A stretch of DNA of 63,701 bases, filler included, from Salisapilia sapeloensis CBS 127946 (lineage: Eukaryota > Protista > Oomycota): assembly GCA_023334545.1 (NCBI GenBank). It is 16 parts of 16 records of this genome, joined end to end, with 100 filler letters (N's around TTAATTAATTAA, not from the genome) between each part and the next. Parts side by side here need not be neighbours in the genome. Positions count along the whole stretch, not along the records: positions 27,852 to 32,580 come from JAADVB010000654.1; 15 more parts are not named here. One strand, written 5' to 3'. The notes under the pieces are model-generated. The model made no database searches. It had not been told where the DNA came from and saw only the letters and a list, made by a program, of their open reading frames with translations. Made by a program: the position numbers and the translations under genes. Below, in pieces: positions 1-63,701 of this stretch. The number at the start of each line of letters is the position of its first letter. The stretch's first letter is position 1.

Positions 1-12005: not shown

Positions 12006-13576
12006 CACTGGAAAGTTGGTTCTAGCGTGCAAATTTGGGAATGTCACGAAGGCTTGCTATGAATCCCTTGATGGAGACGATACTGCGGGAAACGATTCTG
12101 GCGTGCGGAGTGGGCCGCCCTCTGTACTGTTTGAGTTGCCTCATGCTAGGTGCTATGTCATACTCGAGATAAAAGCAAAACTATAGCGAAAAGATTTAGA
12201 GGTCTAATCACAATGTTATTCTGTACCTACTTAAACAGCACCGGGGCAAATGATGTCGGTTGTTGTTAAAATAATATAGCATTGCTGAACTTGGCTTGAC
12301 TACTTTGCATCTACATTTGCGACCCAAATTGAGTCGAAAAAACGCAGAAGTTTATGCAAATGATGTCGGTGAACTCCAAGAAAATTGGGTTATAGATACT
12401 ATCGACAATGATGGAAGGTGGAGAGCAAAAGGCATCATACTGTGCCGGTCACTCGACGCTCTCCTCTTTTGTCATTGTTCGTGTCTTACTATTCAGAAAA
12501 CAAGATCAAATCCCACTCTTTCCGAACTCTTAAGAGTATTAGAAGCAGTTATGTCAGATTGTTTAGACTAATGGGGTACGAGCGTTGCTTGTCCTACATG
12601 GTCAACTATTTTATTGCACTGAAAGGACCTACTCTTCAGTCTTTATCGTGTAGTTAGCTCTTTTGTGCCCAATTTGTGAGCATACTAAACACCACCCTAT
12701 GCATACTGGTAGTCCGTTGGTCCCATTGGTATCCTCGCCTAAAACTTAGTGGATTTTTCAACTTCAAGCTTATTGTCGCTTATAGATATGCTGTCAGTAG
12801 TTAAAAGCTTAATTCGACGTACTACGAGTACCCTGGCCTTAGTTTTAAGATCGATCCGAAAATATTGCATTACTGGTCATCTGGTGAAAGCTACCATTTT
12901 GTACTCCCATTTTGTCATTTGACCTTGACTTCATTTCCCTCGGAAGTTACATAGACGGTTGCGGTCATAGAGCACGAGACCACGAAGGGATCGGCAGGAT
13001 ATAAATCGTTTACTTGTCGACTAGACCAGCCATCTCTACCGGTTACTGCTGAAATGAGCCGTGTTTTTACTACCCCGAATAGTACAAAATACCCACATTT
13101 AAAGGAGAGCACCAGTTAGGCGGTACGACGAGACACTGTTTGCTTCTCGTCTGCTCTCATCATCCATAATACACTATATAACCAATTTTCCTGCAATCTA
13201 CCGGTATTATTTGTATGATCTTTAGAAAATCCGACTCGTTTTGACCGGTTTAAAAGTAGATATAAAATATGATAACCAACTCCAAAAGCGCTGTGTTCGC
13301 ATCAACACGGAGAGACATTGTTTGCCAAGATACTGTAAAAGCAGATACTGTATAAGTTTGTGATTGGACTTTTACAAGGCTACGATTTGTAGGTGCAATG
13401 ACCATTTGTGACCGAGATACGTTACCGTACCAAGCGAAAAGTAGACCACATGCAACAAAAAGGACGATCTATGAAGTACGTCAGACATGATGCCCGTCGT
13501 ATCGTCTCCATCAAGGGATTCATAGCAAGCCTTCGTGACATTCCCAAATTTGCACGCTAGAACCAACTTTCCAGTG

Positions 13577-13872
13577 ATGACCACAAAGTGGAGTGCAGAC
13601 GCATATGGCGGCTTCAACCTCTCGGATGCGAAAAAAGCTGATTGCAAGCGTATCGCCATGATACTCGTACACGAAGCACTCAGACACTATCAAAAGTTCG
13701 ATCGTTCGGTACCTCGGGAATTGGATAACAAACGTTGGAAGCCAATCAAGACATCGAATAATGTGACCATGTACCGTGAACGACACCCATCTCGGCGCGT
13801 GGTGAAAGATTCCTACACCGATAGTGCGGGATGGCAAATGCCTCGAATCATCGTCGGCAATGGGACGATCTC
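13577..13872 (+). CDS. START-FYVE family protein, 5' portion (truncated); right member of the head-to-head pair
   Basis: MTTKWSADAYGGFNLSDAKKADCKRIAMILVHEALRHYQKF...GNGTI, open to the contig end. Confidence 0.85.
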
Positions 13873-14605
13873 NNNNNNNNNNNNNNNNNNNNNNNNNNNN
13901 NNNNNNNNNNNNNNNNTTAATTAATTAANNNNNNNNNNNNNNNNNNNNNNNNNNNNNNNNNNNNNNNNNNNNAGTCGGCCACCAAAATTTGTGTTCTCCA
14001 AACTCCCAATTGTGGCATCTATGGATAGAGCATGCTCGAAAGTATGTAGTGGACAGGTCTAGAGTGTCTACAAGTCATTCCTTCACCTCAAAAAGGATCC
14101 GAGTATGTCTACGCCTATTCAAGGTACATCGCGTACTGGACGACTCGATTGCTGTCCGAGATTGCCATGCGTGTACAGCTATAGTACTGAGATATTCGAT
14201 AGCTGTATCGTTTTATGAAATATTCTCTTCGTAGAAATGATTAAAAATTAATTGTTAATCATTCATAAGTTAGGAATCAAACAAACTTCTCCAAGTACGT
14301 TTTGGTCCAACCTGACCGGGCCTAGTAGCGGCTAGACCAGGTAGTATCGATTAATAAATGATAATGTCTTTGCATCAACCTAAAGTTTTGATGATTAATC
14401 GAACGCAATTCTTCGTCATTGGGACATCACAAGATTGGTCTAGCACCACTCGATACCATCAATAACAATCTATGCATCATCTTGAGATCGTTCTTTGCTT
14501 GGAATACACCCTTTTGTACATTTTTATTCAGGAATCTGCCTCCTTCAGTGGCAGTAATCTACGAAAGCTAAGAGACAAGCACGAACGGTTTGGAAACCTG
14601 TAGAT

Positions 14606-15230
14606 ATGGCACATCATATTGACGAGCTTGCTGGTAAGATCCGCAGCCATCTCCCGGTTGCACAGGAATCTGTAGATGGTGACGGGGTGGTATATTCGTA
14701 TACGAGCCTCCTAGCACTTGGAAAAGGTCTACTTCGAGAAGGAGGTCAACAAGGACGTGATGCGTTAGCGAGCATGTCTGCAATGCCGAGAGAACTTCGG
14801 GATATACTGCTGTCTGAAAGCAAAAGACCCTTGTATCGGATTTCCACAACGGATCTACTCCAATATCATCTTACGGCTCATCAATACTACGATACCGACC
14901 AAGTTCAAGAAGGAGGACTCCATGCGATGGTACACGACGTGAAAACGCAACCGCACTTGTTGTGGTTTATAACCGTATCTTACGACGGGTATCTGATGTT
15001 CAAGAATGTGAAGGACAATCAAGTGACCGATCAAGTCCTCCGGGGCGTCAAATCGTCCACACTGACGCACGCTGTCGTTACCTCAGACACATTCGACGAT
15101 TCGTGCAAGTGGGAGGTCTGTGTCTCGAGTAAACCACCTACCAATGTCGGCGACGTCCAAAGCATCTTCCATTTGAAGCTGAAGACGAACGATTCGCGAG
15201 CTTTTCTATCGGCTGATCCCAATCGCCTTC
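14606..15230 (+). CDS. Hypothetical protein (3' truncated): helical N-terminus followed by possible beta-trefoil repeats
   Basis: 208 codons open to the contig end; repeated aromatic strand motifs (LYRIS...LWFIT / GYLMFKN...KWEVC / IFHLKL...FLSAD). Confidence 0.6.
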
Positions 15231-15330
15231 NNNNNNNNNNNNNNNNNNNNNNNNNNNNNNNNNNNNNNNNNNNNTTAATTAATTAANNNNNNNNNNNNNN
15301 NNNNNNNNNNNNNNNNNNNNNNNNNNNNNN

Positions 15331-15386
15331 TCTGCGGCGGCCGTAGCGGCGAGCATCATGCTAGCGACGTAGAAGGCAGAGCGCAT
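15331..15386 (-). CDS. 5' end (signal peptide) of a secreted protein, left copy
   Basis: ATG at 15386 gives MRSAFYVASMMLAATAAA, running off the contig; mirror image of 16557-16612. Confidence 0.6.
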
Positions 15387-16556
15387 TTTCGACCGGTTCA
15401 AAAGTTGGAGCTTGTGCGTTCGAGCGTGGATTGAGAAGTGGGCATGATGGTAACTTGGAGAGATGCCGAAGATTTACTTTGAATTTGTCTGGACTGGCAA
15501 TGCAATAGCGTGCGTTGCTGACGCAATGATCGTAAGGTGGCTATGTCTGAACACAATGCTGCTGCTTTCCTATGTAGTACGTGGTTTACAGTAACGGTGG
15601 TGCTATGAGATGATTGTGCAGAATCAGGCTTGGCGGCTGCAAGGTGGAAGTTGTAGACGATCAGCATTTTAGACGTGTGTTGTCGTTATACTTTGTAAAG
15701 TCTGTTTGGTCTCATCGCTGATATAAATACCAAGAGCTACCTCTTCTTCAAAGATAATCGTCGCATGACCAGTTAATAAAAAATAATCGTCAGCTTGGCT
15801 GCATATCTCGTATTCGTTACCACTACCGAAAGCGCTGTCGACGCATAAGCATCGTTCCACTACCGCTTTGACGTGGGTTTTCCATCAAAGCAAAATACAA
15901 GCTTGCACTTAGTCCCACACTTCGTACTTGGAAACCCATTAAACAAAGTATTGATGCTAACGTCAGTCGATAGCAGCAAATCTCCAAGACAAAGGCCAAG
16001 GTAGAAGCCCGTCGAGCAATCCCAGCGGACATCTGCATGGATAGTTTACCCTTCACGCATCCAATGAGCATGTACAAATTTCTCTTAGGACAGCTTTTTG
16101 TAATTTTTACTCGTAGTCATGCCGTATATTTAAGGCGCCATCTCAGATGAAAGGCTCACGACTATGAGAGCGAATGGACCTGCCAATCTGTCACTGATTT
16201 TGCTCGACGCTAGTTGCAATATAGCAAGCTGCATACATCTATGACACAAAGTGGTAGCTTTGGAGATACAAGCGCACTTGACAATTGTCATACGTGCCCT
16301 GATACCAACCTCCTAATCATTCCTCTACACCGTACAGAGGAAGGCTTCTGTACGCAGAGTCTAAAAAATCATCAGACCTTCCATAGTGAGACAGTTCACG
16401 ACGCATGCACGTCTTTCCAGCCAACATAACTAATCCTACAAGATACAGTTCTATCCTCAGACATGGCAACACTTCGGCATCTCTCCAAGTTACCATCATG
16501 CCCACTTCTCAATCCACGCTCGAACGCACAAGCTCCAACTTTTGAACCGGTCGAAA

Positions 16557-16612
16557 ATGCGCTCTGCCTTCTACGTCGCTAGCATGATGCTCGCCGCTAC
16601 GGCCGCCGCAGA
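16557..16612 (+). CDS. 5' end (signal peptide) of a secreted protein, right copy
   Basis: AAAATG start, MRSAFYVASMMLAATAAA(D/E): basic n-region, hydrophobic core, Ala-x-Ala cleavage site; INR-like CCACTTC at 16502-16508. Confidence 0.6.
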
Positions 16613-17149
16613 NNNNNNNNNNNNNNNNNNNNNNNNNNNNNNNNNNNNNNNNNNNNTTAATTAATTAANNNNNNNNNNNNNNNNNNNNNNNNNNNNNNNN
16701 NNNNNNNNNNNNAAACCGTACCAGCCTCGCTCTAGCTATCCTTTGTTTTGGTTGTGGTCGGATAACCATCACAAGGAATTCTGAAGTATGAAAAGCCATG
16801 CAGCCGTCGAATGCGTAGTGATAACCCAGAGATACTCTCCTAGATAAATGAGCTTGACCAATGCATTTATTGCACCGCGCTCACGCCATAGTCGCTGCGT
16901 TTAGAGGTGCCGTTTGCAATCGAGTGGATTATATACATATATATATATGTGTGTGTGTGATACTGCACGGTGCGTGGACAGACAGTGGTCGTGACACGAC
17001 GACAGAAAAGTAGTTTGGACACGAGACGCGCGACCACAACCTCGTAAATAGAACCATGGACCTGTTCGGCGCAGTAGCAGCCTCTGACACGCGTAACGCA
17101 TGTCAGTCCGGAAATTTCGGCCGTGGCATGGAGCAATCCTTTCGTGTCG

Positions 17150-17197
17150 CTTTGAGCTTTGAGCTTTGAGCTTTGGGCTTTGGGCTTTGAGCTTTAG
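17150..17197 (+). repeat. Tandem heptamer (CTTTGAG/CTTTGGG) x6 plus a partial unit
   Basis: Read directly: CTTTGAG x3, CTTTGGG x2, CTTTGAG, CTTTAG. Confidence 0.9.
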
Positions 17198-18127
17198 TAG
17201 AAGAAGGCGCGAGACATGTATCCCTTCTGCCGCTGCTGGTCTAGGCCGAACGAGAAGAACGGGTCGAGCGAGACGAATGGGCCGATGAATGGATCTCGCT
17301 CTGTCGTCGGATCGCAAGTGAGACGAGCGAGGTTTGAACTTTGCGTTCCGACGTGGAGACGGTCAAGTGGCTGTACCAAGTTAAAAGTGCTTTTTACATT
17401 ATTCATGATTGACTAGTCATTGCGCCGTGTCTGGTGGATACAAGCAGCGTAGACGTCGACAGAGGTGCATCACGGTCGAGAACCCGGGGATAGCGGCAGG
17501 ACGTAGCAGGTGCGAGCCAGCACATCTGCGAGCGCGTATAGCCGGGAGAAGTAGCTTAGCAGCAGAATGCTTCGACGCGAGTGGCGGGCTGCCCGAGCTG
17601 CCCGAGTCGTTCCGGAGAGGAACATTAGTACACTTCGACATGCGAACAGGTCCGTAGAACAGCTCGGCCGGCTGTTGGCATGATCTAGACAGCGGAGTGA
17701 CAGGCAGAGGAGGCTCCTGTCCGGCAGGTATCCTCTCGAAGGCAATCTTATGAACACGCAGACATCCGATCTAGAATTACAGCCCAACGGCACGTACGCC
17801 ACGCTTTGCCTTTCCATCTATCCTTCCGAAGGCCCTCTTCCGCCGTGACAATGTATCGAAACACGGACCAGCCACTGCACTCGGCCGCCGTATGCACGAA
17901 CGAACGGGCCGCGTGACCTCCATACAGACGCATGGTCTCCTGAGACACTCTAGGTACATGCATACCCTCGACCGTTCCCAATCGCACCCTTCTCTTGGCA
18001 ACAGTCCGGAAACAGACCGCTTCCAGCGAATTCGATTTGAGCGGCGAAATGCAAGAGCGACCATATATTTTTTCACCCCCTCTCGCTCCTCGTACCCGTT
18101 CCTTCCTAAACATCGTTGAACGTTGTC

Positions 18128-20374
18128 ATGACCGAGCGCAGAGCCCGCGCGGCCGCAGCGACACATGCCAACAGCGGACACAGTAGCGATCAGAGCGCGG
18201 CGTCGTCCACGTCTCCGCCGCAGGGCGACGGGTCGACGTCGCACTCGACCATGCCGTCCAACGGCAGCAACAGCACCAACGACTTGAACTCGTCCACGAA
18301 TCCGTCGAGCGAAGGCGGCGGGAGTGCGCGCAGTCAGAGTTCCCACAGTTCGCCAGACACCTCGCCCATCGAGTCGCAGAAATCTTCCAACGCGTCCGAC
18401 CGGGACCTGGACGCGCTGGCCGACGCAGCTTCCCGCCAGAACGCGCTTGGCGAGACCGGGTACACGGACGAACGCACGCGGACGGCGACGAGGAGCAGTT
18501 CATCGGACGACCAGGGCAGCGACTTTAGTGGCGGGCAGGCAGACTTGACGCAGTACAACAACGGAGACGCTTTGTTGGCGCTCGGACGACACGCTGCGCC
18601 TTTGCGCCGACTGGACAAGAAAGCAGGGAAGCGGAAGAAGGGCGGCCAGAAGGAGGGCGAGAGCAGCGAGAGCCCGACGAGAGCTCGTCGAGCCATCGTC
18701 TGGTTCCGGAGAGACTTGAGGCTGCACGACAACCTGGCGCTGCATGCAGCTCTCCAAGAGTCGGGCATGGCCGTGCTGCCGGTGTACATCATCCACAAGC
18801 CGGAGCACAAGAAGTGTGGGCCGACCCGCTTCCAGTTTCTGCTGGAGTGTCTGCGGGACCTGAAGAAGGCGCTGGAGCAGCGTGGGTCCCAGCTCCTGGT
18901 TTTGCGTGGCGAAGCGCTAGACGTGCTGAGCGCAGTGATCCCTGCGTGGGACGTGACGCACTTGTACTACCAGGAGATGGTGATGCCGCACGCCAAGGCG
19001 CGGGACGAAAAGGTGCAGGCTATGTGCCGCAAGCACCACGTCCGCGTGCGCGTGCACCGAGGCGCGACGCTCTTCGAGCCGCAGACGATCCTCGAGATGA
19101 ACGAGCAGAAGCCTCCGATCAACTTTTCCGAGTTTCTCAAGCTGATCGAGGAGCTGCCGCAGCCGCCTCTGCCGGTGTCGACGCCAGCCAAGGTCCAAGG
19201 CTTCCGTCCGGCCCGGAAGGTCCTGTACAACCAGCTGGAGAGCTACGGCAAGCGGCACTCGGAGGTCAAAGTGCGGCAGATAGCCGGGTCTCGGACGCAC
19301 ATGTTCGACGTGCCGACGCTGGAGCTCTTCGGCATGGAGGAGCCGGATCCCCATTCGTTCCTGTACGGAGGCGAGTCGGTGGCTCTGCGCCTGCTGAACG
19401 AGTTTTGCGAGGACGAGGACCGCGTGGGGCGTTTCCAGAAGCCTCTGACGTCCCCCACGACGCTGGACCGGCCGTCCACGACCGCCCTGAGCCCGTACGT
19501 GGCGTTCGGCAGTCTGAGTCCGCGCGAGTTCTTCTACCGCGTCATGTTCATCCAGCTCAAGTTCGCCGGGCAGCAGGGTCCGCCCGAGTTCACGCTGGAC
19601 GGGCAGCTCATGTGGCGCGAGTTCTTCTACACGTTCGCCGTCGGGACGCCGCACTTTGACTCGCACGAGAAGAACGAGCTGTGCGCGCCGATCGACTGGA
19701 AACTGCAGGGCAGTCCAAAGGACCCGCAGGAGGCCGAGCACCCAGACACGAAGCAGGCGCTGCTACAGCTGGAGCGGTGGAAGACGGGTCGGACGGGGTA
19801 CCCGTGGATCGACGCCGTAATGCGGCAGATCGAGCAGGAGGGCTGGGCGCACCACCTTGGGCGCCACGCCGTGGCGTGCTTCCTGACGAGAGGCGACCTG
19901 TACATTTCGTGGGAGCGCGGATCCGAGTTCTTCCAGGAGAAGCTGATCGACATGGACTGGCCGATCAACGTCGGGAACTGGCTGTGGGTGAGCTCGAGCT
20001 GCTTCTTCGCGGACATCCACTCGGTGCACTCTCCGTCGCTCTTCATCCAGCAGTGGGACCCGCAGGGCAAGTTCATCCGCAAGTACGTTCCGCAGCTGGC
20101 GGCCATGCCCACCGAGTACATCTTCGAGCCGTGGAAGGCGCCGCTGGCCGTCCAGAGAGACGCCGGGTGTCTCGTGGGCAAAGACTACCCGTTCCCGATC
20201 GTGGACCACCGGCGCGCCTTGAAGAAGTGCATCGAGGGCCTCAAGCGCGTGCACGCCGGCAAGTCCAAGTCGCCCGTGGCGAGCGACGCGAGCAACACGA
20301 GCAACACGAGCAACACGTCGGGTAGCAAGACGAGCTCCAACTCCGGCTCGAGCCGGTCGTCCTCTAGCGAGTAG
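18128..20374 (+). CDS. (6-4) photolyase / animal-like cryptochrome family flavoprotein with long Ser-rich N-terminal extension
   Basis: WFRRDLRLHDN, GGESVAL, TTALSPY, QLMWREFFY, WKTGRTGYPWIDAVMRQ, GWAHHLGRHAVACFLTRGDL and DWPINVGNW motifs; first ATG at 18128 (the ORF track starts at TTG 18116). Confidence 0.95.
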   Translation: MTERRARAAAATHANSGHSSDQSAASSTSPPQGDGSTSHSTMPSNGSNSTNDLNSSTNPSSEGGGSARSQSSHSSPDTSPIESQKSSNASDRDLDALADAASRQNALGETGYTDERTRTATRSSSSDDQGSDFSGGQADLTQYNNGDALLALGRHAAPLRRLDKKAGKRKKGGQKEGESSESPTRARRAIVWFRRDLRLHDNLALHAALQESGMAVLPVYIIHKPEHKKCGPTRFQFLLECLRDLKKALEQRGSQLLVLRGEALDVLSAVIPAWDVTHLYYQEMVMPHAKARDEKVQAMCRKHHVRVRVHRGATLFEPQTILEMNEQKPPINFSEFLKLIEELPQPPLPVSTPAKVQGFRPARKVLYNQLESYGKRHSEVKVRQIAGSRTHMFDVPTLELFGMEEPDPHSFLYGGESVALRLLNEFCEDEDRVGRFQKPLTSPTTLDRPSTTALSPYVAFGSLSPREFFYRVMFIQLKFAGQQGPPEFTLDGQLMWREFFYTFAVGTPHFDSHEKNELCAPIDWKLQGSPKDPQEAEHPDTKQALLQLERWKTGRTGYPWIDAVMRQIEQEGWAHHLGRHAVACFLTRGDLYISWERGSEFFQEKLIDMDWPINVGNWLWVSSSCFFADIHSVHSPSLFIQQWDPQGKFIRKYVPQLAAMPTEYIFEPWKAPLAVQRDAGCLVGKDYPFPIVDHRRALKKCIEGLKRVHAGKSKSPVASDASNTSNTSNTSGSKTSSNSGSSRSSSSE

Positions 20375-20468
20375 ATCACGCGTGCATGTACATGTTGGTT
20401 AAGTTATATGAAGTTTCGATTGGCATGGAGAAACGGTCACTTTATTGCATTCGTATAGTTAGGGACAT

Positions 20469-20843
20469 TCACGGGTCGAAGAGCAGGGCTTCAAGCGTCT
20501 TCTGGTCGTCACGACTGAGCACGTCTGGCCTGTGGTCGTCTTCCGGCGGCATGTCCGTCGGTTTCGGTACTCGCAGCTGCTCTAGCATGTCCTTGAGGTC
20601 CCGGATGTGGTCTGACGCGATCTCCACCTCGCTCTGCATGTCGTCGACAATGTCCTGCAGCCGCTGCACTTCTTGCTTGAGGATCACCTTGCGGCCCTGG
20701 CGCTTGGTCTTCCGCCGCTTCAGGTCCTTTGTGGGCGACTGCTGCCAGCAAGATACGCTCGACGCCGGGCTGGCTGGCGGTGCGTCCTCCGAGACTGCAC
20801 GAGGTCGTTTCGAGGCGACGGCGGTGCACGGCGCAGGATCCAT
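20469..20843 (-). CDS. Small bZIP-like protein (basic region plus heptad repeat), 124 aa
   Basis: KRRKTKRQGRK followed by LKQEVQRLQDIVDDMQSEVEIASDHIRDLKDML; GC3-rich; convergent with the cryptochrome gene. Confidence 0.55.
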   Translation of the reverse strand: MDPAPCTAVASKRPRAVSEDAPPASPASSVSCWQQSPTKDLKRRKTKRQGRKVILKQEVQRLQDIVDDMQSEVEIASDHIRDLKDMLEQLRVPKPTDMPPEDDHRPDVLSRDDQKTLEALLFDP

Positions 20844-23800
20844 AATACGGGAGGCGGGCGGATGGGAATAGCGCGGTGTGAATAAGACGCTGGACGGTAG
20901 CTGGCGCGAAGAGCCTCCTAGGACTCACGTTGCGTTTTCGAGAGTGGGCAGCGGCGCTCGCGGTCGCTTCTTGGAATGTCCACCCCCGGCCCTGCCCTGT
21001 TTTTGGTCCGCGCCGGTCGTCTTGGGTCCGCCAAGGCACTCGGCCCCAGTATGCGTTCATATAACAGAGCCGGTCGGTCGGACCGCGAGGACAAGTTATG
21101 TCTATTGGCACCATCTCTGGCACGCCCATCTCGGCACGAACGCGTCGAGTTTAAATGTGGCAGCGTCGTGCTAGTTGCTCACGTGGTACGCCGGCAGTAA
21201 TTGCTCGGGCGAGATGCACGTGAGTCAGTGTTTTATTCACAGCTAGAGCGGCCTGCACGCAGCCGTTGTGTCTATCGGATGACCGCATTCATTGCCGGAC
21301 TCGCAACGGTCCGAACGTGGAAACTTTGTCCGTAGCTCGTCTTGTTGAAGCCCGCGAGTACCCACGTTTGCTTCCATCACGCGGCAATCCTTCCTGGTGG
21401 CAAAGAAACGCGCCGAAACATGCTCGTAAGCACAGTACCTGGCATGCTCGGTGGTTACTCTGGCTGCCTCTTTCGTGCGTAAATTCCGCAAAGAGCTACT
21501 TGACGCTCTATAGTCCGCGATAACCAAAGACGCAATGGGCGAGCAAGCTCCTTGTTCTACTAAATCCTCTAGACTAGAAGCCTAGATCGAACCACCTCTA
21601 GCTACTTTCGATGCACAGCACATCAAAACGAAAGACCAGCAGGGTCTAGGCCACGCGCATCCCAGGATAAGACTGTGGCCTGAAATATCGACCAACGCGC
21701 ACTGAAGCAGCGTAACTGCACCTATGGTACGACGGATGCTCCTTTACATAAGACGGATATATCAGGGATTTCTGCAGCCTGGTTTCCACGAAACTCCACG
21801 CATGGTTTCTGATACCGTACGAGATACCGACACATCATAGACATCATCTTTCNNNNNNNNNNNNNNNNNNNNNNNNNNNNNNNNNNNNNNNNNNNNTTAA
21901 TTAATTAANNNNNNNNNNNNNNNNNNNNNNNNNNNNNNNNNNNNNNNNNNNNCTGCACATCCTTTTACTATAGATACACCTACTTTAGCAGAAAGGACAC
22001 TCAACTTAGCTCATCTAATCTGGATACGAACAACATACCGACACAATCAGTCAACAATAAAAGCAACCTAAACAAGTGACACACCCCGTGACATTTATCT
22101 TACTAAAGTGCAATCTACTCTTTCCCTGGTCTCAATTTGTATCCTCATACAAATTGCTAAAACCTCCTTACATGCAAAGTGGAAGCTAAAGTAATAGAGT
22201 GGTAACTCTGTTACATCGGTTCACTGGTAGTGCTCGATGTTGACCGGCACCGGCGATTACTCATGGTTCTAGCCGATCCATGGCAATCTAGCACTATCCG
22301 GTACTATACTCGCACGTATTGAGCCTCATCGTCCCTATCACCAGCAATCGTCGTGCATACGCCGACTCTTCACTGGATATCCGGGAATACTTCTGGCGCG
22401 GGCCAAATGTGTGCTGGTACATACGGAGGTATCTCCTGGGGCTGCTGGTTAGCGCCATCCGTGGGTATCCTACGTATACCAGTCCGCTCTTGAATAATAT
22501 ACCGTAACCAATTGGCCCATCGTAGATCCTTACATATTCTTGCTGGCACCATTACTGGTAATAGTGGAAATCAGTCGGTAGCTGTATACCAACTGGTAAC
22601 GGCAGCACTTGTTCTCGTCGCAAATTTGCTTGAACATCACCACAGAATCTTGCCTGAACGCACTTGCTCCTCATCTCTGACCACCAGATTAGCCAGTTTA
22701 TCGTGAATGGTAGGCGCTACCCGGTTCGACCTCGTGGCGCAGAAGAGTCCTTTACGCCCTCTATAGTATCTTCTGCCTATTGTCTAAACCTAGCAGAACC
22801 TGCCGAGTCCGTTGCTACGTTCTCCGAGCTAGCCGACAAGGACCCTAAAGCGCCACCACACCACGCTCACTCCGTGTCCGATCCCAACATTTCATCGGTT
22901 TCTTCCGCTCCCATGAACTCGGAAGTCACTCAGGAATCATGAGAGGATGTGAGCATGCCACAGTCTACGACTCAGGTCAAGATGCCGACGCTATAACGCA
23001 CCAATGGTTCCAAGCTCTCGCCTGTAGTTCGTAGCTCATAGTTGTCGTCCCGATCTCAATCTTTCTCATCCCAGAAATAACGATCACGTAACAGCCGCCA
23101 ATCCCAGAGTGCATATCATTCGACGAACAAATCGCATAAGTTATACGACCTGGCCGCGACCATGGCATAGGCCTCGAAGGAGCGCTCTCAGAGCAATCAC
23201 AATGGCTGATCCCGTTGGATCAGCGATCACAACAAACACGATTACAGTCCTGGCCCCGCCATATCGGCTTCACTCGATGCTTGGACGCCCGCACCGGGTC
23301 TATTCGGCAGAAAGTCTCGCGTTGTCTCAACATTGTGGTGATGTGCTTGCCGTTTTTCACTCGGGCGTGTGGTAGCACCCTTTGTGTGCGGATCCAAAGT
23401 GTCTTTGAATCTCGCTCAAAGTACGAGGCTTAGAGAGGGAGGTCCTGGTTAACAGCGACCTTGGATGCAGGCCATAGCATCTAGGAAGTAGGTTGGACCG
23501 AAAGCTTTCATAGCGCAACCGAAATGCGCACCAGGTACGTTATTTACAGTAGTTACCAGCCACTTTTCAGATCGCGGGTTCTTTTATCCTGCTCACCATA
23601 TTCTAGTAACACGACAGGAGCGGATCGGAATCCAGGTGTGACGGAAGTCACATCGATAGCCCTTTCAACGTAAGGCAAACGTTAAACGCGGAGTATAAAA
23701 CTTTGATACTAAAAGTACGGAAGGTGTGGAAGACACTTGTGCTTTAGAAAGCAAAATGAGAACTGATTGTANNNNNNNNNNNNNNNNNNNNNNNNNNNNN

Positions 23801-23871
23801 NNNNNNNNNNNNNNNTTAATTAATTAANNNNNNNNNNNNNNNNNNNNNNNNNNNNNNNNNNNNNNNNNNNN

Positions 23872-24005
23872 GCAACGGGGTGAGCTCCGGCGGGTGCTCC
23901 GTGATGACCATGTGCAGTGGTAGAGTGGTCATGCTTGGAAGTCGCAGCGTTCTTCACTTCGTGGACCTTGGCGTGCATCTTTTCTCCCATAGTTGGTTTC
24001 GGCAT
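23872..24005 (-). CDS. 5' part of a small hydrophilic His-rich protein (truncated)
   Basis: ACCATG start, MPKPTMGEKMHAKVHEVKNAATSKHDHSTTAHGHHG...; directly downstream of a consensus core promoter. Confidence 0.6.
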
Positions 24006-24051
24006 GGTTAAATTAGTAGTAGTCGATATTGTTGTTGTTGTTGTTCGCTTG

Positions 24052-24068
24052 GCAAATTGCAGAATGAG
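24052..24068 (-). promoter_or_regulatory. Oomycete INR-FPR core promoter
   Basis: Minus strand CTCATTCTGCAATTTGC matches INR (YCAYTYY) plus FPR (MWTTTNC), about 47 bp upstream of ATG 24005. Confidence 0.75.
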
Positions 24069-25094
24069 TCATTCGGGTCGTTCCCATTCGTGCCCCTGGA
24101 ATCCTCATTTATCTTGCAAAATAAATATCACGCAGGGACACGTCTCCATCTTCATCCAAATGTCTACCTCCATTCCATAGTGGGCACCGTCCTCCTGCCT
24201 TCGAAATCAGGCTTTCATGACCACATGCTGGTGATAAAAGAGGAGACAACGCTGTAGATCGATGATGTAGCCACTTGAAAAAATTTGCACGAACTGAATG
24301 CCGATATAATTTTGAAATTAAAGTGTCGCGGACGGTAGCGCGGGATAGTTCAAGGCAAATTTACCACTTCTATCGTCCACATCTATTCGAGTATGCATGT
24401 GGATCTCTAATATTTTACAAAAAGGATTCTATATCATTAAAACCACCTGGTCGCATTTGCATTTGTATGTAGGATGCGCCAATCGGAACAGCGTGGTAGG
24501 AGATAAGCCACGAGAAATAGTGTGACTTTAAATGCGAGGTTACCGTTGCGAAAAAACACAATACATGCATGCTCGATACGTCCTTTCAGCTCCTGAAATA
24601 TCAGCACCGGCACTCACTAGCATCCCGTTGTACAATCCTCGCTGCCATTGCTCGACTGTCCAATAACACAAGTAAATGCTCCTCATGAGATAGACAACGT
24701 AAAGCTTGTCTTGTTTATAACTCATTCGACACTACATCACTTATAATTCTTCCTTTCGCCTTTGGCTCTCAATACTGATGCTCCATCAATCATTCTGGTT
24801 GACATCTTCCTCGCTTTAAAATCGGTACTAGTTGCTAATTATTGTCCCGTCGACGCGGCTCATCCATGTCTGAATCGGCCGTTGATGATGATTTAAAAAC
24901 TATTCGGACCCTCTCAAAGTGAAACTTAGGATTCATTGAATATATGTAGCCAATCAAGGAATGGTAAGCGTACCTAGTGGAATTGATGAACTAGCTCTGT
25001 AGAAGGCAAGTGGCAAAGCAGGGAAATGGAGTGGCAGCTGCTCTGGATTACCCAAACTGCGTGCTTTTTGAGAAAAAATAGGAAGTAGAGCTTT

Positions 25095-25896
25095 ATGCAT
25101 CGACAGAAAAGCTCAAAGTGTGCCTTACCACCGGATCCTCGTTCATTAACAGACATGAAGTCTCATTTGCTGCACTCAACCGTGGCGGCAACGTGCTTGA
25201 AACAAATCGAAACACTGCGTCGATTGAAGAACTCAAGCCTAAAGGAACGCCAATTATTGCCTTGAACTTAATGTCACAGGAGTCGATTATCCAATCAGTA
25301 GCAGCAGGGGCTATATAGGTCCACGGTCATATCGACATCCTCCTGAACAATGCTAAGTACTGTTTGAGCGATGCCGCAGAGAAAATTTTGAAGTTGTGCG
25401 ACACGAATGTCCTGGGTCCGTCGAAGGTTGTTAATGCCTTCCTTCGTTGCCTTCGAGAGCAAAAATTTGGTGTAATTGCGAGCATCAGGTTGATGGGGAC
25501 TCGCTACTCGTCGATGTATACTGGCATTTACTGTAGCACGAAGGCTAAGATTGCTTCTATCTCTGGTGCTCTCAAGCAAGAAGCCAAACCGTGTGGAATG
25601 GAAGAAACATGTCTCGAACTAGATATATTCCGAACGGCGATTCCATCGCCAAGTCCGTTCGAGCTTTGAAGCCGATGAAGGAGTGCGAAGATGTCATGCT
25701 AACTGTCCGTCAAGTGTATAATAAAGCAGATAACACAGCCCCTGCTGGTTCAAGTATGGCGAAGAAACTTGCTGCCGAGCTATTAACGAATTGTGGTCGA
25801 TGTGAAAGCAAGAGCATTCCGTTAAAGCTAACACTTCGCAGCTTTGCCGTCTACTACGTCAATATTGTCGCAGAAATTCCCAAGGAGATGGATTAA
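25095..25896 (+). pseudogene. Short-chain dehydrogenase/reductase (SDR) pseudogene
   Basis: One frame reads KVCLTTGSS...GHIDILLNNA...YCSTK...LKQEAKPCG...FRTAI (degenerate TGxxxGxG, NNAG, YxxxK); in-frame TAG at 25316-25318, frameshifts near the start codon and near 25620. Confidence 0.8.
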
Positions 25897-26046
25897 TGGC
25901 GGGATATCAGGTTTTATATGAACTGGGGCGGGAATGAGGAGACGCGGTACAATTACGAAGGCTCACTGCCATTATCTTCGACTATAAATGCAATGTCATC
26001 AACACGCAAAAAATCAAATTCATTCGTCGCTTCTTTTCCTACTGCC

Positions 26047-27750
26047 TTAACCGATTGGGCGAAGGTAAATGCGCCACCATGCAATGGCCAGCAGAGTCGG
26101 TTCGTCGACACGCCACATCTCCGGCTTGTCGGAGATGTATAGAATGCCTTCTCTTACCTCCAGTCTATGCACCATCACTCGATGATTCCAGAGTTTGTAT
26201 AAGAACCGAAAAGGTTTTAAAGATGTGATGATAAACCAGTCATCCCACGTGATAAGAAACTTATCACCAAATATAACATAATTCATCCGACTGACTTCAC
26301 GCGCGTCCAACAAGTACTTCTTTTCATTGTCTTTTGCTGTAGAGGTAACTTCATAGTACATTGTTGTGCGTCCTAACCCACCCATATTAGAAGCTCGAAG
26401 ACTAAGATTAAATTCAGCTTTTGTCGGTGGAGATGCAGCTCCCTGTGGTTTTCTTGCGTTAGCCTTTTCACTGAATAGGAGCGAGAGTAAAAATGTACTC
26501 GCTATAGCTGCGATTTTTATCACTACGAAGGCAGCTACGTTTCCACCGATACGCAGTGCGTTATTATAGCGGCACAAATCGAAAAATGAAAATGACTCTA
26601 GCTCGTCCGGCGATACGATGGTGTCAAGACGATTCTCAAAACCGAATAGGTCAGTTTCACCAAGTTCACTGCGAAAGAAATGAAAAGCAGAATAAAACAA
26701 GATAGCCGGCCCAAATAATCCATCCGAAATTCTACGACCTGTGACTTTCCCAATCCAATTTAGTACACTGAATTGAAGCATCACAAAATCAGCGATCGCT
26801 GGATACATGACGAACCAAGCGTCTGATAGAGCGGATTGACTACTGCGCGTGTGGAAGCAGCCAACTGTCCAGAAGCAAGTAAGAAGAACAGGCAGCCTTG
26901 GAATCATTGCGAGAGGAAGAATATTAAAGCTGGGCGAATAAGCTAGATTTCCGATGGTTGGATTAGCCCATCGATTGTATCCTTTCTTGTAACCGCTGTA
27001 TAGTGCCAGAATTGCTGATGCCCAGCGCCAAATAACTATCAATACCGAAGTGTTGGATATGAGAGTGACTATACTGTATTTGCTTTCAACGATTTTCGTT
27101 ACTCTTCCTGACGAGCGATAAATACCCATTCGATATCCGTTAGCGATAAGAGCACCGTCAAAATGGGTAATATAGTAGGTCACTTTACTTTTAAAACCCC
27201 ACGTATTCACAGCACGTCGGTGTTCCCATTGACCATATCCTTCAAACGTTTCTTTTTCGACATTAAGTGCCGTATCAAACCATCTTCTGAGTGTACCCAA
27301 AGGAGTTGCAGGATCTGTGCTGATCAAGTCGACGTACCATTTCATCCCATTCGGATCTTCGAACCATCCATTTCTCCACCTTCCATGATCAAAGCCTAAT
27401 AGCTCTTGGGCTTTAGATTCTTTTACAGTTTGATTTATTCCCAACATGATAGAGAATTCTTCGGTTGGGATCATATATTTTCCTGATAAGCGAAAGACGC
27501 AGACGTGTCCATCATCTCCTGGAATCATGTATCTTGCATCAGGACTGTTGTCAGATAATGGTGATATTAGGACTGGAAGAGCATTGGGAATGTGAGTTGT
27601 GGTATTGCTTTCAATGCCATCCAGAATCCTCAGTCCATCCAAACTTAGCTTCTTATAGCCCAAGGACTTGCAACTATCAATAATACCATTTAAAGTTGCA
27701 CTAATAACAGCACAGGTACTACTTAGAGCAGTCTTCGCTTCCTTTGTTTG
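26047..27750 (-). CDS. Oomycete-type multi-pass transmembrane protein (5' truncated)
   Basis: The frame of the 538-aa ORF stays open upstream to the contig edge (QTKEAKTALSSTCAV...); several hydrophobic helices in the C-terminal half, RRISDGLFGP motif. Confidence 0.75.
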   Translation of the reverse strand, partial: QTKEAKTALSSTCAVISATLNGIIDSCKSLGYKKLSLDGLRILDGIESNTTTHIPNALPVLISPLSDNSPDARYMIPGDDGHVCVFRLSGKYMIPTEEFSIMLGINQTVKESKAQELLGFDHGRWRNGWFEDPNGMKWYVDLISTDPATPLGTLRRWFDTALNVEKETFEGYGQWEHRRAVNTWGFKSKVTYYITHFDGALIANGYRMGIYRSSGRVTKIVESKYSIVTLISNTSVLIVIWRWASAILALYSGYKKGYNRWANPTIGNLAYSPSFNILPLAMIPRLPVLLTCFWTVGCFHTRSSQSALSDAWFVMYPAIADFVMLQFSVLNWIGKVTGRRISDGLFGPAILFYSAFHFFRSELGETDLFGFENRLDTIVSPDELESFSFFDLCRYNNALRIGGNVAAFVVIKIAAIASTFLLSLLFSEKANARKPQGAASPPTKAEFNLSLRASNMGGLGRTTMYYEVTSTAKDNEKKYLLDAREVSRMNYVIFGDKFLITWDDWFIITSLKPFRFLYKLWNHRVMVHRLEVREGILYISDKPEMWRVDEPTLLAIAWWRIYLRPIG

Positions 27751-27927
27751 ANNNNNNNNNNNNNNNNNNNNNNNNNNNNNNNNNNNNNNNNNNNNTTAAT
27801 TAATTAANNNNNNNNNNNNNNNNNNNNNNNNNNNNNNNNNNNNNNNNNNNNAATGATACATGGATGCAGACGGCTACGCATATCTGCAGTACGTGTGCTG
27901 CATAGCTTTCCGCCTACATGGGTCTTT

Positions 27928-30185
27928 TTAAATTTTTGGTAGTCCACGCCGCATGGCTCGAATTTCAGCGGTCCCGTGCTTTTCCTTTAAACCACTTCTG
28001 AGTAGCTCGAGGATGTTAAGAGCCACGTCAACGTCTCGGTTCCAGAAGTTAGCCGTGCGCTTACTATTCGCACAGTGTAGAACGTTTCTGGTACATTTTA
28101 GCTTAATCGTTTTACCCGGCAGGCGTGCGTTTTCAAAATTTGTGCATCTCACCAATTTCCTCAACTCCTTTTCTTATGGACGTGTTTTGGTCCTGATGTC
28201 CACGTCGTCCTCATTCGCCTGTTTTTTGTAAAAAGGCGAGCTTGACGGAGACGCTGGTGACAAGACGAGCACTTCTTACTCGTTCGCTATTCATCGATGG
28301 GGATTACAGTAGCTCTTTTCTTCAAGGTTTTTAATATGCTTTTCACTGGACCTTTGGAATATCCTTTGGTGCTATCGCATGTACCCCAATCATCGAATCC
28401 TACACACACTTGTGTGCTCGGAACTGGCACGATGCGTTTTGCAATGGTGTCAAGAGCCTTTCATGCTCGCTCTCCTGCGCGTGAATCGCCACCTCCGAAG
28501 GCCTTCTTCTTCTGTGAACGTCAACATGAAGCTAGGATATTTCCAAAAGAATGGGAGGCGGCTGACGTAGTCTTCGTAGCTGGATACCTTGTATGAAGAT
28601 ATAGCGCTAAGGATTGTGCGATACCACGGCTCACGAGACTTTAAGTCTTCATGCCATTTTGTATAGTCATGGAACCTGGCTAGATGGCGATATTCTTGCG
28701 CGTCAACCGATATAACTTTCTTGAAGCCTTGCTTTTGAGTGTCCTCCAACGTATCGCTCTCAGCATCTTTATACGGAGATTTTTCCGACGCCGTCCTGAC
28801 CGACAGCTTCGCTTCAGATGACGGCCTTTTCGACGCCGTAGGTGCAGATGACCCACCGTTGCGGCGGTTACAGGTGTCCGCATCCCCGGGTCTATCCCGA
28901 TAAGCACGTCTGGTTCATATTCGGGACCTAGCTTAGAGAGTGCGTCTCTAAAGTAATTCAGAGGGTTTTGTTTTGATGCATGGACGCTTTTGGACACTGT
29001 CTTTCCATCGTGCTGTTTAAGTTTCTTGTTTTGGGCATCTAGCGTGACGTCAGTAGTCGCTTCTTGTAGATAATGCATCAAAATTGACACCGAATATCCG
29101 TTCGTAGTCATGTGGTTACCAAATGTCCGATGCTTAGTTTCGAAGGGTGCCACATTGAAGACTTTCCTTAGGAGTTTTTTCCGTGCACAGCAAAAGTTGT
29201 TTTACTAAAAGGTAGCTGCGAATCTGATTTAAGACGCCGATCCAACTCAATATCTAGCTTACTGCGCAGGTACTTCTTGACGCTATTGCTTTGGTTGAGC
29301 TGGGCAAAGATGTTGTATAAACTGTGAGGAGATACGGAAATGAAGAGTGGCTGATACGATGTAGAGACTGGTAATAAAGAGTAGAGTTTTTATCCCTTCG
29401 TACGCGGGTGTTTGGCCACAAACATCTTCATCCGTCTTAGCATATCATGTAACTCACGGATAAAATGTCCTGTGTTGCGTCAAATCGTATGTGGCCATGG
29501 CACCATAGCAAGCCAATGACGCAGTTCTAGCTTTAAGGAATTGTTTGTAAGATCCCACTCGGTCCAAAGTGTCCTGGTGTCTTGGGTAGGTTGACCATCA
29601 TTGTCTAGAATTGGAACCTTTTGAATCCGATAGCAGCTTTCAACAAGGCGTGTTTCTTCCTTTCTGTTCAATTATATCACATTATTCGTAGCATACCGAA
29701 AGCGGATATACTGCCGAAGCCGGCGCCGGAAGTGTAAAGCAAGCATGTTGCTAGCGCTTGCCTTCATCTGAAAGGCTGCATAGTTAATGATCGAACTTCT
29801 GTTTACAACTGCCACCGGCGTGTGGGCTGTATTTGAGTGCGTAGGTCTTTGTAGAGTTGGCAAGTCAGACCGAAGCCCGGGTATTTGGTAACGAGCGTTT
29901 TTTGTTTACCGTGCTTTGGGTTTGTAAGCACAGCGACCTCACAGCGATAAAGAAAGTTTTGGTCTAGTTGAGGTAAAGCTTCCCTGTCCTTGATGCATTG
30001 GCGAACATAAAAGTTTGCTAGATGTGAAGCTTTCATAACGACTTGACGCATAACGACAGAAACCCGTCGTATCTCATTGCACTCTTCCTGGTGGACTCAA
30101 CCGGGAAAATTTACAGGTGACGGTGGAAGTAGTCTTAGGGTCTGAGGATCTTATGCGTTTGGGTCGGCAAGTTACATTTCATCAT
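27928..30185 (-). mobile_element. Fanzor (Fanzor1-like; eukaryotic TnpB homolog) gene, pseudogenised
   Basis: Joining minus-strand frames gives in order ASHLANFYVRQC...LPQLDQNFLYRC, LHFRRRLRQYIRF, KLYSLLP, FGNHMTTNGYSVSI, RuvC-I LIGIDPG (D 28890-28892), LRRWRF, VCVGFDDW...GPVK, RuvC-II VIPIDE*RTSKKCSSC (E 28290-28292) and RuvC-III CANSK...FWNRDVDVALNI (D 28033-28035); at least five in-frame stops and about five frameshifts. The 5' boundary is approximate. Confidence 0.9.
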
Positions 30186-31953
30186 CGACTTGAGGTTGAA
30201 TCAAAACGAAACGATAATATAGGCATGATCTCAGGAAGTACGGTAGGGGATTTACGCTACAACAAACAAGCCGCTTCTACATTTTCTTTTGTTGACTTTC
30301 ATGATCAAAGTTTTAAAATTAGGATTACCTCATAATGCATCTCTTATTTCCTTTGCGCTAGAAATCTTCTTGAAGATGAGCTTGCGAAGCTAATTCGGAG
30401 GTGATGGCCTCCATCATAACGCTATTCCAATTTTCTCTCAACAAAGCGGTATTGAATGGACTGAGGCAGTCTAAAATTTACATTTAGAGGTCTGGCGATT
30501 GAATGAATTGCCGTATGAAAGTTTGAGTAGAACCATAGATATTCTCTCCAGTCGGCTATCTATGATCGCTCATATGCAAGATTGTAGGCTGTTTACCAGT
30601 GCTACGCATGTTCAAAGGAGTTCTCTTCTTCTTGCTAGCTATTACAGAAAAGTACTTTTTAAAGATACATGACCGGCACCAACCACGCACCCTTGTATTG
30701 CTGGACAAAGCTCCGCCATCAGGGACAAAAGTGGGTAAGTCAATGGCATATCGGCGGGAAAATGACAGTCAGTGGGGAATTCATTTTGAAGACTTAAAGT
30801 GGTGATGAAGATTTGTGGTGGATGTATGCACGGCCTAGGGGTAGTCATTCATGCCTACAACTTACGTATGTAAATTTATGGGAGGTATGACATTTGTGCG
30901 GAATCAAGGTGATCCACCACTCCAATATTATCGCTGTCATCTTGAGAGTTGCCTAACCCATAGAAATAGAGGAGAACAAAGCACAATTGCGTCAGGACAC
31001 GATTGCAGGATAGCAAAAACACTTCAAGTAATTTTAATAAAATCAGGCGTGGTAACCCATACTCTTACTTCCATAGCGTTCGGAGCGAAGCCACACATCT
31101 TAGATGTCAGATACGCAGGACTGCGCATCGATCTAAGAGCTAGCCTTGATATGCTGCGACAAGATAGCTAGTCTATTGTCGGGCTTTGTCGGAGCGTACA
31201 TAATGTTTCCATCATTATGCTTTATTCCATCTTTACGTCTACGCGAAGAACTATGAGAGTAAGCGTAGCGGCTTCAAAGATCGCATCATTTCACTTGAAC
31301 TTCAGATTAAATTTTTAGTGTGTCTGATAATTTCATATGATAGAGCAGCATTTGATTGCTAAAGATACTCTCAAGACTCTTCTGCATGCAAAGATATACC
31401 GGCTCATATGGCTTGCGTTGCCAAGTCGGAGTGTCACCCACTATCTTTTTGCTCTAGAAGCAGACTTGGTAGCTGAATGATCTCATAGAGATCCATGTTG
31501 GATCGCAGCACGAGATCTACATTACATAGGTCGATATCTGATGCATAAAGCGCACATTTGTCAGTAGAACGGAGCGTCTTGCAGTTTAGCCAAGATTCTC
31601 TTGACGTCATAGCACTAGATGACCCTCGCCATAAAGTTTACGGCCCGCACGAGCCAGGAAATACACCAACGCTATGACATAATTAAAGCAAACATATCCA
31701 CAAACTACCTCCACTTGCTCTCTAACACCCATCGACACGTCTGCGGGATTCCCTCGTCTCTATCCAACTCGATGCCATTGGAGGATTTCGTGTCTATCTC
31801 GACTTCCACCTTTATCACCTCTGCGTCATTGGGTGAAAATCGGCATTTCAATCCAGATGATCATAACCGACACAGTAACTTGAAGCGCATCCTCCTGTCC
31901 TTGTTGAGCTCACAACTCAATCTCCGTTGGAACTTCGAAGACTAGAAGAGACC

Positions 31954-32580
31954 ATGTCAGACACACGTACCGTGAATGCCTACGCAGCTTTTGAGCCCAA
32001 GGGCGAGTGCAAGCCGTGGCAGTATGAGGCAGCACCAGTCGGACCGCTTGACATTGAGATCAAGATCTCCCACTGCGGTATCTGCGGCTCGGACATTCAC
32101 ACCATGGACAGTGGATGGGGACCCACCCATTACCCGTGCGTCGTCGGTCACGAGATCGTAGGCACTGTGGAGAAAGCCGGTGACCAAGTGAAAGACATGA
32201 AAGTGGGTGACCGTGTCGGTGTCGGCGCTCAAGTCTGGGCCTGCCTTAACCGGGACGCTGACAAGCCATGCGTCGAATGCAAAACCAACCAAGATCAATA
32301 TTGTCTTCGAGGTGTGGATACGTACAACGACAAATATGAAAGTGGAGTGCGCAGCTACGGCGGCTACGCTGACTACGTCGTTGTCGAGCACACGCATGCT
32401 TTCAAGATCCCGGACGCCATTCCATCTGACACTGCCGCACCATTGCTCTGCGCTGGCGCCACTGTCTTCACTCCTCTCCGCCGATTGGGTGTCAAGGCTG
32501 GTGACCGTGTGGGTGTCGTTGGCATCGGCGGCCTTGGACACTTGGCCATCCAGTTCATCAACGCCTTGGAAGCGACTCCT
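31954..32580 (+). CDS. Zn-dependent alcohol dehydrogenase (CAD/ADH6-like MDR family), 3' truncated
   Basis: ATG 31954; CGICGSD, GHEIVG, four structural-Zn Cys (WAC...PCVEC...QYC), APLLCAGATVF and GIGGLG dinucleotide-binding motif. Confidence 0.93.
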
Positions 32581-32680
32581 NNNNNNNNNNNNNNNNNNNN
32601 NNNNNNNNNNNNNNNNNNNNNNNNTTAATTAATTAANNNNNNNNNNNNNNNNNNNNNNNNNNNNNNNNNNNNNNNNNNNN

Positions 32681-35594
32681 AAAAGCAGCTCTTTGACACC
32701 AAATGAAAATGCCACTAGGTTTAGAGTCTGCTAGAGTGGCGTAGCGGCATATGCTACTGCCAGGGACGCTACCTTCATTCTACCACTCAGATGATAAGCT
32801 TGTTCACCGGGAAACACAAAACACGTCGGCTATGGATGCTATGTCGTGCTTCCGTTTTGCTATTCGAATTGAGGTTTGATCGTAACCTAGTGTAGTTCTG
32901 TTGTTGATTCAAGAGGTTGCTTAGAAAGTAGCGGTTGGATCGTGACATGATGTATATATTATAATTGAAAGTTGCCTTCGTAAATAGAACTGAAAGTATC
33001 TCGATTATCTGGTTGAATAGCGCCGAGTTAAGAGGTTTCAGTAGTATCCGATTCACAGGGATTAGCACATAAGACAAATCTGCAGAGATAATAAGTCTAT
33101 TCCTAAAGTACGAATTCTTTGACAGCAGAAGTCACCGGCAATAGTAGCTAGCAGCGAATAAACAAAACATCATGTAAGACTGAATGAAAAAGTAGCCATG
33201 AAGTACATAAATGAACTCGCCATGTTTGAAAGATCTTATTAGCAAAGCCTACACGCAATGAGTGCATGTGTTAATCTGTAGCCTCACCAATGTTCTAGCA
33301 CCATTTTCATCTTATTCTTCGACCCCATAGTGGTCTAGTCATTCTGTTGAAGTCGCTGTTCAGTCATCTTCAACCATGCCGGCTGCCGACCGCGCTCTTG
33401 ACCGTCTAGATCAAGTTCCGAAATGCTGCCCCTACACACATTTTCAATCAGAATTTCCACTTCCTCTTTGTCATGTGCTGAATCTCTTTCAGTAGATTCT
33501 TGAATTGAGGACCTTCTTTTAAACTCTAATATCTGGAGATTATCACCGGACGATGTCAACTGGGCAAAAGCGCTCAGGGAAGCTTCCTTTGAAGCGCTAT
33601 GCTCATCGAGGTCGAACTTGTACACTTCACCAGAGCACGATTCGTCGCCTGACAATATACTGGGATCTTCTGTCAGATGAGAAATCCTTAAGGGCTCAAC
33701 GATGGTAGATCCACTGCCACCTCCTTCATATCATCCAGCTTTAAAATCTTGGCAGACAACTTTGCATAATTTGACTCGATCAACAATGTGATGGCAATTA
33801 GGGCAAAGGTGAACCTTTTTAGCCGTCAGCTTTACATTGGGAACAACCTCGAGTAGCCCCATTGGAAGGATGCATTTCCCACAAATGGGCAGATTACACA
33901 AAGTAGAGGGTTAAGCTTTTCATAAAGCACCATATTGCTCTTTGCAAGATCTACATTCCGACCCGCCTTCAACGATACTCATGCCAATGAAGCGCATGAC
34001 ATACTCCTTGTTCTCATTTTTCTTTGAACAAGCCATGAAAGCTTCTTTTTCTTCGCACAGTGAGCGGAGGTCGAATCGTCAATACGTATACTGGACACGG
34101 CGACGACCGCAATGGAGTCGATAATGCTGTTTTCGAATACTTCATAGTATGCTTTGGTAAATACTTCAACCGATCGATCAGAAGTGGGCTTGAAAAGAGC
34201 ACAAGATGGAACACGGGGTCATATAATTCCTCTTCCTTCAAGTGGAGGAGTTAACGGCAAGTCGACTGAACATGCAAAATTATACCCAATGCGCTTATCT
34301 TTACCAATTTGAAGGATTCCAGTCGCTCGAACATAAACTACATCTCGGTCTTTTACTACCCCTCTGAGTTATAGACTTGGACTACCAGCATGCCATCGGA
34401 GAGTGGTGCAACGATATGGATGCTCCAAAGTCGGCTTTTTAATTTTCTGGGGAATCTATGCATGTGTCACTGGTTACCCGGTCTAGCTCGCACTTTGCAA
34501 CATTCCTGCCTCGTCGTCGTAAGCGAGACCATATAAGAGGTCATCAATGCTATTTGAAATTGTTCCATTACCGACGATAACACGAGGCATTTGCCAGCCA
34601 GCACTACCGGTGTATGAATCTTTCACCATGCGTCGAGACGGATCCCGCTCGCGGTACATGGTCACATTGTTGGATGACTTAATCGGTTTCCAACGTTGGC
34701 TGTCCATTTCCCGAGGTACGGAGCGATTAAACTTATGATAGTGTCGGAGCGCTTCATGGACGAGCGTCATCGCGATGCGCTTGCGATTATCATTCTTCGC
34801 TTCAGAGAGGGCAACATCTTTAGATGCGTCTGCTGTCCAAGTCGTCGTCATTGATTCGATGCTATTATCGGCGTGCTAATCTGCAAATGACATTGAGGCA
34901 GGATGCTAATCTTTTCGTAGAGACGATACTGGAAGACGTATTACTTGCGTATCTAAAACATTTTTCTATCGCATTTGGCTTACCTCGTAATTGGTATTAT
35001 AACGTACCTAGAACAGAAAAGCGAATGATGTAGATGGTCATTATCAGGTTTTTAATTGTCCGATAAGAAAACGAACCTGTAGCTTACTTTAGCAAGAACT
35101 GAGCATAAGATGTCGGTCAAATACAAAGAAGTTGGATAAAAAGTTGCGGAAGACGGATCAAAACAGAAACCAAGCGAAATCATCCCATTATGCTCACTTT
35201 ATGTCCTCCAATTCTTTAATTACCAGCGTCTTTGGAACTTCCGAGGGAAAAGCTTGAGTGTCACTTTCCTACAACTCCTAAGAACAAAACTCAAAGCTAT
35301 CAAATGTATTCAACGAATACTTTCTATAGTCGATTGTTCACTTTCGAATGTCGCGAATATCCAACAAAAGACCAATTTGCGAAGTATATCTCTGTATTTA
35401 TGCAGCACAAGCACAGCGCTAATTTTTAACGTACTATCCACGACACAACTCCCTTTTGTGTTTCCCGGTGAACAAGCTTATCATCTGAGTGGTAGAATGA
35501 AGGTAGCGTCCCTGGCAGTAGCATATGCCGCTACGCCACTCTAGCAGACTCTAAACCTAGTGGCATTTTCATTTGGTGTCAAAGAGCTGCTTTT
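32681..35594. repeat. Contig bounded by perfect 141-bp inverted repeats (32681-32821 / 35454-35594)
   Basis: AAAAGCAGCTCTTTGACACC...GAAACACAAAA matches the reverse complement of the contig end exactly for 141 bp. Confidence 0.95.
33335..34851 (-). pseudogene. START-FYVE family pseudogene, full length
   Basis: Colinear with 47199-48731 from MTTTWTADA to WLKMTEQRL but with several in-frame stops after residue 122 (e.g. QSAS*TG*PVTHA*, SL*LRG, II*PRV, AL*KA*). Confidence 0.88.
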
Positions 35595-35940
35595 NNNNNN
35601 NNNNNNNNNNNNNNNNNNNNNNNNNNNNNNNNNNNNNNTTAATTAATTAANNNNNNNNNNNNNNNNNNNNNNNNNNNNNNNNNNNNNNNNNNNNATGAGT
35701 AAATGGTCAGACATTTCCATCAAGTGAGACTCATGGCGACAATTCTGTCTGTATCGAGTATCCAAAGGCTTCCTGCTGCCACATGAACAACTCAAAGACT
35801 TGAACTACATCCTATTCCTCATGTACCACTGACTCGTCTATGTGTATAACTGAAGATCATCTATCAAGTTTTGCAGGTAGTTGCGACTAATCATAAGCAC
35901 ATTCACTCCCAAAAGACCATCACTCTTTCACACTTTCTAC

Positions 35941-38683
35941 TCATGTTGACGTATGCCTTTTCATCACTTCTTCGAACAGTAGTTCCTTGATCCCTTCAGG
36001 ATCCATTGGCAGTTGCGCCTGCCCTTGTCTCCTCACTCGTTCCCTCACGTCATCCGAGCACTCCGCTTCGGCACTCTCATCTCTCCATCCACTCACATAC
36101 GCATGTTCCAATGCTTCCTTAGCACTCAGTCGATCATTCGGATTGAACACGAGCAACTTGTCTAACAAGTCAATCGCTTCCGGATTCGCTTCCGGAAACA
36201 GACACTCCCACTCCATCCGTTCCTTCCTCTCAGCCGCCGCCAAGAACTGTCGTCCAGCGAATCGACGTGCACTCGGGTTGTCACAAAAGGAAAAGGTGGA
36301 AGGCGTGCCAAGGACATCGACGATCAGTCGCAGTTGATCGACGTACGACTGTCCTGGGAAGAGAACTTTACGCCCGAGTAGCTCTGCTAGGATACACCCG
36401 ACGCTCCACATGTCCACGCTCCTGTCATACGTATTGGCTAAGAGCAGCTCTGGCGCTCGATACCATCTCGTGACAACGTACTCGGACATGGCTTCTCCCA
36501 TCTCATCATCGGCATGACGAGCGAGACCAAAGTCTGCGATCCGGAGGGTACAATCTGAATTGACGAGCAAGTTACTAGGTTTCAAATCTCGATGCAGGAC
36601 GTTGGCCGAGTGGAGGTAGTGGATGCCGCGAAGGAGCTGGTAGATAAAGAACTGGATCTGATCGTCGGACAGCGGCTGGTGGCTGTGGATGATGCGACTC
36701 AAGTCCGTTTCCATGAGCGGCTGGATGATGTACAGGTCCGTGAAGTTTGCGTAATCCACTGGTCGTTGGAGTTCATGGATCGGGATCAGGTTCGGATGCG
36801 TCCCGAGCGTGTTCATGAGCTGAAGTTCACGCAACGCAAGTAGAGCAACTTTAGGATGACGAAGGAACTGGCCGAGCTTTTTGATAGCATATGTCCCGCC
36901 GTGGACAAAGTCACACGCAGCAATGACTTCACCGTACGTACCTCGACCAACGACCTTGACCATCCGATACTTTTCCGCTAATTGATACCGAACGCCATTG
37001 ATGATGAACTGGTGCATCCGGAGGTCGGCATCTTGGTCGGCGATACCGAATCGACTGATAGATGGGAGACGGATGTCCTTGTCTCTGATACTAAACGAGC
37101 TCCGTTCAACGTCTCTGACATCTGATTGTCGCTCCGACCGCATGCTCAAGTTACTCACTTCAACATGCATTTCCAACTTGCCAAAGTAACTTTGATGGTC
37201 GTTCGATAGCACGTAGCTCGAGTCGTGCTCACTCTTTTTCCACTTGCGCATCGTCGGCTGGTTGAGGAAAGATGCAAGGTTGATATGTGTCCTCGCGACG
37301 ACTTCTCGATTCGTGTGTCGACAGAATTCTAGCAGCAAAATCGTATTGTCGTCTCTAGACAGACGATCGAATTGGAGGTAGAGACACTGGCCGTCGAAAG
37401 GATAGGATGAGGTTTCGTAATCCACCGGTTGAGGCGACACGGACGTGGACTGGGCTTCTGTATGCCACACACCTTCGAACTCGTTTGTGTCCAAGGAGCA
37501 ACGGATGAAGCATTTCTATACGATAGGTTAGTATACAAAGTACAAGTCAGGAGATTATCGAGCGTACGTCGTTTTGAAGTTCATGCGCTCGGACGTCCGT
37601 TACGTGTTGCACTTTGATACACACGACGTGTCCACCGACAACTGTTTCTCGGATCCTTTCTGCTAGAGGAGGTAACGTCAAGTCCGTGACGCTCTCTGGC
37701 GGCTTAAAGACAACGCTGGAGGCAACGACGTCACCAAAGATCTCCCATCGACGGATACGACCGGTCTTGTCGCGAGCAAGATGCAGCTTATGCACCCACT
37801 GCTGCATGAAGGTTGCGTGATTGGAACGCACTTGCATTGTTTCTCGACCTCGTACGAGCAACACGCGGTCACTTCGACTAGAAGTACGTTCGGATCTATC
37901 TTCCCACTCGACTTGTTCGACACTGAATTGAGTGAGGACGACAGCTTCTGCCAGACGTGAAAAGTATTCTAGTACGCCTGGAAAATTGCGGTACTTGCCT
38001 TCAAATGGCACCATCGGAAGGTAATTCGTTCGGACGACAATGTCCGTGTCGAGGAGAGAGAAGAAGCGAAGGACCGTGTGGTCCTTTGGAGGATCGAGGG
38101 TACTGCCACGAACATGCACAGGAGAGGAGGGAGAGATTGGTACGAGCACACCTTCCTTGCGCTTCTCGCTGCTGGAAGAGCTCGACACGGACGACCTGTC
38201 GGGGAACATCATCTGAGACGAAACATGGTCACCCAGCGATCTCGCCAGGTATTCATACGCTCTATAAAAGTCTGAAGTAGATGTCGTCAAGGCCTGGACG
38301 GATGCGTATGGCTCATTCTCGACCGAATGGTCGTGGATGGCATCACCGACGACCTGTAGCCACGAGTACTTGCTAGCTTCACTATTCGTTCGAAAGTGTA
38401 GATGATGGCCTCGCACCGTTTCTAATGTAAATCGAAACGGGGAGGCTGTATCGGATCCATTATCGACGTCGTACGCTTTGGCGAGAATGACACGATCGGC
38501 GAATCCGATTTTGCCCTTTTTAATCCGAGATTTCGATTGAGGTGCTCGAGCATCTTCTTCTGAAAGGTAGCAGTACAAATACCGACCGCGCAGGATGAGG
38601 TAGTACGTCTCCCAGTGCTTGAGCCAGTCGGACCGCTTCTGGAGGTACCCCTCCCATTCCAATCGGAGCGGAGCTTGCGTCAT
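35941..38683 (-). CDS. PH - SnoaL/NTF2-like - C2-like - MAP kinase multidomain protein, two exons (38683-37568, 37515-35941), about 896 aa
   Basis: Intron 37567-37516 (GTACGC...TACTAAC...TATAG, 52 bp, phase 0) fuses the two long ORFs in frame across a C2-like domain; PH motif EGYLQKR...WETYYLIL; kinase GRGTYG, YAIKK, HRDLKPSN, DFGLAR, SEYVVTRWYRAPE. Confidence 0.88.
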
Positions 38684-39195
38684 GTCAAGCGTGTTGAAAC
38701 CGTGCTTTAATTTTCAACGAATCAACGTGCATGATCTTTAATTTCCACGAATCACAACGTACTAAACAGCAAGAAGGCGCCAAGTCGAGAAGTCGAATAT
38801 GCTGTATGGGCCTCGGAAGCGACCACCGACATCTGAAGAGTCTGCGCCGACAGGAGAGTACATTGAACGCGGCATAAAGCGTCTACGACTAGCTCAAGAC
38901 CATCCTCAAGGTATTTATATGTAGGATATAGCTGCAGAAAGGCTGAAACTGATGGAAGTGGCATGAAGCGTTTGATGCTCGCCGGTCGCCATTGGAGCGA
39001 GAAGACTTGCAGAACCAAGAGTATGCATACATGAACTCTTTACTTCGAGAGCTACACCATCTACGACAGCTACGTCGGTATCAAGCCCAGCGTCCATCAG
39101 TGCAATGCACCGAAGCGGAACCGATGCAAGTGGATGATACAGGGTAGACATATATGCAAACAAAAGACGGTTGGAAGTATATAAAAAGTAGTGGA

Positions 39196-41924
39196 TTATC
39201 CAAAGGAGAATCCTCCGTTTCGGAACCAACTTGCTTTTCGAGAGGTTGGGTTCTTGCGGACGAGGGCGGATGGAGATACTTTCTTGGACGTTGTCTTCTT
39301 CTTTCGAACTGGTTTCTTTTCTTTCGAACTGGAGGTTGTTCGGGAGACAGAGCGTTTGGAAGGTTTATTTAGTGCAACATGCGACGGCGTTTCGACGGAT
39401 ATGCTGGTAATACTTGTTGGAGAAGCCTTGTCGACGATGGATTGTTTGGTAGTGGAGTATATGGGAGAAGAGAGCTTTGGTGGTGAAGGTACTTGCGTCT
39501 AGATATGGATGATGGGATGGAGATGGATGGGTTTTGGTAGAAATGATACCTGTGGTTGAACTCGAGGTTGTTCTTTTGGTTTCTGCTGCTTTTGTTTCAA
39601 CTGTTCGACGACTTGGTCGACGCTTTCCGTTGTGACTGGAACCGACGTCATAGTGCTTAGTTTCTGTAGCATCTGAGTATTCTTGTCTTGCACTTGTTTC
39701 AGCTTATCTTTTAAAGCAATTTCTTCTTGTTCCAGCTCCACTGCTTCTTGTTGCTTCCGGATGGATGCAGACTTACTCTGTTCGACTTTGGATGATAAGT
39801 CGTCTACTTTTGCCTTTAAAAGTTGGTTCCGTTCGGTTGAGTTAGAGAGCTGAACGTCTAGTTGATCAAGTAATGCCGTCTCTTTCTCCACTTGTGACTG
39901 AAGATTCGTTCGCTTGCTCAATAGACCGTCGTGTTCAGCTTTTTCAACAGCCATTTTCTCTTTGAGGGTCTTAATTTCGAGCTCCTTTGCTGTTACTCTA
40001 GCTTTGTAGTCGTTCATGGTACCTTCCACCTCTTTCTTGTTCACGTTCAGGTTCGACATGGATTCATTGAGCTCTTCCAAGCGTTTGGCGTTATCTAGAA
40101 CGACTTGAGGCTGTGCGTCAAAGCATAGCTACTCAACGAATGTACCTGTCTTTCGTCTTTCTCTAGCTTCCAGTCGAACATTGTAAGTCTCTTGGAGCAG
40201 CTGAGTCTGCTGTTGAAGCCATTCTGTCTCCTGTTCTTTGCTCTAGCATTTATATCAATTTGCGGTTGTGAATTGCCAAGATGTCACAGCAAGTACCTGT
40301 ATCTGTATCTCCAGGCTACTAGCGTAACTTTTCCATTCTTCCGTGATGAGTTGAATTGACTGCTTATTGTTATAGGCACTTTCCAGTTCCATCTGAACAA
40401 AACGTGTTTACAACCTTATCACCAAACGATAGTGGTGCAAACTTGATACTTCGGTCGACTTTAGTTGCTCATGGAGATTGTTCAATTCGTCTTGGCTAGC
40501 TACCACAAGAGATGGAAACTAGGTATATCTCGATTAGCTAGCTAGCTAGAGTAATTAAAAGTATAATGAATTACCTGCTGCCCTTGATCGGACTTGTCTT
40601 GGCTTTTCATTTCGCTGAGATAAATAGCAGCAATGAGTAACCGCAGCAATACAGACATGGCTCAAGGCTCATATACTCTTCTAGCTGTAGCTTTCGCATA
40701 ATAAGATTGCAAACATCTTCTTCATGCATTAAGGCATTTTCCTTCAAAACCTAATTTCGATTGCATAGTTCAGATTGACAGATCCGTCATGACATTTTGA
40801 TTCGCGTTGCAATACCACATCCGCTTCTTTTAACCGGGCTTTCATTTGGGGAAGTTGCTTCTGTAGTTCTTCGATCTTGGATACTTCACTCTCACATTCG
40901 GTCTCGATTTCACATCTCTTGTCTTGGAGATCACTCTTCTGTTCTAGTGCAGACTAAAATACCATCTTTAACCACGATTCCATACAAACAGGAATAAACT
41001 TTTTACTTTTAAATCCCGACAAGAAGCATCTGCGTCTTCCTTCTGTAGAGCAAACAGTTCCCGTGCTATTTGATATCAAGAATTGTGCATCATCCACTAA
41101 GAAAGTTGTTTTGAAGCATACCTCGAGAGAGTCGTTGATTCTCAGCTTCTATTTTGGTGTTGAAGCTTGACAAATCGTCCTCATTTGCCATTGCTTTTGC
41201 TTCGATTCCTTCTAACTGCACTCCATATTGATCCACAACGACTTCAAGCGCATCACACTTTGTCATGATCCCTGCTAACTGATCTTCCAATACTTTCGCC
41301 CCTTCTTGGCTCTTTTTAACCTGCAGATTATGTGCTTCCTGCAGCTGACCTCTGTGTCTGTGATTGCGTTCACTATAACATGATCATCACAATCTATTCA
41401 AATGCATGTCTTAGGGAGCATACGCTAATCGCCCATTGTTTACTGCAAGACTATTGTGCTTGGCTCGAAGGCGTTCGAGTTGTTTTTCCTTCTGGTGCAA
41501 AGCTTCCGTTAGCTCTTGCTGGCGTTGCTGTTGACGCTGTTCATCTTTAATAACTCTACAAAGCACAGAGGCTGTAAATGGTATGATACAGCAATACGTA
41601 ATGTGGAGCTAATCTACTTCTTAATATAGGCTTCATATTCATTCAGTTGAGAGGGATCCATGGCCTCCATAGCCTGGAGGTGATATCTACGAAGTCTGCT
41701 TCTGCTTGAAAATTGCGGAAAGGATATGGAAACTTCAACGTTTCCACTCGCAGAGTGAATGTCACCGACTTGACTTGGATAAAATATACTCCAACTATTG
41801 AAACGCTTATTTGGTCATTTTTAGACAACCGGAGACAAGTAAACGCCTCTGTTTCAACGCTTATAGCTATTTTAATCATCGTCCTGTTCTGCTTCATCCC
41901 TAAATAATCATGAAGACGACGCAT
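39196..41924 (-). CDS. Multi-exon coiled-coil protein with basic Ser/Lys-rich tail (exon structure approximate; could be two genes)
   Basis: Successive E/K/Q-rich minus-strand segments (ORFs 41090-41290, 39499-40080 and others) separated by GT-AG introns; last exon TQVPSPPK...WFRNGGFSFG* ends at 39196. Confidence 0.55.
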
Positions 41925-42699
41925 ATTGCAATGCAGGTCCTTCCCTGTGAATAGACGCCGGGGACGACGGACGGCAGCTCATTTTCTCATTCACTGGCGC
42001 TTTTTTATGCCCTCCGACCATTTTTCATCTTCTCGAATTTTAGAAAAGATCCAGTAGACGGGAGGTCGTCTTCAATCTATACAAACATCCAGTCGTTTCA
42101 GTCCCGGCCATTCATTTGCTGTCCTCTCGCAACTAAGCGCGACTCTTGCGTCTACTATGGCGACTATACAAATCCCAAGTCGCCCAGATCAGCGTCAGTC
42201 GGAAAGAAAAGAAAACCGGAGAAAACGACTGCTGGCCTTCGATCGATCCTCTTGTCGCCGATCCACAAGTCCTCCTACGCATCCAATCTAGAAACGAAGC
42301 ACTATTCACGGTAGAGCTCGTTTAGCTGCATCGATTGATACCCGGATCGTACATTTTCCTACCTCGGAACTTCTTCCCGCGTCGCACGTGTGCGGTCAAA
42401 CTTTGCAACGCCTACAGGTCCAGAGTTCTCCTCCGACATCGTCAACTTTCTTTTCTGTCTCCAAGAAGCACACCAGCTTCTTTCCGTCTCCTCGCCGTAA
42501 TTTATCAGCTTCCACAGATCGTCGTGGTACTCCGTTGGTGTCTTTTTCCGTCCCATTTCCGTCGTTTCGTATAGAAAACTACTCCAGCTCCATCGACAGG
42601 TATACTTTAAATGCTTGCAAGTGTCGTACGAAATGAAATTAATTATATTATCCAGCCTTTCATCTTTTTGCCATTCGCCCCGACTAGACAAGTACCATC

Positions 42700-44006
42700 A
42701 TGAGCTCCCCACTCCGTACAGACCCATCGATGCAGAGCGACTGGATCTTCACCGAAGATGAGTTGCAGCACACGCCGTCGAGACAGGAAGGCATCACGTA
42801 CTTGGACGAACTAGAGCTACGTCGACGAGGCTGTACGTTCATCGACAAGATGGGCAAGAAGTTGGACATGCCGAAGTTGGCGTTGAACTGTGCTCACAAC
42901 TACCTCCACCGCTTCTTCATGCGAGAGTCCATGGTTCGACATGACAAGTATGTTGTCGCGGCGGCGTGCGTCTTGCTTGGCTCCAAGGCAGAGGAGTGTG
43001 TGAAAAAGATTTCGCACATTGCCAAGGAGTACATTAGCGTACGTCGAGATGTGGAGAAAGACCAGCGTTTTGCTCTGCAAAAGCACGATCCGAGGGTTGA
43101 AGGTCAGAAGATTCTGAACATGGAGATCTTTGTCCTCCACACGCTCGTGTACGACCTGTCGATCGCCCACCCATACAAGTTTATCAACGAAAAGGTGGAT
43201 AAAGTCGTGCGCCTCTTCCCGAATCTCACGAGCGACGGGAAGAAGACGTTGAGTGGCAAGATCAAGCAGGTCGCTTGGAGCTTTTTAAACGACTCGGCGT
43301 ACACGACGGCGTGTCTCCGCATGGAGACGTGGCACTTGGCCGCAGGCGCCGTCTACGTCGCCGGCTTGTACGAGAATTACGTGCCTCCGCACCTGCAGAC
43401 CAGCAGCGGCGAGCCGTGGTACACGGTGCTCGGAACCTCTTACGGAACCTTGCAAGGTATACCTCCTTTCTATTTATTTCGCACCTGTATATTTTCCATT
43501 GTGCATGTCCTATATCATTCGGATGCATTAAAATTGAACTGCATAACCTATCCTATCCTACATACCGAATATTGAACGGGGTATTAAATATTTTGTGGTC
43601 CCTCTGGTATGTCCGCTGCCTCTTGTCATCGCGATTATCGAATCCAGACGCGGCAACACACCTCCTCGCAGCGTACACGACGCCGTACTTGCATCCGGAC
43701 GTGCTGCCCGCGACGCTCGCCAAGCTCGTGTACGTCTTCCACCCTCCCAAGCTCCCTGCGTCCACGGTTGGCGAGAGTCCGAACACGCCGTCACAAATGC
43801 TGACGCCGCAGAGCGACTCGGTCGCGTCGCCCATGGACTCGGCCGCATGTGTGACGTCCCCCGAATGCAACGGCACGAGCTCCAAGTCCCCTCTGGACGC
43901 CGACCTTATGGGCAGCGGCGATTCTCCGATCGTCGAGCCTTGTTACGTGGACAAGAAGCGGTCTCGGGAGGGCGAGGACTTTGAGCAACGCAAGGTCCGT
44001 TGCTAG
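42700..44006 (+). CDS. Transcriptional cyclin (cyclin T/K-like), two exons (42700-43456, 43648-44006), 371 aa
   Basis: WIFTEDELQHTPSR, cyclin box YLHRFFM...VAAACVLLGSKAEE, LSIAHPYKF, AWSFLNDS; 191-bp AT-rich intron GTATAC...TCCAG restores the frame. Confidence 0.88.
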
Positions 44007-44619
44007 AGCCGGTCGTCGTCCGTGTTTCGCTCTTCGATTTTTTGCATGATCCAGATCGTACGTGCCTTCCAGCATTCTACCTCACATACACACATAAAAA
44101 GCCAAGATCAGCATGAAAACATCAAAAACCAATAAAAAATATTTATGCACATACCTCGTGGCGTTCATGGCGTTTTGTACGGAAGATCTACTAAGGTTGT
44201 GTGAGAATCAGATGGGAGAAGTAAAATGGAAATGGATGTGTGTTTCTTTACCGTGAAAGGAGCTACGGGTGTCGAGATGGAGTGAAGAGAGTTGGCGGAA
44301 GAGAAAAGAGGTGGATGGACCATGCAGAGTACGCCTGAGTTACTCCAGCGCCAGTTGGAGGCTAGTGGGAAAGTACGTTGTGCCAGTGTCTATAAAAAAC
44401 CGCACCTGGCAAGTGCTTTCGACGACGAAACTCCCTCTCTGACTATCGCAGCCTCGAGCATTTCTCCTGGCTTCTGGGTCTGTATCTACATCGTATCGGA
44501 ATTATACATACAGTTAATACTTTTTTTAAGATTAGACGGTGATTGTATTCTGGGAAACGTATTTTATAGAGGTGTTTGAACTTTGGTAGATTGAAAACAA
44601 GTATCGAACAGGATTTGCA

Positions 44620-45683
44620 TTATGCGTTGAGCTTTGCCTTTGTCGGGAGGACGAGGTGGCGGACAAAGTTACGGACTTCCCGTGTGCGAATGCTCGTGTC
44701 CAAAATGTCGTCGTCGATGCCAAGTTTCCAGCGGAGGTCGAGGCGGTCAGGGTCATTGTGTAGATCTTCGAGATCCTGGATGTACGCGTCTGCTGCCGCG
44801 AGATCCTGGAAAAAGCCCATGTCGACAGAAACTTCTCGGCGTCGAGACAACAGACGGGCAAATTCATGGCAATCATACTCGGGATGATACTGTAATGCCC
44901 AGAAATCACCTTTGAGGTACTGGACCGCGACAGCCTGCATATTGTAAAAGTTTTCTGATAATTTGGAAGCACTGGAAATAGGGAGCTGGACGATCTGGTC
45001 CTTATGACTAACGAATCCATCAAATACACTACTCTTGCCCTCGTACAGTGGATGGCTTCGACCAGTCGGGGTCAATCTGATTTTACGACCGACGCCAAGT
45101 TCCTTCCCGAGTGGATTTCGGATGACTGTACCACCCGCCGACTGGACCGCGATCTGGGCACCGAAGCAACTACCGAATTGTGGGACACCTACGATGGAGA
45201 AGGCTCGGTATCAGATCTGATTTTCCGCCAGTGAGATGTTGTTCAGCACTCACCTTTTGCGTACGCATTTCGTGCCAACGTCAGCATGCTCTGGATGATT
45301 GGACTGGCGGTATCACACACAGAAAGTGAAGATCCGGACCACCCGACGGCATCAAACTATGCACATAGATCTTCAGTGTTGGCATGCATTCCATATTGTA
45401 GACTTTGATGGCAACTTACTTGGGCTACATCGGGCATTTCAAACCCCTCTTCAGCGGGATAGATCATGTGGGTCGTTACCGACCTTCCTTCGTCCTTCGT
45501 TGCGGCAGTCAGCATGTATGCATAGAGCTCCCCCGCAGGTATAGCGCCTCCTTCGAGCAGATCTTCCCTTCCAGCTTTCGTATACCCCTCTACGATGAGG
45601 TACGAAATTGGGGAGCCACTGGAGTAGTGTCTTTGGTTTTTATGGCATTGCAATCGTAGCGTTCGAATCGCTTGACGATACAT
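44620..45683 (-). CDS. Class I glutamine amidotransferase-like protein, three exons (45683-45420, 45356-45254, 45188-44620), 311 aa
   Basis: Introns 45419-45357 (GTAAGT..ATAG) and 45253-45189 (GTGAGT..GTAG) give one open frame with nucleophile elbow GSCFGAQ and catalytic YHPE. Confidence 0.88.
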
Positions 45684-47198
45684 GGCTGCTATGTCGGATT
45701 TAAAACTGCGGTCTGAAAAACCGATTTATATACGGTCGGACAATTTACCTTTAAATATACATAGTAATGTCCAGTGGTATGCAAAATCTACGAGCTACTT
45801 TGAAAAACCTCCATCGAATCTTAAAGGATGGGGGTACTACCGGCTATAAATGACCGAATACGCAAATACTCTACGTTGATGGGGCTATGCCATCTAATGT
45901 GGAGAGAACAGAGGTTCTAACGCTGCAGTCTTTACCGGGAGATACTGGGAGTCTGCATACTTAGCTGAAGATATTGTAATAAGACTTTACTGGATATGTG
46001 TGAACTATTTATATCGCATCGACGTCTGTGCGTTTAAAGTGGCATGCTTTATTGGTAGATGAGCTACGTAAAGGACATATCGGAGTTTGTACAGTTCATC
46101 CACGCAAAGAGGAAATACAATATGATAGCGAGCAGGCGTAAGGGTATCTAGATTACCGGTAATGAAGACCTTTCGGATATAGGGCAAGTCAGGGATCCGC
46201 GCGTATCCTGCAATTGATGCGATTCCAAGCAAAGCAAAACGTATTATAGACTAATTCAAAAGCAGCATAGTGATAAAATTGACGAAGAGTTATCAAGCCC
46301 ACGTTTTGAAGTGCTCATGAGACCATCTCAAGCTGGTCAGCGCAGCGCCGTATCCTCACACTGAGCACACTATGATTCAATGTACATGGACGACAAAAGT
46401 GTAAAGCGCTTGTAGATGCAACAATAACACTTGCTTCTTCGGAATAAGCGACAAGCGCACGCTCTGTTAAAGTCGACATTAGCATATCGGACTGCTCCCA
46501 GTTTAACGCCTGGTCGAGCAACTTGGAATACTCCGATAGCACAGAATAGAACATTTGCATTTGATTGTTGAGGCAAAAGGACCCTCCACATGGTAAAGTC
46601 GCATCAGTATTGGGTACGAGTACCGCATTGTGCTGTCGCTCTATCTTCTATTTCGAACGAACTCTTGCATCGTCCTTTGGCACAATGTTGATGATCGGAA
46701 TATACAAAGCCAAGTCACCTGGTCGGAACTGGCACGCCAAACAGTCTGATTACTCCTACTTCCATTATCAGGAGGAGGTCCGAGGTATGTGGGACTCGAG
46801 CTTATTCCCTCCGAAGTTACAAAGACACCCGCGACTGAAACGATGGAGAACATAAAGTGGTCAACATGATGCCATTTTGCTTGATCGTCATCTGGAGTCG
46901 TCGTCTCCAATGATTTGTACTCCGGTATTGCATTGAACGATATTCATTTCTTTGATGGTGGCAACGTAGATAGCATGACATTGCGATCGGAATTTGCCTT
47001 CTATTAATGGTCAAATACATTGGTCGCGTTCATTTGTGAGGCGTATTAGTATACCTAGCTCATGGCTAATTAAAGGTGACAGAAGAGGTACATGAAGCAC
47101 GCAAGCAACGTTTCCCGCTGTATCATCTCCATTTAATGGATTGACACTGTGCTTTCGCGTCATTTACGAATTAGCACACTGACGCTTAACTGGAAACT

Positions 47199-48731
47199 AT
47201 GACGACGCAGTGGACGGCAGACGCGTATGAGGGCTTTTCTCTCTCGGAGGCAAAGAAAGCTGATTGCAAGCGTATCGCGATGATACTCGTCCACGAAGCG
47301 CTCCGACATTACCAAGCTTTTGATAGCTCTGTACCTCGAGGCATGGATGCTAAGCGTTGGAAACCGATTAAGTCATCTAACAATGTGACCATGTACCAAG
47401 AGCGGAACCCATCTCGACGTGTGGTGAAAGATTCCTTCACGGACAGTGCTGGCTGGCAAATGCCCCGTGTCGTCATCGGAAATGGAACAATTTCAAATAG
47501 CATTGATGACCTCTTATATGGTCTCGCGTACGGCGATGAGGCAGCAGCTTTGCAAGGTGTAAGTTACTCTGGATCACCAGTGACAAACTCCCAAATTCTG
47601 TCGACGATTGAGAAACCTACTTTGGAGCACCCATATCGTTGCACCGTTCTCCAATGGCACGCTGGTAGCCCAAGTCCAGCCATCCGAGGGATTGTTAAAG
47701 ACCGTGATGTTGTGTACATCAGAGCGACTGGGATCCTCCAGGTCGGTGAAAATGAACGCATAGGGTATAATCTCCTTCATTCGGTCGATTTACCATCGAC
47801 TCCACCGCAAGATGAAAGAGGCATCATCCGATCGCGAGTCTCTACTTGTAACCTTTTCAAGCCCGTGGGAAATCAATCGGTGGAAGTATTCATCAAAGGA
47901 TACTATGAGGTACTTGGAAACAGCTTTCTCGACTCTATTGCTGCTGTTACCATTGCCAGTGCTCTCATGGACACCTGGGCATCTGGGCAATGTGCACGGT
48001 TGAGGAAACTTTCGTGGCTTCTCCAGCGGAAAAATGTAAGCCATAGTGGTGGCATGGGCTCCATTTGGGAGCACGACGATGAAAGCGAGTCGGCGTGTCA
48101 GTCCTGTAAAAAGCGTTATGGAGCCTTTCGAAAAGCTTATCCCTGCAATTTGTGTGATTCCATCGTCTGTGCGAAATGCATAGTTCCTATAGAACTACAT
48201 GAGGTCGAGCCGAAGCTCAAGCTAGTGTCGAAGAAGGTTCGCCTTTGTCCCGAGTGCGACAAATTTATAAGCAAAGTCAACTCGTATAAAGTTGCTCGGC
48301 AAGAGATTCTGGCCGGACGATATGAAAAGCAAGGTACCGGATGCACCACCGTCGATCCGTTCAGGATCAGTCAGCTCACGGAAGACTCAAGTGCTTGGCC
48401 TGAGGAAGATTATTACCCGGGCGAATTGTATGAGTTTGGTTCAGATCAACGTAGTCCATCGACGGTAGGTTCATTAAACGCCTTTGCTGAACTGACGTCG
48501 TCTAGTGACTCCGCCCAAATCATTGAGGTGAGGGGCAGGTCATCAGATGGAAGTTCGCTCCCAAGAGGCACTGCAAGAAACGAAGAGGAACTGGATATGA
48601 TGGTGGAAAATGTTTGGAGGAGCAGCATTTCGGAACTTGATCTTAAGGAACGAGAGCGTGATCGGCAGTTAGCGTGGCTAAAAATGACGGAGCTGCGACT
48701 TCGGTTGGATGATTCGACTCCAGTGAGATGA
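47199..48731 (+). CDS. START-like domain plus FYVE-like zinc finger protein, 510 aa
   Basis: Oomycete START-like N-terminal domain (RWKPIK...GTISNSIDDLLYG...DRDVVYIRATG) followed by WEHD..CQSC...CNLC...CAKC...CPEC. Confidence 0.88.
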   Translation: MTTQWTADAYEGFSLSEAKKADCKRIAMILVHEALRHYQAFDSSVPRGMDAKRWKPIKSSNNVTMYQERNPSRRVVKDSFTDSAGWQMPRVVIGNGTISNSIDDLLYGLAYGDEAAALQGVSYSGSPVTNSQILSTIEKPTLEHPYRCTVLQWHAGSPSPAIRGIVKDRDVVYIRATGILQVGENERIGYNLLHSVDLPSTPPQDERGIIRSRVSTCNLFKPVGNQSVEVFIKGYYEVLGNSFLDSIAAVTIASALMDTWASGQCARLRKLSWLLQRKNVSHSGGMGSIWEHDDESESACQSCKKRYGAFRKAYPCNLCDSIVCAKCIVPIELHEVEPKLKLVSKKVRLCPECDKFISKVNSYKVARQEILAGRYEKQGTGCTTVDPFRISQLTEDSSAWPEEDYYPGELYEFGSDQRSPSTVGSLNAFAELTSSSDSAQIIEVRGRSSDGSSLPRGTARNEEELDMMVENVWRSSISELDLKERERDRQLAWLKMTELRLRLDDSTPVR

Positions 48732-50267
48732 AAAGGAGAGAAAAAGATGTTTGAATGGTGCTGACGTTGGGTTCGAGATTGATTCGCACTCCTGGCAAGC
48801 TGCTTCGTTAACGAAATAACTTTTATTATGCTATGTCCATTCGTGATGCCTCTGTATTGTACTCCTTGTGGGTAGACCACTATACTCTTTTACTTTTCTT
48901 TTTATATTGACACTGGTGACTTCTGTCTGAAGCGATTGATACCTTCGTGGCCAGACTAAACTGCTTAAGCTATCGTATCAACTTCTGCTTGTTCTCCATC
49001 ATCAAGCCATTAATCGACTAGTTTAGGTCAACTTTACGTACGTCTGCATCGTGAGATAGTCGTTTTGGAACGCTCTTCATATAAATTTCCCACTTAAAGA
49101 ATGAAATACTATATCGAAAAACTTATTAACGTGATTTGCTTCTAAGAGGCATTTATTTACTTATTAAGGATCCTTGTGAATCCTTCCGCAACAGGCGGTG
49201 TGAACGAGGTGATGCCCTTTTGTGGTGATAAGAATGGAATCAGTCAATGCATGTCGTAAAGCACAAATGATGTCCAGAATTCTGGCCGCCGAAATGATAT
49301 CTCGGACGTTCCAGCGAGGGCTTCTCCCATCCCCCAAACCTAGTGAAAATTAAAGCTCGAGTAGTGCAAGCCTAAGCACAAATTGCTGGATGCAGAAAGC
49401 TTTTCTTGTTCAAGAGTTGAACTATCGGATGCTACAAGACCGACATCTCCCGCAATGACAGAATTTTGATAAAAGTTATTCCGAGGCAGCACCAGTTGTA
49501 AATACCAAAATTAGATTACACTCATCATTCACAAAGGATTTATATCGGAAGTACATCTTGCTATTCTGCAATTCCACGCCCCTCCCCGGGTAATACCAAA
49601 TTGGTCCTGTTCAAAATTGGTCCTATTCAAAATCGGACTTTTACAAGAGCTTCAGCTCGAGTATCATCGCTCATCTGGGATTCTACAGTATATACGTGGG
49701 TTTTCTAGTAAGTGACGTATAGTTGCCGCCATGTACACCCTTCAGCCTTTGCCTTTTATTCTCAAGCAACGGTGAATACTGATAAGTGGAAAGTTTGTGA
49801 TTTGTCGGTTACGAAGACCTCATCCGTGCTTCGAAACAGGTCACATAGCGTTAGTAGGGTCAGACGAGTGTATTTGGTATCGGCGTCGGACATTTGAGCA
49901 CATACTAGGTTTCTCTGGACACCAACGCGCGATTTTGCACAAATGCCAATAGTGTTTCCAGGCTGGACGCATTTGTGGCTCTCCGTATCAGCTTCTGGCT
50001 CAATCAATCCTCGTGCTTTCACTTCGCTCGAGTCTATGTCTTTTCCATGTACAAGACTTACCTAGATACATAACATGCACTCATCATCCATTTGCACGAT
50101 ACCTGAGCATTCTATTTCTACTTTATATGGGCTTCATCTTTCCATGTTCTTGTAAGCGCACCTACTAAACGGAGCGACTTTCACTCAACGCTGGATTCCG
50201 AACACAGATAGGATTTGCTCATTTTCCAACTTTCCATCAACCTCGTATTGCAACTATCAGCACTATC

Positions 50268-52069
50268 ATGGACCGTGCAATAGAAACTTTCCACCAACTT
50301 TCTACACCTCAAGCCGTCGGGGTTGTAGCACTTCCACTTGCGGCAGGATATATGCTCTTGTCATACTATCGAAAGCCTCGTGTCTACGCTCCTGGCGGTC
50401 AGCCAATTCCTCGTCCGAAAGGAGCGTTGCCATTCTTGGGTAGCACCATACTAGTTGCTCGCAACCGTAATCGGTATGTACCAGCTTTTCCTCGATAGAC
50501 TTTACTAGTCTCATTACTGATACGTTGAATCAATAGATATGTTGACTGGATGTCTGAAGTATGCAAGGAGAAAGAAGGGAAACCTTGGCTGTTGGAAATT
50601 GTCGGTCGATATCCTCTACTTGTTGTTTCCAGTCCTGCTACCATCGAAGACGTTTTCAAGACGCAAAGTGATCTCTTCATCAAGAGTCCCCACATGATAT
50701 ATCTCTTATTGGATCGATTCGGAGATGGCATTGCCAACAGCAATGGTAGTCAGTGGACGTACCAGCGGAAAACTGCTTCTCACTTGTTCAGTATGCAGAT
50801 GATGAAAGATGTCATGCATACGACGATTCTAGAGCGTACTCGAGAATTTCTTCAAGTCTTACGTGAGCATGCAAAGACAGAGTCGGTCATCTCTGCTCGA
50901 ACTTTGTTCACGGAATTAACAACGGATATCTTTACTCAGGTATAAAGCACTTTGTGTCTTCATTTGAGTCATTCGCGTAACTTCTGTGAAACTAGGTTGG
51001 GTTTGGCATTGATATGGAAAGCTTGCAAAAGGGATTGCGAGGAGAAACGAACGACTTTATCGAAAGTATTCGTGTCTTATCTGTTAATGCCGTGCATCGA
51101 ACTCAGATGCCAGAATGGCTATGGCAGCTCCGACGGATGCTCCGAATTGGTGAAGAAGCCGACGTTGTCAAGAGCAAAAACTACTTGGACGCCTTGATCT
51201 ATGACATCATTGAAAAATCTATCAATAAGAAGAAACTAGAGATGCAAGATGAAGGCGTTGCTGATAACTCCAAGTCTCACGCAAAGAATTTGGTCACTCT
51301 TATCCTCGACAGCCAAGCGAAGCAAGCTGCCACACCAGGAAGTTTCCAAGTGAACACTACCTTGATTCGCGACATGGCTCTCAATTTCTTTGCTGGTGGC
51401 GCGACAACCACAAGCTCTACTTTGTCATGGATCCTTCTCGAGCTCAATCGACATCCGGATGTACTAGCAAAAGTCCGCGATGAGATCAAGATCAAACTAC
51501 CACATCTCTTGGAAAGAAACGCGGATGTCCCGACCGCAGAAGAGACTAGTCAGCTTCATTACTTGGAGGCAGTGATTCGAGAGACACTGCGTCTAGATAC
51601 GACGGGTCCACTTACCCACCGGTATGCCTCGGAGTCAACTACACTGATTGACGGGACGTATGTGGGCAAAGGCATGGGCATCATGGTTTCGATGCATGCA
51701 CCAGGAATCCTGCCTAGTGTGTGGGGTGAAGACGCTCGTGTGTACAGACCCGAGCGATGGATCGACCCATTAACGGGAGACATCATTCCTTTCACGGAAT
51801 CTAAATTTCCGGCCTTTGTACGTTCCTAACTACCATTTATCTATATTCTGCGTGCTTAAAAGTGTTTGCTGTGAACATAGGGTGGTGGAGCCAGACGATG
51901 TATCGGACAGCGAATGGCGATGGTCGAATTACAAGTCGTTTTATGTGCGTTGCTCTGTAAGTTTGACTTGAAGATGTTGGAGGATCCACACACTATTGGC
52001 AGTGTTGTCGGAGTGGAGCTGACTGTCGATAGCGAATTACCAGTTAAGGTGGTCCCCTACCAAGCGTAG
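50268..52069 (+). CDS. Cytochrome P450 (CYP86/CYP704-like clan), four exons (50268-50473, 50537-50939, 50996-51817, 51881-52069), 539 aa
   Basis: N-terminal anchor and Pro-rich hinge, WTYQRK, K-helix ETLR, PERW, heme motif FGGGARRCIG spanning the last intron; three GT-AG introns of 56-63 bp keep the frame. Confidence 0.92.
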
Positions 52070-53301
52070 TTGAAAATATGTTTGGGTCCTATCGATGATT
52101 GAATTCTGTCACGGAATACGAAATGAAATGACAAAGTTTATATATGCACTTGCAGCTTTTTATGTGCATTATCAATAAGCTACGATACGGCTATGTTGTG
52201 CTCACTAACTCGTGTACACACAATGCGAGCTACGATAAGAAAGCTTGGTAAATTATGTGCCGAAAAGGTTCTTGTCGGGTACTACTTGCTCACTGAAGAT
52301 ATCTAAAATCAAACTGTCATTGCAAGAAGTGATATACTGAGCTCGTACGCGGTCCCTACCTCTATAAGAAGAAACTAAGAGACTGCATAAGTTTTCTTTA
52401 ATACATAAAATAGGTTGTCGTTTTCATGTGCAGTCTTTGTATATCATTATAATGCATCTTTGCGATCAATGCCAACCGCATACGCTTAATCCTCCAATAA
52501 AGTCTAACTGTATGTGCGAAAGATGTCGAGTGTCAATCCTAGTACTATATTCTGTCGTCTAAACCAATTACAAGGTGTCTGATACACAAACTGGAGCCAT
52601 TGCGACCTCACCTATGCTGGCATTGTCGTCTGCACAAGCATAAATTGTTTGCCTCTTACCTTTGCAACAGTCCAGACCTATGTTTTAATCGTCAATGCTT
52701 GCTTCATCCTGCACAACACAACTTTGTACGACTTTTAATACTCCTTCATGTATATATCTATTCATAGCACAAGTAATGCAAGAAAAGCAGGAATGGTACT
52801 CATGCATGCCGATGCTTAAAACAGCAGTCCTAGAGGAGATGAATTAAGCATTAGCACTCGTACTAGCCTAGAATAGCGGATACGAAAGGCTATCAAAAGC
52901 CAAGTTTTTATCACAACATACGTCGTACCATCTGGCCTTGGATGACCGGCTCGAATGCCCTGTCCGATGCATCAAACCTGCTCATTTCAAAGAGCACAAA
53001 AGCTCGCCAGATCTTTTTTATATGCGATGAAGGTATCTTGGATAATCTCTATTTTCAAAGTATCTTTAGTCTTTCGACCGTTAGCATTCATCTGCATTAA
53101 TTGAGCTTTTCTAGCTTCCAGATAGGTTTCATCCTCAAATATTGGATTTCTTGTAGAGTTTGATGGTCCCCTTCTTTATCCAAGATGAGCTGGCAAACGT
53201 GGGCAGGAGCGCTGTGATAAATGTTTGGTCTCTACAGCATTAGTAGTTCTAGGTACAAATATCACAAGACCATTCTCACAAGTTTTGCTCTTCCGCCGAC
53301 G

Positions 53302-54423
53302 ATGGAATTGTTTCAAGACCCGTTCATATTGGACGAGGCTATGCCTGCATCCTCGGCATCGGCGAGCAGCAGCGATGATAGTTTGTCATCCATGGACGAT
53401 AGCACTAGTATCGCTCAGGATTCGTCGGGTGATACTGGAGAACCCATTCCTGGTGGCATTCTCGCCGAAGCCGACCCCGCTTTCAAGTACACGAAAGTAG
53501 ACGAATCGGCTAAAGGTGATACGTGCCTTTGGTACAACGATCAAGAATGTACTCGACCACGGTCGTGTCGAGACTGTCTTAATGTGAGAGTTGACGAAGA
53601 CAGCAAGGTATACACGTCTTTAAGTTGCCATGTACAAAGCTCACATAGCCATTTATAGTGCATGGTGGATCCCGATGGTGCTTGCGTTACTGAAGAATCA
53701 GTCGATTATACGCAAGAAGTAAAATCGGCTCGCTACCAATATAGCGAAGACAACTACTACCGGACGAGATTATTTAAGTATTGCGATGCCGACGATGCCA
53801 TCTGTGAGGACTGGAAGAGAAGATGGAGTTCTGCCTCATCTAGGGACGGATCAAATGAATATTACGTAGATAATGACGGCCAATGGCGGGAAGGCGAGAA
53901 CACGTTGAATGTGGGATTCGATAGCGACATTCCACCCTATGTCGTGGGAGAAGACGGAGAGTGTGTATGTATTCGAGCATGCGAAGTTGACGATTGGAAG
54001 GAAACGGTCATAGAAATGCAGTGCAAGGAAGAGTCTAGCTCCCATGTTAATAGCACCACCATCACGGTCGCAGTTGCTGGTGCAGTAGCACTATTCCTCA
54101 TGATCGGTTACATTGTCTCATGCTATCGGTTATGCAAAAGCTCTCGTTCGACAGACAACAGCGCTCATATTTCTCACGAAACAGCACCCGAGCCAAATGC
54201 TCAATGTGAACAGACGACACCAAGTGTTAGTAAAGGTGAAATTGCGCCACCATTAAATCTCCAGGGATGGAATTCCTACAGGGATCAACTGGTTCATGAT
54301 GAACAAGATCGAATGAGGTATGGCCAAGCATCTGCACCGCCAATTAGTGATATGTACTCTCCCAACGTCGTTGTTGAGGAAGGAGCTGGGCATCGGCTGA
54401 CAGCGCAAAGTGAAGTCAACTGA
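53302..54423 (+). CDS. Oomycete-type Cys-rich single-pass membrane protein, intron 53608-53658; start uncertain
   Basis: CLWY...CTRPRSCRDCLN | CMVDPDGAC PSI-like Cys cluster, CVCIRAC, then TM helix ITVAVAGAVALFLMIGYIV; the intron joins the two ORFs in frame. Confidence 0.72.
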
Positions 54424-55677
54424 CGTGGGCCAACAAACTTTCGCGGATTGATGAATGTAGTGCGGAGTGAGTTCTCCGAGGAAAACGTCCAGCCAACATG
54501 TTTAAAGTTTTGGTGAGCTTGTCAGGTTTCTACTGTTACAGTCAATTGTACGTATATAGGATCGTGGCCCGAAAGTTTTTGCTTTTTGCGTCAAATAAAC
54601 ATACCAAGATCGGTATCCAACAAAAGTTTTCTAGCTAGGTTTCTAGTTTTTAGATGCTATAGGAAATGCATTTATGTACCTAGTCCTACTTTAATTAATA
54701 AAAGTTTTGGTCACTTTCATGTAATAGACTTCTTGCAAGCAAATGATGAGCTGAAAGCCCAGTTTGAGCTAAGTTTTGCGTTACTGTAGATAAGTCATCA
54801 TGCAAAAGATCGGCATCAGGGATAAAAGCTAAAGCATTTATGCATACTTAGGCTGTATAAACCGATAAGCTGCAGGCCGATCTTACTGTTTCTTTCGTTC
54901 ACTTTCATGTTCAAAAATACTATGATCTTTACCTATTTTTAATCTTCGCTGATGACGACCTGGGTCTTAGTGCACAATCTATCAATATATAAATATTTGA
55001 GGAACTATAACACAGATGTTGACATTGCCAATACCTGGAACACTTAGCGAAGAGTTTTCGATCTTGAGTAACAACGTCTTGTGTTTGGTGAATAAGTGGT
55101 AAATGCCATGATCAATACGTTTTGTTATTCGAGCTAAAAGAAAGCTATGGGCGATATAAAAGAAAAGAATAGGGGTATCAAACCTGTCAAAATCGTAAAA
55201 TATAATGAGGTGTCTGACTTCCAAATAATCGGGCATAGCTACAAAAAATCGGAAGTTTTATTTCAGGCGCTCATGAATCAGTCAGTCTCCAGATAAGATA
55301 AATCACCTCCAGAAGTGGTTTTTCTTTTGGAAATAAGATCAGTAGAGCCGAAAGATGAAAAGCTTGCTTAAGAAAAATGAAGTATTTTTTAGGCAGGTTT
55401 GACATCTCCTAATTTCTTGTTCTTGTGAAATTATGCAATGTCATCCGAGCAGTCAGCTTCTTCAAACTCTGTCTGCACAATAGACTGTCGTCACTTTCTC
55501 GGGTAAATGACATCCAGGAGTACCCAGCTCAGTCCAGCACCGATTATGCGTTGAGATTCCTATAGGACATTGCAGAGNNNNNNNNNNNNNNNNNNNNNNN
55601 NNNNNNNNNNNNNNNNNNNNNTTAATTAATTAANNNNNNNNNNNNNNNNNNNNNNNNNNNNNNNNNNNNNNNNNNNN

Positions 55678-57280
55678 ATCCACCTGCTCACAGTACCCCG
55701 TCGACCGCTGGATAGACAGTCGATCCGCTTCATGTCCATTGAGCAGGATCTTTCCTTGGATAGTGCCCTGCGTCTTTCGACAGGCAATGACGTCCATCAG
55801 CGTCGTCTTCCCTGCACCAGTGGACCCCATCAACGCCGTCATGGAGTAAGGAGCTGCGTATCCAGTAATGCCTTTGAGCAAGTCAATATTCGTCATACCT
55901 CTTGCTTCCTGCTGCTTCTTGGGGAGGTTCACCGTGTACCATAGGTCACGGAAGGCTACTGTGACGGGAGTGAATAACCGCTCATGCTCCGTTTGTATTG
56001 GGATAGAAGCATCCTCTTTTTTGCTGTTTGTATCGACAGGAGCCTCCGATGTTTCCGGGAGCTCAAGCCTCCTTTCAAATCGATGCCTTTGATTGTCTTT
56101 AATGTCAGTATCAAGGCGCTCCGCATCTTTGAGTGAGATATGCTCTGGTTTTTCGTATCGATAGTACTCTAGCGTCATGCACCCAAGGATGTTAAAGAGG
56201 ATGTACGACGCTATCATGAAGATAAATCCAAAGTATATCCAGGACTTGTTTTCCGGAATGTCATATAGCGACAGAAAGTGTTCGCCAGCATTCTTTCCAT
56301 CATAGTATGCGCAGTAGTCAGTATTATTGAACTCGCACCTGTCAAACTCATCGCTCCGGTACTGACTGACGAGGATGGATCGTAAGGACCATGCGAGTGG
56401 ATCGATCCAGTAGATCCAGATAAAGTAATCCGGAATGTTTTCACGCGTCACGATGAAGCCAGCATAGAGGATGAGGAAGAGCAGTGTTACCATCACCAGT
56501 GGCTTTGCGATATTGAAATTGGGCGCGATAGCAGTGAGGAAGAAGAAGACGGAGAGAAAGAGCAGGATAGCAAAGAACTGGTGCAGCAAGAAGAGGATGA
56601 AGACCCAGGCGTCAGAGACTAGTCCAGACATCCAGTACAGCATGCTACAGAAGGAGAGCGTCTCGATCACAGCAGTGGGCAGTAAGCTTATGCTCATGGC
56701 TATGACGTAGGAGGACGTTCGATAGAAGTTGGCACCTCGTTGCTTGTAAAAGATACTTCGACTGTCGAAAAATGTTGGGAGGATGGCAATTTGGCCTAGA
56801 CCAAGGAACATGGTTCCAGCGAAGCAGGCGCCAATGACCACTTGCATGTCCGTCATCTCGATTTGCCAGAACAGACTGGCGTACATCAGACCACCGAAGA
56901 CGACCATGAAAGCACGCCCGAGTAGGAAGAACTTGTCACGCAGAATCAACATCATCCGATACTTGGCGACGGTCAGCGTGCTCTTCCAGAACGACTGTTG
57001 GAATTCTGGTAGTGGCTCAATCTGATCTTTGGCAGTTCGTTCGAGCTCTTTTGAGATCGGAGTGTCCAGTACTTCTACCTGACGCTGGTAAGCTTCTGAG
57101 TGAAGATAAAAGCTGCCAAACTCGTCGGCAGAACGCGGGTGTTGATTCGTACCGGCAGGGAACCTTCCTGTCTCGTACTGATACTGCTGCTTCGTGCCAA
57201 GGTCACAGAGGAAGTCGGCTAGATCACGGTGCGGCGGACGCTCGAAGCCAAGAGAGTTGAAGTGCTCTTCTGCCTTGCTG
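55678..57280 (-). CDS. ABCG/PDR-type ABC transporter, internal fragment (TMD1 to start of NBD2)
   Basis: Frame open over the entire contig: DLADFL, IFYKQRGANFYRTSSY, WIYWIDPLAW, VAFRDLWYTV, Walker A GSTGAGKTT, STGYCEQ. Confidence 0.93.
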
Positions 57281-57380
57281 NNNNNNNNNNNNNNNNNNNN
57301 NNNNNNNNNNNNNNNNNNNNNNNNTTAATTAATTAANNNNNNNNNNNNNNNNNNNNNNNNNNNNNNNNNNNNNNNNNNNN

Positions 57381-57630
57381 TGGTGGAGATGTGGACAAGC
57401 AGGATGAAGATGGCGTGACTCCACTTCATTGGGCTGTTGAGAATGGACACGTGGAGGTGGTGGATGTGCTACTACGCAATGGTGGAGATGTGGACAAGCA
57501 GAATAAAAATGGCGAGACTCCACTTCATTGGGCTGTTGAGAATGGACACGTGGAGGTGGCTGAGGTGCTACTACGCAATGGTGGAGATGTGAACAAGCAG
57601 AATAAAAAAGGCTCGACTCCGCTTCATATC
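57381..57630 (+). repeat. Near-identical 99-bp tandem repeats encoding ankyrin units
   Basis: Units start at 57381, 57480 and 57579 with TGGTGGAGATGTG; the contig begins inside the array, so the copy number is unknown. Confidence 0.9.
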
Positions 57631-60360
57631 GCTGCTCACAAGGAACACGTGGAAACAGCAAATATACTGGCTAAGTGGGGAGCAAACCCGGATAAAAGAA
57701 ACTATTTCGGCAGAAGTGCTGTGTCCATTGCCAACCAAGGTAGGAATGCAGACATAATGGTGTCTCTTTTAAAACCATTCACAAGCTTAACAAAAGCCGT
57801 CGAAAGTGGCAATCAAGAGGCTGTGCAAGGTGTCTTACGACAGTCGATCGCTCAAAGGGATGTGAGTGAGATGAAGACTAGCTACCAAGATATTACAAAA
57901 GCTATACAAGGTATGAAAGAGTCAGATTGGAAGCGTGCACTCTCCTCCGTCATGCATGAACACAGACTCGAGGTGTTGTTCTTTGCGTTTATGACGGAGG
58001 ATGCTGAAGAGAGAGAGAATATCATCAACTGGATTAACAGGAAAAGGGCATGGATGGAAACCGCAAGATTTCTAGACGGTCTGACGTTAATGCAGCGTGC
58101 TGCTGTCCATCAAAATCTGACGGCATTTGAGGCTATGATACGCTATGAACTTGACCCCTACAAGAGTATCAATGACGAATCGCTGGCATCGGAAGCAGAA
58201 GAAAGTGAAGATCCGAAGAAAGAAGCACGAGACACGATATTGGAGGCTATGAAAGTCCACTTTAAAGAATGTGCTCAGACTCTCATCCAAGGCCAAGACA
58301 TGTCGATTACAGACCAAGCCAAGCTCATCCAGTCGACGCTCTTATGTTCGATGTCTATGAAAGATGTCGGGCTTGTGATGAAACTAGCTGTGGGTCATCT
58401 TCAGCCGGAAACGTTAAAACCATTTGTTCAGAAAGGTTTAAAAATGTCGATCAATCGCTGCTTCGTCTATGAAAATGATGATCGAGACCTCTTTCTGAAG
58501 ATCAATTTAGAGATGAAAAAGCGAAAGATCATTTCGGAAGAGCTAAAGTATTATTTCTTTGCTGAAATGATGAAGGTAAATGTGGAGAACGCAGAGTGGG
58601 TTCGACGTATAAAACGAAGTGTGCGAAAGCTTGATAAGCGTCAGACAGCTACTGAGACAAACTGCAAGGTGCTTCAAAGCAACTTTAAAGCGCTAGCTGT
58701 GGCGCTAGAAGAAAACAGAAAACGCGAAGCGGAGAAAGAGAGAGCGCTGGCTAAATTTCTAGCAGAGAAGGAGAAGCGGCAAATGGAGAGGGAGAAAGCA
58801 ATGGCAAAGATTTTACAAGAAAGGGAAGAAAGGCAGCTTGAGAGAGAGAAGGCACTAGCAAAAGCTGTAGAGCAAAAGGAAAAAAGACAAATCGAGAGAG
58901 AAAAGAACTTGTTGAAGACTCTGCAAGAGAAGGATGCACGAGACGCTGAGAAAGAAAAAGCATTGCTTACCGCGCTCAATAAAAAGGAAAAACAGCGACT
59001 AGAAAGAGAGAGACAACTATTGACAGCCATGAAAGAAAAGGATAAAATGGAGAGAAAGAGGAAAAAGATCCGCGTGGGCATACGTATTCTTTGTGCACCG
59101 CTCGCGTTCGTAAATCTTAGTTGCGTCCCGGAGATAGTAGACCTTGTTATGTCTGTCAAGGATGCGGCATCCAGCACGTTTGAAGGCACTCTAAACGGGA
59201 TCGAAGAGCTCATGAACAACGAAGAGATACAAAATGCACTCAGTGAGGCTGCCATTCCTCCGTGTGAATTTGCAGCTATGCTACAAGAAGCCGTTTCCGC
59301 AGTGAACATGGAAAGCATGAAATGTGGTGTTGCAGAAGGTGATGATGAGACTTTCCATGCTCTCGACGATGTCACCACCGAGCTAGATGCAGCCATTTCC
59401 GAAGTGAATACTGAATTGGAGAATGTTTGCTCCACTCTAGATGACATCGAGGCCACTCTTCCTCATGACCATTTTGCGTCTAAACTGGAAGAGCTCCTTT
59501 CCAATTTAGACGCTGAAAGTGAGGGTGACTGTACTGCAGAAGATGCGAACGAAGACGCATCAAACAGTGCTGATGCAAGCAACCCACCCTTTGATGCCTC
59601 AGCGGAAGAACCCGGCTTTGAGCTCCCAGAGGACTATGACAATGACCCTTTGGATCGAGACAATCAGTCTAAGCAAGAGGATGAGTTAACTGAGGACACC
59701 CCGACTTCTCAACCAGATGCATCGCCTGATGACACCCAACCTGATCCGCAAGATTCATCTCCTAAGAACAAGAAAATCAGACCGCAAGGTCCGCCTACTA
59801 ATAAGAACAAGACCTGTCAGCCAGACGCGTCTCCTGAGGACAAGAAAGTCAGCCAAAGAGACGCAAATGGATCTCACAAAGCAAATCGGATTTCTATGGC
59901 GGACGTCGTCAAGATGATCCAGAAGCAGCAGAGAGAGAACAGAGAGAGAGGTGCAGTAGGAAATCAGGCCGGTAGCAGGAGCTCTGCATCGCCAACGACG
60001 ACCGCTAAACCTACATTTGTGGATGTATCCAAGGTTCCAAAGAAGCTTTTCCGAGCACACCCATTACACTACGCCGTCCATATATCTGCCGGTGACAAAA
60101 GCAAATTTGTTAGCTGGGCGGAGTCACTTTTATTGGATGGCGTTAGCATAAACGATATCATGACGCTTCGGGTGCGCGAAGATCATTTGTTGGAAGACTG
60201 GGAAGACATCAATTGCCCGGTATTAATATTTGCTTCCTATCTGGGGTACACCGAGATCATCGAGTGGCTTTTTGTGCAAAGCGATCTGAAAAACATTGAA
60301 CCAACCTTTACTACTCGATGCCGTGCACAAGAGGTTGCGGAGGCACTTGCAGCACCGTAA
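57382..60360 (+). CDS. Ankyrin-repeat protein with long charged helical region and acidic low-complexity segment (5' truncated)
   Basis: GxTPLHWA ankyrin repeats at the N-terminus, 18-residue E/K/R repeats, acidic and Pro-rich linker, C-terminal HPLHYAV and PVLIFASYLG ankyrin-like repeats; frame open from the contig start. Confidence 0.85.
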   Translation, partial: GGDVDKQDEDGVTPLHWAVENGHVEVVDVLLRNGGDVDKQNKNGETPLHWAVENGHVEVAEVLLRNGGDVNKQNKKGSTPLHIAAHKEHVETANILAKWGANPDKRNYFGRSAVSIANQGRNADIMVSLLKPFTSLTKAVESGNQEAVQGVLRQSIAQRDVSEMKTSYQDITKAIQGMKESDWKRALSSVMHEHRLEVLFFAFMTEDAEERENIINWINRKRAWMETARFLDGLTLMQRAAVHQNLTAFEAMIRYELDPYKSINDESLASEAEESEDPKKEARDTILEAMKVHFKECAQTLIQGQDMSITDQAKLIQSTLLCSMSMKDVGLVMKLAVGHLQPETLKPFVQKGLKMSINRCFVYENDDRDLFLKINLEMKKRKIISEELKYYFFAEMMKVNVENAEWVRRIKRSVRKLDKRQTATETNCKVLQSNFKALAVALEENRKREAEKERALAKFLAEKEKRQMEREKAMAKILQEREERQLEREKALAKAVEQKEKRQIEREKNLLKTLQEKDARDAEKEKALLTALNKKEKQRLERERQLLTAMKEKDKMERKRKKIRVGIRILCAPLAFVNLSCVPEIVDLVMSVKDAASSTFEGTLNGIEELMNNEEIQNALSEAAIPPCEFAAMLQEAVSAVNMESMKCGVAEGDDETFHALDDVTTELDAAISEVNTELENVCSTLDDIEATLPHDHFASKLEELLSNLDAESEGDCTAEDANEDASNSADASNPPFDASAEEPGFELPEDYDNDPLDRDNQSKQEDELTEDTPTSQPDASPDDTQPDPQDSSPKNKKIRPQGPPTNKNKTCQPDASPEDKKVSQRDANGSHKANRISMADVVKMIQKQQRENRERGAVGNQAGSRSSASPTTTAKPTFVDVSKVPKKLFRAHPLHYAVHISAGDKSKFVSWAESLLLDGVSINDIMTLRVREDHLLEDWEDINCPVLIFASYLGYTEIIEWLFVQSDLKNIEPTFTTRCRAQEVAEALAAP

Positions 60361-63300
60361 CCATGGTGCGAAATGGACAGCACAAGAAGCAAGAATAAAC
60401 TGAAACATATATATCATTTCAACATCCATAGGTCTTGTTCAGAGTTTGGTAATATATCATTACGAAGGATACAGCTTTAAGACAAATATGCTAACTCTAG
60501 AGATCATGCAGAGGTTTGTGTCGAAAAGATCGGATATACTGGCCAAACGCTAAAGTATGGCTTCTATAGTGCAAATGTATAGCTTGCACATTACATCTGA
60601 TAGCGGATGTAGTCTTGTAAGTCATAGTAGCACGTGCGAACAATACCATTCGAAATTCTCATTGTGCTACAAACATCGTAAAGAGCAAGGAGACGATGAT
60701 TCTACGCGATCAGCATATTGTTTAGTCATCGGTTGTTTGCATTATTATTGCCGGTTTGGACTCGTTTTATCTTGACTTCTCTCGAATGGACAGTGTCAGT
60801 ACTAGACGAAAGTACAACATCATCCCTTCTATTCCTTTGGGCTATGTACTTTGTCATATTACGCATATGGTACCATCACATATTAATATCTATTTGTATT
60901 GTCTGGAAAGTAGAAAAGGTGACTCGGTTCAGACATCCTCACAAAAGTTCATGTACATTATTCAGAATGCTCGAAGAGCAGAGAAATAGTGTCTATGGTC
61001 GGTTGGAAATGCTTCCAGCGCATTGAATCGGAGCACGAGCATATTTATCGTAGCAGCGGCACTAGACGGTATCGAGAATCAGTGTTGATACGTGCTTCCC
61101 GGGAAGCTAGACTCCTCTTTGCATTCCTCGAAGAGCTACATGATTTATTGCGATGATGAAGAATACTTGGCGACTGGGCTGAGCACAGGGCTGAAAGTTC
61201 AGCGTGTTTGCTTATGCCCTATAAGAGCGCTGCCACTTGCTTATTCCAAGTAAGCGAATGGCTTGTGACGATGAATATGTTTATTATACAGGAGGCAGCC
61301 TACCCTCTCAGCTGTGGATGCTTGCAGGAAGCTGACACAACCATCACTTGAGCTTCTACTCTTTCTAATATATGCTACTTTCCATTCGTCTGCAGCAGGT
61401 CCTACTCTCTCCAAGTCACCTTCGAGCGGTATGAATGCACCATGTATTACATTCAGCGGATTTGAGATATATATGGTATTAAGAATCTTCTTCTGGTATC
61501 GCTCCTTGCCTCATTTTGGCACTAATGCTTTCGTCTCCTCCTTCACTCCTATTCGAATCCATTCTCTTGCTTCCCGTGTATGCCAGAGAAAAGCGATAAC
61601 TTTGCTTGAGGCGCAATAAAACGTCAACGAACTTGAAGCCACTTTTTGCAGCCTGTTGTGGAACGTCATGACGTCCGCAACGCTCTTGGTGCATAGCCAA
61701 CTCGACGATATGGGAGATAGAATACATTAAATTACATCATTCAAGCCAAAGCTCATTGCAAAGACTTATTTCACTTTCTCTTAGTAAGTAGAGGCATACA
61801 TAGGTGTAGAATGCAGCCTCTTGCAGAAGTCTTCGCTCGATCTGTGCAGAGTTTCAAGCCAGCATTTAGCATCTTCCATCGCTAGCATCGTACAGCCTCT
61901 CATGTATCTTCGTGTCCAGGATTTGCATTGTCACTCCAGACCTCGCTTCTTCTTCCGACGTACGAACTAATTCTGTCTTTAAATCCCGACATCTCATCGC
62001 TGCGATGTGGACAGCATAAGCAACCTACTCGTATATAGCGGTACCTACTATCAACCAGTTTAACTGCTTATATAGACTGTCACCGCAGACTCAGAATAAT
62101 GTCCAGAAGAGCAGACATGCTCGATCAGTTGAGCACACCTCTTTATGAGGTATCTTGACATCTGTCTATAGATCTTTTCCCAGAAGAGTACTGTATGGAA
62201 CGTATACTACCAACTCATAGGTCACCCTTCTATGTCGGATTCGAAGTCTAAATGGAAAGCAGGGCATAAAGACATGAACTCACCGCCTGTGCTTCTATAA
62301 CTCCAAATTTCGTAGGTCAGAACTGGAAATGACCGTTTCTATTGTGATTTGGTTGGAATATAAAGCGACTGAGCTTAGCGAGGTACAAGCACAGATGACT
62401 TGAGGTTCGATGCGCTTGAAGGTGCACTTGAGTACAATACAAAGGGATTGACTGGATTAGAGAGATCCGCCAAGCCCAATTATGCTAAGGCCGTGCTCGC
62501 GATAGATACCGATTCGGCAAAGCTGGGTCTTCGCATTTTGTATTTCTCTGCATGAAAATTGAGTTGGGTGATTCCGCATTCGCTGAGAACAGAAGCCGGA
62601 AAATGATGGTAATGTCAATGCTATTGTCATCGTCCAATGAAAATCAATACCATTAGCAAGCTTCTCTGGAGGCACGATGCCATATTGAGCGAGTAATTGC
62701 GAATACAATATGTGAACAGAGCGCTGCGGAAGTGCCGACTCTAGATGGAGATTTTGTGTCTAGGTTGTAAGAAAGATTGGCTACCACTCTAAGAGGCAGC
62801 AATTGTTACTGGCTCGATATGCAAGCGGACACCTACCATCTTTTAATGCTACGACTAATCAAGCTGTACACAGGAAGCGAGCGGAAGAAGTACAAGTCGA
62901 TACAAAAGATTATTGCTGCATATTATATTAACTTTAGCTCAGGGTGCTTTACATTCACGTGGAGTAATCATACAAATAAGGCAACATGTAGGAAATATGC
63001 ATGCTGTATAGTCAGAGTCGATACTACTCGAAACAAGAATAATAAGAGTGATTACTTGATCGCAGACTCCGAGCTCACATACCAACTCGAAGTACTTGAT
63101 TTTTACGATATATTGCAATTTTGGAATATGTATTGTTGGAAAGCGTCAGCTTGCCGTACTTGGTATCGTAGCTGTAGCTGAACAATGCAATAGCAAATGG
63201 TATTTTCCGACCCCTGCGGGAGAATAACCCACTTCGTTCTCCCACTTACCATTGGAAACCAAACGTGACACTACCATATAACTTTCCCCCACTATACCAA

Positions 63301-63416
63301 ATGGATAAAATAGTGTTTTGTGCTGGCAATGGAGATGCCGCTCTATATTATAAGTCTATCTCTGGCTTCGTCTTTGATGCAGTCAGACGGCACTAATCCT
63401 GGAGAAGACCTCAAGG

Positions 63417-63701
63417 CATGCCTGGTGCTCGAAGTGTGCAAATTTGAAAAAGCGCGCGAAACAGTCGCTCGACTTGGTGAGCTCTTCGATTTACTTGCGC
63501 TAGTGGGCTCTTCGCTTTTATTTCGGAACAGACGTAGTACAGTAGTGAACGGAATAACTGAAAGACATTTATGACTCGCACTGTACTCCGTCCCAGTAAA
63601 ACAGCGAAGAGCTCAATAGCGCAAGTAAATCGAATGACACTTCAACCTGAAGGGCTTTGAGGATACGCTCGACACGATTCCCGTCAAGACATGAAAGAGA
63701 A
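63417..63701 (+). repeat. Dispersed repeat copy 2 containing a 32-bp inverted repeat (63485-63516 / 63603-63634)
   Basis: Homologous to 7234-7510; arms pair at 30 of 32 positions with the same 86-nt spacing. Confidence 0.85.

Follow-up and report, generated by a model that had tools for sequence, protein, structure and literature searches.

Several small, interrupted reading frames on the minus strand of an oomycete contig (Salisapilia sapeloensis CBS 127946) raise the question of whether they are the remains of a single Fanzor, a eukaryotic RNA-guided nuclease, and whether any part of that system could still be active. The window analyzed here is a stretch of 63,701 nucleotides of this genome, and the locus lies in the piece that spans positions 27852-32580. 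A preliminary description had proposed that six ORF fragments (29803-30051, 29672-29863, 29480-29671, 28680-29153, 28450-28749 and 27928-28164) join colinearly into one decayed protein. All six are present in the ORF list, and their colinearity is borne out by a frameshift-aware alignment, in which 30157-27943 (minus strand) matches residues 40-752 of P0033, an intact, intron-less 754-aa protein of Phytophthora cactorum (702 aligned residues, 48% identity). The same region also aligns with residues 67-801 of the homologue P0028, at 47% identity. In tblastn searches of the piece with oomycete homologues, the HSPs are colinear and distributed over three minus-strand frames, and the best match has an E value of 7e-105 (residues 41-752 of P0003, at 30078-27943). 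The pseudogene at 27943-30157 (minus strand) thus covers approximately residues 40-752 of the intact 754-aa homologues. It retains 21 of the 25 family-invariant residues and 39 of the 54 near-invariant ones, while the start codon and the first ~25-40 codons are unrecognisable in the alignment to homologues.

The active site motifs can be read in a three-frame translation of the minus strand. The RuvC-I motif I-D-P-G (as GIDPG) is located at 28884-28895, with the catalytic Asp codon at 28892-28890. The alternative Glu of RuvC-II, an in-frame TAG, RTSKK and CSSC are located at 28260-28295, where the window reads VIPIDE*RTSKKCSSC (Glu codon at 28292-28290, TAG at 28289-28287, and CSSC at 28271-28260). 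The Glu is six residues ahead of the first zinc-finger Cys (28271-28269), and one codon of this E-*-R-T-S-K-K-C segment is the stop. Two fingerprints of Fanzors (PMC10711439) are DPG in RuvC-I and a Glu at the alternative position, six residues ahead of the zinc finger; both are present. The Arg-Asp of RuvC-III is at 28033-28038, within FWNRDVDVALNI, with the catalytic Asp codon at 28035-28033. All three acidic codons of the RuvC site (D, E and D) are still readable in the window copy, as had been claimed. The pattern D-X(125,275)-[TS][TS]-X-X-C4-X(5,50)-RD, given by Bao and Jurka for Fanzors (PMC3627910), is also found, with D456, T639/S640 and RD 722-723 in homologue numbering; the RD is six residues past the last Cys position.

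The C4 zinc finger between RuvC-II and RuvC-III is complete in the intact homologues, but only three of its four ligands are left in the window. In the second pair (HCANSKR, 28057-28074, minus strand), the first Cys is kept (28074-28072), and the fourth ligand is changed from Cys to Arg (28059-28057). The window therefore has C-A-N-S-K-R, or C-x4-R, where the homologues carry C-x4-C (RCTNSSC or RCTNSKC). This loss, which the preliminary description had already noticed, fits a decayed member of Fanzor1.

Pfam has no relevant match on ten separate window fragments, and a search of PDB sequences with the longest window fragment, or with the single homologue P0003, finds nothing relevant. As Pfam is silent on every single window fragment, the Fanzor1 assignment rests on the homologues. 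Several of them match PF07282 (the TNB domain). The family profile A1, built from 17 oomycete homologues, matches SpuFz1 (8gkh, 5e-14) and GtFz1 (9cer, 1.4e-12), with no other significant match among all PDB sequences. The Fanzor1 fold (WED/REC/RuvC/TNB with Fanzor1 insertions) was compared using the homologue P0033 in place of the window copy. Its AlphaFold2 model (pLDDT 72) matches SpuFz, GtFz and PpFz with E values of 1e-15 to 6e-13, and the top seven PDB matches are all Fanzor1, the next best being Cas12f at ~4e-4. The reading of the stitched protein as a Fanzor, and specifically as Fanzor1, is supported by the fingerprints, the profile and the fold of the homologue. On the other hand, the position of the Glu next to the zinc finger, which had been taken as defining, does not define Fanzors alone, as cyanobacterial 'pro-Fanzor' TnpBs also have it. 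The statement that Fanzors are established in oomycete transposons holds as well, since Fanzor1 was described in 2013 from oomycete Mariner elements that have TA duplications (PMC3627910). We consider it very probable that the stretch is a Fanzor1 RNA-guided endonuclease pseudogene, the relic of a small, non-autonomous oomycete DNA transposon of the Mariner/Tc1 type.

Large DNA viruses also carry Fanzors, and annotation has mistaken TnpBs for Fanzors (PMC3627910, PMC10711439). Moreover, a feature-based atlas search gave some Nucleocytoviricota clusters. The locus might then derive from a bacterial TnpB or from the Fanzor of a giant virus, present as a contaminant or a recent integration and not as a resident eukaryotic relic. 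However, the sequence homologues are all from Phytophthora, Nothophytophthora and Globisporangium, together with metagenome or run assemblies, and a dehydrogenase gene 1.8 kb away on the same contig is of oomycete type (73% identical to Globisporangium). The homologous genes are single exons of about 750-800 aa when intact, and both this length (~750 aa) and the best structural matches point to Fanzor1, not to TnpB or Fanzor2. The RNA module 3' of the gene is also common to the window and five Phytophthora species (see below). A foreign origin is hardly credible against these observations.

As a resident relic, the pseudogene carries five in-frame stops and six frame changes in the frameshift-aware alignment. 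The stop codons start at 29674, 29482, 29392, 28289 and 28176, and the frame changes are near 30076-79, 29831, 29187, 28771-74, 28461 and 28213 (all minus strand). These lesions were compared with four public runs of the same organism, the DNA run X1 and three RNA runs from a different study. The reads contain a second copy (copy V), ~2% different from the window, in which sense codons occupy three of the five stop positions, that of the stop at 28289 among them.

The stops differ in how they appear in the reads. The TAA at 29672-29674 is a sense codon in the second copy, and no window-type contig covers this site. At the TGA (29480-29482), there is no copy difference among the differences listed from the reads. 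At the TAA at 29390-29392, X1 contains two forms, that of the window and one with a sense codon (57.3 of a depth of 102 differ at 29391). The TAG in IDE*RTS (28289-28287) is indeed in the window sequence, but the proposed change from Tyr to stop is confined to it, as base 28287 differs in all four runs and gives TAC, Tyr. The TAA at 28174-28176 is common to the second copy; the RNA contig 27943-29328 has six differences, none of them here. The window forms of the stops at 29674 and 28289 are found in none of the four runs, and these two stops could be specific to the isolate that was sequenced, or could be assembly errors.

Four of the frame changes (near 29187, 28771-28774, 28461 and 28213; 28213-29187) are also present in the second copy, with at most 1-2 bases skipped, and together with the stop at 28176 they are reproduced in contigs of the DNA run and of the RNA runs from the other study. 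In the remaining two (near 30076-30079 and 29831; 29831-30079), the window and the second copy are broken differently. Behind 30079 the second copy carries an additional CA, and it lacks one base at 29985 and another at 29819; the X5 contig 27852-30147 has indels relative to the window only at 29819, 29985 and 30079. The window form is confirmed by a window-type X1 contig (29906-30109) with no differences. The second copy ceases to resemble the window at 30147-30148. This loose end, present in all four runs, is where the repeated unit stops on its upstream side, and it falls within the sequence that codes for the N terminus. Contigs from the RNA runs have a depth of ~20, so that the sequence is present in RNA libraries, which does not imply a defined transcript.

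The absence of three of the five stops, and of the frame change at 30079, from the other copy, as well as the absence of the stop in IDE*RTS from every run, could suggest that the gene is intact and functional and that its lesions are assembly errors, introns or programmed recoding. We regard this as very improbable. The frame changes at 29187, 28771-74, 28461 and 28213 and the stop at 28176 are found, free of indels, in the DNA run and in the three RNA runs of another study, and the window form is borne out by window-type X1 contigs, both at 29906-30109 and at 29391. Introns are rejected as the cause of the frame changes, as only 1-2 bases are skipped, the homologues are single exons, and the RNA contigs are colinear. 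There is also no recognisable start codon. With five stops, six frame changes, no start and one zinc ligand lost, the protein cannot be made, and the window copy is non-functional, in agreement with the claim that it is dead. The second copy is dead too, because it shares four frameshifts and one stop with the window, and for the same reason the gene was already dead when the two copies separated.

A conserved RNA module follows the ORF. In the relatives, it is ~115 nt long, starts ~20-40 nt past the stop codon and has three helices, the last of which contains the right terminal inverted repeat. Seven loci of the relatives (L001, L003, L004, L005, L009, L010 and L012) carry it 3' of the ORF in conserved form, with L002 being a repeat of L001 in this comparison. 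The window holds the 5' two thirds of the module (27852-27922, minus strand), as identified by alignments, covariation and a covariance model. Helix 1 is formed by 27917-27910 and 27873-27866, and helix 2 by 27904-27897 and 27889-27882; both are fully pairable. The edge of the piece at 27852 cuts the module, and helix 3, together with the right inverted repeat, would fall beyond it. By RNAalifold and pair counts, 95% of the paired cells can pair, compared to 31-46% when the alignment is slid. Two-sided changes are found at 12 pairs (none of 500 shuffles), and helices 1 and 2 of the window show such changes relative to Phytophthora. A covariance model built without the window matches the window at this position only (37 bits, E value of 1.5e-6). 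The folding energy of the 53-nt core (helices 1 and 2; 27868-27920) is not exceptional (z of -1.1, compared to -2.5 for the 94-nt tail), and the case for structure therefore rests on covariation and not on energy. Rfam and tRNA scans of the whole piece find nothing. From its position, its structure and the analogy with characterized Fanzor1 and TnpB systems, the module is likely to be the omega/reRNA scaffold.

The 53-nt core is delimited in the contigs by loose ends at 27868 and 27920 and is present in other sequence contexts of the same organism. Its depth, summed over all contigs that contain it and hence not assignable to the window locus, is 395 in X1, compared to ~42 for single-copy DNA, and 709, 82 and 67 in the RNA runs, compared to 20-46 for the ORF. 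This multi-copy core points, only indirectly, to a larger Fanzor1 family in the genome. The preliminary description had proposed such a family, with the possibility of intact members; the hint of a family stands, but the one near-identical copy recovered is dead, and no intact Fanzor1 of this organism was found in the window or the public reads.

The pairable helices with their two-sided changes, the depth of the core in the RNA runs and its presence in other genomic contexts might also be read as signs that the locus, although dead for protein, is a guide-RNA donor, its 3' module being transcribed and used in trans by an intact Fanzor1 elsewhere in the genome. This is improbable. The summed depth comes from all contigs that share the core and is not assignable to this locus, the piece does not reach helix 3 or the end of the element, and no intact partner from this organism has been found. 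A difference of ~2% between the copies also leaves too little time for neutral decay of the module, and its retention is therefore no evidence of selection.

The ends of the transposon are known from the relatives. Four of them (L001, L005, L009 and L010) have ~25-nt terminal inverted repeats, TATTA....GGCACTGAGAATGTCC, which begin with TA-TTA and end with TAA-TA, and these elements encode Fanzor1 only. In the piece, which ends at 27852 where the right end would lie beyond, no terminal inverted repeat, TA target-site duplication or transposase is visible, and the left repeat is not found in 30100-31930. Element ends, which the preliminary description had suggested defining together with a duplication, are seen as inverted repeats in the relatives and not in the window piece. 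An inverted-repeat search within the piece gives only short pairs at chance level, the alignment of the 3' tail against the upstream 1.8 kb scores at shuffle level, and the Phytophthora repeat consensus has no match in the window by pattern search. Spliced minus-strand transcripts upstream (30329-31571) have no ORF longer than 68 codons in any splice form. A metagenome scan with a window fragment finds nothing, and one with the family alignment finds a single locus, L012.

In the intact relatives, a single-exon Fanzor1 gene stands between ~25-nt inverted repeats and is followed by the RNA module. By analogy with known systems, the module would be transcribed through the transposon end, so that the flanking sequence provides the guide, and matching DNA would be cleaved by the RuvC D-E-D site of the protein. 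The organism may possess roughly ten Fanzor1/Mariner-type elements with a near-identical, RNA-abundant core (27868-27920), some of them intact and active, and dead copies might supply guide RNAs in trans; we put this forward tentatively and consider it rather doubtful. If true, this oomycete would be a natural setting for studying what Fanzor1 does for its transposon. What the locus itself contributes is a dead Fanzor1 copy from an oomycete lineage outside the annotated species, a well-supported but ordinary transposon relic. This is of little consequence because Fanzor1 of oomycete Mariner-type elements was already known in 2013 and public databases contain intact relatives. The covariation-supported module is newly identified and is a concrete omega/reRNA candidate for intact Fanzor1 of Phytophthora or Globisporangium. 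Its covariance model is useful for locating elements and their right ends in oomycete genomes.

The closest known systems are the Tc1/Mariner-type oomycete Fanzor1 elements of Bao and Jurka (2013), from Pythium ultimum (PUl-1 to PUl-6), Phytophthora capsici (PCa-1), P. sojae, P. ramorum and Albugo. The protein family is the same, with the best matches of the window to Globisporangium (Pythium) ultimum and Phytophthora proteins (47-49% identity), and so is the motif pattern D...TSxxC4...RD. PUl-4 has Fanzor1 as its only coding content, as do the relatives of the window copy with ~25-nt inverted repeats. In comparison, the window copy is disrupted by five stops and six frame changes and has lost one zinc Cys. 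It lacks a recognisable start and a left inverted repeat, and the edge of the piece cuts it short of its right end. Its host is also distinct, as its proteins reach no more than 73% identity to those of annotated species at a housekeeping-type gene.

The solved Fanzor1 structures are those of Spizellomyces punctatus SpuFz1 (8GKH, 9CEU-9CEZ), Guillardia theta GtFz1 (9CER) and Parasitella parasitica PpFz1 (9CF0/1). The P0033 model shares only 11-15% sequence identity with them, yet the TM score is up to 0.68 (normalized by the target), and the catalytic motifs (gDWs, DEYkTS-CxxC and WNRD) align. The oomycete proteins exceed the resolved SpuFz chain by ~150 aa and, unlike the solved proteins, the window copy itself is unable to fold.

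Fanzor1 reRNAs have three stems, and the inverted repeat forms part of them (PMC10711439). In SfAV Fanzor1 (Yoon et al. 2023, PMC10711439), the three-stem RNA is directly 3' of the ORF, and the terminal inverted repeat is part of the scaffold. The oomycete module, a candidate reRNA, resembles it in having three covarying helices with the right inverted repeat at the end. On the other hand, the two have no sequence similarity, the module belongs to no Rfam family, and of its three helices only the first two are in the window.

Prokaryotic TnpB (IS200/IS605, IS607) and Cas12f have the RuvC D-E-D and zinc-finger (TNB, PF07282) core in common with the window copy. In canonical TnpB, however, the first motif is D-hydrophobic-G and the Glu is ~50 residues before the zinc finger, whereas the window has DPG and a Glu six residues before it (PMC10711439). 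The window-type protein is also about twice as long as TnpB and, unlike TnpB, belongs to a eukaryotic host and to a family carried by inverted-repeat transposons.

The window segment from 27852 to 32580 contains a decayed oomycete Fanzor1 gene and a portion of its RNA module. The preliminary description had read a split Fanzor from six small minus-strand ORFs (within 27928-30185), all of which are present in the ORF list. In a three-frame translation of the minus strand, the motifs LIGIDPGMR, VIPIDE*RTSKKCSSC and LHCANSKRTANFWNRDVDVALNI have the proposed colinear order, although they lie in differing frames. A frameshift-aware protein-to-DNA alignment, in which frame changes are permitted and stops are displayed as '*', places residues 40-752 of an intact 754-aa P. 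cactorum homolog (P0033) colinearly on 30157-27943 of the minus strand, with 48% identity over 702 aligned codons. Residues 67-801 of a G. ultimum homolog (P0028) align with the same region at 47% identity. Matches of homologs to the segment by tblastn are likewise colinear over three minus frames (residues 41-752 of P. boehmeriae P0003 with 30078-27943, E 7e-105).

The gene copy in the window (to be referred to as W) is dead, as had been proposed. The frameshift-aware alignment crosses five in-frame stops on the minus strand (codon starts 29674, TAA; 29482, TGA; 29392, TAA; 28289, TAG; and 28176, TAA) and six frame changes (near 30076-79, 29831, 29187, 28771-74, 28461 and 28213). Introns are rejected as the source of the frame changes, because only 1-2 bases are skipped at each, and both P. 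cactorum and P. citrophthora have the homologous gene as a single exon. The catalytic codons of RuvC are intact (Asp at 28892, Glu at 28292, Asp at 28035), and the fourth zinc ligand, Cys in the homologs, is Arg in W, both in agreement with the preliminary description. W retains 21 of 25 family-invariant positions and 39 of 54 near-invariant ones.

Pfam and PDB sequence searches with separate fragments of the window found nothing relevant, and the family assignment was therefore made through homologs. An exhaustive HMMER search with a 173-aa fragment (28683-29201) finds 23 proteins, with E values down to 4.5e-21; those with a name are hypothetical proteins from Phytophthora boehmeriae, P. cactorum, P. 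idaei, P. aleatoria and Nothophytophthora. A second search, with a 755-aa P. boehmeriae protein, finds 36 relatives, mostly of 500-900 aa. Those with a species name all belong to Phytophthora, Nothophytophthora or Globisporangium; PF07282 (Cas12f1-like TNB domain) is present in several of the 36. Over matched stretches of a useful length, even the nearest protein in the public sets searched is less than 50% identical to W.

The Fanzor fingerprint of Yoon et al. consists of DPG in RuvC-I and a glutamate placed six residues before the zinc finger, a combination found in less than 1% of TnpB-family homologs (PMC10711439). Both features are readable in W. The motif order with the nearby Glu does not by itself define Fanzors, however, as the combination also occurs in cyanobacterial 'pro-Fanzor' TnpBs (PMC10711439). 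The pattern D-X(125,275)-[TS][TS]-X-X-C4-X(5,50)-RD (PMC3627910) fits W as well. A profile of 17 oomycete homologs, compared with all PDB sequences, has significant matches solely to the Fanzor1 proteins of Spizellomyces punctatus (8gkh, 5e-14) and Guillardia theta (9cer, 1.4e-12). AlphaFold2 modeling of P0033 with the same alignment (pLDDT 72, pTM 0.63) gives a structure whose seven best PDB matches are all Fanzor1 (SpuFz, GtFz and PpFz; E 1e-15 to 6e-13); Cas12f comes only after these (E ~4e-4). Based on length, fold and sequence, the oomycete family of W is Fanzor1, and the Fanzor identity is borne out. Bao and Jurka had already recorded Fanzor1 from Pythium ultimum, Albugo and three Phytophthora species, and they assigned the Pythium and P. 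capsici elements to Mariner-type transposons with TA duplications (PMC3627910), confirming the association with oomycete transposons. W belongs to a family already described in 2013.

Among the public annotations of family members, P0035 bears the name 'DNA phosphorothioation-dependent restriction protein DptG'. A 'DNA-directed DNA polymerase' of 1772 aa (P0017) ends in a C-terminal Fanzor fragment, and a third protein (P0047, 1210 aa) contains PF01328 and PF00067 and has the UniRef name heme haloperoxidase family; the latter two are probably fused gene models. In P. cactorum (locus L001), an intact Fanzor1 element (3929-7403) has inverted repeats at 3929-3953 and 7379-7403, and a gene with an RXLR domain match (2752-3397) is located ~530 nt away. 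In Nothophytophthora (locus L006; gene context 460-1749, 4275-4556, 1-180, 4677-6118), KARI-domain and DUF2817 gene pieces are present on both sides of the Fanzor1 gene, which suggests insertion or local duplication around the element.

The stretch is present in five runs of one organism. Contigs from four of them, one of DNA (X1) and three of RNA from another study, reveal a second copy (V) beside W. A V contig of 2666 nt across 27852-30147 has 46 substitutions relative to W and just three indels: the loss of one base at 29819, the loss of one at 29985, and an insertion of CA behind 30079. The frame changes at 29187, 28771-74, 28461 and 28213 are therefore retained in V. V also keeps the stop at 28176, as none of the six differences in a contig over 27943-29328 falls there. 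Consequently, V is dead too, and the lesions common to both copies arose before they split. At three stops of W, V has sense codons (28287, TAG to TAC; 29674, TAA to AAA; 29391, TAA to TCA). W-type contigs in X1 bear out the window form over 29906-30109 and at position 29391. The window base at 28287 or 29674 is found in no contig of the four runs. The tyrosine-to-stop change noted earlier, TAG (28289) in the window, is thus either private to the sequenced isolate, a rarer variant dropped by the assembler, or an assembly error. No intact Fanzor1 copy from S. sapeloensis was found in the public sets and runs searched.

The likeness of V to W ends at 30147, inside the N-terminal coding region. 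The 1.8 kb upstream of this point in W is single-copy (depth ~42), and no start codon or left inverted repeat can be recognized in it. The 5′ end of W is therefore broken or rearranged. Upstream of the relic, 30329-31571 gives a minus-strand transcript at a low level, with alternative splicing. Contigs of the RNA runs, unlike those of the DNA run, skip 30422-30481, 30471-30533 or 30471-30596 at three alternative joints, which have GT..AG ends on the minus strand; no splice form has an ORF of more than 68 codons. A partial zinc-type NADP alcohol/mannitol dehydrogenase gene (31954-32580, plus strand) is cut by the segment edge. Its best matches are from oomycetes (Globisporangium ultimum 73%, Phytophthora ~71%, Albugo 67%), which places the window in an oomycete that is not among the annotated species. 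This gene is covered very deeply in the RNA runs (~1200-1400).

Unexpectedly, non-coding conservation was found 3′ of the ORF, where the window flank aligns with the corresponding flanks in P. cactorum and P. citrophthora. With further loci from P. capsici, P. boehmeriae, P. kernoviae, a JGI metagenome contig and one other metagenome contig, the alignment defines an RNA module of ~115 nt, beginning 20-40 nt past the stop codon. Its order is GTGGCTGG-AAAGAC-hairpin-GCGTAG-CCAGCCAC, then CATATATTC, then a third helix finishing in GGACATTCTCAGTGCC....TAATA, beyond which the loci are unrelated to one another. RNAalifold gives three helices, with two-sided changes in 11 of 25 pairs. On the named structure, 95.2% of cells pair (31-46% with the partners slid) and 12 pairs have two-sided changes (1-3 when slid); none of 500 shuffles reaches the observed values. 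The last 25 nt constitute the right-hand arm of an inverted repeat; in four loci, the matching left arm (TATTA....GGCACTGAGAATGTCC) precedes the ORF by 90-1300 nt.

A covariance model from which the window was left out also matches an independent locus (L012, 122 bits). It has weak matches in the same place after the ORF in a second subfamily (P. boehmeriae P0003/P0026), at L007:4283-4384 (E 0.038) and L011:3797-3912 (E 0.006); the scaffold of this subfamily is diverged and would need its own model. In the JGI metagenome contig, the called 906-aa gene runs straight through the module (L009:3877-3997); the true ORF probably ends near 3870, the ~100 extra residues being an annotation artifact.

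In the window, the same model has one match, from 27922 downward on the minus strand (37 bits, E 1.5e-6). It spans model positions 1-67, and the remainder falls in the artificial linker and is ignored. Helix 1 (27917-27910 with 27873-27866) and helix 2 (27904-27897 with 27889-27882) are pairable; the segment stops at 27852, before helix 3 and the end of the element. The summed contig depth of a 53-nt core (27868-27920) is 395 in X1, compared to ~42 for single-copy DNA (~9x), and 709, 82 and 67 in the RNA runs, compared to 20-46 over the ORF. Contigs with this core have both flanks unlike the window, yet resemble the family consensus downstream. As the depths are summed over contigs, these data are only suggestive of several more divergent family members in this genome, at least one of them expressed. 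In two RNA runs, a contig lacks 54 nt (27889-27942), and with them part of the module, with GT..AG ends on the plus strand, antisense to the Fanzor gene. Either an intron on the antisense strand or a deletion variant from another copy could account for this contig.

The module is a candidate guide-RNA scaffold (omega RNA), and this covariation-supported candidate for oomycete Fanzor1s is a modestly useful by-product. Published Fanzor1 reRNAs are three-stemmed and incorporate an inverted repeat (PMC10711439), and the oomycete module is similar to them in both its three helices and its inverted repeat.
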